Origin: a virus
Length of the DNA: 64,000 nucleotides
Direction: 5' to 3' (one strand)
UHGV virus genome: UHGV-1370579
Shown: piece by piece, positions 1-64,000 of the stretch
Layout: the number at the start of each line of letters is the position of its first letter
Numbering within the stretch: the first letter of the stretch is position 1
Notes under the pieces: generated by a model
The model's database searches: none
The model's input: only the letters and a program-made list of their open reading frames with translations
What the model was told of the DNA's origin: nothing
Translations under genes and position numbers: made by a program

Positions 1-2
1 TA

Positions 3-149
3 TTTCCAAAAGATCATGAACCAGCTAAAGGCATTCGCTATAAGATGATTCATGGTGTAGTTCGTCAAGTACCACGAACTGAGGTAGAAATAGATAAGAC
101 TGGAGAAGCTAAATTCCATTATACTTCTTACCTAAACGAGATACGATAA
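3..149 (+). CDS. C-terminal end of an upstream early gene (partial; product unknown)
   Basis: Open frame from the window edge to TAA at 147-149. Its stop overlaps the next ATG (TAATG). Confidence 0.3.
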   Translation, partial: FPKDHEPAKGIRYKMIHGVVRQVPRTEVEIDKTGEAKFHYTSYLNEIR

Positions 150-355
150 TGAGAATTTCTTTTACAGAAAAGATTATGTGTAGCGGCGTAATGATCATTA
201 CAGCATGGGAGGGTAAACTATGGTGTAATGTATCTGGCCTAAAACCAGAAGATCAAACACCTGAAAACATCCGCAAAATAAAAAGAAAAATGGTGGAATG
301 TGCCCGACTTCCCGGTGCGCCTAGAAATGGTAAACGTTCTGCAACCAAATATTAA
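149..355 (+). CDS. hypothetical early protein (68 aa)
   Basis: ORF track; start overlaps the preceding stop (translational coupling). Confidence 0.35.
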   Translation: MRISFTEKIMCSGVMIITAWEGKLWCNVSGLKPEDQTPENIRKIKRKMVECARLPGAPRNGKRSATKY

Positions 356-356
356 T

Positions 357-433
357 GCTTCGGTAGCTTAGCGATCTAAAGCACTCGGCTGATAACCGAG
401 AGATCGGGGGTTTAAATCCCTCCCGGAGTACCA
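357..433 (+). tRNA. tRNA-Ile (anticodon GAT)
   Basis: Hand-folded cloverleaf. Acceptor GCTTCGG/CCGGAGT with GU pairs, D-stem GCTT/AAGC, anticodon stem CTCGG/CCGAG, loop CTGATAA (U33, GAT, A37), T-arm GGGGG-TTTAAAT-CCCTC, discriminator A plus encoded CCA. Confidence 0.8.
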
Positions 434-529
434 AATTTAGGAATTAAGACTATGCGTCCAGGAAAGTTTAAAAAAGCTAATTGGTCTAAAGAGTACAAAG
501 AATACTTACTTAGTCTAGTAAAACATAAT

Positions 530-605
530 AGTTAGTTGGCAGAGTGGTTATGCACCTCCTTCATACGGAGCGACTACAGTGGTTCAAATCCACTACTAAC
601 TACCA
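530..605 (+). tRNA. tRNA-Met or tRNA-Ile2 (anticodon CAT)
   Basis: Acceptor AGTTAGT/ACTAACT, anticodon loop TTCATAC (CAT), T-arm AGTGG-TTCAAAT-CCACT, A plus CCA end. T5-like phages carry tRNA clusters in this region. Confidence 0.75.
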
Positions 606-642
606 TTAAAAGAGCTAGAGATAGCTAAATATAGGAGCAATT

Positions 643-837
643 ATGTTAACAGTTAAAATAATGTCCACTGATGGTGGTGAGCAGATTCATGTTGGTAAAA
701 GCGTAGGGTTTAATCCCAGAAATAAAAGCATAGCTATTTCTGGAATAGATCAAGCAATCTTCTTAAAAGAAGATGAAGTAGCATACGTTATGAACCAAAC
801 TGGTAAGACAGTTTCTGTATATCGTGGTAAACTATAG
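643..837 (+). CDS. hypothetical early protein (64 aa)
   Basis: ORF track; AGGAG-like RBS (ataggagcaattATG). Confidence 0.4.
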   Translation: MLTVKIMSTDGGEQIHVGKSVGFNPRNKSIAISGIDQAIFLKEDEVAYVMNQTGKTVSVYRGKL

Positions 838-879
838 AGAATAAAGAGCTGAGCCAATTTCTAACATCGGGGAGAGCTA

Positions 880-1248
880 ATGAAAGCATATCAAAATCTT
901 AAGTCTGGCGTAATTAATCTTGTTCATGATAATCAGATTATTCAACTGTACTCTAAAGATGGTGAACTTAAACAAAAAGTTCTGGTTGAGGATCTAGAAG
1001 GTATCACACCACATTTTGACCCAGAATCCTTCCGTGAAGTCAAGGTGGAAGTAGTTCCTCAAATCGAGGGAGGTCAGCACCTAAATGTCAATGTGTTAAG
1101 TCGTGATCAGCTTTTGGATGCACAGAAACATCCTGAAAAATACCCTCAATTAACTATCCGTGTTTCAGGGTATGCTGTACGTTTTAACTCACTGACGCGT
1201 GAACAGCAGAACGACGTTATTAGTCGTACATTTACTCAGGCGATGTAA
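880..1248 (+). CDS. grcA: autonomous glycyl-radical cofactor (GrcA/YfiD-like)
   Basis: C-terminus carries the glycyl-radical fingerprint [29 protein letters not shown]. Also has GGQHLNVNV and [15 protein letters not shown], nearly identical to E. coli GrcA as recalled. Confidence 0.85.
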
Positions 1249-1329
1249 TGGGGCTTGGATACGGTTTCTACGAACTACGTAAGGTAGTCGAGCAAACTCC
1301 ATTTATCTCCCAAGTTTTAGGAGAAATGT

Positions 1330-1644
1330 GTGGATCGAGCATTAAGACGTCATCACCGGCAACGTGTAAAGAACAACCGCAAGAAGTATTGGACAGTCTT
1401 CCCACATGAAGAAAGCCCTAAACGGTTAGGTATTATCACTACTACTCCTTGTATCTGTTCTTGTTGGATGTGCGGGAATCCTCGCAAACACTTTAAGAAT
1501 AGTAAAGCAGGGATGAAAACCTCGGAGATTAGGAAAATGGAAGCAATGATTACGGATATTTCAAATGATGAATTTGATGGCTTCGTAGGATTCGGAGAAG
1601 GAATTAGCTCAGGCTGTTTCGAAGATGAACGCCCCGATCTGTAA
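1330..1644 (+). CDS. hypothetical Cys-rich protein (CICSCWMC motif), GTG start
   Basis: ORF track; AGGAG 8 nt upstream of GTG. Confidence 0.45.
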   Translation: MDRALRRHHRQRVKNNRKKYWTVFPHEESPKRLGIITTTPCICSCWMCGNPRKHFKNSKAGMKTSEIRKMEAMITDISNDEFDGFVGFGEGISSGCFEDERPDL

Positions 1645-1655
1645 TTAATAACAAA

Positions 1656-1690
1656 CCCCAGCTATTGAATAAGTAGTCTGGGGTTTTTCT
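1656..1690 (+). terminator. rho-independent terminator
   Basis: CCCCAG...CTGGGG stem followed by TTTTT. Confidence 0.7.
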
Positions 1691-1765
1691 GTATACAGGT
1701 AGATAATTTATGTATAATAAAATTCATCCACATTAGGTTAATTCAAAAGACTTAATGGAGGTAAT

Positions 1766-2113
1766 ATGAGCCGTACTTATCGTAGACAAACTGGTGATCA
1801 GTGGTGGAAGTCTAAAGCTAATTACACCCAGGGATATACTTTCCTCAAAGCAAGTGGCTACTACATTCGTGTTATTTATGCTAAATCCTGGGATGAGGTA
1901 GAACAGGAAATGGAAGAAGCAACCATTCGTAATGAGAAAAAAGATGGTTATAGCTGGAATTCTGTTAGTAAGAATGTTAAGTGGCATTCTAATAAAATGG
2001 TTCGTCAAGGAAATCGTCAAGAACTCCACCGCGTGATGAAAGATCCAGAAAATTACGACTATAATCGCGATCATGACATGCGTAAGCGTGGATTATGGTG
2101 GTGCTATGATTGA
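1766..2113 (+). CDS. hypothetical protein (115 aa)
   Basis: ORF track; RBS taatggaggtaatATG. Confidence 0.45.
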   Translation: MSRTYRRQTGDQWWKSKANYTQGYTFLKASGYYIRVIYAKSWDEVEQEMEEATIRNEKKDGYSWNSVSKNVKWHSNKMVRQGNRQELHRVMKDPENYDYNRDHDMRKRGLWWCYD

Positions 2114-2627
2114 GAACAAAATGGAAGAATGGAAAATCATCGAGAATTTTCCATCTTATGAGGTTTCTAGCTTAGGTAGGGTTAGAAACTTAAAAACAGG
2201 AAAAATCCGAAAACCAGTAGTCCATCACAGTGGATACTTACAACTAAACCTAGTAAAGGAAGATGGGTCTAAAAAGACTGTGTATATCCATAGGGTAGTG
2301 GCCTTTGCTTTCTGCAATCCTCCTAAAAACTGGAAAGAATTAACTGTCAATCATAAAGATGGAAATAAGGAAAATGTAGAGGCTACTAACCTAGAGTGGA
2401 TTAGTATGTCAGATAATTTAAAACACGCAAGACTTACGGGTTTAAATCCTATAGATGGTGAAATGAACGGTAGGGCTTTATTAACAGCAGAACAGGTTCT
2501 TTGGATACGGAATGTTTATATACCCAGGGACAAGGAATTTGGGCAGAAAGCCCTTGCAGAAAAATTCAATGTTAGCAAAGCCACTATAAGCCATATAATA
2601 ACACGTAGGACTTGGACAGAAATTTAA
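2106..2627 (+). CDS. HNH homing endonuclease with NUMOD4 motif
   Basis: NUMOD4 signature (W..I.NFPSYEVSSLGRVRN) plus HNH_3 (VNHKDGNKENVEATNLEWISMSDN). Start chosen at the internal Met (MIENK) to limit overlap. Confidence 0.8.
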   Translation: MIENKMEEWKIIENFPSYEVSSLGRVRNLKTGKIRKPVVHHSGYLQLNLVKEDGSKKTVYIHRVVAFAFCNPPKNWKELTVNHKDGNKENVEATNLEWISMSDNLKHARLTGLNPIDGEMNGRALLTAEQVLWIRNVYIPRDKEFGQKALAEKFNVSKATISHIITRRTWTEI

Positions 2628-2636
2628 ATAATTCAT

Positions 2637-2665
2637 TTGCTAAACCTCTCTCATCAATTTATAAT
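2637..2665 (+). promoter_or_regulatory. sigma70-type early promoter (TTGCTA-17-TATAAT)
   Basis: Perfect spacing; the spacer and the downstream leader together form a 23-bp palindrome. Confidence 0.6.
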
Positions 2666-2692
2666 ATATTTATAAATTGATGAGAGAGGTTT
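2642..2692. repeat. perfect 23-bp inverted repeat (AAACCTCTCTCATCAATTTATAA / TTATAAATTGATGAGAGAGGTTT) with 5-nt spacer
   Basis: seen directly; overlaps the promoter -10 and the RBS of the next gene. Confidence 0.9.
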
Positions 2693-2695
2693 GAA

Positions 2696-2977
2696 ATGAA
2701 AAATCGCCTAGACTGTGCCATTCATGTTCTTGAACATGATGTTGTGGGAACCTGTATGTCTTACCACGAAGCAGGTCGTTTAATTAAAGAACGTGTGGCA
2801 GATGTGTGTGGATTGAAGATTACTGCTGAGGAAGCTGATGGTCTTTTAGGTCAAGCACTGGAAAAAACCGAGATGTTCCTCTGCGATTCTTGTTCTTGGT
2901 GGTGTGAAGCTCACGAACGTTCTTTCAACGATTATGATGTATGTCGTGATTGTAGTGGGGAGGATGAAGATGAATAA
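2696..2977 (+). CDS. hypothetical Cys-rich acidic protein (93 aa)
   Basis: ORF track; strong RBS GAGAGG. Confidence 0.5.
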   Translation: MKNRLDCAIHVLEHDVVGTCMSYHEAGRLIKERVADVCGLKITAEEADGLLGQALEKTEMFLCDSCSWWCEAHERSFNDYDVCRDCSGEDEDE

Positions 2978-3269
2978 GTTTATTATTGCACTGATGATCT
3001 CCGCAGTTAGTTTCGGTTCTCTGGCATCTACCAAAGTTTCTATGAAAAATGGGAATGTTAGGGTACAACAGAATGGCATTATTACCGAGTATGGTAAAGT
3101 TCGTGATGTTAAGGAACGTAATGGCAAAGTAGAGGTATACACTAACAAAAATTTCTCTACTCCGGCTGTTACTGTTAGCAAACGTGGTGAGATAACTACT
3201 CAACGTACTAATAGCTCTAGTTCTTTTACTTGTCGTTATGATTGCGACTTTGAAGGTGAAGATGAATAA
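2967..3269 (+). CDS. putative secreted/periplasmic protein (signal peptide MNKFIIALMISAVSFGSLAS)
   Basis: Start moved to the ATG after GGAGGatgaag. N-terminal hydrophobic signal-like segment. Confidence 0.5.
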   Translation, partial: KMNKFIIALMISAVSFGSLASTKVSMKNGNVRVQQNGIITEYGKVRDVKERNGKVEVYTNKNFSTPAVTVSKRGEITTQRTNSSSSFTCRYDCDFEGEDE

Positions 3270-3654
3270 TTTAGATCCTAGAATTAAATTTGCAATTACA
3301 GAAATCCAAGATCAAATTGATGAAGACTTCACTATTTGGTCAAGATCTGGTAATGGGGAATACTGCCAGCTTTACAGCATGAAAATGGGTATCTCAATTG
3401 AGCTTAATATCAACTCTGAAGGTAGGGTAGAAGCCCAACCCATGTTCAGTGTTCCAGGCTTCTCTGGGTTTGTTGCGGGTATGAAATTATGCCTACCAAA
3501 TAACCATCTTCATCGAGTTATTTGTCAGCTAGAGACTATTAAGCATTTCTTGCCAGAAGATAATATTAATGACTACTACCATGAAGTTGTAGCAGCTCAT
3601 ATGATGAAAGAACGCAAACGTAGGAGAGAAGAACGTGAAAAGACTAAATATTAA
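3262..3654 (+). CDS. hypothetical protein
   Basis: Start at the ATG following GAAGGTGAAG (same RBS context as the previous junction). A longer ORF from 3238 is possible. Confidence 0.45.
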   Translation: MNNLDPRIKFAITEIQDQIDEDFTIWSRSGNGEYCQLYSMKMGISIELNINSEGRVEAQPMFSVPGFSGFVAGMKLCLPNNHLHRVICQLETIKHFLPEDNINDYYHEVVAAHMMKERKRRREEREKTKY

Positions 3655-3931
3655 TAGCACAGTGCAGATCCCAGCAACTAAGGATATTTTAACATTCCTA
3701 CGTAGTGAGAATGCCCAGTTTTGGCATGACTATATCCAGAAAAATAAAAATAACCCAGATGTAGTTGCCTTTGCCAAAAAACGTATCGAAGAATATAAAG
3801 ATCCAGAGATTAAAGATGGGATGATCACTATGCAATTGTGGGTAGCCATGAATACGTTTGGACCTACTATGAGTCTAGGATTTACTCCACTGTTTACAAA
3901 TATTCTAATTAATGAAAAGGATCTGAAATGA
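3635..3931 (+). CDS. hypothetical protein (98 aa)
   Basis: ORF track. Confidence 0.45.
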   Translation: MKRLNINSTVQIPATKDILTFLRSENAQFWHDYIQKNKNNPDVVAFAKKRIEEYKDPEIKDGMITMQLWVAMNTFGPTMSLGFTPLFTNILINEKDLK

Positions 3932-4212
3932 TTATCTCTCCCTTTGCTCTTTGGTTCGTCATTGGATCCATAGTAGCTATTTATAGCTTGGTTGATGATC
4001 TGTATATTTCTAAGAACAAAGATGTAATATTATATGTTATACATAAAACCCGACCGTTAGACCTACCACCTCTTGATGATAAAACATTACTCAGATGTGC
4101 TAGATCTGCGATATTTATTATGGATATTCTTCTAGGCCCAACATCTGTGTTTTTCTTTTATAGAAAAACTCGTAATATGAGAAAGTTTAAAGCTGATATG
4201 CGGAATATTTAA
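3928..4212 (+). CDS. small membrane protein
   Basis: ORF track; hydrophobic N-terminus. Confidence 0.4.
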   Translation: MIISPFALWFVIGSIVAIYSLVDDLYISKNKDVILYVIHKTRPLDLPPLDDKTLLRCARSAIFIMDILLGPTSVFFFYRKTRNMRKFKADMRNI

Positions 4213-4322
4213 AGAACTCGCGTAGGACCGAGTTGCGTCACCTGCAACTGTTACGGATAAGGGAGTCGTGCCCCTTAGTGCGGTAAGTGGTGAGGTGGCT
4301 GCTAGCCCTAACTGGAGATAAT

Positions 4323-4622
4323 ATGACTATATTACTAATTCTTGTTACAACTTGGTTTTTAATCGGTGCTGGATACGCGATAGCTATTATTAGACATTTG
4401 GACGAACATTCTGCTGAATGGTTTGTTAAGTATCTACGTATTGATGGTCAAGAACATGAGTTTAAAGATGAAAGACAGAAAAAAGTAGTAAATAATATGA
4501 CAGCCAAAGAATGCTTGTTCTACATGCGTATTGTAGGGTTCTTTGGACTATTAGTTGCTGACATCAAATTGTGGAGAAATGCAGGGGTACTGCGTAAAGC
4601 TAGAGAAACTAATATTACATAA
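4323..4622 (+). CDS. small membrane protein
   Basis: ORF track (4287); start likely MTILLILV after GGAGATAAT. Confidence 0.4.
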   Translation: MTILLILVTTWFLIGAGYAIAIIRHLDEHSAEWFVKYLRIDGQEHEFKDERQKKVVNNMTAKECLFYMRIVGFFGLLVADIKLWRNAGVLRKARETNIT

Positions 4623-4666
4623 GATTGATACTAAATCAACTTACTAGCAAAAGCAAATAATGACAA

Positions 4667-4703
4667 AGCCCAGCCTGCACTTTTGCGACTGGGCTATTTT
4701 TAT
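4667..4703 (+). terminator. rho-independent terminator
   Basis: AGCCCAG...CTGGGCT stem plus T-run. Confidence 0.7.
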
Positions 4704-4716
4704 AATAAAATTTTAG

Positions 4717-4745
4717 TTGCTTAGATGCCCAAACTTTTGTATAAT
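4717..4745 (+). promoter_or_regulatory. early promoter TTGCTT-17-TATAAT
   Basis: consensus spacing. Confidence 0.6.
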
Positions 4746-4776
4746 ATGTTTATAGATTGAGGCAAGAGGATTAAAT

Positions 4777-5475
4777 ATGAGGATTATTTCTAAGTTCGCC
4801 GATGTGTATGATTTGCAGAACAGTTTGTTCGACCCAGATCGTGTGTGGGAACGTAAAACTGAGGAGTTACTGGTTAAAGTAACCGATGATGCAGAAAAGA
4901 ACATTGTGCATACTCGCCAGGTATTTCGTGATGGTTCGCTATCTTTCCGTGGTGATTTCGAATACTTCGTAAACCCCCTATTTGTTGCAGGTGAAGTTTA
5001 CTGGTTACACGAGCTGTACTGCTGGCATCCAGCATTTAGCTTCAAAACGTTTAATCTCGACACTATGTTCGATAAAATGGAAGAGATGGGATTACATGCT
5101 CGCTCTTACTTAATGGATAAGAGTCGTGGAGATGTTCGTGAAACAATGCGTGATCTGCTAGCTGAAGCAAAACCTAAAGCAGAACGTATCTTATCCGAAC
5201 TGCGTGTACCGATTGCATATGTGAAAGGTATTAAAAAGAACGATAACGATGATGTTCGTAACTTCGTAATTCAGACTAACATTCGTTTCCATCAGTCCGG
5301 TATTCCGTGGCAGGAAATTGAAAGTAACTTATACCGTTTACACCAAGTTCTCGAACAGTATATCTTCGGTGTACTAGGAACTGGTGAGCCTGATATGATT
5401 AAAGTATCAGATAAAGACAGGTTAGCAGCGCATGGATTTGATACAAAAACTTCTTTCAGGAATATGGCGCGGTAA
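4777..5475 (+). CDS. hypothetical protein (232 aa)
   Basis: ORF track. Confidence 0.55.
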   Translation: MRIISKFADVYDLQNSLFDPDRVWERKTEELLVKVTDDAEKNIVHTRQVFRDGSLSFRGDFEYFVNPLFVAGEVYWLHELYCWHPAFSFKTFNLDTMFDKMEEMGLHARSYLMDKSRGDVRETMRDLLAEAKPKAERILSELRVPIAYVKGIKKNDNDDVRNFVIQTNIRFHQSGIPWQEIESNLYRLHQVLEQYIFGVLGTGEPDMIKVSDKDRLAAHGFDTKTSFRNMAR

Positions 5476-5881
5476 GTGGTATATCCTGGGAGCAGGTCTA
5501 GCGATAGGCATCGGGTTCGGTGCTTATCACTTAATAAATAAAGTGGAGACTTTGGCGGGAGATCTTGCGGTAGCTACTAAAAAGATCTCTTCTCTAGAGA
5601 CTTCCCTTAACAAGGTGAAAGCTGAGAGTGAACTTCGTGAGACTCGTATGAATCAGTATTTCACAATGAATAATGTTTCCCAAGCAGATCTAGATAAGAA
5701 AATTAGTCAGCTTGATAAAGCACTTAGTCGTCAAGACATTATAGCTGCAAAGCCTGGATTGGTAACATTAATTGCTAAAAAGCAGAGTAAGGAGTTCGAG
5801 GAAAGATTAGCATGTTTAACTGGAAACTTGGAATACTGCTCGCAGCCGCAATCACAATCACAGGCTGTGCACAAGAAATAA
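5432..5881 (+). CDS. putative i-spanin (Rz-like: N-terminal TM plus coiled coil)
   Basis: TM helix WYILGAGLAIGIGFGAY followed by coiled-coil-like sequence. The next gene is embedded out of frame. Confidence 0.55.
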   Translation: MDLIQKLLSGIWRGKWYILGAGLAIGIGFGAYHLINKVETLAGDLAVATKKISSLETSLNKVKAESELRETRMNQYFTMNNVSQADLDKKISQLDKALSRQDIIAAKPGLVTLIAKKQSKEFEERLACLTGNLEYCSQPQSQSQAVHKK

Positions 5882-6165
5882 AGACAGAATCTACACATGA
5901 GCTACCAACAGCTCATGTAGACTGGCCCAAAGGACTTCAACCTTGTAGCTTTGACTTTAAGTTTGAAAAGAAATTAGCTACAAATGGAGAAGATGGTGTA
6001 GTAGTTGTTGTACCATATAAAGATTGGAATATGTTGGCAAAATGCCGTGAGGCAGAATATTCATATATTTCACGGCTGACAAGTATGGTTTGCTTCTATC
6101 GCCAAGATTTACAAGAAAAACGTTGCTTAGTTTACTATCCACCCATTAACAATAGGAAAGATTAA
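5812..6165 (+). CDS. putative o-spanin (Rz1-like outer-membrane lipoprotein)
   Basis: Lipobox LAAAITITGC; starts inside the 3' end of the preceding gene in another frame. Confidence 0.55.
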   Translation: MFNWKLGILLAAAITITGCAQEIKTESTHELPTAHVDWPKGLQPCSFDFKFEKKLATNGEDGVVVVVPYKDWNMLAKCREAEYSYISRLTSMVCFYRQDLQEKRCLVYYPPINNRKD

Positions 6166-6917
6166 TGTCAGTATTAGTAGGTCTGCATGGTGAGGCTGGT
6201 TCTGGAAAAGACACTGTTGCAAAATTAATTATCGATTGGTGTAATGACACGTATCCAACGTGTTTACCCCGTCGTTACAGTTTTGCTAAGCCCGTTTATG
6301 AACTTGCATCCGTAATCCTCGGTGTAACTCCAGAGTTTCTAGGAGAGCGCAGGGGGAAAGAGATTGACCAATGGTTTACGGTCACACAATCTCAATTGGA
6401 GCGAGCTAGAGATGTATGGTTTAAATACGGTATCGATAAGTTTGAAGACTTCTCGTACGTTTGGCCAATTTTTGAGGAAAAATATCTTAATCCTCAACAA
6501 CTTATCTCAGAGAATAAAGAAGACGGACTTTATAGTTTGTTTATTTCTCCGAGAAAAATGTTACAGCTCGTAGGAACAGAGCTAGGAAGGCAGCTGGTGC
6601 ATGAACGCATTTGGCTCATAATTCTGGAGCAATCCATCGCTAAAGACGACCCAGATGTCGCCGTAATAACAGATGTTAGATTCCCCAATGAAGGAGAGTT
6701 ACTCAGAGAAACAAACCATTTAGATATGGATTCTTTGATAGTAAATGTAGTACCCGCTGAGCAGAAGTTCACTATTAAATCAGATCATCCATCTGAAAGT
6801 GGTATTCCTGCAAAATATATCACTCACGAATTAGTTAATAAATTCGATGGTATCAATAACCTTAAACTAGAAGTGTATAACTTCTGTGACTTAGAGCTAG
6901 AACCACTAGTTGGATAA
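6165..6917 (+). CDS. dnk: deoxynucleoside monophosphate kinase
   Basis: P-loop GEAGSGKDT; 250 aa, matching the T5 dNMP kinase as recalled. Confidence 0.8.
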   Translation: MSVLVGLHGEAGSGKDTVAKLIIDWCNDTYPTCLPRRYSFAKPVYELASVILGVTPEFLGERRGKEIDQWFTVTQSQLERARDVWFKYGIDKFEDFSYVWPIFEEKYLNPQQLISENKEDGLYSLFISPRKMLQLVGTELGRQLVHERIWLIILEQSIAKDDPDVAVITDVRFPNEGELLRETNHLDMDSLIVNVVPAEQKFTIKSDHPSESGIPAKYITHELVNKFDGINNLKLEVYNFCDLELEPLVG

Positions 6918-6929
6918 TCAAGGATCGCT

Positions 6930-7529
6930 ATGACTAATAAAAAAGAAGAAAAGACTAACCTGTTTCACTCCATTCGCCAATCTAACGAGTATACCTTTTT
7001 CTTTGATGAAGAACTTGGTCCGCCGGATGAATACCGTGATTTATCAATGGTACTTATGCAGGCAAATGAGGATGACGAAATTAATCTGATGATTAATGGC
7101 CCGGGTGGTTATGTTGATACTGCCGCACAGTTATCTAACTTAATTGCTAATTGCCGTGGAACAGTTATAGGACATCTGATTGGTCCTAGTGCTTCTGCTT
7201 ACTGCACAATTTTCCTATCCTGTCATGGATGGGTAGTACATCCACATGCTACGTTAATGGGACACACGTTCTCTGGCGGATTCTGTGAGAAGGGCCAAGA
7301 AATCAAGAAAGCCTATGAATCTTACAACAAGTTCGTAGAAGATATGATGCTAGATGTCTACTATCCGTTCTTCTCTATAGACGAAATCGACGAGATGGTA
7401 AAAGACAACAAAAATATCTATCTAGATAGCAAAGAAATCCATAAGCGTATTGAAATCTTGGCAAAATATCGATCTGAGCAATATAATAAAGCCCAGTTAC
7501 CTCAATCCGAGGAGCATAACGAAGAGTAA
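6930..7529 (+). CDS. ClpP-like (S14) protease subunit
   Basis: NGPGGYV motif resembling the ClpP TSPGG; equivalent T5 position. Confidence 0.55.
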   Translation: MTNKKEEKTNLFHSIRQSNEYTFFFDEELGPPDEYRDLSMVLMQANEDDEINLMINGPGGYVDTAAQLSNLIANCRGTVIGHLIGPSASAYCTIFLSCHGWVVHPHATLMGHTFSGGFCEKGQEIKKAYESYNKFVEDMMLDVYYPFFSIDEIDEMVKDNKNIYLDSKEIHKRIEILAKYRSEQYNKAQLPQSEEHNEE

Positions 7530-7539
7530 GTAATTTTAA

Positions 7540-7570
7540 GCCAGGGTTTAACGACCCTGGCTTTTCTTTT
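7540..7570 (+). terminator. rho-independent terminator
   Basis: GCCAGGG...CCCTGGC plus TTTTCTTTT. Confidence 0.75.
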
Positions 7571-7632
7571 ATCTAAAATTCTTCTTGACAACGACAAAAT
7601 TTTATGCTCCAGAAGTGATCTTTAAAAACACA

Positions 7633-7661
7633 TTGTAATTTTCCTCCAAAATTAGTATAAT
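7633..7661 (+). promoter_or_regulatory. promoter TTGTAA-17-TATAAT
   Basis: spacing and consensus. Confidence 0.5.
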
Positions 7662-7685
7662 GGTACTGGTTAGAGGAGGTTACAA

Positions 7686-8342
7686 TTGGAAAAGTTCTTA
7701 CAATTATTAACGGTACTGCTCCAAGAAGCGAAAGATCCAGCATCGCTTCTTAAACGTCTGCTAACTATCTTAGTTGCTGTCATTATTTTCTTATTTGTTA
7801 GTAATACTAGTGAGGTGATGTCATTCTTAAAGACTTTCTCCACGTCTGCAGTTTTACAAGATTTACAAACCCAGAGGATAGATAACTTCCCTAATGTGGC
7901 GAGGGAAAAGAGCATGGTTCTCTTCTCTCAGACGGGTGCAGATGCTGTTTTTGTAGTCAAGTATAAACCAGATGCTATCAATGATTATTCCAATATTATT
8001 GCATGGGAAAGTAATGCGCAATTAGATAGGGCTGACTTGGCCGATAAAGCGGTAAATAAAACGTCTGAATTATACAGACGTCATTTAGAGGGCTTTAACT
8101 ACGTATCGGATTTAAGTGTAAGAGTAAATAAATATATGGGGTTAAATATACCTGCGTTTAAAAACGTTACTTTTAATTACATATACACTTGTCCATATTT
8201 CAATCTAAAAAATATCTATGCTGGGTACATTGGTATTGCTTGGAAAGATAATCCAGTAGATACAGCTGATTCTGAACAGTTCAAGGAATATTTAGCAAAG
8301 CTCTGTTCCCCACAACAGAGATCTTTAGGTAGGTCAATATGA
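7686..8342 (+). CDS. hol: holin (218 aa, TTG start)
   Basis: AGGAGG then TTG. Same length as the T5 holin and immediately upstream of the endolysin; hydrophobic segments. Confidence 0.6.
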   Translation: MEKFLQLLTVLLQEAKDPASLLKRLLTILVAVIIFLFVSNTSEVMSFLKTFSTSAVLQDLQTQRIDNFPNVAREKSMVLFSQTGADAVFVVKYKPDAINDYSNIIAWESNAQLDRADLADKAVNKTSELYRRHLEGFNYVSDLSVRVNKYMGLNIPAFKNVTFNYIYTCPYFNLKNIYAGYIGIAWKDNPVDTADSEQFKEYLAKLCSPQQRSLGRSI

Positions 8343-8752
8343 GTTTTAAATTTGGTAAAAATAGCGAAAAACAATTAGCTACCGTTAAGCCCGAGCTACA
8401 AAAAGTAGCTCGTAGGGCTTTAGAATTATCTCCGTATGATTTCACAATCGTGCAGGGTATTCGTACAGTAGCACAAAGTGCCCAGAATATTGCTAATGGT
8501 ACTTCATTTTTAAAAGATCCTAGTAAAAGCAAACATATTACTGGGGATGCTATTGATTTTGCTCCATATATTAATGGCAAAATTGATTGGAATGACTTAG
8601 AAGCATTTTGGGCAGTTAAAAAGGCTTTTGAACAAGCTGGTAAAGAGCTAGGCATTAAACTTCGTTTTGGTGCTGATTGGAATGCTTCGGGAGACTATCA
8701 CGATGAAATAAAACGTGGTACCTATGATGGCGGTCATGTCGAACTAGTTTAA
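8339..8752 (+). CDS. lys: endolysin, L-alanyl-D-glutamate peptidase (M15)
   Basis: 137 aa; H..D metal motif (HITGDAIDF ... DGGHVE); matches the T5 lys size and position. Confidence 0.8.
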   Translation: MSFKFGKNSEKQLATVKPELQKVARRALELSPYDFTIVQGIRTVAQSAQNIANGTSFLKDPSKSKHITGDAIDFAPYINGKIDWNDLEAFWAVKKAFEQAGKELGIKLRFGADWNASGDYHDEIKRGTYDGGHVELV

Positions 8753-8763
8753 TTAATAACTTA

Positions 8764-8787
8764 GGCGGGAATATTCCCGCCTTTTTA
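8764..8787 (+). terminator. rho-independent terminator
   Basis: GGCGGGA-atat-TCCCGCC plus TTTTT. Confidence 0.8.
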
Positions 8788-8829
8788 GGCAAAGGGGGCT
8801 TTAATAATTTTTGAAGATAGGAGAAAGCC

Positions 8830-9246
8830 ATGTTTGCAGAACTATTCACTATGATGCTGCTAGGTATCTGGAAAATAAGTCTAGTAGTATTCGTTTTAAT
8901 GATAGTCTTTACTATCATTGCATTAACTACCCGAAATAGCTTATTAATAAAGGTTATTCACGGACTAGAGTATATAATTATGGGTTCATTCGGCGTTTGT
9001 AAATGCAATTGCCATAGAGATACGAAATATTGTTGGTTATGGATGGAACTAGAGAATCCTATATCCATAGCTTTGGCTGTTTCATTCGGTATGATTCTTA
9101 TGGCCCTTACTCTAGCATTAATACCTTTGATGTTAGCTGGGGGAGTTACAGCGTATTTCACCCTTTTCTCCCCGATACTTATGTACTCAATTTACCCAAT
9201 AACTATGTATCTAGTTAGGAAAAGATTTATACATGCAGTAGATTAA
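8830..9246 (+). CDS. multi-pass membrane protein
   Basis: ORF track; several hydrophobic helices. Confidence 0.45.
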   Translation: MFAELFTMMLLGIWKISLVVFVLMIVFTIIALTTRNSLLIKVIHGLEYIIMGSFGVCKCNCHRDTKYCWLWMELENPISIALAVSFGMILMALTLALIPLMLAGGVTAYFTLFSPILMYSIYPITMYLVRKRFIHAVD

Positions 9247-9259
9247 GATAAAAAAGTAG

Positions 9260-9288
9260 TTGACTTTCCGCTGAAATTTTTATATAAT
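9260..9288 (+). promoter_or_regulatory. early promoter TTGACT-17-TATAAT
   Basis: consensus; followed by a TATAAATTGA leader. Confidence 0.65.
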
Positions 9289-9321
9289 ATTTGTATAAAT
9301 TGAATCAGAGGAGTTTCACAA

Positions 9322-9732
9322 ATGTCAGATCGTTACTATACTCAGATGGCTAACCATTACAATATGGCTCCGTATGAATTGAACATCGCATTACGTGACC
9401 TCGATTCACCAGAGCGTGCAAAACTTGAGAAAAAGGCGGGAATTCGTATGTCTAGCAAGGGCAAGAAACTTACTCGTATTGACTTAAATACCATGCTAAT
9501 GGAAGAGCTTGGCGTGAATATTGAAGGTCAGAAGTTGCCTCTCAATGTTCTTGAAACGATGCTGGATAAAGTCAAAAAGAAAACCTATAAGAAAGTACAA
9601 GTACCGGAAGGCAGGCTAAAAGCCCCTTATCAGGCTGCTGTATCTGAGTGCTTAGGTGCTACCTTAGATCTTAGCACTGCAACTGTTAAAGTGATGAAGG
9701 CATTTTTGGAGGCCATTAATAAACATGAGTAA
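9322..9732 (+). CDS. hypothetical protein (136 aa)
   Basis: ORF track; RBS GAGGAG. Confidence 0.5.
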   Translation: MSDRYYTQMANHYNMAPYELNIALRDLDSPERAKLEKKAGIRMSSKGKKLTRIDLNTMLMEELGVNIEGQKLPLNVLETMLDKVKKKTYKKVQVPEGRLKAPYQAAVSECLGATLDLSTATVKVMKAFLEAINKHE

Positions 9733-10015
9733 ATTAGTATATCTATTAAAGGGATCTACCTGCAATCCGTGCAAAATGTTCGAGCCTGTATTCGATAAAG
9801 TAGTACAGGACTACAGTCTAGAAGTTCATAAAGAGACTGATAACACAGAACTTATGCAGAAATTTGGCGTTCGTCAGGTTCCTGTAGTAGTTCTAGCAGA
9901 TCGTCTCCCTAATGGTCGTGTGGAAGCCAACCACATTCTGATTGGTCGTCAGCTTCGTAAAGAAACTATGCACGATGCAATCAAAAACTTCCTGGAAGAT
10001 AATCCAGAAGATTAA
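9725..10015 (+). CDS. thioredoxin/glutaredoxin-like protein (CNPC)
   Basis: CxxC redox motif (STCNPCKMF) in a ~96 aa protein. Confidence 0.55.
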   Translation: MSKLVYLLKGSTCNPCKMFEPVFDKVVQDYSLEVHKETDNTELMQKFGVRQVPVVVLADRLPNGRVEANHILIGRQLRKETMHDAIKNFLEDNPED

Positions 10016-10023
10016 TAAATCCA

Positions 10024-10053
10024 ACCCAGATCTTAGCTGATCTGGGTTTTTTA
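10024..10053 (+). terminator. rho-independent terminator
   Basis: ACCCAGATC...GATCTGGGT plus TTTTTT. Confidence 0.8.
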
Positions 10054-10057
10054 TTAC

Positions 10058-10086
10058 TTGCTTTCTGCTAAAAATTTTGATATAAT
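10058..10086 (+). promoter_or_regulatory. early promoter TTGCTT-17-TATAAT
   Basis: consensus; leader TATAAATTGATGAGAGGAG. Confidence 0.65.
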
Positions 10087-10117
10087 ATATGTATAAATTG
10101 ATGAGAGGAGTATCACA

Positions 10118-10498
10118 TTGAATTACGCATATCTTATAATACATAACAACGTAGTTTGTGGTACTCGCGCTGTTGAGATGGGTATTACAGAAGAAAAGTA
10201 TAACTCTTTGTCTAAATCGGAGCAAGAATACTATGTTGAGCAAGCTGCTTGGGAATATGCTGATGTATATCCCAAAGAACGTGAAGGTCGCATTACTATT
10301 GTTGTATCTTTGGGCTTGGTTGGCGCTGATACCGAAGTTGATACAGATTTAGAAACGCTTGAAGAGTGGGAAGAATTAGATATTGGTGAACAAAACGCTA
10401 TTATCAAAACATCTTTCTGGGAAGCAGTAGCCTGCCATGTAGTCTTTGAGCCTAACGATAACGAAGCTGAAAAGCACACTAATTGGATGACTCGATAA
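10118..10498 (+). CDS. hypothetical acidic protein (TTG start)
   Basis: ORF track. Confidence 0.45.
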   Translation: MNYAYLIIHNNVVCGTRAVEMGITEEKYNSLSKSEQEYYVEQAAWEYADVYPKEREGRITIVVSLGLVGADTEVDTDLETLEEWEELDIGEQNAIIKTSFWEAVACHVVFEPNDNEAEKHTNWMTR

Positions 10499-11361
10499 TG
10501 AAAAAAGAATTTAACCTGCACGAAATGTTAGTAGTACCAGACGATGTTAACCTGTTCTTCGTAGGTGATATTCATGGTTGCCATGATATGCTGGAAGATG
10601 CTCTCAAACTGGCTGATTATAAAGATCGTCGTGATTATGTTATCTGTGTTGGCGATCTAATTGACCGTGGTAAGCAGAACTTACAGGTTCTAGCGAAGTT
10701 TCTTTATAATCCACGCTTCCGCAGCGTTCGTGGTAATCATGATCAGTTCATGATTGGTGGTGATTATGCCAACTGGATGTATAATGGTGGTAGCTGGGCC
10801 ATGAATGATATGGATACCGATACTATTAAAGGTATCGCAGCAGATATGGATGAAAAACTTCCAGTATTCCTGACTGTCCTGCACCGTGGTAAGAAATATG
10901 GTGTTGTTCATGGTGGTATCCCTTTCCAGTATAAGGATAATGGGAATGCTGTATGTACACCTAACTGGAATACTATTATTCAAACTATCGAAGCAAGCAA
11001 ATTTGATAAGAATGATCATCCAGCGTACTACATTGAGCCTTATCTGTGGGATCGTGACGTAATTCAGGAAATTGGGTTCAATCTGGCACGTCAAGGTGCT
11101 ACAGATGAATATTTCCAGCGTTTTGCTAGCTTTAAGGCAGAATTAGTGATGGAAGTGCCTCCGGTTAATGGCGTGGATTTTGTATTCCACGGCCATACGG
11201 GTGTTCCTTATCCAATTCTGTATCAGAACCGTGTTTACCTCGATACTGGCGGTGTTTTCAACGGCAAGTTGACGGTTGCGCAAGTTAGTGATGATGCTAA
11301 CAAAATTATAACATTCACTACAGACCGTGATGATAGCTGTGGTGTACAGAGGATTCTATAA
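10483..11361 (+). CDS. Ser/Thr protein phosphatase (calcineurin-like metallophosphatase)
   Basis: GDIHG, GDLIDRG and GNHD motifs. Confidence 0.85.
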   Translation: MDDSIMKKEFNLHEMLVVPDDVNLFFVGDIHGCHDMLEDALKLADYKDRRDYVICVGDLIDRGKQNLQVLAKFLYNPRFRSVRGNHDQFMIGGDYANWMYNGGSWAMNDMDTDTIKGIAADMDEKLPVFLTVLHRGKKYGVVHGGIPFQYKDNGNAVCTPNWNTIIQTIEASKFDKNDHPAYYIEPYLWDRDVIQEIGFNLARQGATDEYFQRFASFKAELVMEVPPVNGVDFVFHGHTGVPYPILYQNRVYLDTGGVFNGKLTVAQVSDDANKIITFTTDRDDSCGVQRIL

Positions 11362-11717
11362 TGAAACGTGATTTTGATAGATATGTATGTGTAAAGAACT
11401 CCCACGCTAAAGAAGCTCTCACCAAAGAAGAGCACAAAGAGCTTTACATACTAGCTATGAAGGTTGCTGCTTGGCGTAAACAAGTAGGAAAAACCCCATT
11501 TGAGTGTGTAGTAGTAGAGCATGATTGGCCTGAGTATGAAGAAGTATGGAAGATGATTGAGAATCGTGTTGAATTTGAACAAGCACGACATGAAGAACTT
11601 GACAAAGGATACCAAGAGGCGAAAGAGCATCATGAGGTTTATGATGAAATATTCAAACTTCGTGGTATCAGTAGCTACTGTCAAGGGTGGAACAAATATG
11701 CAGAGGAAGTTCTATAA
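11361..11717 (+). CDS. hypothetical protein (118 aa)
   Basis: ORF track. Confidence 0.5.
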   Translation: MKRDFDRYVCVKNSHAKEALTKEEHKELYILAMKVAAWRKQVGKTPFECVVVEHDWPEYEEVWKMIENRVEFEQARHEELDKGYQEAKEHHEVYDEIFKLRGISSYCQGWNKYAEEVL

Positions 11718-11889
11718 CGAAAGTTATATTCTGGTTGTATCTAAAATTGATGCTGGAGATTTAGCGATGGGAGTTCATAATGTTTGATTTTGATGGAATG
11801 GCTCGTGAAGTATTTATTGCGATAGCAATAGTAGTTATTATCTCTTTCTTTATAGGCCTAGGCTTAGGCCTTTTATTTTAAAACTTCAT

Positions 11890-11918
11890 TTGCTAAAACG
11901 CTTAGTTTTCTGTATAAT
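11890..11918 (+). promoter_or_regulatory. early promoter TTGCTA-17-TATAAT
   Basis: consensus; leader TTTATAAATTGATGAGAAGG. Confidence 0.65.
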
Positions 11919-11948
11919 TACTTTATAAATTGATGAGAAGGAAACAAA

Positions 11949-12380
11949 ATGAACAAAGTTGATAAAGCTCTAGTTTTCGCAGCAGCAGATAAGTTTGAAC
12001 AAGTTAAGGCAACTTTCCGAACCTTGTTCCAGTCTTACGTTCAAGATAAGTCTAATCCTATCTCTGAACGTTTGATGGTCTGGGAATGTCATGCTTGCAA
12101 TGCCCTATTAATTGCGGACTATCGTAGCGATATAGATAAAGATCTGTGCGAAATTCTTATCGCTGAGGAGGCAGAACGTTATCAGTTAATCTCTTTCCAA
12201 GATTTGGCGGAGCATATCATTCCTGATGATCTTTGGGATAAATACTATGGTGATCCTGAAGATGAAGGAATGACTCCAGAAGCCTGTATTGAGCTGATCT
12301 GCAAAAATCATCCTGAAATTGCAGAGAAATTTGAAAAAGTTTTTGCTTCTGAGTTCTCCGGCGTTGTTAACGATTGGTAA
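11949..12380 (+). CDS. hypothetical protein (143 aa)
   Basis: ORF track. Confidence 0.5.
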   Translation: MNKVDKALVFAAADKFEQVKATFRTLFQSYVQDKSNPISERLMVWECHACNALLIADYRSDIDKDLCEILIAEEAERYQLISFQDLAEHIIPDDLWDKYYGDPEDEGMTPEACIELICKNHPEIAEKFEKVFASEFSGVVNDW

Positions 12381-12397
12381 ATAATTAAAAAATTCAG

Positions 12398-12426
12398 TTG
12401 CTTTAAACCTTAAAATTCTGTATAAT
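12398..12426 (+). promoter_or_regulatory. PN25-like early promoter TTGCTT-17-TATAAT
   Basis: Near-identical to the recalled T5 PN25 (...TTCTGTATAATAgATTCATAAATTtGAGAGAGGAG). Confidence 0.7.
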
Positions 12427-12440
12427 AAGTTCATAAATTA

Positions 12441-12710
12441 ATGAGAGAGGAAATTCTAATGGAAAACATGACTAAAACTGAAATGGCTAACGTTCTGGCA
12501 ATTCTCCTCGACATGCAGGGTTTTGAGGGTCAGCTCATGAAGATGTCTATTCCGGCAATGAAAAAGATGTATGATTCTCTGAATAAGAATGCTATGGCAT
12601 TCAACCTCGCTAAACAGGAAGCACGTTTTGCGAAAGAACATCAGGCAACTGCCGAACGTCGTGCAGCATCTTTTGAGCGTGAAGTTAAGCAACTGAAAGG
12701 TAAGAAATAA
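12441..12710 (+). CDS. hypothetical protein (89 aa)
   Basis: ORF track. Confidence 0.5.
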   Translation: MREEILMENMTKTEMANVLAILLDMQGFEGQLMKMSIPAMKKMYDSLNKNAMAFNLAKQEARFAKEHQATAERRAASFEREVKQLKGKK

Positions 12711-12874
12711 TGGAAAGGGTATCAATTTCAATACTGTCATTCCTTATAGGAATACTAATATATAATATAGTTGCTCTTAACGTACACTTAACTGAGGTAG
12801 ACAAATCTCTCCATGAGTTAAATGTAGAAATGTGTAAATTAGTCCCGGATAACGAAAAATGTAGGGGTATTTAA
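12710..12874 (+). CDS. small membrane protein (54 aa), not in the ORF track
   Basis: ATG overlaps the preceding stop (ATAATG); hydrophobic; fills the inter-ORF gap. Confidence 0.3.
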   Translation: MERVSISILSFLIGILIYNIVALNVHLTEVDKSLHELNVEMCKLVPDNEKCRGI

Positions 12875-13155
12875 TGTTAATTGAAATTCTCATTGGACTA
12901 CTAGTTCTTATGACACTAGCAGCGATTGGTGGGATTATTGGTATTGTAAGCATGCGAAAAAATATAGAGAGTATGCTTACCACTAATAGTGGACTTCACT
13001 GCCGCTTAATAGAACAAGAACAAGATATTGAACTAGCACAAAGACGCTCAGATATTCTAAAAGAAAAACTAAACAATATTGAAGCAATAGCTGGGAATAC
13101 AAAATTACCTAATAAAGTAATGCGTGCACAGATAATTACGGAGATTAAAAAATGA
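12874..13155 (+). CDS. small membrane protein
   Basis: ORF track. Confidence 0.45.
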   Translation: MLIEILIGLLVLMTLAAIGGIIGIVSMRKNIESMLTTNSGLHCRLIEQEQDIELAQRRSDILKEKLNNIEAIAGNTKLPNKVMRAQIITEIKK

Positions 13156-13397
13156 TGATGTTTATTCTCGCATTTTATTTGATTGTGGTTGGTGTACTAG
13201 TCACTAAGTACCACACATGGATGCCAAAGAATGTTGTTAAGGTAGCTTTATTTGTTATTCCAGTTCCACTTATTATCTTTTCTATGTTACTGGTGATGTT
13301 AGTTGGTAAAGTAACAAAAACCGATATTAAACGAATTGCGGATGAATTGCAACAGTCTTGTGATATGGTAGAGGACATTCTTAAAGATGAAGCTTAA
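13152..13397 (+). CDS. small membrane protein
   Basis: ORF track. Confidence 0.45.
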   Translation: MMMFILAFYLIVVGVLVTKYHTWMPKNVVKVALFVIPVPLIIFSMLLVMLVGKVTKTDIKRIADELQQSCDMVEDILKDEA

Positions 13398-13713
13398 TTT
13401 TAATGAATTAAATACCTTACATGAGATATTACAGTTTGTGAATAATAATATTAGTATTCCAGATGATACACTAGAAGTTCTCATGTTAATCGAGAAAAAG
13501 GTAGGGGTTGAAATTGAGGATTCTTGGAAACCACTTTCTGTATTAACACCTCTTAATATGAAAGTGATTGTTAAAAATATTGAAACTGGTGAAGAGTGTG
13601 AAATGACTCGTAAAGAATTAGCTAACAGCTATTCACCAGAGTCTGTAGTAATGCACCACAGTGATACCTCTACGGTTCTACAGACAGCTAATTATGTATG
13701 GCGTCTCCCATGA
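13387..13713 (+). CDS. hypothetical protein (108 aa)
   Basis: ORF track. Confidence 0.45.
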   Translation: MKLNFNELNTLHEILQFVNNNISIPDDTLEVLMLIEKKVGVEIEDSWKPLSVLTPLNMKVIVKNIETGEECEMTRKELANSYSPESVVMHHSDTSTVLQTANYVWRLP

Positions 13714-13812
13714 TTGATTTAGTACCGATTACTGCGGGGCTAATAGCACTATTAGTGCTCGCAGTTTTCATTATTGTGGAGCAGGCCAAAGTAATAAGGA
13801 GACTTAAAAACA

Positions 13813-14013
13813 ATGATAAAACGTCTTGTTTATCAGGCACCAAAGATTGTAACTGAGTATTTTGTATTACTTCCTCAGATTGTATTTCTAACAGCATTAT
13901 TTAATATACTTTTTCGACATCTAGGAATAACGGAAAATATATTCTACACTTCTGGGTTACTTCCTTTTATGTACGAAGGCATCATTATGGCAATTAACGG
14001 GGTTCGTAAATGA
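13813..14013 (+). CDS. small membrane protein
   Basis: ORF track; an overlapping alternative small ORF from 13710 also exists. Confidence 0.3.
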   Translation: MIKRLVYQAPKIVTEYFVLLPQIVFLTALFNILFRHLGITENIFYTSGLLPFMYEGIIMAINGVRK

Positions 14014-14471
14014 CAGCACTACAACAACTACAGAATTATTGGTTTGATAACCAATTTAACGATCTCTTCATCCAGTTATTTGTCGAAACGAATGGACGCT
14101 TCAATTACCGATTCTTTAATAAGTTTCATGAAACAAAGTTCTCACATACAGAAATTAATGCAGCGATTCAAGACTTAACAGGTTCTAAAGTAATTCAATA
14201 TCGCGAAGTAGACTTTACACCAGATTGTTTTGGATTTGAATTGTTTAAGAAAGCGTATAAATTTGGTAAGTTTGAAGATGCTCGTCAATGGGTTCACGAT
14301 TTTTGGTATAACACCGATATTGTTCCTAGTCGCGTGCTGATTCTTAACTGGATTGCTAAGCAACATCCACCTAAAACGCAATCATCCTTCTTACCCACAG
14401 ATACAGGAAACCTCTACCATGACAGAAAAGAAAAATCCATTATTGGAGCAGATGAAGGAGTGGGAGAGTAA
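14010..14471 (+). CDS. hypothetical protein (153 aa)
   Basis: ORF track. Confidence 0.45.
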   Translation: MTALQQLQNYWFDNQFNDLFIQLFVETNGRFNYRFFNKFHETKFSHTEINAAIQDLTGSKVIQYREVDFTPDCFGFELFKKAYKFGKFEDARQWVHDFWYNTDIVPSRVLILNWIAKQHPPKTQSSFLPTDTGNLYHDRKEKSIIGADEGVGE

Positions 14472-14790
14472 TATTGAAACTGGTCTAATAGACGGTGAAG
14501 ATATTGTTAACTCCATGCTAGAAGTAACAGTAGATAATATTAATCCTATTTTGGCTGGAGAAACCTCAGATCTTATAGGACTCTCTAGCACATTTGATTC
14601 TTTGGCTAAATTAGCTTTAGACGATGAAGAGATAACCAAAGAAGATCTCGCTACAGCTATGAATATGGCTATTAATGCTTACATCAGTAAACGTACTGAT
14701 GAACTTGGTAAACAGATCAATAAGCGTGATACTACGCTAGGTCTTATGGAAATGGCCACTATGTTAAGAAGTGGTAAACAACTTCATTAA
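14419..14790 (+). CDS. hypothetical acidic protein
   Basis: ORF track (14353); start placed at MTEKK after AGGAAA. Confidence 0.4.
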   Translation: MTEKKNPLLEQMKEWESNIETGLIDGEDIVNSMLEVTVDNINPILAGETSDLIGLSSTFDSLAKLALDDEEITKEDLATAMNMAINAYISKRTDELGKQINKRDTTLGLMEMATMLRSGKQLH

Positions 14791-14798
14791 TTTTAGGA

Positions 14799-14827
14799 GG
14801 CCAGGACTTAATTGTTCTGGCCTTTTA
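14799..14827 (+). terminator. rho-independent terminator
   Basis: GGCCAG...CTGGCC plus TTTT. Confidence 0.7.
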
Positions 14828-14846
14828 TGTTTTCAAGGAACTTCAA

Positions 14847-15050
14847 ATGCAAGTATATGTCCTTACTAGAGATATAAATGAATATAATCAGGATGGTGAG
14901 TATTTTGTAAAAGTATTCGCTGAAAAGCCAAGTAAACAACAATTATTAGATGCTGGAGTACCGGAAGACCAGGCTAAGTGTTTACTACAAGATAAAGAGT
15001 TTACTGGGGATGCTTACGAATGTTTCCACCTTAGTTGTGAGAGTATCTAA
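14847..15050 (+). CDS. hypothetical protein (67 aa)
   Basis: ORF track. Confidence 0.4.
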   Translation: MQVYVLTRDINEYNQDGEYFVKVFAEKPSKQQLLDAGVPEDQAKCLLQDKEFTGDAYECFHLSCESI

Positions 15051-15053
15051 TAT

Positions 15054-15498
15054 GAGAGAGAAAGTAAATGAACTATTAATCGAGGAAGCTAACAACTTTC
15101 CAATAAATAGGTTCATCAAATCGGATGGATCTATTAATAGAACTAAGATTAAGCAACTACACCCCGACTTTCAACAAGAAGCCTTAAACCTTATATTTAT
15201 CAAGAAAGCTATTGCAGCTCATGGAGCTTTCTTCGGGTATGAGCGTGTAAATTATAAAACAATGCAGCAGCAAGTCGAGATCTATTGTCCAGACCACGAT
15301 GGTTATTACTGGCAAACTGCTAGATCTCATTTAGAAGGGCATGGTTGTCGACTGTGTGCACACAAGGTTGTGCAGCGTGTCACGGATTATGGAACTTATA
15401 CCGTACCAGCATGTTACCATAAATTTGTAATTGACGATAATCATATAGTTTGGTATAATAAGTTTTCAAAGCTAAGAATGGAGATAAGTAGTGAGTAG
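15054..15498 (+). CDS. zinc-ribbon protein (C..HDGYYW...GHGCRLC) related to the homing-endonuclease-associated family
   Basis: Shares the C-x2-GH-x-W...G-x-GC-x2-C motif with the 39827 and 35224 ORFs. Confidence 0.45.
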
Positions 15499-15781
15499 CT
15501 ATATTGTATGGTCAAACCCACTAGCAGCACTTAGCAACAGACTGTTTAAAACAGAGTGGGGTAAAAACGAAATAGACTTAGGTAGTCGTCCAATACCAAA
15601 CAAACATCCCTTAGTTCCAGAGCTGTATATGGTAGTGATAAATGGCGCGGAGTATTTGGTTGATAAATTTGACAGAAAACGTTTACTAGAGGGTATCTAC
15701 GATAATTCTACATCAATAAATGAATTAGTAGAACATGCCCAAATATATGATAAAAGCTGGATGTTAATATGGAGATCATAG
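15491..15781 (+). CDS. hypothetical protein (96 aa)
   Basis: ORF track. Confidence 0.45.
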   Translation: MSSYIVWSNPLAALSNRLFKTEWGKNEIDLGSRPIPNKHPLVPELYMVVINGAEYLVDKFDRKRLLEGIYDNSTSINELVEHAQIYDKSWMLIWRS

Positions 15782-16002
15782 TAATTATTTTAGCAGTTAT
15801 GTTATTTATTGCAACATTTGTATCATTTGCTATTATACGCAGAGCTAGAGAACTAGCGGAAGATATAACAAAATTACGTGGTGAGTTAGCTGCTCTTAAA
15901 TTACAGCGTGAGGCTTTAAAGTTGTTTGTAGCTCAAGGTAGCCTAGAACATACAACAGAAGACTTCATCACGTATCTCAAACGTTACATGGGAATTAAAT
16001 AA
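15769..16002 (+). CDS. small membrane / coiled-coil protein
   Basis: ORF track. Confidence 0.4.
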   Translation: MEIIVIILAVMLFIATFVSFAIIRRARELAEDITKLRGELAALKLQREALKLFVAQGSLEHTTEDFITYLKRYMGIK

Positions 16003-16187
16003 TGGAAACTCTTTTTCTTTTAATGCTTGTAGGTTCCCTGCTAGTTATACTAGCACTTCTACTAATCTGTAATATTCTTAATAATAAGAATTTAGAGTTA
16101 AAGTGTGAAAACCAAATTCTTAATCGTGAACTTAAACAATATAATCTAGCAGCGAATAAGCTGTTAGACAAACTGGAGAATAAATAA
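16002..16187 (+). CDS. small membrane protein
   Basis: ORF track. Confidence 0.4.
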   Translation: METLFLLMLVGSLLVILALLLICNILNNKNLELKCENQILNRELKQYNLAANKLLDKLENK

Positions 16188-16741
16188 TGACTTTATATGC
16201 ACAACAATCTATTCAAGTAGTACCAGATCATGAACTGAATACGTGGGATTATAGCTTTAAAGATTTAACTGCCACTGTACAATTCAAATCTATGAAGCTA
16301 ACCTTTGCACACACTAGTATTAAAGCATGTAAAGATTTTGAAGGTAGGCTCAACAACGCTCGTAAGATTTTTGGCAAGGCTCGCATTCCAGCTGACAACC
16401 TTATTAATGCATTAATAGATGCTGGTTATAAACTCGTGAAGACTGAGGTTAACCGTCCTAGTACTCCTGTGACTATTCGAGATCCGTGGCAGTCAGGGCC
16501 AATTACAATGTGGAACAGTCCTAAAATAACGTCGGATTTGCACAATGTTCCATGTGGTGGCGTTATAGAAAATAATTCCTCATATCGAGTTGGTGAAGAT
16601 TATGGGCCTTCTGTACAGTTGAAACATACTCAAGAAGCTTTTGAATCTGATATGAAAAGCGTAGCACCGGGGGACTCTGGAGTTTTTAATAAGTCTGTTT
16701 ATACTATTCCTATGAACAATCCTGTAAGAGTGGAAGTCTAG
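16187..16741 (+). CDS. hypothetical protein (184 aa); contains one GTCGGATTTGCACA iteron copy
   Basis: ORF track. Confidence 0.5.
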   Translation: MTLYAQQSIQVVPDHELNTWDYSFKDLTATVQFKSMKLTFAHTSIKACKDFEGRLNNARKIFGKARIPADNLINALIDAGYKLVKTEVNRPSTPVTIRDPWQSGPITMWNSPKITSDLHNVPCGGVIENNSSYRVGEDYGPSVQLKHTQEAFESDMKSVAPGDSGVFNKSVYTIPMNNPVRVEV

Positions 16742-16876
16742 AAGATGCAATTATGGAAGCATTGGGAGATGCTCTTAATGAGAGTAAAAAGGATTAATAA
16801 TTCCTAATACACGAGCCTCTACGGAGGCTCTAAAATAAAAAGAGGGTCATCCAGACCTTAAAAATGGGAGATAATA

Positions 16877-17770
16877 ATGTATAACTTTAAAGATAAACTA
16901 AGACAAAATGCTGGCAAAGGAAAGGCAAAGGAGAATAATAGTGTTCCTAATGCTAAAGTACTTCCGTTTCCTGAACTATCTCAAGAAGAAAAAGATAAGT
17001 TAGCATTTATGTTTGATGCCCTTCTAGGGCTAAATGGACGTTTATATTCCTCACTCAATATTAATGAGAAACGTCTAGTAGAGATGTTCTGTAAGCGTTA
17101 TCAAGTTACTTCAAAGGGCAATTCCTACAAAGAAGGTGAAAAAGCATTCACAGTCTTAAAAATCAGTGCATATGCACATCGTTTCTTAGTTTATGGATTA
17201 CAGATGGAATACTTCACCATTCCACCCTTTAAGTCATTTCACATTTTTGAAGATGAACGAATGAATATTGATGATCTCTATGGAGATACGTACAAATATT
17301 CAGGAAGCCCATTCCACGATGCATTAAGGAGCTATCCAACTAACTATTTACCAGTTAGAGCATCTCAAGGTAAAGCTAGCATCTTTGCTGTATACTCAGG
17401 ATCTAAAGCATCTGATCTAGAAACTTATATATTTAAAGAGCGTAAATCTGTACTTCCAGATGAAGCATTATATAATAATCCATTGCTTCCAGAAAAAGAA
17501 CCAGAGAAAATTGATGTAACCCCACCAACCCCACCAATCCCATCTGATTCTCCGTACCTGAAGTTTGAAAACCATGTTGGATGGGTTCTAGAAATGGGTG
17601 TAGCTTCACCGCTTGCTGCAGCATTCATCAATAGGTATCTAGAAATTCCTGACGAGTTCCACACACGTTATAATACGAATATTCAGATTACAGATGAATT
17701 AATAGCCATTGCAAAAGGTACACCTACTGACACTGAGGCGTACCAAAAAGCATACCAAGAGTTACTGTAA
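16877..17770 (+). CDS. hypothetical protein (297 aa) with a Pro-rich linker
   Basis: ORF track. Confidence 0.55.
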   Translation: MYNFKDKLRQNAGKGKAKENNSVPNAKVLPFPELSQEEKDKLAFMFDALLGLNGRLYSSLNINEKRLVEMFCKRYQVTSKGNSYKEGEKAFTVLKISAYAHRFLVYGLQMEYFTIPPFKSFHIFEDERMNIDDLYGDTYKYSGSPFHDALRSYPTNYLPVRASQGKASIFAVYSGSKASDLETYIFKERKSVLPDEALYNNPLLPEKEPEKIDVTPPTPPIPSDSPYLKFENHVGWVLEMGVASPLAAAFINRYLEIPDEFHTRYNTNIQITDELIAIAKGTPTDTEAYQKAYQELL

Positions 17771-17780
17771 GATCCTGCAT

Positions 17781-17809
17781 GTCTCGGTGCACAATACCTG
17801 TACCGAGAC
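17781..17809 (+). terminator. hairpin (possible terminator, no T-run)
   Basis: GTCTCGGT...ACCGAGAC. Confidence 0.4.
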
Positions 17810-17826
17810 TCAAATACAAACTCTCG

Positions 17827-17855
17827 TTGACAGATAGCTAAATGTATGTTATCAT
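17827..17855 (+). promoter_or_regulatory. promoter TTGACA-17-TATCAT reading into the non-coding repeat region
   Basis: perfect -35, 17-bp spacer. Confidence 0.45.
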
Positions 17856-18192
17856 AACTCTATGAGTTAATAGAATTAACCATTTAGAGTTGCCACACAG
17901 AAGGTGTGGTGGTTCAGTAATTTAAAATTACTAACTTGTAGCGGAGGATACGGAGCGACAGGACAAGTTAATAAGTAATTTAATATAAATTGCTAGAAAC
18001 ATCACGAGACCTTCTGGCGGGGGCAAAGCTCTATATGAGAACCCTGGGGGATCTTATATTTAAAATAAAAGTAAAACTTTTGACCACATAATTTACATTC
18101 AAGATGATACACCTGTTGCCGCTCATCTGCTAGGATGGCACAACACTTTCTTCTAGACTCCTAAGTTTCTATGAAAACTCTAGTCAACTCAG

Positions 18193-18262
18193 GCGGTTTT
18201 CATATTCCTAGAAACTCTAGCAATAGGCGGTTAATATAGGGCGGTTATAGGGAGGGCGGTTA
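18193..18262 (+). repeat. GGCGGTT(A) x4 short direct repeats
   Basis: seen directly. Confidence 0.7.
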
Positions 18263-18305
18263 TTTCTAGGAGACATTTTTTGAAAACACATTTCCAGAAA
18301 TTACT

Positions 18306-18906
18306 GTCGGATTTGCACACTGACAGGAGTTTAAAAACTGGTCGGATTTGCACAAACGCCTAAGTTTTTAGGAACTCTTCCTCTCCTGAAAATAGCAGCA
18401 TTATTTCGGGCCGAAGGCCCGTGATTGCCTGAGTTTTTAGAGCCACAAGAATTTTCACTTGTCAAGCTATTTTGCCCCATTTTGCTAATAAAATTTTACT
18501 TTTTCTGCACCTATCTCAAATTTCCCCAAATTATCTCAACTCTTCCCCAAAATCCCCGCAAATCAGGTGCTCCGCACCAATCCTGCGCCCACATCCTTCT
18601 AACCCCAAAATTTCTCTCGCTCTCTCATCTTCTCCTCAAACCTATACAATCACACACCCTCCAATCGAAGTCACAAAAATCTTGTCGGATTCGCACAAAT
18701 AAACCCATGTCGGATTTGCACATATTCTAGCTAATTCCACAGGATTGATGCGCAGCATCGGATTGCTGGAGTTTTTAGGAAAATTCGTTGTCGGATTTGC
18801 ACACTATAAAAATTTTTCGGGTCGGATTTGCACACTACCAAAAATTGTCGGATTCGCACATACATGCCCACGCGTAACCCATGGGGGCAAATGTCGGATT
18901 TGCACA
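18306..18906 (+). repeat. eight direct copies of the 14-bp iteron GTCGGAT(T/C)(T/C)GCACA, in four pairs
   Basis: copies at 18306, 18341, 18684, 18709, 18790, 18821, 18847, 18893. Confidence 0.9.
18485..18670 (+). repeat. ~190-bp polypyrimidine (C/T) tract
   Basis: almost no G on the plus strand over this stretch. Confidence 0.8.
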
Positions 18907-18911
18907 AAAGC

Positions 18912-18929
18912 GCAGGGCAATTGCCCTGC
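18912..18929. repeat. perfect 18-bp palindrome GCAGGGCAATTGCCCTGC
   Basis: seen directly. Confidence 0.9.
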
Positions 18930-18937
18930 TCGCCTGA

Positions 18938-19122
18938 ATGCGAATGATAATGAGAATCAATCTCATTTAAAAAGTGAAATGCGAATGATAATGATTTGCA
19001 TTTAAGAAAGGGAATGAGAACTATTCAAGAAGTGAAATGAAAATTATTCAGGAAGTGAAACGATTCTCATTTAGAAAGTGGAACGCAAATGATAATGATT
19101 CGCATTTAAGAAGGGAAGTGAG
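18938..19122 (+). promoter_or_regulatory. ~105-bp direct repeat x2 containing dyad-symmetric AAATGCGAATGATAATGATTTGCATTT (Fur-box-like) elements
   Basis: Core AATGATAATGATT is one mismatch from the Fur-box core AATGATAATCATT. AGAAGTGAAA(T/C)G is repeated four times. Confidence 0.5.
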
Positions 19123-19139
19123 AAACACTGTTATTTAAG

Positions 19140-19148
19140 TTATCCACA
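19140..19148 (+). promoter_or_regulatory. consensus DnaA box TTATCCACA
   Basis: perfect 9-mer; second copy at 19201-19209. Confidence 0.6.
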
Positions 19149-19229
19149 GACTTATTAACAGCACGATTTGACTTGACAGAATCCTAGCCATTTTGAAGCG
19201 TTATCCACAGACTTATCCCCAGGTTATTC

Positions 19230-19249
19230 TACTGTATAAATATACAGTA
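19230..19249. promoter_or_regulatory. LexA (SOS) box-like palindrome TACTGTATAAATATACAGTA
   Basis: 19/20 match to the consensus TACTGTATATATATACAGTA. Confidence 0.55.
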
Positions 19250-19359
19250 TTCCTATGTAGTGAATAATTCTAATATACGCCTAAAACGTCCTGAATCGCA
19301 TTCTAACGCGTTTAATTTTGGCGGGGATACTAAAACAAATGGGTATTTATCTGGGGGCG

Positions 19360-19384
19360 TGAAAAACGGGGATCTGCTCCCCGC
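19360..19384 (-). terminator. rho-independent terminator ending the minus-strand cassette operon
   Basis: On the minus strand: GCGGGGA-gcaga-TCCCCG followed by TTTTTC. Confidence 0.7.
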
Positions 19385-19390
19385 TTGTTG

Positions 19391-19615
19391 TCAGTCCGGT
19401 AATTGATGCGTGATCTTCTCCTCCTCCCCGTAGGAATCGACCAAATGCTGATAATAACCATCGTGATCATAAATAACGCTATCATATTCGCCCCGCTCGA
19501 CCGCTTGCCGGTTTTCCGGCGTATCGGGCACGTAAAAAACATCAACCATCGTAGTAGTTTTGGTCACAACAATTTTATTGCTCATAATAACTCCTAGTAA
19601 ATATATTTTTGCCAA
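19391..19615 (-). CDS. cassette hypothetical protein (74 aa, or 64 aa from MSNK)
   Basis: ORF track. Confidence 0.45.
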   Translation of the reverse strand: MAKIYLLGVIMSNKIVVTKTTTMVDVFYVPDTPENRQAVERGEYDSVIYDHDGYYQHLVDSYGEEEKITHQLPD

Positions 19616-19815
19616 TAGCGGCGAACGTTATCGCCACCAGCGGAATCATTTGTAGCCTCAACATTACCAACGAAAATATATAGTTTCATAGTGCCATCGC
19701 TCCTAGAATGAGAATGATTATTATTACCATTACAAGCCCGTTACTAAATCGTAAACGCTGGGAAACATTCCCAGCGGTATTATTAGATTTATGGGATTGC
19801 GTTTTACGCCACCAG

Positions 19816-20016
19816 CTATTCACGGTAGACACGCCAGCCGTCTAGCTTCCATTCTTCCCCCTTGCGAATATTGAAAAACCAATCATTAAAATTGTAACCA
19901 TCTTCTGACATGATCACGCCGTTTTCTTTCATGTACAAAAATTCATCGCTAGTAAAATATTGATTACTAACTTTAAAACCTTGTTTCATTTTTTCTAGTG
20001 CTTCATCTTTAGTCAT
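19816..20016 (-). CDS. cassette hypothetical protein (66 aa, Trp/Tyr-rich)
   Basis: ORF track; 4-nt overlap with the upstream gene. Confidence 0.5.
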   Translation of the reverse strand: MTKDEALEKMKQGFKVSNQYFTSDEFLYMKENGVIMSEDGYNFNDWFFNIRKGEEWKLDGWRVYRE

Positions 20017-20357
20017 TGCGCCACCTTTCGAAACGCTGTTTCAATACTTTCAGCGGTTGATTGAATATACGCGCCTTTCATGATCAGGCGCTCAGTGCAT
20101 ACCTTGCGGAAAATATTAATAAAATCATCTTCATTTTCTGCAATTAATGCCTCACCCATGACCTGAATATCACACGATGCAAAGGTCAAAAATTGAAACG
20201 CTAGTTCACGGGCAACGACCGCATTAATTTTATAATGCGCCTTGCCTTCATAGATATTAATTACGCCTATATAAACTGGTGAAAGCTGGTTTAAATAGTT
20301 TGCTAATAATGCCGGTCGGCAAATAGCAACAAAACGATTGCCCTCATAAATTACCAT
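20013..20357 (-). CDS. cassette hypothetical protein (114 aa)
   Basis: ORF track. Confidence 0.5.
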   Translation of the reverse strand: MVIYEGNRFVAICRPALLANYLNQLSPVYIGVINIYEGKAHYKINAVVARELAFQFLTFASCDIQVMGEALIAENEDDFINIFRKVCTERLIMKGAYIQSTAESIETAFRKVAQ

Positions 20358-20484
20358 TTGACAGCCTCCCGATCAGGTATCCAGATAAAAGCATAAAAAT
20401 CCCCAGTAAAAGGGGATCATTTTTAAATAAGGTGGCGGTAAAACCGCCAACCATTGCAAGGCTAATAATGATAACGCTTTTCAT
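20344..20484 (-). CDS. small hydrophobic peptide (46 aa, MKSVIIISLAMVGGFTATLF...), not in the ORF track
   Basis: ATG overlaps the TGA of the upstream 70-aa gene (ATGA). 3' end overlaps the start of the 114-aa gene by 14 nt. Confidence 0.45.
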   Translation of the reverse strand: MKSVIIISLAMVGGFTATLFKNDPLLLGIFMLLSGYLIGRLSNGNL

Positions 20485-20693
20485 AGTACCCCACGAAACG
20501 CAGCGTAAAAGGTGGCAAAATGTTTAACCGTTTCAGCTATCACATTGCCGCGCTTATCAAATTTCTTTTCTGTAACACGAAAGGCATTTTTGTTACGTGC
20601 TACATATTCAATTTTACAATCTTCACGCTCAAACGTGTTTACATCCACCAGCTTAAAGCCTTTCGAACGTGCAAGGGAAACGTTGCGGATCAT
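20481..20693 (-). CDS. cassette hypothetical basic protein (70 aa)
   Basis: ORF track; AAGGAG RBS embedded in the end of the upstream peptide gene. Confidence 0.5.
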   Translation of the reverse strand: MIRNVSLARSKGFKLVDVNTFEREDCKIEYVARNKNAFRVTEKKFDKRGNVIAETVKHFATFYAAFRGVL

Positions 20694-20695
20694 TT

Positions 20696-20845
20696 TTATT
20701 CTCCTTTACCAGTCATGCAGCCCAGCAGATAAGAAAATGCGGCGATACCCGCGCCGATAATAACGGCGTGAACACCGAAAGCTATTGCAAACAACGATAA
20801 AATGGCGCCCAAGATACCAGCTAAAATAGCCCGAAAAATAACCAT
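20696..20845 (-). CDS. small hydrophobic peptide (49 aa, MVIFRAILAGILGAILSLFAIAFGVHAVIIGAGIAAFSYLLGCMTGKGE), not in the ORF track
   Basis: Glycine-zipper-like single TM helix. Stop lies 3 nt before the start of the 70-aa gene. Confidence 0.45.
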   Translation of the reverse strand: MVIFRAILAGILGAILSLFAIAFGVHAVIIGAGIAAFSYLLGCMTGKGE

Positions 20846-20894
20846 TTGTACTACTCCCCTAGTTAGTGGGGCGAAAGTAACGCCCCGTTATTAA

Positions 20895-21125
20895 TTACAT
20901 TAAAACAATTTTAGCGGCTTGTTTTTTGGTGCAATGTTCCGCCTTCAGGGTATCCAGCAAAAAGCCAGCCGTTTGCTGATCAATCTTATCAGCGTTATAC
21001 AATTCTTGGATGGTGTTATAAGTTTTAGCAATGCCATATTCTTGCACCATTTCGTGAATAATAACGCGGTTAGATACCCAGCCTTGAGCGGTGAACAGAT
21101 GACTAGCAGAAGAATAAGCAACCAT
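20895..21125 (-). CDS. cassette hypothetical protein (76 aa)
   Basis: ORF track. Confidence 0.45.
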   Translation of the reverse strand: MVAYSSASHLFTAQGWVSNRVIIHEMVQEYGIAKTYNTIQELYNADKIDQQTAGFLLDTLKAEHCTKKQAAKIVLM

Positions 21126-21229
21126 TTTAAGCCTCCAATTTTTTGGGAAATTTTCAATCCACCGTTTTGGTGTAAAAGCATTATAACAAAAAAGGCCACC
21201 ATAAAAGGCGACCTTTACAAAACTTTACA

Positions 21230-21724
21230 TTAGACTACTTGTAAGGATTCAATATTGAAACATCGTTTCAATTCGTCATGCAAAACAGCGTATTCCTCCC
21301 ATCGGGTACTATCAGGAATATAAACAAGCTGTTTTAATCGGTTTGCGTATATTACCGCTTTGTTACCAACTATCTCGACGCCACCATATTTAATAATTAA
21401 TTTCATGACGGAATTAATAGGATCGCCGCCGTTTACATATGTGCCGGATTTACTTAATTGATAATGATAAAGGCTTGCATATACATTATCATTCTCATAC
21501 CATTCGCCAGTATCTTCGTCTTCATAGCCATCGCTACCAAAACGAGAAGCATTATCAATAGCCCTTTCGTGAGCTAAAGCGTCCAGATCCGTACCAGCAG
21601 GAACAAAATATTCCTCGGTATTCCCTTCCCCGCAGTAACCCGTATGACAATCAACCAAAATGATCATATCATGTTTAGCCGTGCTCACTTCTCCCAGTGA
21701 GAAGCCATATTTTTCTTCTGACAT
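21230..21724 (-). CDS. cassette hypothetical acidic protein (164 aa from MSEEKY)
   Basis: Strong RBS AGGAGGctaattATG at the internal Met. The ORF track gives 21230..21772. Confidence 0.55.
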   Translation of the reverse strand: MSEEKYGFSLGEVSTAKHDMIILVDCHTGYCGEGNTEEYFVPAGTDLDALAHERAIDNASRFGSDGYEDEDTGEWYENDNVYASLYHYQLSKSGTYVNGGDPINSVMKLIIKYGGVEIVGNKAVIYANRLKQLVYIPDSTRWEEYAVLHDELKRCFNIESLQVV

Positions 21725-21759
21725 AATTAGCCTCCTATTAATTAACAAGGGAATAATAA

Positions 21760-21778
21760 AGCGGGGAAACAATCCCCG
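21760..21778 (-). terminator. intergenic hairpin GCGGGGA-aacaa-TCCCCGC inside the cassette operon (attenuator-like)
   Basis: 7-bp GC stem followed by TTTATTATT on the minus strand. Confidence 0.4.
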
Positions 21779-21790
21779 CTAAATTAGTTA

Positions 21791-22795
21791 TTACTCGCTT
21801 TCGGTGCTAGTGGTAAAAGTAGAAATATCAATACCTTTCACCATTTCATCAATCATTTCAGCGATATTAAAACTTTGTACCATTTCTAACATAGCCGCTT
21901 CCATAGCTGCACCTGCCACCGCTTTCGCCTTTTGGTTACTTGGGGCGTACTGGTCAACCGCTACGCTCAGCAGGTTGGCAATCACTACTCGACCGATGGG
22001 TGTATCAATATAACCTTTAATCATAAACGGTGCTTTTTTAGCCGCTACTTTCGTAATTTGAGTCAGTGCAATTTTACCCGCTTCCAGTTTTGCAGCGTTT
22101 ACAACAGCGGATTTATTAGCGGCAACAATATTAGCGATCTTGGTCATGGTGTTTTTTCCTTTATTTTCAGTAGTTTGCGCATTTGCGCTTGAAGTTTGAG
22201 ATGGTACAGCCTGTTTTGCTACGTTGTCAACTGGTTTTAGTGTAAATCCAGCATTTGCAACATTTGTTTCACCCCCATACTCTAAATAATCGTTAGGGAT
22301 CAACATGTTACCCGTTGACTTTTCAAAACACAATACGCCAGTTGTTTCGATTGCGTTACTATCAGCACCTTTATAACTGGATGATAATTCACGCCAGATA
22401 CTATTTAATAACGATCCGACACTATCCAATCTGATATTATTTACTTTTGTTGCTGTTACCTGCTCTTTTTCTTGCACGTTATATAATCGCGCAATGTAAC
22501 CACTATGAGACTCACTATAACCAACAATGATAAAATCAATATCAGTCCCCCGACTATTACGGAAAATGTGATAATCACGGTTGAAAATTACTAGCGCCCC
22601 TGTCTGGTCTAGTAATAGCGTGAAATCATCAACTGAATAATGAGTATCATTATTGTCTAAAATTTCATCGTGAATCTTTTCAATAATAGTAGCAGTATGT
22701 TGTACACTTGCCGCACTACTACCATCTAGCAGGTTACGCAAACTACCTTTAACAATAGTGGCGTTTGCTGGTACTGCAATTCTTACAGTAGACAT
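21791..22795 (-). CDS. cassette hypothetical protein (334 aa), first gene of the minus-strand operon
   Basis: ORF track; RBS GAGGGAG 7 nt upstream; no recognisable catalytic motif. Confidence 0.6.
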   Translation of the reverse strand: MSTVRIAVPANATIVKGSLRNLLDGSSAASVQHTATIIEKIHDEILDNNDTHYSVDDFTLLLDQTGALVIFNRDYHIFRNSRGTDIDFIIVGYSESHSGYIARLYNVQEKEQVTATKVNNIRLDSVGSLLNSIWRELSSSYKGADSNAIETTGVLCFEKSTGNMLIPNDYLEYGGETNVANAGFTLKPVDNVAKQAVPSQTSSANAQTTENKGKNTMTKIANIVAANKSAVVNAAKLEAGKIALTQITKVAAKKAPFMIKGYIDTPIGRVVIANLLSVAVDQYAPSNQKAKAVAGAAMEAAMLEMVQSFNIAEMIDEMVKGIDISTFTTSTESE

Positions 22796-23042
22796 TTCTT
22801 TGTCTCCCTCGTTAATCGGTGAGTGAATGATATAGATAATTGTTCGCTAAGGGCAAGAAAAAAGAAAAGGTTTTTTATTCCTTGCCTTATGCTTGTTTTT
22901 ATGATAACCGCGCGTTTCCTATTTCTAGCTCTCTGTAATCGTACACAAGGCTTTATTATAACAAGGGCAGCAGTGAGAAAACGCCGTGTAGCGCGTTTTA
23001 GGCCGCTTAAATTTGATTGCGGTTGTTACTGCTACCCTTCTA

Positions 23043-23062
23043 CCCTGTATATTTATACAGTA
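23043..23062. promoter_or_regulatory. LexA box-like palindrome (minus strand reads TACTGTATAAATATACAGGG)
   Basis: 18/20 to the consensus; sits ~250 bp upstream of the 334-aa gene start on its coding strand. Confidence 0.5.
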
Positions 23063-23143
23063 GGATAACCTGTATATAAGTCTGTGTAAAAGTCGCCAAA
23101 ACGTCGCCTATTGCGTCAAGTTATTTTACAAAATGTATAAGTC

Positions 23144-23152
23144 TGTGGATAA
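23144..23152 (-). promoter_or_regulatory. consensus DnaA box (TTATCCACA on the minus strand)
   Basis: perfect 9-mer. Confidence 0.55.
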
Positions 23153-23342
23153 CTTAAATGATAGTGGTTCTCACTAACTAATTTATACAGTTATTATATA
23201 ACAAAATATAGTTAGTTGGCTAATAGGATTTTAAAGTGATTATGAGTCTGCTAATTAAACCTGAAAAACTCATTAGCTAGCCTGCTATTAATTTTGTTAT
23301 AATATAATAGAGATTAAACTAATAACATAAGGAAACAATTAA

Positions 23343-23861
23343 ATGCCTAAGTATAAAGATATAGATTATGACCTTTTTAATAGTTACTTTTATTATGATG
23401 AAACGTCGTTATCGTTTTTACGTTGGCGAGAAGATCACGCCATCGCAGGTGGTTTAAATGGTAATTATTGGCAAGTTGAACTATTAGACATGGGACAATT
23501 CAAAGTACATAGAATTATCTTTTGTATAATGAATGGCGGTATAGATAGCGAGCTAATGATTGACCATATTGATCGTAACACTCGTAATAATAACATCTGG
23601 AATCTTCGCGCGGTTGATAGTTCGCAGAATAATTATAATCGCACTCCTAGTGAGTATGAAAATTGTAAGCGTGCTAATGGTATCCCTAAAAACATTTACG
23701 TTAATAAAGTTCGCCCCCGTGATAGTTACGGGCGTGACTATTTGACTGCTCAAATTAAGAATCCTATTACTAACAAGCGTGTTAGTAAGTCTGGTTATGA
23801 TTTACAAGAGTTATTATTATGGCTTGAAATTAAAAAAGCTGAATTTGGAATTGTCAATTAA
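23343..23861 (+). CDS. HNH homing endonuclease (HNH_3 plus AP2-like)
   Basis: HRIIFCIMNG...IDHIDRNTRNNNIWNLR motif; AT-rich. Confidence 0.75.
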   Translation: MPKYKDIDYDLFNSYFYYDETSLSFLRWREDHAIAGGLNGNYWQVELLDMGQFKVHRIIFCIMNGGIDSELMIDHIDRNTRNNNIWNLRAVDSSQNNYNRTPSEYENCKRANGIPKNIYVNKVRPRDSYGRDYLTAQIKNPITNKRVSKSGYDLQELLLWLEIKKAEFGIVN

Positions 23862-24306
23862 TTTATTTACTAAATTAACTCATTTAGTCTTGATTTTAAA
23901 AAGTCAATGCCTTTTACAACTATTTTTCAATTTTGCTTTTGTTAAACATTTGTTAAATCGAAAATAAGCGGCCTAAAACGCCCTAGAACGCAATAAAGTT
24001 TTTAGCCATCCCATCATAAGGGGATAAGCCGTTTATCGCTGCCACGAGCTTTTTAGATTTTGTCAAGTAGGGGAAAGCAAATATAAATGAAAAAATTACT
24101 TGCCTATTTGCTTTGTTTTGTGGTATTCGCGCGCCCGTTTCTTTTAATTTTAGGCCGTCACCGCACGCCGTCCGGTGAATTTTGTCTTTACGTTTCTTTA
24201 CAAAAATAAGGTTGCGCCATTTTCGGGAATCCCCTATTATTTATCACGTAGGGCGGCAATGACGAACTACACGGCGGGAAGTTTACCGCCACGCTCTTTA
24301 AAAATT

Positions 24307-24330
24307 GGGTACATCTTAAAGCCTATCGGC
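24307..24330. repeat. 24-bp perfect inverted repeat, left copy (GGGTACATCTTAAAGCCTATCGGC)
   Basis: Exact reverse complement at 24574-24597; the two copies bracket the 67-aa ORF. Confidence 0.9.
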
Positions 24331-24362
24331 GGTAAACTTATCTATTATAAGGAATCGACGAT

Positions 24363-24566
24363 ATGAAACAAACTTTATTGATCACTGGCAAGCCTAGCAA
24401 GGCACTGGATAGCGAAACTAAAAAATTGTTGACAATAGCTCAACAATCCGTAAAATACCGATTTGCGCAGTACAAGAAAGGCCGCCAGCAAGGTTTAGAA
24501 ATGATCTGGCGCAATATTATGATTGACCTGAAAGAAAATCATAAAAAACTGCAAAAAACTGTTTGA
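24363..24566 (+). CDS. small basic protein (67 aa)
   Basis: ORF track; RBS AAGGAAtcgacgatATG. Confidence 0.5.
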   Translation: MKQTLLITGKPSKALDSETKKLLTIAQQSVKYRFAQYKKGRQQGLEMIWRNIMIDLKENHKKLQKTV

Positions 24567-24573
24567 CACCCTA

Positions 24574-24597
24574 GCCGATAGGCTTTAAGATGTACCC
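24574..24597. repeat. 24-bp inverted repeat, right copy
   Basis: see 24307. Confidence 0.9.
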
Positions 24598-24798
24598 AGT
24601 TCGATGAGAGCGATAACTTGATAAAATTTGACGGTCGGCACTTACCATAATGTGCCCCGCCCCCTAACTGGGATATAGCGGCCTGCAAGGAGTTCTTTAA
24701 ATTGATTATAATGGCGAGCGGATTGTTACTTATTACCTGCTATTACTTTTCTAGCAGGTAATGCGGAACAATCCCCTAAATAACTTGGAGTTTATACT

Positions 24799-25050
24799 AT
24801 GAAAAACGTTATTACCGCGCCTAAAATTGGTCAATCCGTTTTCATCCCTTTCGTTACTAAAACGGACGAATTAACCGGAAAAGCCGAACGTATTAAAGGT
24901 GCGGCGCTTATGCCGTTCGATACAATCGACGCGGTATACGCTGAAAATGAACGCAGTAACAACGGCAAGCCCGTTTTTAGCGTTCGCGTTAAATCCGGCG
25001 ATGTTGTAAAGGTTGTTCAACGCAACGAAAAATGGGAAGCTGTTTTATAA
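24799..25050 (+). CDS. pre-early hypothetical protein (83 aa)
   Basis: ORF track; conserved ATCCCCTAAAT..GGAGTTT leader. Confidence 0.55.
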   Translation: MKNVITAPKIGQSVFIPFVTKTDELTGKAERIKGAALMPFDTIDAVYAENERSNNGKPVFSVRVKSGDVVKVVQRNEKWEAVL

Positions 25051-25148
25051 TTTAGTGCTAACTTTATATCCCTCTTATTTCAGGGGGATATAACGATTAA
25101 CATTAAGTTAATCTAATCCCTTAAATTAAACTAATAGGAGTTTTTACC

Positions 25149-25556
25149 ATGACTAACGCAAAAACCGCAAAATTCGCATGGAATGAAGAAAACACTCAGA
25201 AAGCTGTTACCATGTACCAGCAGTTAATCAACGAAAACGGTTTAGATTTTGCAAATAGCGACGGCCTGAAAGAGATTGCAAAAGCAGTAGGCGCGGCCTC
25301 CCCCGTATCCGTTCGCTCAAAATTGACCAGTGCAAAAGCCTATCAGAAAAGCGATAAGCCGCGTAAAGTTGGCGGCGGCAGTTCCATTCGTAAAGCGCAT
25401 TATGTGCGTGTTATTGCAAAACATGCGATCGATTCCGGCATTATCAAAGACGCCGATGATCTGGCAAGTCTGGAAAGTGCAAAATTGGAAACGCTGGACG
25501 CCGTGGCGCAACTGTTAGGCGTTGCCGATGAAGTAAAACAAGCCGCAGGTGAATAA
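25149..25556 (+). CDS. pre-early hypothetical protein (135 aa)
   Basis: ORF track; conserved leader. Confidence 0.55.
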   Translation: MTNAKTAKFAWNEENTQKAVTMYQQLINENGLDFANSDGLKEIAKAVGAASPVSVRSKLTSAKAYQKSDKPRKVGGGSSIRKAHYVRVIAKHAIDSGIIKDADDLASLESAKLETLDAVAQLLGVADEVKQAAGE

Positions 25557-25645
25557 TAGTTATATCTTGCCCCTTCTAGCGAGGGGGCAATAATATAACT
25601 GTTTAGCGATAGCTATTTTCTTCCCTTAAATCAGGAGTTTTATAA

Positions 25646-25843
25646 ATGATTTTCTTTCCTACTGAATCTTTAATTCTAGGCTTATTTATTATGGCGGCCT
25701 CATTATTGTTTGCTTATTTTCAAAATGATTTAGATTCATATTATTTTAAACGTAAATCTAAATTAGCAAAGCGTTTGGGCTTACTTTGTTTTATTGCCGC
25801 CGTTGCTTGTGGTGTTAGTTCTAGCCTAGTGCCTTTAAATTAA
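25646..25843 (+). CDS. pre-early small membrane protein (65 aa)
   Basis: ORF track; conserved leader. Confidence 0.5.
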   Translation: MIFFPTESLILGLFIMAASLLFAYFQNDLDSYYFKRKSKLAKRLGLLCFIAAVACGVSSSLVPLN

Positions 25844-25933
25844 TGTTGCAAATTATAACGCCTATTATTTGAGGCGTTATATTTGGCAATATTGCCGTTA
25901 TTAACCTAATCCCTTTAATGGAGTTTTATTACT

Positions 25934-27604
25934 ATGATTATTTCCGCAGAAAAACAAACCGTTATCCTGAAAATGGCCGCTGACTTTAACTTCTACGGTA
26001 AACGCCTGCGCGCCACTAAATTGGAAGTTTGTGACGATATTTCGAAAGCGGTATACGATACTACTAAACACTCCACCGCCATTTGTGATTGGTTGGAAGC
26101 AAATAAACCAGCGAAACCAAAAGCGGCAAAAGTAGCAAAAGCCATTAAAAATGATGAGCGCCCAGAAGCGGCTGGGATTGTTTCTAGTACGGTGGAGCAA
26201 TGGGAAGTAAAACAAGGTAAACGCTTTATTATTACATCGATTCAGAATAATACTTTCCCGCATAAAAACTTTTTAGCCTCACTGGAGCAATTTGCTAAAT
26301 ATATCGGTGCTGATTTGCTTGTTTCTAAGTATATTTATAATAAAAACGGTTTTCAAAATGGGGAAGGTGCGGATGGAATCAAATATGATTCCGCGTTCGA
26401 TAAATATATTTGCAGCAAAAACGTGTTTTTAAATAACCGCCGCTTTGCTTTCATGGCTGAAATTAATGTTTTGCCAACCGCAGATTATCCGCTTTCTGGA
26501 TTCGCCGAGACTGCAACGGCTTTAAATATTGAGGGGCTGGCAATTGGTCACGCTAAAATTACCGCTGAAAGCGTGCCAGCTTTAAAAGGTGAAGTAGTGC
26601 GCCGTATGTATTCAACCGGAACGGCAACGTTAAAAAACTACATTCAGCAGAAAGCAGGACAAAAGGCCGAGGCGCTGCATAACTTCGGTGCGCTGATTGT
26701 CGAGTTCGACGAGGACGGGGAATTTTTTGTTCGCCAGCTTGAAACAATGGACGAAAGCGGGGTGTTTTATGATCTGAACGTTTGCGCTACTCCTGCCGGA
26801 TGCTATGAGACATCGGGGCATGTTTTAGGCTTGCAGTATGGCGATATTCACGCCGAAAAATTAGATGAGGAGTGCGCCGCCGCATCTTGGGGGCATGGTG
26901 ATACTTATGGGCTAGTAGATATTCTTAAACCAAAATATCAGTTTGTGCATGACGTTCACGATTTTACATCCCGCAATCATCATAACCGCGCATCCGGTGT
27001 ATTCCTAGCTAAACAATACGCCGCCGGACGTGATAAAGTTCTGGATGATCTTATCGATACGGGGCGCGTGCTAGAATCAATGGAACGTGATTTTAGTCAA
27101 ACAATCATTGTTGAATCTAATCACGATTTGGCGCTATCCCGTTGGCTTGATGATCGTAATGCTAACATCAAAGACGATCCAGCAAACGCCGAGTTATATC
27201 ACCGCCTGAATGCCGCTATTTACGGAGCTATTGCAGAAAAAGACGATACTTTCAACGTGCTAGATTATGCGCTGCGCAAGGTTGCAGGCTGTGAATTTAA
27301 CGCCATTTTCCTGACCACTGACCAATCTTTCAAGATTGCAGGCATCGAGTGCGGCGTACACGGTCACAACGGCATTAACGGGAGCCGTGGCAATCCGAAA
27401 CAGTTTAAGAAATTGGGCAAATTAAACACCGGACACACCCACACCGCCAGCATTTACGGCGGCGTTTATACCGCTGGCGTATCGGGGAGCCTCGATATGG
27501 GTTACAATGTTGGCGCGTCAAGCTGGACGCAAACGCATGTTATTACCTATGCAAACGGTCAGCGTACTTTGATCGACTTTAAGAACGGTAAATTCTTTGC
27601 GTAA
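25934..27604 (+). CDS. A1: pre-early protein A1 (556 aa, metallophosphoesterase-like)
   Basis: Same length as T5 A1; GDIHAE, HDVHD and ESNHD phosphoesterase-like motifs. Sits with A2 and dmp. Confidence 0.8.
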   Translation: MIISAEKQTVILKMAADFNFYGKRLRATKLEVCDDISKAVYDTTKHSTAICDWLEANKPAKPKAAKVAKAIKNDERPEAAGIVSSTVEQWEVKQGKRFIITSIQNNTFPHKNFLASLEQFAKYIGADLLVSKYIYNKNGFQNGEGADGIKYDSAFDKYICSKNVFLNNRRFAFMAEINVLPTADYPLSGFAETATALNIEGLAIGHAKITAESVPALKGEVVRRMYSTGTATLKNYIQQKAGQKAEALHNFGALIVEFDEDGEFFVRQLETMDESGVFYDLNVCATPAGCYETSGHVLGLQYGDIHAEKLDEECAAASWGHGDTYGLVDILKPKYQFVHDVHDFTSRNHHNRASGVFLAKQYAAGRDKVLDDLIDTGRVLESMERDFSQTIIVESNHDLALSRWLDDRNANIKDDPANAELYHRLNAAIYGAIAEKDDTFNVLDYALRKVAGCEFNAIFLTTDQSFKIAGIECGVHGHNGINGSRGNPKQFKKLGKLNTGHTHTASIYGGVYTAGVSGSLDMGYNVGASSWTQTHVITYANGQRTLIDFKNGKFFA

Positions 27605-27657
27605 TTAATTAATACCCTAGCGGCTTGAAATATAGCCGCTATTACAGGAGTCAAAAA

Positions 27658-27915
27658 ATGAAAGTTACATTACCCAAAACATTGGACGAAAAAGTATTCA
27701 TTTCACCGGATGAAATGGAATCTGATAAAGTTTACAGCTTCGGGCCTATCCTAGCCGCCAAAACTAATACGGATGGTATTATTTCCGTCGATTCCCGTGA
27801 TAACGATATTGTCCCTTTTGATGATGATGGCGCTTTTTATGAGTGGCTAAGCGATAATAATTTACCCGTAAATGGTGAATTAACGCCGTATCAAATGCAA
27901 ATTATTATCAAGTAA
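27658..27915 (+). CDS. pre-early hypothetical protein (85 aa)
   Basis: ORF track (27625); start moved to the Met after AGGAG. Confidence 0.45.
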   Translation: MKVTLPKTLDEKVFISPDEMESDKVYSFGPILAAKTNTDGIISVDSRDNDIVPFDDDGAFYEWLSDNNLPVNGELTPYQMQIIIK

Positions 27916-27953
27916 ATTAAACCCCTTATTAAACTAATTGGAGTTTTATAAAT

Positions 27954-28352
27954 ATGAAAAAGCAAAATATTCCATTCGATCGCGCTCAATCCTCAATTGT
28001 TTTAGTTTATTCTAATGGTGAGCGTTATCACGTCGAGGCCGGTCACGTTGTCGATGATTTAATCGAGTTTAACGAGGCGCTACAGATCACTACTTTCGCC
28101 TATACCACGGGCAAGCTATCAAGCCGCATCAAGGCGAAAGGCGTTTACATTGACACGGTGAAACAAGAAACGATTATCATCGACGCCGTAAAATCCGGCC
28201 TAGCCTTTGCGGTAGTCGCGCCTTGCCCCGCTTGCCTTGATGATCAGCTAATGAGCGCAAAGGTGTATACCTGCGCTGGTATTCGTTCCAGTGTATCGGG
28301 TGAAGATATTACCGTCATCGCTGATGCGCTTGCGTTTGGTCTGGCATTTTAA
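27954..28352 (+). CDS. A2: pre-early protein A2-like (132 aa)
   Basis: Position between A1 and dmp, size and conserved leader. Identity is inferred from synteny only. Confidence 0.55.
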   Translation: MKKQNIPFDRAQSSIVLVYSNGERYHVEAGHVVDDLIEFNEALQITTFAYTTGKLSSRIKAKGVYIDTVKQETIIIDAVKSGLAFAVVAPCPACLDDQLMSAKVYTCAGIRSSVSGEDITVIADALAFGLAF

Positions 28353-28432
28353 TAGTTAATTTATTATTACCCGCTATTAAATAGCGGGTAATGCTGAACT
28401 AACTTAATCCCTCAAATGGAGAATGCAACAAA

Positions 28433-29167
28433 ATGAATAAATCTATTACTAATTCTTTCCGTACTTTCCCGCATATTTCCCGCGTCATGATTTGGGATCT
28501 GGACGGCACTATCATTAATTCTTTCCATCGTGTAGCGCCTTGCTTTGATAGTGAGGGCAATTTAGATTTAAATAAGTATAAGAATGAAGCGTGTAAACAT
28601 CATTTAATAATGCAGGATTCATTATTACCATTAGTTGAATATATGCGCCAGTGCATGAATGATGTTAATACGTTAAACATTATCTGCACCGCTCGACTGA
28701 TGAGCAAGTCGGATTATTATTACCTACGCAAGCAAGGACTGCGAGGGCGTGGGGATAGCAATATCCGCGTATTTTCCCGCGATACACTACACAAATATTT
28801 TGAAGCTGATAAAGTTAGCGAAATATACCACAGTAAGGACGCAGTTTATAAATCTTATTATTTTGAATTATTTAAACAGTTATATCCGAACGCTGATTTT
28901 ACAATGATTGACGATCATAAAGGCGTGCTATCAGCGGCTGCGTCATACGGATTTAAAACGCTGGACGCGCAAGCTATTAACGATATTCTATCAATCGGTG
29001 TCACATTGATAGGTGAAACCTTTATTGATGAGTCGCTCGATGATGATAATGATTATCAATTCCTAGCCGACCGCCTGCAATTATGTTGGGAAAGTATGAC
29101 CGAAGAAGAACGCGCAGAATATAGTTGCAGCCCGCAACAATATATTGAGAAATTAAAAGTTGCCTAA
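28433..29167 (+). CDS. dmp: 5'-deoxyribonucleotidase Dmp (HAD family)
   Basis: HAD motif I WDLDGTIINS; 244 aa as recalled for T5 dmp; last gene of the pre-early block. Confidence 0.8.
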   Translation: MNKSITNSFRTFPHISRVMIWDLDGTIINSFHRVAPCFDSEGNLDLNKYKNEACKHHLIMQDSLLPLVEYMRQCMNDVNTLNIICTARLMSKSDYYYLRKQGLRGRGDSNIRVFSRDTLHKYFEADKVSEIYHSKDAVYKSYYFELFKQLYPNADFTMIDDHKGVLSAAASYGFKTLDAQAINDILSIGVTLIGETFIDESLDDDNDYQFLADRLQLCWESMTEEERAEYSCSPQQYIEKLKVA

Positions 29168-29184
29168 CAATTAAGATTGAGATT

Positions 29185-29221
29185 GTTTCACCTTGCAATT
29201 AAAATGGTTGCAGGGTGAAAC
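29185..29221. terminator. 14-bp-stem hairpin GTTTCACCTTGCAA...TTGCAGGGTGAAAC after dmp
   Basis: seen directly; no T-run. Confidence 0.45.
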
Positions 29222-29338
29222 AGTTAGCATGGTAATAGTAACACAGGGGGATTATTAGACTACTAACTATCCCCAGTCCCACTGAGCACATCCGCATGTG
29301 TAATCTTATGAAATTTCAAGATTTTCAAATTAGCGCTA

Positions 29339-29812
29339 TTAACCGTGGTTTGTGAACTCACCACATACTTTCTCACGTGCTTCCCTTATCGCACTTTCAG
29401 CTTCCTCAAGACTCTCGAAATAGGCCGAGATAAAATACTTACCTTGGTGTCTACCGCGTGCTCTCCACTTCTTACGAGTGTTATCCCAGTATACTCCCTT
29501 AACTCCCGAGATATTGTTCTTAGATAGACGCTGATTCGCTAAGTTCTGCTCATGTGATGCTTTACGAAGATTATTCTTTCTATTATCTAGTCCCTCACAG
29601 TTTTTATGGTCTATGAGAGATTCTCCGGGATCTTCTCCGTAGATGCACCACCAAGCTAGGCGATGCACTCTAAACTCTCCGAACTGTGGGTGACGATATA
29701 TGAGATAACCTTCACTTTCCTTAGTATACCCTATAATAGGCAGGAATCGCCCCGTATCTGGATCATATGAAAAACTACCAGCTATTTCATCAGGGATTTT
29801 CTTAAATATCAT
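29339..29812 (-). CDS. HNH-AP2 homing endonuclease
   Basis: HRLAWW...IDHKN..LDNR..NLR (HNH) plus an AP2-like GVYWDNTRKKWRARGRHQGKYF. Confidence 0.8.
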   Translation of the reverse strand: MIFKKIPDEIAGSFSYDPDTGRFLPIIGYTKESEGYLIYRHPQFGEFRVHRLAWWCIYGEDPGESLIDHKNCEGLDNRKNNLRKASHEQNLANQRLSKNNISGVKGVYWDNTRKKWRARGRHQGKYFISAYFESLEEAESAIREAREKVCGEFTNHG

Positions 29813-30054
29813 GAACTTCTCCTATCTACTGGCTTATCTCCCGATTCTGACATACGAAATCTCTTCCGCGACGCCCGAGATCCATCAGACCATTCTCGCT
29901 CAAACTCCGCACGTTTCTCCGCAAACCTCCGCTCTCTTTCCGAAAGCTCTCGCGATACCCCCGCAATATATTCACGATGTTTGTTAATAGCCCCGAGTGT
30001 TCCGAAGATTCCCGCAAGTACCCCGATAATGAAGATAGCTACAAAACTAAACAT
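29809..30054 (-). CDS. small membrane protein (81 aa)
   Basis: ORF track; N-terminal TM. Confidence 0.45.
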   Translation of the reverse strand: MFSFVAIFIIGVLAGIFGTLGAINKHREYIAGVSRELSERERRFAEKRAEFEREWSDGSRASRKRFRMSESGDKPVDRRSS

Positions 30055-30242
30055 TACTTGTCTCCCCGCAGCTTACGTTCTATACGAGCTAAGTGGTTAT
30101 CTAAGATGCACTGCCCTATAATTACCACAACTAGTAAAGCAATAATTACTACTTCCATTATAACCACCCCGCCATAGCTGCTAACCAAAAGAGTACAAAG
30201 ATAAAGAATAACACAGTCCCGAATCCGAAAGAATTTATCCAA
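30054..30242 (-). CDS. small membrane protein (62 aa)
   Basis: ORF track; hydrophobic core. Confidence 0.4.
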   Translation of the reverse strand: MDKFFRIRDCVILYLCTLLVSSYGGVVIMEVVIIALLVVVIIGQCILDNHLARIERKLRGDK

Positions 30243-30273
30243 CTTTCATATACTTCCCCTCTTTTATTTTTAC

Positions 30274-30855
30274 TCATTTATTTAACTCCTCCACACTAAA
30301 AACTTTGTATCCCTTAAATAACTCCTGAACTGCACGTGGTCCATGAAACTGTACACGCATCGTATTAGCCTTCTCCACCGCTAACTTTAGATCTTGGTAG
30401 GGAAAGAATCCTCCAGATATTTGATTACCTTTACTATCTTGTACTCTAACTTGCCATTTTTGTTTTAATTTATTCCAGGATACTCCTAGGTAACCAGATA
30501 TACCCCAAGAAGGTCTATTACGCATATTTTCCTGCCTAGATGCATCAAATAGATTATCCCACCTATTATCATCTCTAACTCTATTATCATGGTCCACTTC
30601 TACGGGCATATATCCTTCCATGTATAAGAAGGCCAGTCTATGCGCTCTATAAGGTAGTCTGTCAATACGAATTACTATATAGCCATCTTTATCTCGTGTA
30701 CCTGCTATACTACCTGCTTTTTTGTTTCCTCTACTTTGTAAATTTACAAATATACCGGTATTCGGGTCGTACCTTAGCACTTCTTTTAATCTTTCTTGCG
30801 TTAGCACGCTGCTTCTCCTGTAAGCCTGGTATTTGGAAGATTCTAGATATTGCAC
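30274..30855 (-). CDS. HNH-AP2 homing endonuclease
   Basis: HRLAFLYMEGYMPVEVDHDNRVRDDNRWDNL plus GVSWNKLKQKWQVRV. Confidence 0.8.
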   Translation of the reverse strand: MQYLESSKYQAYRRSSVLTQERLKEVLRYDPNTGIFVNLQSRGNKKAGSIAGTRDKDGYIVIRIDRLPYRAHRLAFLYMEGYMPVEVDHDNRVRDDNRWDNLFDASRQENMRNRPSWGISGYLGVSWNKLKQKWQVRVQDSKGNQISGGFFPYQDLKLAVEKANTMRVQFHGPRAVQELFKGYKVFSVEELNK

Positions 30856-30990
30856 GAACCATTATGACTGTCCCGATAAGATCCATTACTTCATCGAAGC
30901 CGGATTCTTCTATTAAGAAGGATGTTCCCATCACTTCTTCTATTGTATCTTCTATGACGTCTTGAATGATTTCATCAATTGCATCATGTA
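30856..30990 (-). pseudogene. start-less acidic ORF fragment (…AIHDAIDEIIQDVIEDTIEEVMGTSFLIEESGFDEVMDLIGTVIMV) running into the HNH gene
   Basis: Open frame with no start codon upstream; continues out of frame over the HNH N-terminus (ORF track 30731..30934). Confidence 0.3.
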
Positions 30991-31133
30991 TTGCTTTTTA
31001 GTCCTGGGATCTATTTCAAAGTTAACAGGTTCCTGAAAGGACTTTTCTTCATCTTACCTAGTGGTTTCTGCCAATATACCATCCAAGAAATAAAAAATTT
31101 AGTTTACTTGGATGTCTTTTTGTTTTATACTAA

Positions 31134-31400
31134 TTACAGGTAATTAGATTGCTCTAGTTTAAATTTACAATCACCATATTTAAGGTCAAACTGACTGAGA
31201 TCCCACCACCCAAATTTAGTACGGAGCTGTACTACTGGAAAGCGATCTCCCTTAATACGAACTTTTTGAACCTTGAGACCGTAATGTTCTTCCCCCGCAC
31301 CACCAAAAGATTTTACAAATCCCGTACAAAATGGTTTGGGAGCAGGTGCACAACCAGATAACATAACTGTGGCAACTAGTGCAATTACAAACTTTTTCAT
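31134..31400 (-). CDS. llp: lytic-conversion lipoprotein Llp (receptor-blocking lipoprotein)
   Basis: Signal peptide plus lipobox VMLSGC; divergent from and adjacent to the RBP gene, as in T5. Confidence 0.7.
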   Translation of the reverse strand: MKKFVIALVATVMLSGCAPAPKPFCTGFVKSFGGAGEEHYGLKVQKVRIKGDRFPVVQLRTKFGWWDLSQFDLKYGDCKFKLEQSNYL

Positions 31401-31485
31401 ATTTATCTCTCCATTTCTATTTTATGAATATATTATAGCAAAATAGAGGGATGAAAGCAAATACATTTTTATAATAGGAGATTAT

Positions 31486-33243
31486 ATGGGTTTTTTCGCT
31501 GGAAAGTATAGCGATGGTAAGACCGTACTATCTTTAAATACTGAATCTGGGGGTGACATTAATCGTCACTATAGTCCAAATAATAATAGTATTTTTCATA
31601 GTGATATGCCATTTGTTCTAGTTGATGGTACTTATGAGGCAGGATTAGGTGATGCCGGGAATGGGTTTTTCGTATGTCAGATGCCTCCTGATATAATAAA
31701 TATTAAATCTAATGATCCTGGTAGAGTTATACTAACTGCTATTGAAATTAATGGTACTCACAGAGCTTTTCTTAACGGTACTCAGAGTAAAGTTGGTCAA
31801 ACTATAGTTGCCACTCAGGCAGATCCCTTTAGATCTTTTGCTAGTGTTTCTCAAACCAGTGGGTTTGCATTTGGTAATAGTCTAGCATCTGGCACTTATA
31901 ATTATAATCCCTCTCTAGGGCACGAAGAATCTATTTCTAGGAGTGGTACAGGGGGTACTACGTTACATAGTACCTACCATGGTATAGTTAGGCCTGGTGC
32001 GGGAGCTCCTGTAGGGGTTACTGTTGCACAAGCTTTTGAGCAATTGGGTTTCCCTACTAATAGTAGTACAGTACCTGTAGATGGCAATAACCCATACTAT
32101 TGGGATCCTGGATGGATGTCGCCTCTAGGAGCAGCACATAGAGGGCATGATTGGTTTTATGTCTGCAATTCTAATATACGTGGATATGGTGGGGTTAGAC
32201 AAGGGCTCCCAGGTAATGTAAATACTATGTACCACGACGGCGGGAACAGATTTGTTTGTAGGGGATCTACTACTAATCTGGCCAATCAGTCTGGCAACCC
32301 TACAGTAATACAGGATTGGTATAATATAACTCCTACTAAGGTTATTTGGTATGTTCTTAATTTAAGGTACTCTAATGGTGGAATGAGTATTTCAGGCAAC
32401 CCCTTTACTGGTTCCGATATTCTTATATCTCCTTCTAACTTCATAATTAAAGGGGTGAGTCTTCCTAATACTGGATATAAATTTATTAATCAGAATGCTT
32501 TTGGTAACCTAGGTTACCGTCCTGATATGGAGTATATAGGGAATAACGCAGCGTATACTGGGATTTTTGGTGATACCACGGCAAGATGTGAACTTGTAGG
32601 GTCTAGTAATGGAGGATTGTGGTCTCCTGTAGATTATGGGGGAGCTAAATCACAGATTAGCATTTATAAATTTGGGGCCGGTAAACAATGGTATGTAAAC
32701 TCAAATAATAATACTATTGGTAATGAACATGGGGTTGTTTGGGGACCATCAGCAGTTCCACTTCGACTTTTTAGTGGAAATGTAGGTAGTTCTTATATGG
32801 GAGATGATATTACTCCCAGCTACCCAGGAACAGGTGATAGATACGTTGGTTTATCAACTATTGGGCTAGGTATACCAGGCGGAAATGCTACAGTAATTCT
32901 TACTACTGAAGTTATATCAGGTAATCTTAATTGTGCGGGTGTTCCAGCTAATACATGGAATAATGGTGTGTTTCAAGTGCAAGGAAGAAGAGCATATAGC
33001 TATAGCGGCGGGGATGCAATATTCCACCAGATTTTAACGCTACCTGTGGGCTATCTAGTACCTTTTCATACTACATCTGCTTTTAGATACACGCCTAACA
33101 ATGCTCTTAGTAGAAACAGTTTTATATATACCGTTAAAAATCTAGGAAATGGAAATGTAGAGTTAGGAGTAGTTATGCACGTGAGTTTGGGCAGCGCAGT
33201 TTTCATACCGAGATTAAGAGTAACAGTTCAACGCCTTACCTAA
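31486..33243 (+). CDS. oad: receptor-binding protein pb5
   Basis: N-terminus FFAGK...GGD.N.H..P....IFHSDM and SP.NFIIKGV....T.YKFIN resemble T5 pb5 as recalled; adjacent to llp. Confidence 0.8.
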
Positions 33244-33253
33244 AGGAGGAAAT

Positions 33254-33736
33254 ATGGCAAATGATGTATTAGTACCAGATCTTATGTCCCCTGAAGGGAT
33301 GGATGTAATTGAAGCTTATTTACAGTGTGGCAGCGATGTGCCTGCCGCAGCACGTAGTCTTGGAATGTCTGAAATTGCTTTCCGAGATATTATGAATCGT
33401 AGTGAAGTTAAGAACTACTTAAATGATATTTTTATGGAGAGTGGATTCCGTAACAGAGATCGTTTATTTGGTGTTCTAGATGAAGTTATTAAACGTAAAC
33501 TAGAGGAGCTAGAAGAAACTGGCATGGGTTCTGACCAGGATATTATGGATATTCTATGGAAAGCTCACAAAATGAAGATGGAAGAAATGAAGATGATGGT
33601 AGAGTTAGAGAAAGCTAAAGCCGCCGCTCGAGCTCCTGCTAATCAGACCAATATTCAGAATAACATTATTGCTGGAGCTGGGGACCAAAACTACATGGAC
33701 TTAATTACTTCCCTAGCTACTGGAGGTAAGAAGTAA
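33254..33736 (+). CDS. terminase small subunit-like protein (HTH)
   Basis: Immediately upstream of TerL with coupled stop/start; helix-turn-helix-like N-terminus. Confidence 0.5.
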
Positions 33737-35052
33737 TGGAAGTGTCAAGACCCTATGTTAACACAGTAGATGTTATTGATTTCGGAATAGACAAACGTTT
33801 CTTTCGTCTACCTGTTTCCGGAATACTAGCACAAGAGGGTATCACGCCTAATGGCCCTCAAATAGCAATTATCAATGCCATAGAAGACCCTAGACATCGT
33901 TTTGTAACGGCGTGTGTATCCCGCCGTGTAGGTAAATCTTTTATAGCGTATACACTTGGGTTCCTAAAATTGCTGGAACCTAATGTGAAGGTACTGGTAG
34001 TTGCTCCTAATTACTCACTGGCCAACATCGGTTGGTCTCAGATTCGTGGTCTTATTAAGAAGTACGGCCTACAAACCGAACGTGAAAACGCTAAAGATAA
34101 AGAGATTGAGTTAGCTAATGGTTCTCTATTTAAACTAGCTTCCGCGGCTCAGGCTGACTCCGCGGTTGGACGTTCATATGACTTTATCATCTTTGACGAA
34201 GCGGCAATTTCCGATGTGGGTGGTGATGCCTTTAGAGTTCAGCTGCGTCCTACTCTAGATAAGCCTAATTCTAAAGCTCTATTTATCTCTACTCCTCGTG
34301 GTGGTAACTGGTTTAAAGAGTTTTATGCCTATGGGTTTGATGATACGTTGCCTAACTGGGTATCTATTCATGGTACATATCGTGATAACCCACGTGCTGA
34401 CCTGAATGATATTGAGGAAGCACGCCGTACTGTTAGTAAAAACTACTTCCGCCAAGAATACGAGGCTGACTTCTCTGTATTCGAAGGTCAGATCTTTGAT
34501 ACCTTTAATGCTATCGATCATGTTAAAGACCTCAAAGGTATGCGTCACTTCTTTAAAGATGATGAAGCCTTCGAAACGTTGCTTGGTATTGACGTTGGTT
34601 ATCGTGATCCTACAGCAGTTCTTACTATTAAATATCATTACGATACGGATACTTACTATGTATTAGAAGAGTACCAGCAGGCGGAGAAAACTACAGCTCA
34701 GCATGCTGCTTATATTCAGCATTGTATAGATCGTTATAAAGTTGATCGTATTTTTGTTGACTCCGCGGCAGCTCAGTTCCGCCAAGACTTAGCTTATGAG
34801 CATGAAATTGCCTCAGCTCCAGCTAAAAAATCTGTCCTAGATGGTCTAGCATGCTTGCAAGCGCTATTCCAGCAGGGCAAGATTATTGTAGATGCTTCAT
34901 GTTCCTCATTAATCCATGCATTGCAGAACTATAAGTGGGACTTCCAAGAAGGCGAAGAGAAATTATCACGTGAAAAACCACGTCATGATGCTAACTCTCA
35001 CCTTTGTGATGCGCTGCGCTATGGAATTTACTCTATTTCCCGTGGTAAATAA
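33736..35052 (+). CDS. terminase large subunit
   Basis: 438 aa as recalled for T5 TerL; Walker A SRRVGKS; C-terminal nuclease acidic residues. Confidence 0.85.
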   Translation: MEVSRPYVNTVDVIDFGIDKRFFRLPVSGILAQEGITPNGPQIAIINAIEDPRHRFVTACVSRRVGKSFIAYTLGFLKLLEPNVKVLVVAPNYSLANIGWSQIRGLIKKYGLQTERENAKDKEIELANGSLFKLASAAQADSAVGRSYDFIIFDEAAISDVGGDAFRVQLRPTLDKPNSKALFISTPRGGNWFKEFYAYGFDDTLPNWVSIHGTYRDNPRADLNDIEEARRTVSKNYFRQEYEADFSVFEGQIFDTFNAIDHVKDLKGMRHFFKDDEAFETLLGIDVGYRDPTAVLTIKYHYDTDTYYVLEEYQQAEKTTAQHAAYIQHCIDRYKVDRIFVDSAAAQFRQDLAYEHEIASAPAKKSVLDGLACLQALFQQGKIIVDASCSSLIHALQNYKWDFQEGEEKLSREKPRHDANSHLCDALRYGIYSISRGK

Positions 35053-35223
35053 ATAAGTATAGGATGGGATACTACTCAGTTGGTATCCCATTCCTGTATT
35101 TTAAAATCCCCTTTACAAATTCGATACGATTATGTATACTATATTCATTGATCGGGAGAAGTTCTCCCATAATAGAACGTAAACAAGAAAAATTAATGCT
35201 CTACATGAGGTGTAGGAGATTCT

Positions 35224-35391
35224 ATGGGTCGACAAAAGCTAACAATAAAAGATATAAATACTAGATTAGCTGATCGTGGAATCCAAATTGTCGGTGAATA
35301 TGTAAACCAACGTACAAAAACAGTATTTAAATGCCAGAGAGCACACGTTTGGGAAGCTACACCACATTGCACCTTTACACTATATCACTAG
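35224..35391 (+). pseudogene. truncated zinc-ribbon N-terminal domain of a homing-endonuclease-family gene (55 aa)
   Basis: MGRQKLTIKDINTRLADRGIQIVGEY...FKCQRAHVWEATPHC matches the N-terminal motif of the 39827 ORF, then terminates. The ORF-track 35064..35264 frame is different and is rejected. Confidence 0.35.
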
Positions 35392-35554
35392 ATGTAGCTA
35401 TTAAAGCCAAAATACTCAGAATAGGGTATGTGCCATTAAATAACTATACTAATAAAAACTACATCTATAACACAATAAGGGTCATATATGCTATACCACA
35501 TTAGATGGAATCTCAATGTTGCCCTAGAGGATATAGTAATCTTTCTAAGTAGCT

Positions 35555-36007
35555 TTGGATTGGAGGAGTATGGCCACTAATACTAAGTACAAACGTGATG
35601 CCATTTCCATAATGAGGGATGGTATAAAATCTAGGTATAGTAAGGATGGTTGCTGTGCTATATGTGGTAGTAGTGAAGACCTAGAACTTCATCACTATCA
35701 TACTATATCTCAGCTAATAAAAAAATTTGCTAAAGAACTCCAGCTGGATTTCACTGATGAGAATATCGTCCTTTCAAATAGGGAAGCATTCTACAAGAAA
35801 TATGAGCATGAGTTAGTTAGGGACGTGGTAACATTGTGCCAGCACCATCACCAACTATTACATAAGGTTTACACAAAAGAACCTCCTTTATTTTCTGCTA
35901 ATAAACAGAAAGCATGGGTTCAAAAGCAGAGAGACAAATTACAGAATCCTCAAGAAAAGACACAAGTCAAGACTGAAATAAAATCAGGATTCGCAAGGTT
36001 CTTATAA
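35555..36007 (+). CDS. HNH endonuclease (between terminase and portal)
   Basis: CAICGSSEDLELHHYH...CQHHHQLLH, an HNH Zn-finger motif. Confidence 0.8.
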   Translation: MDWRSMATNTKYKRDAISIMRDGIKSRYSKDGCCAICGSSEDLELHHYHTISQLIKKFAKELQLDFTDENIVLSNREAFYKKYEHELVRDVVTLCQHHHQLLHKVYTKEPPLFSANKQKAWVQKQRDKLQNPQEKTQVKTEIKSGFARFL

Positions 36008-37224
36008 TGGGTTTAAAAAGCTGGATTACTGAAAAGTTAAATCCGGGTCAACGTATTATAAGAGACATGGAACCAGTTAGTCATCGCACTAACCGTAAGC
36101 CTTTTACCACTGGACAAGCCTACAGTAAAATTGAGATTCTCAATCGAACTGCCAATATGGTTATAGATAGTGCGGCGGAGTGTTCTTATACTGTCGGAGA
36201 TAAATATAATATTGTCACGTATGCCAATGGCGTTAAGACAAAGACTCTAGACACTCTCTTAAATGTACGACCTAATCCATTCATGGATATAAGCACATTC
36301 CGTAGACTTGTAGTCACTGACCTACTTTTTGAAGGTTGTGCGTACATCTACTGGGATGGCACATCGCTTTACCATGTCCCGGCTGCTCTTATGCAGGTCG
36401 AGGCAGATGCCAATAAGTTTATCAAAAAATTTATATTTAATAATCAGATAGACTATCGCGTAGATGAGATTATCTTTATAAAGGATAACAGTTACGTGTG
36501 TGGCACAAATTCTCAAATTTCTGGACAATCTCGTGTTGCTACTGTTATTGATTCTCTTGAGAAGCGTTCTAAGATGCTTAACTTTAAAGAGAAATTCCTC
36601 GATAACGGAACCGTGATTGGTCTTATTCTTGAAACGGATGAAATCCTGAACAAGAAATTGCGTGAGCGTAAACAAGAAGAATTACAACTCGATTATAATC
36701 CTAGTACGGGTCAGTCTTCTGTCCTGATTCTAGATGGTGGTATGAAAGCTAAACCGTACTCCCAAATATCCTCTTTTAAAGATCTAGACTTTAAGGAAGA
36801 CATCGAAGGATTTAATAAATCTATTTGTCTAGCCTTTGGAGTTCCGCAAGTACTGCTTGATGGTGGTAATAATGCGAATATTCGACCAAACATCGAATTG
36901 TTCTATTATATGACTATCATTCCTATGCTGAACAAACTGACTAGTTCTCTTACTTTCTTTTTTGGTTATAAGATTACCCCTAATACTAAGGAGGTAGCTG
37001 CATTAACACCAGATAAAGAAGCTGAGGCTAAACATTTAACCTCATTGGTTAATAATGGTATTATGACTGGTAACGAAGCTCGTTTAGAGCTGAACCTTGA
37101 ACCTTTAGATGACGAGCAGATGGATAGGATTCGTATTCCTGCTAACGTTGCTGGTTCTGCAACAGGTGTATCTGGTCAAGAAGGTGGTAGACCTCAAGGT
37201 TCCACCGAGGGAGATAAAGAATGA
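36007..37224 (+). CDS. portal protein (pb7-like)
   Basis: 405 aa versus T5 403 aa; position after TerL/HNH. Confidence 0.8.
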   Translation: MGLKSWITEKLNPGQRIIRDMEPVSHRTNRKPFTTGQAYSKIEILNRTANMVIDSAAECSYTVGDKYNIVTYANGVKTKTLDTLLNVRPNPFMDISTFRRLVVTDLLFEGCAYIYWDGTSLYHVPAALMQVEADANKFIKKFIFNNQIDYRVDEIIFIKDNSYVCGTNSQISGQSRVATVIDSLEKRSKMLNFKEKFLDNGTVIGLILETDEILNKKLRERKQEELQLDYNPSTGQSSVLILDGGMKAKPYSQISSFKDLDFKEDIEGFNKSICLAFGVPQVLLDGGNNANIRPNIELFYYMTIIPMLNKLTSSLTFFFGYKITPNTKEVAALTPDKEAEAKHLTSLVNNGIMTGNEARLELNLEPLDDEQMDRIRIPANVAGSATGVSGQEGGRPQGSTEGDKE

Positions 37225-37709
37225 TTGATTATAATGGTCTAAAGACCATTTTTGGTGAAAAACTGCCAGAATCTCATATCTTCTTTGCTACGGTTGCTGC
37301 GCATAAATATGTTCCTAGCTATGCTTTTCTGCGTAGAGAACTAGGGCTTTCATCTGCGCATACTAACCGTAAAGTATGGAAGAAATTTGTAGAGGCTTAC
37401 GGTAAAGCAGGTCCAGTAGATGTTGTTCCTGGAGCCCCTACGTTGAAGGTAACTCCTGGTGAAAATTCAGTAACTTATACAATTACTGATGGTACAAATA
37501 CCGGCTCACCAATCACTCAGTATAAAGTATACTATACTGATGGGGTTACTGCGAAAACCTATAATTCTGGGTCCTCTAAAACAGGTACTATTTCTACCTT
37601 AGAGGCAAAAGAGTATACTTTTCAGGCAGTAGCTGTTAATGGGGCGGGAGAATCTCCTAAGTCTACAGCAGTAAAAGCTACCCCAACTGCACCTGGTGTT
37701 GGAGGCTAA
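37221..37709 (+). CDS. capsid decoration protein pb10-like (N-terminal capsid-binding plus C-terminal Ig/FN3-like domain)
   Basis: 162 aa; beta-rich Ig-like C-terminus; T5 order is portal, pb10, protease. Confidence 0.6.
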   Translation: MIDYNGLKTIFGEKLPESHIFFATVAAHKYVPSYAFLRRELGLSSAHTNRKVWKKFVEAYGKAGPVDVVPGAPTLKVTPGENSVTYTITDGTNTGSPITQYKVYYTDGVTAKTYNSGSSKTGTISTLEAKEYTFQAVAVNGAGESPKSTAVKATPTAPGVGG

Positions 37710-37712
37710 TAA

Positions 37713-38345
37713 ATGACACAAGCTGCTATTGACTATAACAAGTTAAAATCAGCACCGGTTCATTTAGATGCTTATATTAAATCTATTGATAGCGAATCCA
37801 AAGAGGGTGTTGTAAAAATCCGTGGATTCGCTAATACAATTAGTAAAGATCGCGCTGGTGATATAATTCCTGCTTCTGCGTGGAAAACATATAATGCACT
37901 TACTAACTACATGAAAAACCCGATTATTCTTTTCGGACACGATCATCGTCGTCCAATCGGTAAGTGTATTGATCTTAACCCTACTGAAATGGGTCTCGAA
38001 ATCGAATGTGAGATCTATGAAAGTTCCGATCCGGCTATCTTTTCACTAATTAAAAACGGTGTACTGAAAACTTTTAGTATCGGATTCCGCTGCCTAGATG
38101 CAGAGTGGGATGAAGCTACTGATATATTTATTATTAAAGATTTAGAACTATACGAAGTCTCGGTAGTTTCTGTACCTTGTAATCAGGACTCAACATTCAA
38201 TCTCGCTAAGAGCATGAATGGTCATGATTATACTGAATGGCGTAAATCTTTTACTGCAATAAGTTCTAAAGCTGTCCCAGCTCAAGAACGTAATCTTTCT
38301 GAACTAGAAAAACTTGCGATAGCTTTAGGCTACGTTAAAGAATAA
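37713..38345 (+). CDS. prohead protease (pb11-like)
   Basis: 210 aa as recalled for T5; precedes the major capsid protein. Confidence 0.75.
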   Translation: MTQAAIDYNKLKSAPVHLDAYIKSIDSESKEGVVKIRGFANTISKDRAGDIIPASAWKTYNALTNYMKNPIILFGHDHRRPIGKCIDLNPTEMGLEIECEIYESSDPAIFSLIKNGVLKTFSIGFRCLDAEWDEATDIFIIKDLELYEVSVVSVPCNQDSTFNLAKSMNGHDYTEWRKSFTAISSKAVPAQERNLSELEKLAIALGYVKE

Positions 38346-38362
38346 CGGAGAATTATTTAAAA

Positions 38363-39739
38363 ATGACTATTGATATTAATAAGCTGAAAGAAGAACTTGG
38401 TCTGGGTGATCTGGCTAAATCTCTGGAAGGTCTGACCGCTGCTCAGAAAGCTCAGGAAGCTGAACGTATGCGTAAAGAGCAGGAAGAAAAAGAACTGGCT
38501 CGTATGAATGACCTGGTTTCTAAAGCTGTTGGTGAAGACCGTAAGCGTCTGGAAGAGGCTCTGGATCTAGTTAAGTCTCTGGATGAAAAATCTAAGAAGA
38601 GTGCAGAACTGTTTGCGCAAACTGTAGAAAAACAACAGGAAACTATTGTTGGTCTTCAGGACGAAATTAAATCTCTGCTAACAGCTCGTGAAGGTCGTTC
38701 CTTCGTTGGTGATAGTGTTGCTAAAGCACTGTATGGTACTCAGGAAAACTTTGAAGACGAAGTAGAAAAACTGGTTCTGTTGTCTTACGTAATGGAAAAA
38801 GGTGTATTCGAAACCGAACACGGTCAAAAACACCTGAAAGCAGTGAATCAGTCTTCTTCTGTAGAAGTTTCTAGTGAAAGCTATGAAACTATTTTCTCTC
38901 AGCGTATTATCCGTGACCTGCAGAAAGAGCTGGTAGTTGGCGCATTATTTGAAGAACTGCCGATGTCCAGTAAGATTCTTACTATGCTGGTTGAACCGGA
39001 TGCTGGTAAAGCTACTTGGGTAGATGCTAGCGCATATGGTACTGACAATACTACTGGTAATGAAGTTAAAGGTGCTCTGACTGAAATTCAGTTCAAAACC
39101 TATAAACTGGCTGCTAAGTCCTTCATTACTGATGAAACTGAAGAAGATGCAATCTTCTCCCTGTTACCACTGCTGCGTAAGCGTCTGATTGAAGCACACG
39201 CTGTTTCTATCGAAGAAGCGTTTATGACTGGTGACGGTACTGGTAAACCTAAGGGTCTGCTGAAACTGGCTGAAGGCGATAGTGCTAAAGTTATTACTGA
39301 AGCTAAAGCTGATGGTTCTGTTCTAGTAACTGCTAAAACTATCTCTAAACTGCGTCGTAAACTGGGCCGTCATGGTCTGAAACTGAGCAAACTGGTACTG
39401 ATCGTATCTATGGATGCTTATTACGATCTGCTGGAAGATGAAGAATGGCAGGATGTTGCCCAAGTTGGTAATGATGCTGTTAAACTGCAAGGTCAGGTTG
39501 GTCGTATTTACGGTCTGCCGGTTGTAGTTTCTGAGTTCTTCCCGGCTAAAGCTAACTCCGCAGAGTTCGCAGTTATTGTTTACAAAGATAACTTCGTAAT
39601 GCCACGTCAGCGTGCTGTTACTGTTGAACGTGAGCGCCAAGCTGGTAAACAGCGTGATGCGTACTACGTTACTCAGCGTGTTAACCTGCAACGTTACTTT
39701 AATAATGGCGTTGTATCTGGTGCTTACGCTTCCGTTTAA
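38363..39739 (+). CDS. major capsid protein (pb8-like, HK97 fold)
   Basis: 458 aa as recalled for T5 pb8; coiled-coil delta domain at the N-terminus; high-expression codon usage. Confidence 0.85.
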   Translation: MTIDINKLKEELGLGDLAKSLEGLTAAQKAQEAERMRKEQEEKELARMNDLVSKAVGEDRKRLEEALDLVKSLDEKSKKSAELFAQTVEKQQETIVGLQDEIKSLLTAREGRSFVGDSVAKALYGTQENFEDEVEKLVLLSYVMEKGVFETEHGQKHLKAVNQSSSVEVSSESYETIFSQRIIRDLQKELVVGALFEELPMSSKILTMLVEPDAGKATWVDASAYGTDNTTGNEVKGALTEIQFKTYKLAAKSFITDETEEDAIFSLLPLLRKRLIEAHAVSIEEAFMTGDGTGKPKGLLKLAEGDSAKVITEAKADGSVLVTAKTISKLRRKLGRHGLKLSKLVLIVSMDAYYDLLEDEEWQDVAQVGNDAVKLQGQVGRIYGLPVVVSEFFPAKANSAEFAVIVYKDNFVMPRQRAVTVERERQAGKQRDAYYVTQRVNLQRYFNNGVVSGAYASV

Positions 39740-39747
39740 TAATAAAA

Positions 39748-39800
39748 TACACCTCTTATAAGAGGTGTATACAATAGCTATTATATTTAGTAGCTATTGT
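39748..39800. terminator. two adjacent perfect palindromes (TACACCTCTTATAAGAGGTGTA; ACAATAGCTA..TAGCTATTGT) after the capsid gene
   Basis: seen directly. Confidence 0.5.
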
Positions 39801-39826
39801 ATACTAATATTAAGGGTATAACACTA

Positions 39827-40396
39827 ATGTCTAGAAAAGCAATTCCGTACGAGGTTAGAGAATCCCAGATTTTAGATATATGCACTAAAGAGAACTATAC
39901 TTACGAAGGACTAGTATCTACTTTTAAAAATGCAGAGTCTAAAATACAGCTTAAATGTAATATTGATGGAAATGTATGGACTCCTAGTATTCGTAATTTT
40001 ATTACTAATGGATCTAGATGCCCAAAATGCTTTCAAAATAGATGCTTACTAAATACTAATTGTAAGAATATAAATACTAAATCTACCCACACTTACTTTT
40101 ATTTACAAAAATTAAGTTGTACTTCACATTCAGCCTTAAAATACGGGATTACCACTAGAAGTGTAGAAAAGAGACTTTCAGAACAGTCTAGGAATTCAAA
40201 GTATACTCATAGTATAATTTTTGCTATAGAATTATATAGTAAAGAGTATGCTATAGATATAGAAAATATAGTAAAGGAAACAATTCCTTCATCCTTTCTT
40301 ACACCTGCTTTACTACCAGATGGGTATTCTGAAACTTGTTTAGAAAAATATTTACTAGATATAAAGGAAATAGTTTATAACTATATGTTTAGTTAG
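39827..40396 (+). CDS. GIY-YIG / T5orf172-like putative homing endonuclease with N-terminal zinc ribbon
   Basis: KCNIDGNVW...GSRCPKC zinc ribbon; YFYLQK...KYGITTRSVEKRLSE GIY-YIG-like motif; AT-rich insert in the head module. Confidence 0.6.
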   Translation: MSRKAIPYEVRESQILDICTKENYTYEGLVSTFKNAESKIQLKCNIDGNVWTPSIRNFITNGSRCPKCFQNRCLLNTNCKNINTKSTHTYFYLQKLSCTSHSALKYGITTRSVEKRLSEQSRNSKYTHSIIFAIELYSKEYAIDIENIVKETIPSSFLTPALLPDGYSETCLEKYLLDIKEIVYNYMFS

Positions 40397-40412
40397 GCTT
40401 TTCAGCCGATAA

Positions 40413-40437
40413 GGAGAGCTTCGGCTCTCCTTTTTTA
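40413..40437 (+). terminator. rho-independent terminator
   Basis: GGAGAGC-ttcg-GCTCTCC plus TTTTTT. Confidence 0.8.
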
Positions 40438-40453
40438 TTATTAGGAAAAATAA

Positions 40454-40966
40454 ATGCAAATAATCACAGCCGAAGACTATAGACTATACGGCGGGTTAAA
40501 ACGACCGGAACTAGAATCTGGAGTAGAGATGATGATTAAAGCTGCCAATACGCTGATTACAAGCCTTCTAGGTATGGATGATGCAGATGCGGTAGATCAA
40601 TTAATCACTACAAAACCTAGCCGTAGGAAATATTTCCTGAGTTCTCCCTCAGCCACATCTATTACAAAGATGACTATTAATGAGAATGAAATAGGCCCGG
40701 AACAGTTTAAATTGTACCCTGATGGTGTTATTCTTCTTAAATTTAATCCTCCTGAGGGATATATGGATGTAGAATATACCCAAGGTGGTTTCAATCCAAT
40801 GCCTGAAGATCTTAAGCTGGCAGCATGCCTGTTAGTAGATCACTGGCATAAGCAAGATTATCGTCAAGCCAAGACTATTGGTGGGGAGACAATTACGTTT
40901 AATAGTACTAAGTCTGGTATTCCAGAGCATATTCGTACAATCGTCGAAGTATATAGGAGAGTATAA
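40454..40966 (+). CDS. head completion / connector protein (p144-like)
   Basis: synteny with T5; 170 aa. Confidence 0.5.
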   Translation: MQIITAEDYRLYGGLKRPELESGVEMMIKAANTLITSLLGMDDADAVDQLITTKPSRRKYFLSSPSATSITKMTINENEIGPEQFKLYPDGVILLKFNPPEGYMDVEYTQGGFNPMPEDLKLAACLLVDHWHKQDYRQAKTIGGETITFNSTKSGIPEHIRTIVEVYRRV

Positions 40967-41733
40967 TGGCTCTTTCTGATCTAGCCACACAAATTATTAA
41001 AGAGCAGCTAGATACTGCAAGCCGATCTGAAAACAATAAGAATACTGTTGTATATACAGTTGAGACTGGTTTGAAAGATCCTACAAGAGACGGTACAGTT
41101 GCACAGGTATCTTTTAAGTTCTCTAAACCAGTATCTCAAGATTTACTTAATGTTAGGACTGCTTCTATCCTAAAAGCTGTATCTTCTAGCTTAGATCTAA
41201 CAGGAGACTTAGGTGCTTTAGAAAGCCTTATTCAATCAACCGCAGGCAAGAAATCTTCTGTAGGTAAAAAACGCTCTACTGGTAGAGTAGAGGTAAACTT
41301 TGGGGATCCTAGAGACGTAGAAGATGGATATTCTGGTGCAGTAACAGGTGCTTCTGGTCGTTTTGTATCAAATAGTAATATGAAGGTTATTCTGGAATTG
41401 GTTGCTAAAGAATACTTAATAAAGGATATGAAAAAAGCAGGAGCTCCACTTAAATTTAGAACAGGTCGTTTTGCAAATTCTCTAAAAGTTAAAGATGTTA
41501 TGCTTAGAGATGCTGGAACTAGCAAAGGTGCTCCTGAATTAAATGTTACATATAATTATATGGTACGCCCATATTCAGTATTTAATCCTGCAGTATCTAC
41601 ATATAGAAGATTGTCATTACGACCCTACCCAGGTGCTAGAAACCCTCAAAGACTAATTGGAGAGGCGATAGCTAAAGCCGCAAGAGACTTAATTCACTCC
41701 AGATACAAAATTAAGGTTAATCAAGGAACCTAA
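40966..41733 (+). CDS. neck/tail completion protein (p143-like)
   Basis: synteny. Confidence 0.45.
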   Translation: MALSDLATQIIKEQLDTASRSENNKNTVVYTVETGLKDPTRDGTVAQVSFKFSKPVSQDLLNVRTASILKAVSSSLDLTGDLGALESLIQSTAGKKSSVGKKRSTGRVEVNFGDPRDVEDGYSGAVTGASGRFVSNSNMKVILELVAKEYLIKDMKKAGAPLKFRTGRFANSLKVKDVMLRDAGTSKGAPELNVTYNYMVRPYSVFNPAVSTYRRLSLRPYPGARNPQRLIGEAIAKAARDLIHSRYKIKVNQGT

Positions 41734-41736
41734 TAA

Positions 41737-42225
41737 ATGGATCACAGAACAAGTATAGCACAAGCTCTGGTTGATCGAATAGCCAAACAAATGGATGGCT
41801 CCCAACCAGATGAATATTTTAATAACTTGTATGGAAACGTCTCACGTCAAACTTATAAGTTTGAAGAGATACGAGAGTTTCCTTATGTTGCAGTTCATAT
41901 CGGAACTGAAACTGGGCAGTATCTTCCCTCAGGTCAACAGTGGATGTTTTTAGAACTTCCTATCCTGGTGTATGATAAAGAGAAAGATGGTGACATTCAA
42001 ACTTCCCTAGAAAAACTCGTAGCGGATATAAAAACCGTTATTGACACAGGTGGAAATTTAGAATATACTGTTAGTAAACCTAATGGATCGACCTTCCCAT
42101 GTGAGGCGACTGATATGAGCATTACATCAGTTAGTACAGATGAGGGTCTACTGGCCCCATATGGTTTAGCAGAAATAAATGTAACAGTGAGGTATCAGCC
42201 TCCACGCAGGTCACTTCGCAGATAA
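41737..42225 (+). CDS. tail terminator protein (p142-like)
   Basis: 162 aa versus T5 TrP ~161 aa; precedes the tail tube gene. Confidence 0.55.
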   Translation: MDHRTSIAQALVDRIAKQMDGSQPDEYFNNLYGNVSRQTYKFEEIREFPYVAVHIGTETGQYLPSGQQWMFLELPILVYDKEKDGDIQTSLEKLVADIKTVIDTGGNLEYTVSKPNGSTFPCEATDMSITSVSTDEGLLAPYGLAEINVTVRYQPPRRSLRR

Positions 42226-42251
42226 GTTACAGATTAGGAGAAAATAATTAA

Positions 42252-43643
42252 ATGTCTTTACAACTATTACGTAATACTCGAATCTTCGTGTCTACGGTTA
42301 AGACTGGTCACAATAAGACCAACACGCAAGAGATTCTAGTTCAGGATGATATTTCTTGGGGTCAGGACAGTAACTCAACAGATATTACTGTTAACGAAGC
42401 TGGTCCGCGTCCTACTCGTGGTTCTAAACGTTTTAATGATTCCTTGAATGCAGCTGAGTGGAGCTTCTCCACATATATCCTGCCATACAAGGATAAAACC
42501 TCTAATAAACAGATTGTTCCCGATTATATGTTGTGGCACGCTCTTTCTAGTGGTAAAGCATTAAATCTTGATGGAGACACAGGTGCGCATAATAATGAAG
42601 CTAACTTCATGGTTAACTTTAAAGATAACTCTTATCATGAGTTGGCTATGCTGCACATCTACATTCTTACTGACAAAGCATGGAGCTATATTGACTCTTG
42701 CCAGATCAACCAGGCAGAAGTTAACGTTGATATTGAGGATATTGGTCGTGTAACTTGGTCTGGTAATGGTAATCAGCTCATCCCGTTAGATAGCCAACCA
42801 TTTGATCCAGATGCACTAGGTATTGATGATGAAACCTATATGACTATTCAGGGTTCTTATATTAAGAACAAACTGACTATCTTGAAAATTAAGGATATGG
42901 ATTCTGGTAAAGCATATGATATTCCTATTACTGGTGGTACTTTCACTATTAATAACAACATCACGTACCTAACCCCGAATATTATGTCACGTGTAAATAT
43001 TCCAATCGGCTCATTTACAGGTGCATTTGAATTAACTGGTTCTCTAACAGCATACCTTAACGATAAAGCTCTTGGTTCTATGGAACTGTATAAAGATCTT
43101 GTCAAAACCCTTAAGGTAGTTAACCGCTTCGAAATTGCTCTAGTACTTGGTGGTGAATACGATGAAGAACGTCCTGTGGCTATTCTGGTAGCTAAACAAG
43201 CACACGTTAATATTCCTACTATTGAAACTGATGATGTACTTGGTACTTCAGTAGAGTTTAAAGCTATTCCATCTGATCTGGATGCGGGTGATGAAGGCTA
43301 CTTAGGCTTCTCTAGTAAATATACCAAAACAACTATTAATAACTTGATTGTTAATGGTGATGGTGCTACTAATGCTGTAACCGCAATTACTGTTAAATCT
43401 GCTGGTAATGCTACTTCTGTTCGGACTGGACAAACTCTTCAGCTGAGTGTTGAAGTTACCCCTTCTTCTGCAAAGAATAAGGATGTTACTTGGGCTATCA
43501 CCAGCGGTGATGCAGCTACTATCAATGCAGCAGGACTATTAACAGCCCATGCTAGTAAAACAGGTGCGGTAACTGTTGAAGCTACAGCTAAGGATGGTTC
43601 TGGAGTTAAAGGCACTAAAGTTATTACTGTAACAGGTGGTTAA
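42252..43643 (+). CDS. major tail tube protein pb6 with C-terminal Ig-like (Big_2) domain
   Basis: 463 aa versus T5 464 aa; C-terminal VTAITVKSAGNATSVRTGQTLQLSVEVTPSSAKNKDVTWAITSGD is Big_2-like. Confidence 0.85.
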   Translation: MSLQLLRNTRIFVSTVKTGHNKTNTQEILVQDDISWGQDSNSTDITVNEAGPRPTRGSKRFNDSLNAAEWSFSTYILPYKDKTSNKQIVPDYMLWHALSSGKALNLDGDTGAHNNEANFMVNFKDNSYHELAMLHIYILTDKAWSYIDSCQINQAEVNVDIEDIGRVTWSGNGNQLIPLDSQPFDPDALGIDDETYMTIQGSYIKNKLTILKIKDMDSGKAYDIPITGGTFTINNNITYLTPNIMSRVNIPIGSFTGAFELTGSLTAYLNDKALGSMELYKDLVKTLKVVNRFEIALVLGGEYDEERPVAILVAKQAHVNIPTIETDDVLGTSVEFKAIPSDLDAGDEGYLGFSSKYTKTTINNLIVNGDGATNAVTAITVKSAGNATSVRTGQTLQLSVEVTPSSAKNKDVTWAITSGDAATINAAGLLTAHASKTGAVTVEATAKDGSGVKGTKVITVTGG

Positions 43644-43647
43644 ATAA

Positions 43648-44550
43648 ATGTACTACTCTCTAATGCGAGAGTCAAAAGTTATAGTTGAGTATGATGGTAG
43701 GGCATTTCATTTTGATGCCCTATCAAACTATGATATACAGACTTCCTACGAGGAATTCAAGACTCTTCGTAGGACTGTTCATCGTAGAACTAACTATGCA
43801 GACTCTATTATAAATGCTCAAACCCCCTCTTCTATCTCTCTAGCCGTAAATTTCAGTAATACTCTTACAGAGGCTAACTTCTTTGAATGGTTAGGTTTTG
43901 ATAGAAAAGGTAATACTTTCTTACTCCCACTATATAGTAATAATATTGAACCTACTATGTTCAATATCTATATAGTAAATAAAGATAATAACTGTGTATA
44001 TTTTGAAAACTGCTATGTATCTACAGTAGATTTTTCTTTAGATAAGAATATACCAATTCTTAATATTGGTATTGAATCAGGGAAATTTTCCGAGGTATCT
44101 ACCTATAGAGAAGCAGCTTCTATTATACAGGGTGAAGTAATGTCTTATAGCCCAGTAATAGTTTCTACTAACGGTAGCATTTTACCTGGTCTTATTTCCG
44201 CTTCTTTATCTTTTCAACAGCAATGCTCTTGGAGAGAAGATAAGAATGTTTTTGATATAAATAAAATTTATAATAATAAAAGAGCTTATGTAAATGAAAT
44301 GAATGCTTCGGCAACCATTTCCCTGTATTACTTAAAACGTTTTGCAGGAGATATGGTTTACAATATCGAGCCTGAGACAGATGTACCTTTAAATATAAGA
44401 AATAATAATATTTCTATAGATTTTCCTTTAGCACGTATTACAAAACGCCTAGATTTCTCAGATGTGTATAGAGTTGAGTGGGATATTATACCTACTGCTT
44501 CTTCAGACCCAGTGAGAATAGATTTCTTTGGAGAAATTAAAAATGATTAA
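43648..44550 (+). CDS. tail tube-like ring protein p140
   Basis: 300 aa; follows pb6 as in T5. Confidence 0.6.
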   Translation: MYYSLMRESKVIVEYDGRAFHFDALSNYDIQTSYEEFKTLRRTVHRRTNYADSIINAQTPSSISLAVNFSNTLTEANFFEWLGFDRKGNTFLLPLYSNNIEPTMFNIYIVNKDNNCVYFENCYVSTVDFSLDKNIPILNIGIESGKFSEVSTYREAASIIQGEVMSYSPVIVSTNGSILPGLISASLSFQQQCSWREDKNVFDINKIYNNKRAYVNEMNASATISLYYLKRFAGDMVYNIEPETDVPLNIRNNNISIDFPLARITKRLDFSDVYRVEWDIIPTASSDPVRIDFFGEIKND

Positions 44551-44947
44551 CTTAAAAGATATTACTCTTGATACCCGTACTATTACTCTTTCATACCCAG
44601 GTATGCCAAACTTTAAGCTAGAGCTTAACTATATGTCTCGTGCTACTTCTAAGCGTGTTATCTCTTCTGCCAAACGCGATGAATGGGTCAATGGTACTCT
44701 AATTCAAGTACAGGATGACGATAAGTTTATCGAAGCTTTCGTTGATGCTGCAATTAAAGGTTGGACTGGTTTGACTGTAGGTGACGTTGAAAAACTGATG
44801 CTGATTGAAACAGATGCTGATCCTGCTACTGAAGTTCCATTTAGTCGTGACAATGCTGTAATGCTTATGCAGAACTCTGCTGCGTTTGATTCTTGGATCA
44901 ACCAGACAGTGTTCCATTTAGATACTTTTCGTAGCTCAAAAGCGTAA
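44528..44947 (+). CDS. tail assembly chaperone
   Basis: position upstream of the tape measure gene. Confidence 0.5.
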   Translation: MEKLKMINLKDITLDTRTITLSYPGMPNFKLELNYMSRATSKRVISSAKRDEWVNGTLIQVQDDDKFIEAFVDAAIKGWTGLTVGDVEKLMLIETDADPATEVPFSRDNAVMLMQNSAAFDSWINQTVFHLDTFRSSKA

Positions 44948-45008
44948 AGAACTACTAGATGCTGTTGCCGACTTTGCTGATAAATGTATTAAAAGCTCAG
45001 CATCTAAA

Positions 45009-45377
45009 ATGACTAAACAACAATATCTAATACTTTGCGAGTCAATGGGCATAGAACCTGATCCTAAGGCTATGCCTGTTGAACTTGAAGATTTTCCACC
45101 TATTGTAGCTATTAGTATGAATATTTATAATAGTCTAATTGACTGTTTCATACCGGGTGACTTTCCTATATTTATAGGCAAAGACAAGGCTGCCCTAGGT
45201 GTTTTATTTGATATTTATGGGATTACTGATCCTATAGAAAAAGAATTTGTTCTACACATCATCAATATATTTGATGCTAAAGCTGTAGATGCTGCACGTA
45301 AACGTGCTGAGAAGCATAAGCCGCAAAACGGAAGGATTCCTAACGTTAAGCCACATGCTAAATCTCGTGCACGATAA
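45009..45377 (+). CDS. tail assembly chaperone
   Basis: position upstream of the tape measure gene. Confidence 0.5.
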   Translation: MTKQQYLILCESMGIEPDPKAMPVELEDFPPIVAISMNIYNSLIDCFIPGDFPIFIGKDKAALGVLFDIYGITDPIEKEFVLHIINIFDAKAVDAARKRAEKHKPQNGRIPNVKPHAKSRAR

Positions 45378-45412
45378 AAGTTTCCTCCAATGGGGCGTTC
45401 CACGATGAGGCT

Positions 45413-45445
45413 TGGCTCTGGGTGATATGCCCAGAGCCTTTTTTA
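45413..45445 (+). terminator. rho-independent terminator
   Basis: GGCTCTGGG...CCCAGAGCC plus TTTTTT. Confidence 0.75.
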
Positions 45446-45461
45446 TTGGGAAAAATAAAAC

Positions 45462-48400
45462 ATGACTGATAAGCTAATACGAGAATTACTAATAGACATT
45501 AAACAGAAGGGGGCAACTCGTACTGCAAAGTCTATTGAAAACGTATCTGATGCGTTGGAAAACGCTGCTGCTGCTTCCGAACTGACAAATGAGCAGTTAG
45601 GTAAAATACCCAAAACCCTTTACTCCATTGAGAGGGCAGCAGATAGAGCAGCAAAAAGTCTTACTAAAATGCAAGCAAGCCGAGGTATGCTTAGTGTTAC
45701 TAAATCTATAAATGATATAGGAGCTAAGTTAGATGATCTTGCTATTACAATGATCGAAGTAGCGGATAAACTAGAGGTTGGGTTTAATGGAGTATCTAGG
45801 TCTATTAAAGCAATGGGTAATGATGTTGCGGCTGCAACAGAGAAAGTTCAAGATAGGTTATACGACACTAATAGGGCTTTAGGAGGTACGGCTAAAGGCT
45901 TTAATGATACTGCGGGTGCTGCTAGTAGAGCTTCTAGAGCTATTGGTAATACTTCTGGTTCGGCACGTGGTGCTACTCGTGACTTCGCAGCAATGGCTAA
46001 AGTAGGTGGTGGTTTACCTATTATGTATGCAGCTATTGCTTCCAACATCTACGTTTTGCAATCTGCATTCGAACAACTTAAACTAGGTGATCAGCTAAAT
46101 CGTCTAGAACAATTTGGGGTTATAGTAGGTACTCAGACAGGCACTCCTGTTCAGTCTCTTGCTAGATCATTACAAGAAGCTACAGGATATGCTATTTCTT
46201 TTGAAGAAGCTATGCGTCAAGCATCCACTGCTTCAGCCTACGGATTTGATGCCGAACAACTTAGTAAATTTGGTTTAGTAGCTCGTCGTGCTGCGGCTGT
46301 TCTTGGTGTTGATATGACTGATGCACTTAACCGTGTAATTAAGGGTGTATCAAAACAGGAGATCGAACTTCTAGATGAGCTTGGTATCACCATTCGTCTT
46401 AATGACGCATATGCTGACTATGTTAAACAATTAAATGCTGCTAACACAGGCGTAACTTATAACATTAATAGTCTTACCACTTTCCAGAAACAACAAGCAT
46501 ACGCTAACGCGATAATTGCTGAATCTACTAAGCAGCTTGGCTACCTAGATAAGGTTCTTAGGTTAACTCCTTGGGAGCTATTTGCTGCTAACGCTAACTC
46601 TGCCCTAAGAAAAATACAACAAGCTGCTGCTAAGTATTTAGGACCAACGATTGATGCTATTAATACTGTATTCTATACATCTCAGGCTTCTATATCTGCT
46701 GAAGCAGCTAGGGCACAAGAACAAACTAATAAACAGATAGACCCTAGTAATGTAGGTGCTGTTGCTTTAAGTTTGGCTGCTTCTGAGGAAGGTTATAATA
46801 AAGCTCTAGATATGTATAAGGAGTCTCTGGATAAGCGAAATAAACTAAAATCTGAATTCGATAAACGAATGGAACAAGCGGATTTCTATACAAAACTAGC
46901 TATACGTCAAGTTGGTGAAGGTATTCCTATTGGTCTTGCGGCCTCAGGTGCTTCTGAAGACAATAAAAAGTTTGTAGCAGAAACCGCAGCTATGGGATTA
47001 CAAGTAGCTAGGTTAAGTAAGGAAGTTGATGACTCTACGGAAAACCTTAATGCTTGGAAATCCGCATATCAAGCTGCAGGTGCAGCTGCTGCTAAAGCTA
47101 GCCCAGAATTTCAGAAACAGATTAATCTCCAAAAAGATGCTACTGATCCTGGTGCTGTATACGATTTTAACTCTACTATATTAAAAGGATTAACTGAACA
47201 ACAAAAAGCATATAATCAAACTAAGAAAACTTCTGGTGATTTAGCTAATGACTTTCAAAATATAGCTAGGAGCACAGATACTGCTGCTAAAACCAGTGCA
47301 ACTTTTGAAGATGTAATTAGAAATGTAGAATCTCTCTCCGCAGGAACTGGTAAGAGTGCGGATGAGTATGTTAAAAATCTCAACTTAGGGTTTAACACCT
47401 TATCTGAGATGAAAACTGCTTCCCAAGCCTTATCTGAGTACGTTAAACTAACTGGTAATGAGACTAAGAACCAGTTAGCAGTTCAACAGAAGATAGCTGA
47501 TGTATATAACCAAACTAAGGATAAAGAAAAAGCACAGGAAGCCGGTAGACGTTTAGAGTTGCAACAGTTAGAAGAGCAAGAAGCTGCTTTACGCCGTGTT
47601 CTTCAAACAAACCAGGGGAATAAAGCTGTTGAGAAAGAAATTGAAAAAATTCAGCTGGAGAAACTTAAACTTACCAATCAGGGTATGGAAGCTCAGAAGA
47701 AGGTCAAGGATTACACAGATAAAATTCTTGGTGTAGATCGTGAGATAGCTCTTCTGAATGACCGTACTATGACTACTACTCAATATAGATTAGCTCAGCT
47801 AAAACTAGAACTAACTGTAGAGAAAGAGAAGTACGAATGGTATACAAAACAAGCGGACAAACAGAAAGAGGCGGAACAGTCTAGACGTGCGCAAGCACAA
47901 ATAAGCCGGGAGTTATGGGAGGCTGAGAATCAGGCAACTGCATCACATGTATCAGCTCTTATGGATGCACTAGAAGTCAGCCAAACACAAAGAAATGTTA
48001 CTGGCCAAGCCCAGATTCTTACAGAAAGATTATCTGTTTTGCAAGAACAGCTAGAACTATCTAAGGGCAATACCGAAGAAGAGATCAAATATCGTAATGA
48101 GATCTATAAAACTGCTGCTGCTCTAGAGCAACTTAGAAAGCAGAGAGAAGGCCAAATGCAGCAACAGGTAGGATCTTCTGTGGGTGCTGTATACACTCCT
48201 ACAACTGGACTATCTGGGGAAGACAAAGATTTTGCAGATATGCAAAATAGAATGGCTTCTTATGATCAGGCAATCTCTAAGCTATCTGAATTAAATTCTG
48301 AAGCAACCGCTGTGGCTCAAAGTATGGGTAACTTAACTAATGCTATGATTCAGTTCTCTCAGGGATCCCTAGATACTACCTCCTTGATTGCTTCTGGCAT

Positions 48401-49142
48401 GCAAACTGTATCTTCTATGATTCAGTATAGTACTAGTCAACAGGTTAGTGCTATTGATGCAGCTATCGCAGCGGAGCAGAAACGTGATGGTAAATCAGAA
48501 GCATCTAAAGCTAAGTTGAAGAAGTTGGAAGCTGAAAAGCTGAAGATTCAACAAGACGCAGCTAAGAAGCAGATTATCATCCAAACTGCAGTAGCTGTAA
48601 TGCAGGCAGCCACCGCTGTTCCATATCCGTTCTCTATTCCATTAATGGTTGCGGCAGGTTTAGCGGGTGCTCTGGCATTAGCGCAGGCATCCTCTGCCTC
48701 TAGTATGTCAAGTATTGCAGATTCTGGAGCGGATACTACTAGTTACCTAACCTTAGGAGAGCGTCAGAAGAACATTGATGTATCTATGTCTGCTAATGCT
48801 GGGGAATTATCCTATGTACGTGGTGATCAAGGTATTGGTAATGCTAATTCATTTGTGCCGCGTGCCGAAGGTGGTAATATGTACCCAGGGGTTAGCTATC
48901 AGATGGGAGAACATGGTACAGAAGTAGTTACACCTATGATTCCTATGAAAGCTACACCTAATGATGAGTTAAAAAATTCCTCTAATTCAACCTCAGGAAG
49001 ACCTATCATCCTGAATATTAGTGCTATGGATGCTGCTAGTTTTAGAGAGTTCGCCTCTAGTAATAGCGGTGCTCTGAGGGATGCAGTAGAATTAGCTCTG
49101 AATGAAAATGGTGCTAGCCTAAAAACACTAGGAAATTCTTAA
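45462..49142 (+). CDS. tape measure protein pb2
   Basis: 1226 aa versus T5 1219 aa; coiled-coil-rich; C-terminal hydrophobic and peptidase-like region. Confidence 0.85.
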   Translation: MTDKLIRELLIDIKQKGATRTAKSIENVSDALENAAAASELTNEQLGKIPKTLYSIERAADRAAKSLTKMQASRGMLSVTKSINDIGAKLDDLAITMIEVADKLEVGFNGVSRSIKAMGNDVAAATEKVQDRLYDTNRALGGTAKGFNDTAGAASRASRAIGNTSGSARGATRDFAAMAKVGGGLPIMYAAIASNIYVLQSAFEQLKLGDQLNRLEQFGVIVGTQTGTPVQSLARSLQEATGYAISFEEAMRQASTASAYGFDAEQLSKFGLVARRAAAVLGVDMTDALNRVIKGVSKQEIELLDELGITIRLNDAYADYVKQLNAANTGVTYNINSLTTFQKQQAYANAIIAESTKQLGYLDKVLRLTPWELFAANANSALRKIQQAAAKYLGPTIDAINTVFYTSQASISAEAARAQEQTNKQIDPSNVGAVALSLAASEEGYNKALDMYKESLDKRNKLKSEFDKRMEQADFYTKLAIRQVGEGIPIGLAASGASEDNKKFVAETAAMGLQVARLSKEVDDSTENLNAWKSAYQAAGAAAAKASPEFQKQINLQKDATDPGAVYDFNSTILKGLTEQQKAYNQTKKTSGDLANDFQNIARSTDTAAKTSATFEDVIRNVESLSAGTGKSADEYVKNLNLGFNTLSEMKTASQALSEYVKLTGNETKNQLAVQQKIADVYNQTKDKEKAQEAGRRLELQQLEEQEAALRRVLQTNQGNKAVEKEIEKIQLEKLKLTNQGMEAQKKVKDYTDKILGVDREIALLNDRTMTTTQYRLAQLKLELTVEKEKYEWYTKQADKQKEAEQSRRAQAQISRELWEAENQATASHVSALMDALEVSQTQRNVTGQAQILTERLSVLQEQLELSKGNTEEEIKYRNEIYKTAAALEQLRKQREGQMQQQVGSSVGAVYTPTTGLSGEDKDFADMQNRMASYDQAISKLSELNSEATAVAQSMGNLTNAMIQFSQGSLDTTSLIASGMQTVSSMIQYSTSQQVSAIDAAIAAEQKRDGKSEASKAKLKKLEAEKLKIQQDAAKKQIIIQTAVAVMQAATAVPYPFSIPLMVAAGLAGALALAQASSASSMSSIADSGADTTSYLTLGERQKNIDVSMSANAGELSYVRGDQGIGNANSFVPRAEGGNMYPGVSYQMGEHGTEVVTPMIPMKATPNDELKNSSNSTSGRPIILNISAMDAASFREFASSNSGALRDAVELALNENGASLKTLGNS

Positions 49143-49149
49143 AACTGGA

Positions 49150-49176
49150 GGAGGACTTTGAGTCCTCCTTTTCTTT
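49150..49176 (+). terminator. rho-independent terminator
   Basis: GGAGGACT-ttg-AGTCCTCC plus TTTTCTTT. Confidence 0.75.
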
Positions 49177-49251
49177 ATGGAAAAATAAAAATTTCTTGAT
49201 AAAATTTTCTAATACTATTATAATAATTGTATCTAAGAGGAGAAATTAACT

Positions 49252-49866
49252 ATGAGATTACCAGACCCATACACGAATCCAGAACTTTCAGGATTAGGAT
49301 TCGAAAGTGTTAACCTGATTGATAATGACCCAGTAATTCGTGATGAGTTACCTAATGGTAAAGTTAACGAAGTTAAGGTATCTGCTCAGTACTGGGGTAT
49401 AAATATTTCTTACCCAGAATTGTTTCCTGATGAATATAGTGTTCTAGATGCTTTTATTCTAGAGTACAAAAGGACAGGAGACTACATTGATGTTATATTA
49501 CCTCAGTATGAGGCTTTTAGGGTTAGGGGTAATACTAACTTAGTAAATATACCAGCAGGACAAAAGGGCTCCAATATTACTATGGATACAAAAGGTGTTC
49601 TTACTGGTATCCCTAAACCAGGTGATTTATTTAAACTATCCAATCACCCAAAAGTATATAAAATAACATCATTTAACAAATCAGGCAATATATGGTCTAT
49701 AAATTTATATCCTGATTTATTTGTAACTACTACTGGAGCTGAAAAACCAGTGTTTAATGGGATACTATTTAGAACAAAACTCATGAATGGTGATGCTTTC
49801 GGATCTACATTAAATAATAACGGAACATATTCCGGCATCTCATTAAATTTACGGGAAAGTTTATGA
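49252..49866 (+). CDS. distal tail protein pb9 (Dit)
   Basis: 204 aa, same as T5 pb9. Confidence 0.8.
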   Translation: MRLPDPYTNPELSGLGFESVNLIDNDPVIRDELPNGKVNEVKVSAQYWGINISYPELFPDEYSVLDAFILEYKRTGDYIDVILPQYEAFRVRGNTNLVNIPAGQKGSNITMDTKGVLTGIPKPGDLFKLSNHPKVYKITSFNKSGNIWSINLYPDLFVTTTGAEKPVFNGILFRTKLMNGDAFGSTLNNNGTYSGISLNLRESL

Positions 49867-52712
49867 AAAAAATACTAGATAGTGCTAGAAACTACTTAAA
49901 AAATAATAGCAGAATAAAAACTGCTAGTCTAATTTCTCTAGAGTTACCTGGCTCTACTGGTACTAGTACTGCTTTTATTTATTTAACTGATTATTTTAGG
50001 GATGTACTATATAATGGCATCCTATACCAGGCAGGTAAAGTTAAGTCTATTAGCTCACACAAACAAAATAGAGATTTATCTATTGGTAGTCTATCTTTTA
50101 CTATTACTGGTACAGCACAGGATGAAGTACTAAAACTAGTGCAAAATGGTGTATCCTTCTTAGATAGAACCGTATCAATTCATCAAGCAATTATTACCGA
50201 AGATGGTTCTATTCTACCAGTAGACCCAGATACAAATGGTCCTTTACTATATTTTAGGGGGAGGATTACTGGAGGTGGCATTAAAGATAATATTAGTACC
50301 TCTGGAGTAGGAACCTCTACAATTACCTGGAATTGTTCTAACCAATTCTATGACTTTGATAGAGTTAATGGCAGATATACTGATGACGCTTCCCATAGGG
50401 GGCTTGAAGTTGTAGCTGGACAGTTAGTACCATCTAATGGTGCTAAAAGACCAGAGTATCAAGAAGACTACGGCTTCTTCCACTCTAATAAAAGTATCTC
50501 TATCCTAGCAAAATATCAGGTTCAAGAAGAAAGATACAAGCTAAAATCAAAGAAAAAATTATTTGGTTTATCTAGAAGCTACAGCCTTAAAAAATACTAT
50601 GAAACTGTCACTAAGGAAGTGGATATAGATTTTAACCTTGCTGCTAAGTACATACCGGTGGTTTATGGAGTTCAAAAAATTCCTGGAATACCCATTTTTG
50701 CTGATACAGAACTACACAATCCCAACATAGTTTATGTCGTATACGCCTTTGCTGAGGGGGAGATAGACGGTTTTCTTGACTTTTCCTTTGGTGATAATCC
50801 TATGATTTGTATGGACTCTAATGATAGCTCTGCTAGAACCTGTTTCGGTGTTAAAAAAGTAGCCGGAGACACCATGCAAAGAATAGCATCAGGAATATCT
50901 TCTAGTAGTCCTTCCGTGCACGGTCAAGAATACAAATATAATGATGGTAATGGTGATATAAGGATTTGGACTTATCACGGAAAATCTGATCAAACAGCCT
51001 CTGAAGTACTAGTAGATATAGCTAAAGAACGTGGGTTCTACCTTCAGAATATGAATGGCAATGGACCGGAGTACTGGGATGCTAGGTATAAACTACTAGA
51101 TACTGCATACGCAGTAGTGCGCTTCACTATTAATGAAAATAGGACTGAGATTCCTGAAGTTAGTGCTGAAGTTCAAGGTAAAAAAGTAAAAGTCTATCAT
51201 TCTGATGGTAGAGTAACTGCTAATAGTACTAGTTTAAATGGTATTTGGCAAACACTTGATTACTTAACCTCTGATAGATATGGCGCTAATATTACCATTG
51301 ATCAGTTCCCCCTTCAGCAACTAATACAGGAAGCAGCTATTTTAGATATTATAGATGAATCCTATCAGGTATCTTGGCAGCCATATTGGAGATACGTTGG
51401 GTGGACTGATCCACTAGCAGAAAATAGACAAATAGTACAAATGAATACTATTCTGGATACATCTGAATCAGTATTTAAAAATGTGCAAGGTTTGTTAGAG
51501 TCCTATGGTGGGGCTATTAACAATTTATCTGGCCAGTATAGGGTTACTGTAGAAAAATACTCTAATACTCCATTAGAGATTAATTTTCTAGATACTTACG
51601 GTGATTTGGAGCTATCAGATACTACTGGTAGAAATAAATTCAACTCAGTTCAAGCATCTATCGTAGATCCCGCCCTTAGCTGGAAAACTAATTCCATTAC
51701 ATTCTATAATTCCAAGTATAAGGAACAGGACAAGAACTTGGATAAAAAACTACAACTATCTTTTGCTAATATTACTAACTACTACACTGCAAGAAGTTTT
51801 GCGGATAGAGAACTTAAGAAATCCAGATACTCAAGAACACTTTCTTTCTCATTGCCATATCAATTCATTGGTATTGAGCCTAATGATGCTATTGCATTTA
51901 CATACGACCGTTACGGATGGGATAAGAAGTACTTCCTAGTAGACGAAGTGGAAAACTCTAGGGAAGGAAAGATAAATGTTACTCTACAGGAGTATGGAGA
52001 AGATGTATTCATCAACTCTGAGCAGGTTGATAATAGCGGTAATGATATTCCTGATATTAGTAATAATGTCCTTCCTCCTAGAGACTTTAAGTATACCCCT
52101 ACTCCTGGCGGTTTAGTAGGCTCTATAGGTAAAAATGGTGAGTTATCCTGGCTTCCGAGCCTAACCAATAATGTAGTCTATTACTCTATTGTGCACTCAG
52201 GCCATGCCGAACCCTATATAGTACAACAGTTAGAGACCAACCCTAACGAACGTATGATCCAAGAAATAATTGGAGAACCAGCAGGTCTGGCTATATTTGA
52301 GATAAGGGCAGTAGATATTAATGGTAGAAGAAGTTCTCCGGTGACTCTGTCCATAGAACTTAACTCCGCTAAAAACCTTAGTGTAGTATCTAATTTTAGG
52401 GTAACTAATACTGCTTCTGGAGATGTAACTGAGTTTGTTGGCCCAGATGTGAAACTAGCCTGGGATAGAATACCTGAAGAAGATATAATAGAGAGTATAT
52501 TTTATACCCTTGAAATACACGATTCACAAAATAGGATGTTAAGAAGTGTACGTATTGAAAATCAGTATACTTATGACTATTTATTAACGTATAATAAGGC
52601 AGATTTTGCTCTCCAGAACAGCGGTGCTCTAGGTATAAATAGAAAATTATATTTTCGTATTAGGGCTGAAGGGGATGATGGAGAACAGTCTGTGGAGTGG
52701 GCATCCATTTAA
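49863..52712 (+). CDS. baseplate hub protein pb3
   Basis: 949 aa, same as T5 pb3. Confidence 0.8.
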   Translation: MKKILDSARNYLKNNSRIKTASLISLELPGSTGTSTAFIYLTDYFRDVLYNGILYQAGKVKSISSHKQNRDLSIGSLSFTITGTAQDEVLKLVQNGVSFLDRTVSIHQAIITEDGSILPVDPDTNGPLLYFRGRITGGGIKDNISTSGVGTSTITWNCSNQFYDFDRVNGRYTDDASHRGLEVVAGQLVPSNGAKRPEYQEDYGFFHSNKSISILAKYQVQEERYKLKSKKKLFGLSRSYSLKKYYETVTKEVDIDFNLAAKYIPVVYGVQKIPGIPIFADTELHNPNIVYVVYAFAEGEIDGFLDFSFGDNPMICMDSNDSSARTCFGVKKVAGDTMQRIASGISSSSPSVHGQEYKYNDGNGDIRIWTYHGKSDQTASEVLVDIAKERGFYLQNMNGNGPEYWDARYKLLDTAYAVVRFTINENRTEIPEVSAEVQGKKVKVYHSDGRVTANSTSLNGIWQTLDYLTSDRYGANITIDQFPLQQLIQEAAILDIIDESYQVSWQPYWRYVGWTDPLAENRQIVQMNTILDTSESVFKNVQGLLESYGGAINNLSGQYRVTVEKYSNTPLEINFLDTYGDLELSDTTGRNKFNSVQASIVDPALSWKTNSITFYNSKYKEQDKNLDKKLQLSFANITNYYTARSFADRELKKSRYSRTLSFSLPYQFIGIEPNDAIAFTYDRYGWDKKYFLVDEVENSREGKINVTLQEYGEDVFINSEQVDNSGNDIPDISNNVLPPRDFKYTPTPGGLVGSIGKNGELSWLPSLTNNVVYYSIVHSGHAEPYIVQQLETNPNERMIQEIIGEPAGLAIFEIRAVDINGRRSSPVTLSIELNSAKNLSVVSNFRVTNTASGDVTEFVGPDVKLAWDRIPEEDIIESIFYTLEIHDSQNRMLRSVRIENQYTYDYLLTYNKADFALQNSGALGINRKLYFRIRAEGDDGEQSVEWASI

Positions 52713-54769
52713 TGATTTCAAATAATGCACCAGCCAAAATGGTCTTAAATAGTATAATGACTGGATATACTTTGGCTTATGTCCAGCACTCCATTTATAC
52801 TGATTATGATGTTATTGGTAGATCTTTTTGGTTAAAAATAGGAGAAAGTATAGATAGACGTGATTACACCGGTATAGATACTTTCTTCGTAATGATTAAT
52901 AATCTAACTCCCTCTACCTCCTATGAGATTCAGGGGGCTTTCTATGACTCAATTATCGACTCAGAGCTTTTAAATGCAAAAATTGGTATCAACCTCTCTA
53001 ATGAAACTAACTTTAGAACAAAGGAAAAGCCAATAATTACTGCAGCAAGATCTGAATCAGAACCCGTTGACGTTGGTGTTGGTGCTCCAATAGTTGTTGT
53101 AGAGACTGCTGGTGAAGCTAGTTACTGCACTATTGAATTAAAAAGTACTGCATCAGAAGATAGTGAATGGGTTAAATATTATATAGGCGCGTTGGGACCT
53201 ACTATCAAATTTGGTGGTGTTCCTGTTGGCGACTATAAGATCAGAATATCTGGTCAAGTTACGATGCCGGATGGTGTTACAGTCGACTCATCTGGTTATT
53301 ATGAATATCCTAGCGTTTTCACTGTAGCGTATAATTTTGTACCACCTACTGCACCTACTAACATTGCCTTTAAAGCTGCACGAATTGCAGATGGTAAGGA
53401 ACGATATGATATCAGAATAGAGTGGGACTGGGAACGTGGTGCGGGTGCTAATGTCCGTGAATTTCTGGTTACTTATATAAACTCTGAAGAATACGCTAAG
53501 ACTGGCTGGGCTAAAGCTCAAAAGATAAACGTTGGGGCTGCTAGAGCTGCAACGATTATATCATTCCCATGGAAAGTTAAGCATACTTTTAAGGTATCAT
53601 CAATTGCCTGGGGACCAAATAAGCAAGATATAACAGAATCAGCTCCTGTAACATTTATATTGAATGAAGATACTCCTCTAGACAATAGCTTTGTCAATGA
53701 GACGGGTATTGATGTTAATTATGCCTTTATTAAGGGCAGCATGAAAGATGGAGAAATCTGGAGACAGACATTCTTAATCGACGCAGCTACTGGTGCTATT
53801 AACATTGGTCTGTTAGACGAAGAAGGAAAAGCACCTATTTCTTTTGACCCCATAAACCGTGTTGTTAACGTTGATGGTAAAGTAATTACTAGAGATATTA
53901 ATGCTGCGAACTTTATCATGACTAACTTATCTGGTAAGGATAACCCAGCAATTTACACTCAAGGTAAATCTTGGGGGGATAATAACTCCGGTATTTGGAT
54001 GGGTATGGATAATACCTCTGCCAAAGCTAAATTAGACATTGGTAACGCTACACAATGGATACGTTATGATGGTACTACCTTGCGTATCTCTAGTGGTGTA
54101 GTAATTGGGACACCAAATGGTGACGTAGATATTGAAACTGGTTTACAAGGTAAACAGACAGTATTTGTTTATAAGTTAGCAACATCTCTACCTGCTAAAC
54201 CACTAGAACAAGATTATCCACCTCCTGGTTGGTCAAAAACTCCACCTAACCGTACAGATATGACACAAAATATCTATGCGACTACTGGTACACTTGATCC
54301 AGTTACTAATAGGTTATTAGAGGGTACTAGCTGGTCAGACGTGGTTCAGTGGAGTGGTACTGAAGGTACTATAGGGCATGACGGACAACGTGGTCCTGGG
54401 ATGTACTCTGTAGGTATAGCAGGTTTAGGTGGTTGGGATGATGGACAAGCTAATTCCTTCTTTCAAAGTAACTTCGGTTCTCCCCCAGTTAAATATGATG
54501 TATTAACTGAATTTAACAGTAATGCCCCACAATCAGCATTTACACGGCAATGGAATGGGTCTGGTTGGGTTAACCCTGCAATGGTTCTCCACGGAAACAT
54601 GATTGTTAATGGGACGGTGACGGCTGATAAAATTGTAGCAGGAAATGCTTTCTTATCTCAGATCGGTGTTAACATCATTTATGATAGGAATGCTGCATTA
54701 TCGGGAAACCCTGAGGCATACTACAAGATGAAGATAGACCTAAATAGTGGGTATATCCATATAAGGTAA
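52697..54769 (+). CDS. central straight fibre protein pb4
   Basis: 690 aa versus T5 688 aa. Confidence 0.75.
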   Translation: MGIHLMISNNAPAKMVLNSIMTGYTLAYVQHSIYTDYDVIGRSFWLKIGESIDRRDYTGIDTFFVMINNLTPSTSYEIQGAFYDSIIDSELLNAKIGINLSNETNFRTKEKPIITAARSESEPVDVGVGAPIVVVETAGEASYCTIELKSTASEDSEWVKYYIGALGPTIKFGGVPVGDYKIRISGQVTMPDGVTVDSSGYYEYPSVFTVAYNFVPPTAPTNIAFKAARIADGKERYDIRIEWDWERGAGANVREFLVTYINSEEYAKTGWAKAQKINVGAARAATIISFPWKVKHTFKVSSIAWGPNKQDITESAPVTFILNEDTPLDNSFVNETGIDVNYAFIKGSMKDGEIWRQTFLIDAATGAINIGLLDEEGKAPISFDPINRVVNVDGKVITRDINAANFIMTNLSGKDNPAIYTQGKSWGDNNSGIWMGMDNTSAKAKLDIGNATQWIRYDGTTLRISSGVVIGTPNGDVDIETGLQGKQTVFVYKLATSLPAKPLEQDYPPPGWSKTPPNRTDMTQNIYATTGTLDPVTNRLLEGTSWSDVVQWSGTEGTIGHDGQRGPGMYSVGIAGLGGWDDGQANSFFQSNFGSPPVKYDVLTEFNSNAPQSAFTRQWNGSGWVNPAMVLHGNMIVNGTVTADKIVAGNAFLSQIGVNIIYDRNAALSGNPEAYYKMKIDLNSGYIHIR

Positions 54770-54775
54770 TAAATA

Positions 54776-55198
54776 ATGAGTACTGAAAATAGAGTTATAG
54801 ACTTAGTAATAGATGAAAAAGTACCTTATGGTCTAATGATGCAATTCTTAGATGTTGATGATAGTACTTATCCACCTACAAATACCCCTGTTAACTTAAC
54901 AGGGTATTCCCTAAGGGGTACTATAAAGGCCGGGCTTGATGAGAACGCGGAAACTTTGGCATCTTTTACTACTAAAATTATTGATGCTGCTCAAGGTGCT
55001 ATAGCTATAAGTTTACCTGTAGAGGCGGTAGATAATATTGGTGAAAAAGCTACCAAAGAGAGAGATAAGTATAACCCTCGCCAACGTTTTGCAGGATACT
55101 ATGATATAATTATGACACGAGATGTCATAGGATCAGCTATTAGCTCTTTTCGTATAATGGAGGGTAAAGTATTTATCAGTGATGGGGTAACTAGATAA
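54776..55198 (+). CDS. collar protein p132
   Basis: 140 aa, same as T5 p132. Confidence 0.75.
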
Positions 55199-57624
55199 TG
55201 GCAATAACTACTAAGATTATTGTACAACAAATATTAAATATTGATGATACTAAAGCTACTGCTAGTAAATTTCCTAGATACACAGTAACTCTTGGAAATT
55301 CTATTAGCTCTATTACTGCTAATGAGTTAGTATCTTCTATAGAGGCTGCTGCTAAATCTGCTGCGGCTGCAAAAGATTCTGAAATAGCTGCTAAAACCTC
55401 AGAACTTAATGCTAAAAACTCTGAACAGGAAGCTGCTATTTCTGCTGGAGCTTCTGAAGCTTCTGCTACTCAGTCTGCTACCTCTGCTACTCAGTCTGCC
55501 ACTTCTGCTACTAAATCTGCAGAATCAGCTGCAGCTGCAAAAACCTCTGAAACTAATGCTAAGTCTAGTGAAACAAAAGCTAAAACTAGCGAAACTAATG
55601 CAAAAGCTAGTGAAACAAAAGCTAAAACTAGCGAAACTAATGCAAAAGCTAGTGAGGATAAGGCAAAGGCTAGCGAAACTAATGCTGCTGCATCGGCGGC
55701 TGATGCAAAAATTAGTGAAGATAAAGCAAAAACCAGTGAGACTAATGCAGCCCAATCAGCGGCTGATTCTAGCGGTTTTAGGAATGAGGCGGAAATATTT
55801 TCTGGGCAAGCTGCTGCATCGGCATCTGCGGCAAAAATCTCTGAAACCAATGCAAAAACCTCGGAAACAAAAGCTAAGGCTAGTGAAACTAATGCTGCGG
55901 GATCTGCAACTTCTGCCAGTCAATCTGTGGCTGCTATTCAAGTACTTAAATCAGATGTCGAACAGTTAAAATCTGATACCCAGGCCATTAAAAATAGTGC
56001 TGTAACAGAGACAACAGCTTTAAAAGCGGATGTAGAACAGTTAAAATCTGATACCCAGGCCATTAAAAATAGTGCTGTAACAGAGACAACAGCTTTAAAA
56101 GCGGATGTTGAGCAACTAAAAACAGATACACAAGGTATTAAGGATAGCGCGGTATCTGAGACAACAACTTTAAAAAACCAAGCTGCAACTTCTGCAACTA
56201 ATGCTGCTAATTCTGCAGCAGAAGCGGGGGAACAGGCTACTGCTGCTGCTAATAGTGCTAATACTGCTAAAACTGAAGCCGATCGTTCAAAAACTGAGGC
56301 TGATAGATCAGAAGCTGCTGCTAATTCTACCCCCGACATTCAACCTCTTCCAGATGTATGGATACCGTTTAACGATTCTCTAGATATGATCACCGGCTTT
56401 GCACCAGGCTATAAAAAAATAACAGTTGGTGATGAGGAAATAACACTGCCTAGCGACAAGATTGTTAGCTTTACTCGTGCATCAACTGCGACCTATATCA
56501 ATAAGTCCGGCGCTCTTACCATTGCAGAAATTAATGAGCCACGTTTTGAAAAAGAAGGTCTGCTTATTGAAGGTCAGAGAACTAACTATTTTGCGAATTC
56601 AAACGCGCCAGAATTATGGAACTCGAATTCAGGGCTAAGCAAAAGTGAAACAAAAACCGATGATCGTGGTTTTAAATATGCAACGTTCGGCCCTGGTGTT
56701 TACTCTGGCTCTACTGGTACATATGGGATTATATCAGGTAACTCGCAAAACAATATATCTGTAGTTAAAGATGACGCAGTTACACTATCGTTTAGGGCAA
56801 GAGGACATAATCTAAGATTTGTTGCTAGATTTAGCAAAGGAGAAACACCTGCTACTGTTGCTGTTCTTTTTATTGACAGCGACACGCTAGCTACATTCAC
56901 GTCCGGGCAGGATGCGTCTAACATCACTGTGAAAAATGTTGTTCAGGATGGTGAATGGGTTGCTATAGAGGTTGTTTATAAAGTTACAGATAACTCAGCA
57001 TATATTAACGGTGGAATTCAGATTGTGCAAAAAGCCGATGCCACTTATGATGATTCTAGTTTTGTTGAGGTGACTACTCCGCAAATTGAAAAAGGGTCAT
57101 GCGCTTCATCGTTCATAATTACAAGCAGTACGCCCGCCACAAGAGCTAGTGACATGGTCCTAATACCAACTGATTGCAATCAACCATCCTCTATACCGTT
57201 AAGTCTACTTGTTGAGGTAAATAGAACTTGGGATATAGCCCCAAACTCAGCACCAAGGATAGTACATGTAGCAAATGCACCAGAAGACCAGTTATTAGTT
57301 GCTTTCAGGGTTCCATCAAGCGATACAGTAGAGCCGCTGCCTTATTCTCAGTTGGGGGTCAGTCAGTCATTTACGCCAGTATCAACAAAAACAAGCGGGA
57401 AAATGGTGACTGGTTTTGTTTGCAACAAAAGCTCAGAATTAAGATGCGTAACAAACGCTGTGTTCGGTGCGCCTGTGAAAACAACATGGAAAGCTGGTTT
57501 ATCTAAAAATCTTCGTATCGGCGGCATAAGTGCAGATGGTGGGAAACATCTTTTCGGGCATGTCAGAAATTTTAGAATCTGGCATAAAGAATTAACGGAT
57601 CGTCAAATGAGGGAGTCTGTATGA
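55198..57624 (+). CDS. ltfA: L-shaped (lateral) tail fibre protein A (LtfA-like), repeat-rich
   Basis: 808 aa. Ala/Ser-rich heptad-like SETNAKA repeats and three 25-aa tandem repeats. Follows p132, as pb1 does in T5. Confidence 0.7.
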   Translation: MAITTKIIVQQILNIDDTKATASKFPRYTVTLGNSISSITANELVSSIEAAAKSAAAAKDSEIAAKTSELNAKNSEQEAAISAGASEASATQSATSATQSATSATKSAESAAAAKTSETNAKSSETKAKTSETNAKASETKAKTSETNAKASEDKAKASETNAAASAADAKISEDKAKTSETNAAQSAADSSGFRNEAEIFSGQAAASASAAKISETNAKTSETKAKASETNAAGSATSASQSVAAIQVLKSDVEQLKSDTQAIKNSAVTETTALKADVEQLKSDTQAIKNSAVTETTALKADVEQLKTDTQGIKDSAVSETTTLKNQAATSATNAANSAAEAGEQATAAANSANTAKTEADRSKTEADRSEAAANSTPDIQPLPDVWIPFNDSLDMITGFAPGYKKITVGDEEITLPSDKIVSFTRASTATYINKSGALTIAEINEPRFEKEGLLIEGQRTNYFANSNAPELWNSNSGLSKSETKTDDRGFKYATFGPGVYSGSTGTYGIISGNSQNNISVVKDDAVTLSFRARGHNLRFVARFSKGETPATVAVLFIDSDTLATFTSGQDASNITVKNVVQDGEWVAIEVVYKVTDNSAYINGGIQIVQKADATYDDSSFVEVTTPQIEKGSCASSFIITSSTPATRASDMVLIPTDCNQPSSIPLSLLVEVNRTWDIAPNSAPRIVHVANAPEDQLLVAFRVPSSDTVEPLPYSQLGVSQSFTPVSTKTSGKMVTGFVCNKSSELRCVTNAVFGAPVKTTWKAGLSKNLRIGGISADGGKHLFGHVRNFRIWHKELTDRQMRESV
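55951..56175 (+). repeat. 3 x 75-bp tandem DNA repeat inside ltfA (ADVEQLKSDTQAIKNSAVTETTALK x3)
   Basis: The first two units are essentially identical at the DNA level. Confidence 0.9.
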
Positions 57625-57899
57625 AAGATATAATATTAAAATTTAAAGACAAGAACGAATATAAAAATTTCTTAGTTGGAATAAACTGGCAAGAAAATGA
57701 AGAGTTACGAGATATGTTTCTCCTGGACGAGATTGGCTATACTTATACTGAAATCTCCGCACCAGGCGATGAGGAACCTAGATACACCCGTAATGAAGGA
57801 TACTATGTTAATGTAAGGATTCTTGGTGAATCCTTTACTTATGAATACTTTGAGCCTTTTATAGTTCAGTTGGAACAGCCTCTTAGAGAGTGGGCGTAA
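57621..57899 (+). CDS. small acidic protein (92 aa) between the two tail-fibre genes
   Basis: ATGA overlap with the ltfA stop; function unknown. Confidence 0.5.
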   Translation: MKDIILKFKDKNEYKNFLVGINWQENEELRDMFLLDEIGYTYTEISAPGDEEPRYTRNEGYYVNVRILGESFTYEYFEPFIVQLEQPLREWA

Positions 57900-57908
57900 G
57901 GTTTTATA

Positions 57909-59678
57909 ATGGTAACTAAAACAGTAATTCCTACGGATATTACAAAACTTAAAAATGAGTCACTTAACAAGAATAATAATTTAAGTGACTTAGCAGACCG
58001 TGCAGCAGCATGGTTAAATGTGCGTCCTATTGGGTCCACCCCTCTTGCGGGGGATCCTGTTGGGGACTATGATGCCGCAACTAAGCGTTGGGTGGAGAAC
58101 AAACTTAATACTGGCACAGTAGGACCCACAATGAATGGTGTTATGAACTACGGGGTGGGGGATTTTCATCTTCGAGATAGCCGTGCGTATATTCAACCTT
58201 ATGAGGTAGTTTCTGATGGGCAGCTTCTTAACAGGGCTGACTGGCCGGAGCTTTGGGCTTACGCTCAAATGGTGGGGGCAATTAGTGATGACATTTGGGT
58301 GTCTGATATCAAACAACGTGGGAAATATTCTACGGGAGATGGTACCACTACTTTCCGCGTCCCAGATCGTAATGGTGTGCAACTAAATTCAATCAAAGGG
58401 TTATTCGCTCGTGGTGACGGTGGGGGGGATGCTGGTCAAGCTGGTTCAATATCAGAAGCTGCAGCACCCAATATTACTGGTAGTTTTCCTGGCGCTATTG
58501 CTGGTGCATATGAAGAAGCGCTTAATAGATATTCATCTAGATTTGGTCTTATTGGGGCGATTGGTGGTGAAAACGGCTTAGGTGCCGCTCCTGGAGGTGC
58601 ATCTAAATCATTTGCCGTAGTTAATCCTGATAACCAATACGGATTTAGTTTTGATGCAAACTTAGCGGACCCTGTTTATGGGCGTTATGGAATAAAAGGT
58701 ACTATTATTCCAAACAGCTTTATAGGTGTCTGGGTAATCCGTGCTTCTGGTGGGTTCGTGGCTGCAAAGACTTCGTGGAGTGTTATTAGTGGTGATGCTG
58801 TCAAACCTAATACTGGTACTACTGTTTATGGCGGGAGTGTACTATCTGAGTATAAAGTAGGTACTAGTAGTGAGGCTGTAAGTACACTACGAGCTAAAGC
58901 TACTATTGGTGGCACCTACTCTACTGAACTACTAATAGACAATAAATCTACCGGTAAATCGAATTCCGCCCAGCTTGTAGATAATGGGGATTTTGTAACG
59001 GATCGTTTTAAAGCTAGATTAGTTACTGGCATGGCGTGGTCTCAGACTGGCTGGGTACAAGGTACTCTTTCTCAGAACGAGGTCAATATAGGTAGTACAT
59101 TTAACTTTAATAGTATATTGAGCGGTTCCCAGTCTTCTTCCGCAGGGTATAAGACATCTGCACATTTTGGATTAATTCATAATGACTTAGGCTCATTTGC
59201 AGATTCTTGTTGGCAGGTAGCGGGAGATGATGATAATAAATTTGGTGTGCGTTTAAAAATTCAGCCGAATAATAATAGTATTTATTTTTATTCTTGGTGG
59301 CCAGGTGCTTCAGCAACCTATACTTTGCAATTAAATGCTGTATCTGATTCTCGCTTAAAGCATGATATTAAGGCTATAGACGCAACTAAGTCCATCGAGG
59401 TATTAAAAGGATTAGAATTCCAATCCTTTGTATATAATAACGATGAAAAATCTCGTGTCCGACGTGGGGTTATTGCTCAGCAAGTAGAGAATATAGAACC
59501 ACTTTATGTAAAAACTAGAAAATTTTATAATGATGACGGAATAGAGCAGGAGCAAAAGGAATTAGATACAACTCCAATGCTTCTTGACACTATGCATGTT
59601 GTGCAAGATCTTATTAAACGGATTGAAGATCTAGAGAAAGAGCTTGAGCAATTAAAGGTACAATTAGTATCACAATAA
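57909..59678 (+). CDS. ltfB: lateral tail fibre protein B (LtfB-like) with C-terminal S74 intramolecular chaperone/autoprocessing domain
   Basis: C-terminal SDSRLKHDIKAID...VLKGLEFQSFVYNND...RRGVIAQQVENIEPLYV matches the peptidase_S74 chaperone domain of T5 pb1 / K1F endosialidase. Confidence 0.75.
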   Translation: MVTKTVIPTDITKLKNESLNKNNNLSDLADRAAAWLNVRPIGSTPLAGDPVGDYDAATKRWVENKLNTGTVGPTMNGVMNYGVGDFHLRDSRAYIQPYEVVSDGQLLNRADWPELWAYAQMVGAISDDIWVSDIKQRGKYSTGDGTTTFRVPDRNGVQLNSIKGLFARGDGGGDAGQAGSISEAAAPNITGSFPGAIAGAYEEALNRYSSRFGLIGAIGGENGLGAAPGGASKSFAVVNPDNQYGFSFDANLADPVYGRYGIKGTIIPNSFIGVWVIRASGGFVAAKTSWSVISGDAVKPNTGTTVYGGSVLSEYKVGTSSEAVSTLRAKATIGGTYSTELLIDNKSTGKSNSAQLVDNGDFVTDRFKARLVTGMAWSQTGWVQGTLSQNEVNIGSTFNFNSILSGSQSSSAGYKTSAHFGLIHNDLGSFADSCWQVAGDDDNKFGVRLKIQPNNNSIYFYSWWPGASATYTLQLNAVSDSRLKHDIKAIDATKSIEVLKGLEFQSFVYNNDEKSRVRRGVIAQQVENIEPLYVKTRKFYNDDGIEQEQKELDTTPMLLDTMHVVQDLIKRIEDLEKELEQLKVQLVSQ

Positions 59679-59681
59679 AAG

Positions 59682-59715
59682 AAAACCCCAGTGGACAAAA
59701 TCCACTGGGGTTTAT
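59682..59715. terminator. bidirectional rho-independent terminator between the convergent ltfB and dut
   Basis: CCCCAGTGGA...TCCACTGGGG flanked by A-run and T-run. Confidence 0.8.
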
Positions 59716-59734
59716 TATTTATTTTATATGTAGA

Positions 59735-60181
59735 TTACTTACTTCCTGAACTTCCAAATCCTCCTTCCCCACGTACAGTCTCTTCTAACTCATCAACGAT
59801 TTCAAAATTATGAGTTGAGTAATGTGGCAGTACCACTAGCTGACAAAGTCTCTCGAAATTCTCCAGAGTTTGCATTTCAGAACCGTAATTATAGAGGTTC
59901 ATCTTAATAGTACCACGATAGTCTGAGTCGATCACCCCTGCGGTGTTTGCAATCATCAAATGGCGCTTACCTAAAGAGCTACGAGGAACCACCAAACCGA
60001 ACCAACCTCGCGGAATTTCTACCGCGACACCGGTGTCAATCATTAGGGATTTGCCTGGCGCAATAGCACGTAAATCTGCGGCAGGGTTTGTACCAAAGAA
60101 TGCTCGCAGATCCATACCTGCGGCATCTTCGGAACCAATCTTAGGCATACAATCTGGGTGAGTTAATTTAATTTTAATCAT
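59735..60181 (-). CDS. dut: dUTPase
   Basis: 148 aa; five dUTPase motifs (AAGMDLRA, RSSLG, GVIDSDYRG, RGEGGFGSSG). Confidence 0.9.
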   Translation of the reverse strand: MIKIKLTHPDCMPKIGSEDAAGMDLRAFFGTNPAADLRAIAPGKSLMIDTGVAVEIPRGWFGLVVPRSSLGKRHLMIANTAGVIDSDYRGTIKMNLYNYGSEMQTLENFERLCQLVVLPHYSTHNFEIVDELEETVRGEGGFGSSGSK

Positions 60182-61053
60182 TGTTCTGCAATCTCCAAAA
60201 TATCTTTTGTGAACTTATCTAATACATCTTGACCTACAGCAGCAATAGCATCCACACAGTAGGTAGGTAAATCAACCAGAATTAGGTTTCGGTAAAGCAA
60301 TTCTTCCGAAGCATTTAAATTCTGTATATATTTCTGTTTTCCAGGCAGTGGAAGCTGATCAATAATATCCAGAACGTTACCGAATTCACGAATAATATTA
60401 TATCCGCGTTTTGCCCCAATACCTTCAACCCCACGAATATTATCCCCTAAATCACCCATAATTGCTTTTAGAGAGATAAACTGCTCTACATCGTCAACAT
60501 TATGATGCTCATACATATCACGAAGATGATATTCACGACGTGTTGTGAAAGAAAAACGAGAAACTTTATCTGTTAGTAAAGTATCCCAGTCACCGTCTGT
60601 AGAGATTAACCAAACATGATCGTATAGATGCCCAATGAGTTTAACAATATAAGCCGCCATATCATCTGCTTCTACACCACGAATAGTGAAAGTTGGAAAT
60701 GTAGTTTCACATAATTCGAAAGCATCTTTCAAATACTCGAAGAACTGCTCATCTAGTGCTTTCTCCTCTTCCGTACGCTGCGAGTATTTCTCATCTCGAT
60801 TCCCCTTATACTCAGGGAGATGCTCTAAGCGGAATGCAGACTTCCCTTTATCCCCTAAAACTATTGTAGTTCTAGCAGAATAAGATTTTGCTAGAGACTG
60901 AATAGTGGAAACATAACTTGAGGCAAATGGTTTTTTACTGTTGTTATGTTTGAAGCGAAAGCCTAAGTTAGTTCCATCGACAATCATTAGGTTACGACGG
61001 GAAGCCATTTCAGCTTCCTCTTCTTCAATAAATTTTCCCCAGGATTTACTCAT
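60178..61053 (-). CDS. D15: 5'-3' flap endonuclease D15
   Basis: 291 aa; N-terminus MSKSWGKFIEEEEAEMASRRNLMIVDGTNLGFRF matches T5 D15 as recalled. Confidence 0.9.
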   Translation of the reverse strand: MSKSWGKFIEEEEAEMASRRNLMIVDGTNLGFRFKHNNSKKPFASSYVSTIQSLAKSYSARTTIVLGDKGKSAFRLEHLPEYKGNRDEKYSQRTEEEKALDEQFFEYLKDAFELCETTFPTFTIRGVEADDMAAYIVKLIGHLYDHVWLISTDGDWDTLLTDKVSRFSFTTRREYHLRDMYEHHNVDDVEQFISLKAIMGDLGDNIRGVEGIGAKRGYNIIREFGNVLDIIDQLPLPGKQKYIQNLNASEELLYRNLILVDLPTYCVDAIAAVGQDVLDKFTKDILEIAEQ

Positions 61054-61535
61054 TATTTAATTAAGTCCTCAACAGATGCATTATGTAGCCACGGCTCAAA
61101 TAAACCGATTACGATTTCCATGCCTTTCTTATTTAACACCATATGGGTACGACTCATTAAGTTGTCAACCATCGGGTCTGAGCTATCCAAAGCTATTAAC
61201 CACTGTCCTCTGTCTTTTTTGAATATTAATGCAGGTTTGGAGTTCATCTGCTCACCTTCACGTGAGCACTGCTGCCACCACTTCTCTAGAGTGGATTCAC
61301 CAACATTAAATAAATTACTTGATATATTATCATCTTTATACCACTTAACTTCGAAGCAGTATTTACTAATGTGTCCGCTTTGTGGTGGAAGGTAGATGTC
61401 ACCCTTCAGTCCGTGGCTCTGGCCAAAAGCACCAGAGCCAGGAACACGTTCCCACTCAAGACCTGTTCGCTCACGTAGAATATCTCTTACCTGATATTCA
61501 CCACGTTTACCTTTCTCTCTACTATCTACAGCCAT
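61053..61535 (-). CDS. D14: D14-like protein
   Basis: 160 aa; between D13 and D15 as in T5. Confidence 0.6.
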   Translation of the reverse strand: MAVDSREKGKRGEYQVRDILRERTGLEWERVPGSGAFGQSHGLKGDIYLPPQSGHISKYCFEVKWYKDDNISSNLFNVGESTLEKWWQQCSREGEQMNSKPALIFKKDRGQWLIALDSSDPMVDNLMSRTHMVLNKKGMEIVIGLFEPWLHNASVEDLIK

Positions 61536-61538
61536 GTT

Positions 61539-63377
61539 TTATTCTAAGTAGGAAAATCCTTCTGCATCTTTTTTGACAGTAATCTTATGAGCTAATGGAT
61601 GCGTATGCCCATGAGAAACAATGATAGAATTTAGACTTTCTTCCTCATTTAATAGCTCAACGAGAGTATCAAGTCCCTTCGTATCAATAAAGCTAATTAC
61701 TTCATCAAGGAATAGAAGATTAATATTAACTTTACTAATAGATGTTAACAGCATCCGAATAGCTAACAGGGTTGCTAGATTAATTCGACTTTGCTGACCA
61801 GTAGAGCAGTTTTCCATACTGGTACGGTTTCCATCATTGAAGATTACTACTTGTAATTTAGTTTCATCTAGTTCAAATCCAAGTGCGAATTTACCACCAG
61901 TCATAATAGAAAGATATTTATTAATTAGCTCTTCAAATACTTTCACACTATGCTCTAGTTTATATCCAACCAGATTTTTCAATGCAGCAATTAGAATATC
62001 GAGATCAGCAACAGCTTCTGATACTCCATCCAGTTTGGAAGTAATCTCAGTCATTTCTGCTTCTGCTTTCTCAATCTGTTCTAGCTTTGCTTTATATTTT
62101 GCATTGGCTAATTCGACATTTGCATTATGCTCTTTGGCAATTGCAACCTTAGAACGGCCATCAGCGATTTCCTGTTCTAATTGTCGGATTTGCACCTGTA
62201 GGATTTGCACATTGAGTTCTTCAAAAGAAGCATCACTCATTGAATTTTTGAACTCGTCTCTAGCTACCACTGCTTTATCCAAAGCATCCTTTGCTCTAGT
62301 ATACGCAACGTACTCAAGTTGTTCTTTCTTCAACTGTTCTAGCTTAGCTTCAAGAGATTGCTTCTCTTTGAACAGAGGATCATATTCTACTCTAGCCATA
62401 TCCATTGCTTTTTGAGCAGCAGTTGTATCCAGATGAGTACCACAAGTAGGACATTCAGTATTTGAAGCCTCTTGCTTGAACTTCTGATAACGTTTCTTAA
62501 CTTCGCTCGCACGTGAGGTCACAATCGTTAGGTCACGCGTAACACTCGAGATCTCTTCATTTTGGTCAGTGGGCGCGGGCAAATTTTTAAAAGGCTCGAA
62601 AGATTGTTCGGCAACTTGTACAGCTTTGTCCAAATTACGCAACTTAGTAATATTAGCCTCTTGAGACTTGGCTAATGCCGCCTTAATTTTCGACTCAGTA
62701 AGTTCTTGTGCTAATGGCTCTTCATCAAACTCCGGTACTTCTACAGGTTCCTGCAAAGTTCCCAGATTATTCTTTCCATTAAGGATTTTCGTAATTACAG
62801 CCATTTGACCCTGCAAATTATTTAAGGTATTTGCTATTTCTTTACGATCAGCCTTAATAGTTTCTGACATTTCTTTGTATTGCTCTTGATTGAACAAGTT
62901 AACAAGAAAAGCCTTACGTGTTGCATCTGTTGCTTTTAGAAAATCTAGGTTGGAACCCACTGATTGATAAATCAGTTTGGTGAATGTTTGAAAGTCACCA
63001 CCCATAATCTCTTCAATCATCTTGTATGTTTGGGTTGCCGTATGTCCACTAATATCTTCCCCATTCTTAATCAACGTTACTTTAGCTGTTGACTTAACTA
63101 CTTTATGCAGCTCATACTCATCATCATCTTTTGAGAAGTAAGCGTGCATATCGTATTCTTTCTTAGGGGCATTCCAAGAGAACAATGCATCCTTCTTAAT
63201 ACCACGTGAGTTCTTGTTATAAAACAATTCCTCGATAACTGTAGCGATGGTGGATTTCCCTAGCCCATTGCCACCAATTAGTTGAGTAACTGGATTCTTA
63301 TCGAAATGAATTACGATGTCCTTACCGTAAGACATAACGTTACTAAATTTTAGTGTCTTAATTGTAATCTTTGACAT
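61539..63377 (-). CDS. D13: SbcC/Rad50-like ATPase D13
   Basis: Walker A GGNGLGKST, zinc hook CPTCG, long coiled coil, C-terminal LLFLDEVISFID; 612 aa. Confidence 0.85.
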   Translation of the reverse strand: MSKITIKTLKFSNVMSYGKDIVIHFDKNPVTQLIGGNGLGKSTIATVIEELFYNKNSRGIKKDALFSWNAPKKEYDMHAYFSKDDDEYELHKVVKSTAKVTLIKNGEDISGHTATQTYKMIEEIMGGDFQTFTKLIYQSVGSNLDFLKATDATRKAFLVNLFNQEQYKEMSETIKADRKEIANTLNNLQGQMAVITKILNGKNNLGTLQEPVEVPEFDEEPLAQELTESKIKAALAKSQEANITKLRNLDKAVQVAEQSFEPFKNLPAPTDQNEEISSVTRDLTIVTSRASEVKKRYQKFKQEASNTECPTCGTHLDTTAAQKAMDMARVEYDPLFKEKQSLEAKLEQLKKEQLEYVAYTRAKDALDKAVVARDEFKNSMSDASFEELNVQILQVQIRQLEQEIADGRSKVAIAKEHNANVELANAKYKAKLEQIEKAEAEMTEITSKLDGVSEAVADLDILIAALKNLVGYKLEHSVKVFEELINKYLSIMTGGKFALGFELDETKLQVVIFNDGNRTSMENCSTGQQSRINLATLLAIRMLLTSISKVNINLLFLDEVISFIDTKGLDTLVELLNEEESLNSIIVSHGHTHPLAHKITVKKDAEGFSYLE

Positions 63378-64000
63378 ATTTCGCAGCTCTAGCTAAGATT
63401 CTATCAATGTCGCCTTGAGATAGCTTCTCGACTTCACGGAAGTAAAGTTCAAGTTCACCTAACATATCAAGATCAACAAGATTTAACTTAGCGTCTTTAG
63501 TAACTCGATAGTTAATCTTCTTATCTAATAAATCAGAGTCTTTGATAGACTTTAATTGAACAACGTCACCAGTAACTTCGTAGACTACACGATCATAATC
63601 ACTAGGTTCCATCTCTTCACCTGCTCCGATTGTTTTACGAATCAGTTGTGGTAAATCACCTAATTCAATCCATTCTACTTTTAATGTGTCGGTATCAATG
63701 ATAAAGCAACCATTTGTACCTTTTGTGCGTTCTCTGTGGAACGATGTAGTTAATGGAGACCCTGGGTAGAGGAGTCTAGTAGATCCTATAGTCTGGCTAT
63801 TAGTATAAGAATGTAAATCGCCAGCAATTACAGTATCATAACAGTTGTACTTAGTTAGATCAATTTCTGGTTTTACATGCGGAGGGATTTCACCACGAAC
63901 ATGCGTGAAACATAGTTTTGATTCAGCAGGTTTCCACTTAGGTTTATGAATCTCATCATACGGAACAATATCAAATTCAGGGGAACGATATGGTTTGGTA
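63358..64000 (-). CDS. D12: SbcD/Mre11-like nuclease D12 (partial, N-terminus beyond the window)
   Basis: Continuous minus-strand frame from the window edge to the stop at 63358. The ORF-track 84-aa 'MEPSD' ORF is its C-terminus. Contains AGDLHSY phosphoesterase-like residues and overlaps the D13 start by 20 nt. Confidence 0.6.
   Translation of the reverse strand, partial: TKPYRSPEFDIVPYDEIHKPKWKPAESKLCFTHVRGEIPPHVKPEIDLTKYNCYDTVIAGDLHSYTNSQTIGSTRLLYPGSPLTTSFHRERTKGTNGCFIIDTDTLKVEWIELGDLPQLIRKTIGAGEEMEPSDYDRVVYEVTGDVVQLKSIKDSDLLDKKINYRVTKDAKLNLVDLDMLGELELYFREVEKLSQGDIDRILARAAKYVKDYN

What the first reader, a model, noticed from the sequence alone, without database searches (positions are those of the whole stretch)
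19129..23159. Inverted-repeat-bounded 3.7-kb cassette of nine opposite-strand genes inside the pre-early region
Every other gene from 0.1 to 29.2 kb is on the plus strand. Here nine ORFs (334, 164, 76, 49, 70, 46, 114, 66 and 74 aa) form one minus-strand operon. Its own RBSs differ from the conserved pre-early leader, it has an internal attenuator-like hairpin, and it ends in a clean rho-independent terminator (19360-19384). The block is bracketed by ~170-bp imperfect inverted repeats, 19129-19312 and 22985-23159. These share a 23-bp identical block (ATTTAAGTTATCCACAGACTTAT), a ~41-bp block and a GCCTAAAACG motif, and each carries DnaA boxes and a LexA-box-like palindrome. This looks like an insertion into, or an inversion about, a palindromic iss-type region. 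As recalled, T5 transcribes all pre-early genes in one direction. None of the nine proteins has a recognisable catalytic motif. A cargo module delivered with the first-step-transfer DNA could plausibly be a host-takeover, anti-defence or exclusion system.
Basis: partly seen in the sequence, partly recalled or inferred. Interest (0 to 1): 0.78.

Follow-up and report, generated by a model that had tools for sequence, protein, structure and literature searches.

The report
T5 pre-early operon between known repeats
The flagged block is the standard second pre-early operon of T5-like phages (genes 011 to 017 plus three accessory genes), lying between the already described DnaA-box inverted repeats of the injection-stop region, so it is ordinary and not a new insertion.

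Summary
Nine minus-strand genes (19391-22795) lie between two imperfect inverted repeats (cores 19117-19258 and 23041-23175). Each repeat carries paired DnaA boxes and a near-consensus LexA-type palindrome.

The interpretation as a novel cargo insertion fails. The window is a T5-like phage (Tequintavirus-type). The flanking repeats are the published 131-bp IRC-spacer-IRD and IRD'-spacer-IRC' elements (Davison, bioRxiv 10.1101/866236).

All 22 distinct close relatives sampled, plus T5, EC100, phiR2-01 and DT571/2, share this orientation and these flanks. None of 592 matching phage records shows the flipped junction.

Published work reports that 011, 013 and 015 are toxic host-takeover genes, that 015 is an Ung-dependent nickase, and that the block is dispensable in the laboratory.

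Three points go beyond what I found in the literature:
- The module is inverted, gene order kept, in Myunavirus and Sugarlandvirus.
- The LexA-like palindromes are conserved as far as a Vibrio phage, and no paper I could search links them to LexA.
- The rare 66-aa gene looks Tad2-like, but below threshold.

Verdict: already known; low interest.

The parts
19117..19258 (.). Arm on the injection-stop side, equivalent to T5 IRD'-spacer-IRC'. It holds DnaA-box pairs TTATCCACA-GAC-TTATTAACA (19140-19160) and TTATCCACA-GAC-TTATCCCCA (19201-19221), then the palindrome TACTGTATAAATATACAGTA (19230-19249).
   Evidence: It is 94% identical to T5 9403-9541. It is conserved in 539 phage records, mostly with 2 or 4 places per record.
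19359..19386 (-). Rho-independent terminator that ends the operon (GCGGGGAGCAGAUCCCCGU followed by UUUUU).
   Evidence: -14.3 kcal/mol. T5 annotates a terminator at the equivalent place, 9275-9296.
19391..19615 (-). T5.017 homologue. It is 74 aa from a TTG start; the conserved part is residues 8-74.
   Evidence: 93% identity to T5.017; PHROG 6973. Present in 18 of 22 close relatives.
19816..20016 (-). 66-aa accessory gene in the position of T5.016. Candidate Tad2-like (DUF2829) protein.
   Evidence: No T5 homologue. Present in 2 of 22 relatives. Pfam Tad2-like E = 0.0055, 17.7 bits, below the cut-off of 25. Best PDB sequence hit is SPO1 Tad2, E = 0.02. The AlphaFold2 model has pLDDT 81.6. Its top Foldseek hit is 8smf_G Tad2, probability 0.90, TM 0.61.
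20013..20357 (-). T5.015 homologue (114 aa). In T5 this is the Ung-dependent nickase of abasic sites.
   Evidence: 95.6% identity to T5.015. Function taken from PMC8201957 and bioRxiv 10.64898/2026.04.02.716235.
20344..20484 (-). 46-aa hydrophobic accessory peptide.
   Evidence: No T5 homologue. Present in 9 of 22 relatives. PHROG 19184.
20481..20693 (-). T5.014 homologue (70 aa).
   Evidence: 100% identity to T5.014. PHROG 4227 carries the 'Ung nickase' label, which probably belongs to T5.015.
20696..20845 (-). T5.013 homologue (49 aa, two hydrophobic segments). T5 gene 013 is reported to be toxic and lytic when expressed alone.
   Evidence: 67% identity to T5.013. Function.
20895..21125 (-). 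T5.012 homologue (76 aa).
   Evidence: 83% identity.
21191..21216 (-). Terminator-like hairpin after the 164-aa gene.
   Evidence: -15.1 kcal/mol, z = -4.8, followed by UUUUUU.
21230..21724 (-). 164-aa accessory gene, absent from T5 and homologous to My1_018. Fold has no solved relative.
21760..21780 (-). Hairpin after the 334-aa gene. It corresponds to T5's annotated putative terminator at 7534-7559.
   Evidence: -18.2 kcal/mol, z = -6.0.
21791..22795 (-). T5.011 homologue (334 aa, Pfam DUF7566). The N-terminal two thirds are variable and the C-terminal ~110 aa are almost invariant. T5 gene 011 is reported to be toxic and to disturb the nucleoid.
   Evidence: Pfam E = 9e-137. 58% identity to T5.011. 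Alignment A2. Function.
22827..22856 (-). Sigma-70 promoter of the operon (-35 TTGCCC, -10 TATCAT, A/T-rich upstream region).
   Evidence: It aligns with T5's annotated promoter at 6411-6489; the stretch from the -10 hexamer to the RBS is almost invariant. The T5 promoter upstream of 011 is described as experimentally characterised.
23041..23175 (.). A1-proximal arm, equivalent to T5 IRC-spacer-IRD. It holds the palindrome CCCTGTATATTTATACAGTA (23043-23062) and DnaA boxes on the minus strand at 23083-23091 (TTTTACACA) and 23144-23152 (TTATCCACA).

Best explanation
This is the canonical second pre-early transcription unit of T5-like phages. It lies in the terminal repeat that enters the cell in the first-step transfer.

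Shown here by homology:
- A sigma-70 promoter orthologous to the T5 promoter upstream of gene 011 drives a leftward operon.
- The operon order is 011, [164 aa], 012, 013, 014, [46 aa], 015, [66 aa], 017. Brackets mark accessory genes that come and go between relatives.
- It ends at a rho-independent terminator just inside the injection-stop region.
- The two flanking inverted repeats are the conserved IRC-spacer-IRD and IRD'-spacer-IRC' elements. Each has two DnaA-box pairs spaced 3 bp apart, plus a 20-bp palindrome.

Taken from the literature on T5:
- The products are non-essential host take-over effectors. 011 disturbs the nucleoid, 013 damages the envelope, and 015 nicks abasic sites made by host Ung.
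- The repeats are proposed, not proven, to be part of the injection-stop signal through DnaA binding.

Inferred here:
- The repeats have also acted as substrates for homologous recombination, because the whole module is flipped between them in Myunavirus and Sugarlandvirus.
- Gene flux (164 aa, 46 aa, 66 aa) occurs inside the conserved arms in the manner of morons.
For: Identity of the phage and the region:
- The window is about 91% identical to Tequintavirus genomes, and the block maps to the terminal repeat.
- The T5 annotation shows the same layout, promoter, terminators and iss feature.
- Six of the nine proteins are T5.011-.015 and .017 homologues at 58-100% identity.
- The promoter and leader align with T5.

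The arms:
- They align with T5 6098-6228 and 9403-9541.
- They match the published description: DnaA boxes in pairs 3 bp apart, and a repeat at both ends of a variable coding region.
- The arm is conserved in 539 phage records.

Orientation:
- It is identical in all 22 distinct Markadamsvirinae-like segments and in four annotated genomes.
- It is inverted, with order kept, in all 4 distinct My1-type and Sugarland-type segments. Homology is confirmed by alignment and by fold.
- The spacer signatures of the arms are swapped in the inverted genomes.

Functions.
Against: - Nothing here measures transcription, injection stop or protein activity in this phage.
- The DnaA and injection-stop role of the arms is a published hypothesis without direct test.
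- The IMG/VR relatives were found through 011, so phages lacking 011 (DT57C type) are under-sampled.
- The swap of spacer signatures rests on small identity differences (75 against 71%, 69 against 63%). One arm in phiR2-01 is a hybrid, so gene conversion could mimic the swap.
- My1 and IME260 have one to three extra minus-strand genes between the iss arm and the flipped module, so one breakpoint may not lie exactly in the arm.
Confidence: 0.9

Rival explanations
1. A foreign cargo cassette recently inserted into the pre-early region, bounded by its own terminal inverted repeats like a transposon.
For: The block is bracketed by inverted repeats and lies on the opposite strand. Gene content between the arms varies between relatives.
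Against: - T5 and every close relative sampled have the block in the same place and orientation.
- No transposase or recombinase family is found in any of the nine proteins.
- The arms persist where most of the block is deleted (DT571/2) and in a Vibrio phage with different genes. They therefore belong to the phage backbone, not to the cargo.
Confidence: 0.03
2. A programmed invertible switch: the segment flips at appreciable frequency within a phage population, changing what is expressed, as in Gin/Cin/Hin systems or shufflons.
For: Inverted repeats of about 135 nt flank a self-contained promoter-to-terminator module. Both orientations exist across Demerecviridae.
Against: - No invertase gene is present.
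- The promoter lies inside the segment, so flipping would not switch expression.
- A synthetic flipped-junction query found 0 of 592 matching phage records with at least 80% coverage in one place.
- Orientation follows deep taxonomy, not strain.
- Consensus assemblies cannot exclude a minor flipped subpopulation.
Confidence: 0.05
3. The arms are mainly operators read by host LexA and DnaA. They control or insulate pre-early transcription, or hold the first-step DNA, and the palindromes are true SOS boxes. Their being inverted repeats is a by-product of needing the same protein-binding array at both ends of the module.
For: - The palindrome at 19230-19249 matches the E. coli SOS-box consensus TACTGTATATATATACAGTA (consensus from my own knowledge) at 19 of 20 positions. 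The one at 23043-23062 matches at 17 of 20.
- There are only two such sites in 64 kb, against 0.01 expected.
- The site is present in nearly every locus examined.
- The 50-nt unit of DnaA pair plus palindrome is 86% identical in Vibrio phage VCPH, whose A1 is only about 33% identical. This fits recognition by conserved host proteins.
- A -35/-10-like pair overlaps a DnaA box and abuts the palindrome on the minus strand at 23090-23062.
Against: - No binding data exist.
- The experimentally known promoter of 011 lies about 190 nt downstream of the palindrome, not over it.
- The palindrome could equally be the site of the phage DNA-binding protein A2.
- T5 grows on recA-deficient laboratory strains (my own knowledge), so LexA cleavage cannot be required for infection.
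- This reading is compatible with the best explanation and is not a replacement for it.
Confidence: 0.3

Closest known systems
Phage T5 pre-early genes T5.011-T5.017 with the flanking IRC-spacer-IRD (T5 6022-6152) and IRD'-spacer-IRC' (T5 9332-9462) repeats. Sources: NC_005859; Davison, bioRxiv 10.1101/866236; Annor et al., bioRxiv 10.64898/2026.04.02.716235.
   Same: - Same position in the terminal repeat and same strand relative to dmp/A1/A2.
- Orthologous promoter, internal hairpin and terminator.
- Orthologues of 011, 012, 013, 014, 015 and 017.
- Same two arms with paired DnaA boxes and the palindrome.
   Different: - Three extra genes (164 aa, 46 aa, 66 aa) and no T5.016.
- The 011 allele is only 58% identical to T5's in total. 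It is 81% identical to the protein in two IMG/VR genomes, and its 5' DNA is about 93% identical to Salmonella phages such as BD13, 1-19 and BSP22A.
- None of the 22 sampled relatives carries all nine genes together.
Pre-early regions of Pectobacterium phage My1 (Myunavirus) and Klebsiella phage IME260 (Sugarlandvirus), which are Davison's Type 2 and Type 3.
   Same: The same two arms with DnaA boxes and palindromes. Homologues of 011, the 164-aa protein and (in My1) 017 lie between them in the same internal order.
   Different: - The module lies on the same strand as A1, that is, flipped. The published description calls it 'missing and replaced by ORFs read in the opposite direction', not inverted.
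- Extra minus-strand genes lie next to the iss arm.
SPO1 Tad2 (Gp34.65; PDB 8SME/8SMF; Pfam PF11195), a sponge for Thoeris gcADPR signals.
   Same: The 66-aa protein has Tad2 as its best hit in three searches: Pfam, PDB sequences and predicted fold.
   Different: All scores are below family thresholds. The protein is about 25 residues shorter. Ligand-binding residues were not examined. DUF2829 proteins are numerous, and most have not been tested for function.
Gin/Cin/Hin invertible segments and shufflons.
   Same: A gene-bearing segment between inverted repeats that is found in both orientations in related genomes.
   Different: There is no recombinase. The promoter lies inside the segment. 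Orientation is fixed within subfamilies.

Membership tests
T5-type pre-early operon 011-017 between IRC-spacer-IRD and IRD'-spacer-IRC' | Lies in the terminal repeat, between the A2/hegG side and the injection-stop repeats. | tested here: met
   The gene order in the window is dmp-A1-A2-007-(HNH)-arm-module-arm-iss repeats.
T5-type pre-early operon 011-017 between IRC-spacer-IRD and IRD'-spacer-IRC' | Orthologues of T5.011-T5.017 on the strand opposite A1/A2/dmp. | tested here: met
   011 58%, 012 83%, 013 67%, 014 100%, 015 96%, 017 92%. T5.016 is absent; it is reported in under 15% of Demerecviridae.
T5-type pre-early operon 011-017 between IRC-spacer-IRD and IRD'-spacer-IRC' | Two inverted arms of about 131 bp, each with two DnaA-box pairs separated by 3 bp. 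| tested here: met
   The internal 17-nt repeat recurs at a 61-nt spacing in both arms (D12 and D15). The published 52-bp spacer could not be measured exactly without the authors' repeat boundaries.
T5-type pre-early operon 011-017 between IRC-spacer-IRD and IRD'-spacer-IRC' | Own promoter upstream of 011 and a terminator before the iss region. | tested here: met
T5-type pre-early operon 011-017 between IRC-spacer-IRD and IRD'-spacer-IRC' | Expressed before second-step transfer. | not testable with these tools
   Reported for T5 and Bas33. No expression data exist for this phage.
Injection stop signal (iss) | A cis-acting site at which DNA entry pauses at about 8% of the genome. | not testable with these tools
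   Only the position and the homology to T5's annotated iss (9140-10149) are shown.
Site-specific invertible segment (Gin/Hin type) | A serine or tyrosine invertase encoded in or beside the segment. | tested here: not met
   No recombinase family was found in Pfam, PHROGs or NCBIfam for any of the nine proteins or the neighbouring HNH gene.
Site-specific invertible segment (Gin/Hin type) | Both orientations present among close relatives or within a population. | tested here: not met
   0 of 592 records carry the flipped junction. 22 of 22 distinct close segments share one orientation. Within-population heterogeneity cannot be tested here.
Transposon or IS-bounded cassette | A transposase, and presence/absence polymorphism of the whole unit including its terminal repeats. 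| tested here: not met
   No transposase. The arms remain when genes are deleted or replaced.
LexA operator (SOS box) | CTGT-N8-ACAG with an A/T-rich centre close to TACTGTATATATATACAGTA. | tested here: met
   19 of 20 at 19230-19249 and 17 of 20 at 23043-23062. The consensus is from my own knowledge.
LexA operator (SOS box) | Bound by LexA and overlapping a regulated promoter. | not testable with these tools
   Only a weak promoter-like match abuts the palindrome at 23090-23062. The known 011 promoter lies about 190 nt away.
Tad2 / DUF2829 (PF11195), for the 66-aa protein | Score above the Pfam gathering threshold. | tested here: not met
   17.7 bits against a cut-off of 25. 12 of 14 homologues match weakly, best E = 0.004.
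Tad2 / DUF2829 (PF11195), for the 66-aa protein | Tad2 fold. | tested here: inconclusive
   The top Foldseek hit in the PDB is 8smf_G at probability 0.90, TM 0.61, E = 0.21; the next hit has probability 0.09. Model pLDDT is 81.6, but only one of the five models was confident.
Ung-dependent AP-site nickase T5.015, for the 114-aa protein | Orthology to T5.015. | tested here: met
   95.6% identity over 114 aa. The activity itself was not tested.

The most novel reading that the evidence does not exclude
The 20-bp palindromes at the inner end of each arm are real LexA operators. Host LexA, together with DnaA, would then read the first-step-transfer DNA at both ends of the 011-017 module. This would couple pre-early expression, or the anchoring and pausing of the injected DNA, to the SOS state of the cell.

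The same arms have served as the crossover sites that flipped the module between subfamilies of Demerecviridae.

Neither point appears in the papers I could search. Heusterspreute 1987, Wang 2005 and Davison 2015 could not be read.
Probability: 0.15. Interest if true: 0.6.

Novelty: already known. Interest (0 to 1): 0.25.

Why it matters
The main finding matters little, because it rediscovers the textbook layout of the T5 first-step-transfer DNA.

The side results could matter modestly. How T5 stops and restarts DNA entry is still unsolved after decades. A near-consensus SOS box beside the DnaA boxes, conserved from coliphages to a Vibrio phage, names a second testable host factor for that signal.

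Recognising that Myunavirus and Sugarlandvirus carry an inverted module, not a replaced one, simplifies comparative maps of pre-early genes. It also extends the known range of 011 and the 164-aa protein.

A Tad2-like gene delivered in the first 8% of the genome would be a sensible anti-Thoeris device, if confirmed.

Tried and rejected
1. A flipped-junction query (window 18700-19258 joined to the reverse complement of 22300-23040) against 50,697 phage records gave no record with at least 80% coverage in one place. The best, at 68%, is simply the native A1-proximal junction.
3. NCBIfam gave nothing for any of the nine proteins. Apart from DUF7566 and the weak Tad2-like match for these nine, Pfam matched only HNH_3 on the neighbouring HNH endonuclease that was scanned with them.
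4. PDB sequence searches for the 334-aa and 164-aa proteins gave only chance-level hits.
5. A profile built from the close homologues of the 66-aa protein did not improve the Tad2 match (E = 0.056), because the homologues are too similar to one another.
6. Davison 2015 (PMC4743489) and the supplement of Mahata 2021 are not held, and the afdb50 library was unavailable. I therefore could not check whether the inversion or the LexA resemblance was noted earlier, nor settle which ORF was cloned as '015'.
7. I considered a model in which LexA cleavage releases the injection block. I rejected it as an essential mechanism because T5 grows on recA-deficient strains (my own knowledge).
8. Promoter-like matches in the region (19 found, 15 expected) are not enriched, so I drew nothing from them beyond the 011 promoter, which is supported by homology.

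Full report
**What the window is.** Window 18500-23800 matches 466 phage records, and window 1-25000 matches 525. Almost all are T5-like phages of Escherichia, Salmonella and Klebsiella. The best matches over 25 kb are about 91-92% identical (Salmonella phage WP85, BUCT632, EC100). The window runs in the reverse orientation to the T5 reference. Window ~18.9-29.2 kb corresponds to the terminal repeat that holds the pre-early genes. A1 is at 25934-27604, A2 at 25149-25556 and dmp at 28433-29167, all on the plus strand.

**Checking the observation.** The nine minus-strand ORFs exist with the stated lengths. The remaining long ORFs up to 29.2 kb are on the plus strand, apart from shadow ORFs, as in the annotation of EC100.

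The inverted repeats are real.
- There is a 39-nt block at 92% identity and a 77-nt block at 77%.
- Arm against arm gives 131 nt at 76%, E = 6e-21.
- The 23-nt identical block and the GCCTAAAACG motif can be read directly.

Four of the seven DnaA-consensus matches in 64 kb lie in the arms. The CTGTAT-N4-ATACAG palindrome occurs only twice, against 0.01 expected by chance, once at the inner end of each arm.

The terminal terminator (19359-19386), the hairpin after the 334-aa gene (21760-21780) and a further hairpin after the 164-aa gene (21191-21216) all fold well and are followed by U-runs.

**What it is.** The T5 reference NC_005859 places dmp, A1, A2 and hegG on one strand and T5.011-T5.017 on the other. 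It also annotates a promoter at 6411-6489, a putative terminator after T5.011, another after T5.017, and the injection stop signal just beyond.

Six of the nine window proteins are orthologues of T5 proteins: 011 at 58%, 012 at 83%, 013 at 67%, 014 at 100%, 015 at 96% and 017 at 92% identity. The 164-aa, 46-aa and 66-aa proteins have no T5 counterpart, and T5.016 is missing. The promoter and leader upstream of the 334-aa gene align with the T5 promoter; the stretch from the -10 hexamer to the RBS is almost invariant.

The two arms align with T5 6098-6228 and 9403-9541. These are the published inverted repeats IRC-spacer-IRD and IRD'-spacer-IRC'. [quoted passage not shown] The window shows these pairs: TTATCCACA-GAC-TTATTAACA and TTATCCACA-GAC-TTATCCCCA. 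The arm sequence is found in 539 phage records, typically twice per record, or four times where both terminal repeats were deposited.

**Relatives.** I sampled 35 loci from IMG/VR through the 011 protein, which gave 26 distinct inter-arm segments. I added annotated genomes from INPHARED.
- All 22 distinct segments whose A1 is at least 90% identical to the window's have the module on the strand opposite A1. The 5' end of 011 lies next to the A1-proximal arm, and the last gene of the module (017 where present, 18 of 22) lies next to the iss arm.
- T5, EC100 and phiR2-01 show the same arrangement, and so does DT571/2, which has lost 011 and 012.
- 011, 014 and 015 are present in 22 of 22, 012 in 21, 013 in 20 and 017 in 18.
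- The accessory genes are patchy: the 164-aa gene in 10, the 46-aa gene in 9 and the 66-aa gene in 2. No sampled relative has all nine.
- A synthetic query that imitates the flipped junction found no record with at least 80% coverage among 592 matching records.

**How it works.** For T5, ectopic expression shows that 011, 013 and 015 are toxic. 011 disturbs nucleoid organisation, 013 (two transmembrane segments) causes lysis, and 015 is a nickase that cuts abasic sites made by host Ung. [quoted passage not shown] In the related phage Bas33 the pre-early region is transcribed and translated when infection is arrested after the first-step transfer. By homology, the window's operon is a set of non-essential host take-over effectors, expressed from its own promoter as soon as the first 8% of the genome is inside the cell. 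That step is inferred, not shown, for this phage.

**Results beyond the literature I could read.**

First, the module is inverted in other subfamilies.
- In Klebsiella phage IME260 (Sugarlandvirus) and Pectobacterium phage My1 (Myunavirus) the same two arms are present.
- Homologues of 011 (34% identity over the full length in IME260; 53% over the conserved C-terminal domain in My1), of the 164-aa protein (about 35%), and in My1 of 017 (47%), lie on the same strand as A1. Their internal order is the same.
- The predicted fold of the 164-aa protein matches My1 J9QP87 at TM 0.78.
- All four distinct segments of these types are flipped.
- Davison described this region as missing and replaced by ORFs read in the opposite direction. 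The data here show an inversion of a homologous module.
- The spacer signatures of the arms are swapped in the flipped genomes. The IME260 iss arm is 75% identical to the window's proximal arm and 71% to its iss arm; for My1 the figures are 69% and 63%. This suggests the crossover lay in the outer, most similar block (window 19117-19155 and 23137-23175).
- The hybrid proximal arm of phiR2-01 shows that gene conversion between arms also occurs, so this point is suggestive only.
- My1 and IME260 carry one to three extra minus-strand genes beside the iss arm.

Second, the palindrome.
- TACTGTATAAATATACAGTA matches the E. coli LexA-box consensus at 19 of 20 positions (consensus from my own knowledge).
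- A CTGT-N8-ACAG palindrome was found in nearly every locus examined that carries the arms, usually at both of them.
- Vibrio harveyi phage VCPH, whose A1 is about 33% identical, has the same layout. DnaA-box pairs plus CCCTGTATATTTATACAGTA come first, then five opposite-strand genes, then a second cluster of DnaA boxes and two such palindromes, then A2-A1-dmp.
- The 50-nt unit is 86% identical to the window. Such conservation of non-coding DNA beside strongly diverged phage proteins points to conserved host readers.
- No paper in the searchable library connects LexA with the T5 injection-stop region. Three key older papers could not be read.
- The known 011 promoter is not over the palindrome, and T5 grows on recA-deficient strains (my own knowledge). 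Any LexA role would therefore be modulatory.

Third, the 66-aa protein has SPO1 Tad2 as its best match in three independent ways, all weak.
- Pfam Tad2-like at E = 0.0055, below threshold.
- PDB sequence search at E = 0.02.
- Foldseek top hit 8smf_G at probability 0.90 and TM 0.61, with the next hit at probability 0.09.

It is a candidate anti-Thoeris protein, not a member by the family's own cut-off.

**Verdict.** The structure is real, but it is the known architecture of the T5 first-step-transfer DNA. I rate it already known, with low interest. Three leads have some value: the inversion between subfamilies, the SOS-box-like palindromes, and the Tad2-like accessory gene.

Noticed in passing
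window 19816-20016 (minus): The 66-aa accessory protein, in the place of T5.016, has SPO1 Tad2 (Thoeris anti-defence) as its best hit by Pfam, PDB sequence search and predicted fold. All three are below the usual thresholds. It is rare among relatives (2 of 22), and Salmonella phage 1-19 encodes a 98%-identical protein (P0004).
   Followed up: partly
window 20481-20693 and 20013-20357 (minus); T5 NC_005859 T5.014 / T5.015: RefSeq and PHROG 4227 put the product name 'endonuclease nicking abasic sites generated by host Ung' on the 70-aa T5.014 family. The papers name T5.015/015, which is the 114-aa ORF in NC_005859. The DT571/2 notes show T5.015 = T5p014, so the label may have slipped by one gene.
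   Followed up: partly
window 19230-19249 and 23043-23062; loci L001-L044: The central dinucleotide of the LexA-like palindrome is AA in some arms and TT in others (TATAAATATA against TATATTTATA, which are reverse complements). The choice is not always mirrored between the two arms of one genome, for example L014. This looks like flipping or gene conversion within the palindrome.
   Followed up: no
window 21791-22795 (minus): The 011 protein is a mosaic. The C-terminal ~110 residues are nearly invariant across Markadamsvirinae and about 70% conserved in My1 and IME260. The N-terminal two thirds are highly variable (58% overall identity to T5). The window's 5' allele is about 93% identical in DNA to Salmonella phages BD13, 1-19 and BSP22A, although the rest of the window is closest to Tequintavirus genomes.
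   Followed up: partly
window 21191-21780 (minus): The 164-aa gene lies between two terminator-like hairpins. That places it after the terminator that follows 011 in T5, and it has a terminator of its own, as a moron would. Some homologues (P0045, P0046, P0048, P0050, P0051) carry an inserted CPEC...C..C zinc-ribbon-like loop.
   Followed up: partly
window 23343-23861 (plus): An HNH homing endonuclease occupies the same site as T5 hegG, between repeat regions 1 and 2. It is only 56% identical to hegG and 98% identical to the EC100 gene. Several relatives lack it, so different HNH alleles appear to occupy one insertion site.
   Followed up: no
window 18683-19128: Dense direct repeats lie just outside the finding. 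There are six copies of TGTCGGATT(C/T)GCACA at 18683-18908, a 60-nt unit repeated at 18961 and 19065 (87%), and five copies of a 25-nt unit. These presumably correspond to the DRD and DRE repeats of the T5 injection-stop region.
   Followed up: no
L044 (Vibrio phage VCPH) 441-552 and 2953-3162: A distant Demerecviridae phage of Vibrio harveyi keeps the arm architecture (DnaA-box pairs plus CTGT-N8-ACAG palindromes) on both sides of five opposite-strand genes. None of these genes was matched by the window's proteins in a brief look, and no tblastn was run on this locus.
   Followed up: partly
window ~29200-30900: Immediately after dmp (the genome's left end in T5) the coding strand switches to minus. 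This suggests the source record is a permuted or collapsed-terminal-repeat assembly and not the linear virion genome.
   Followed up: no
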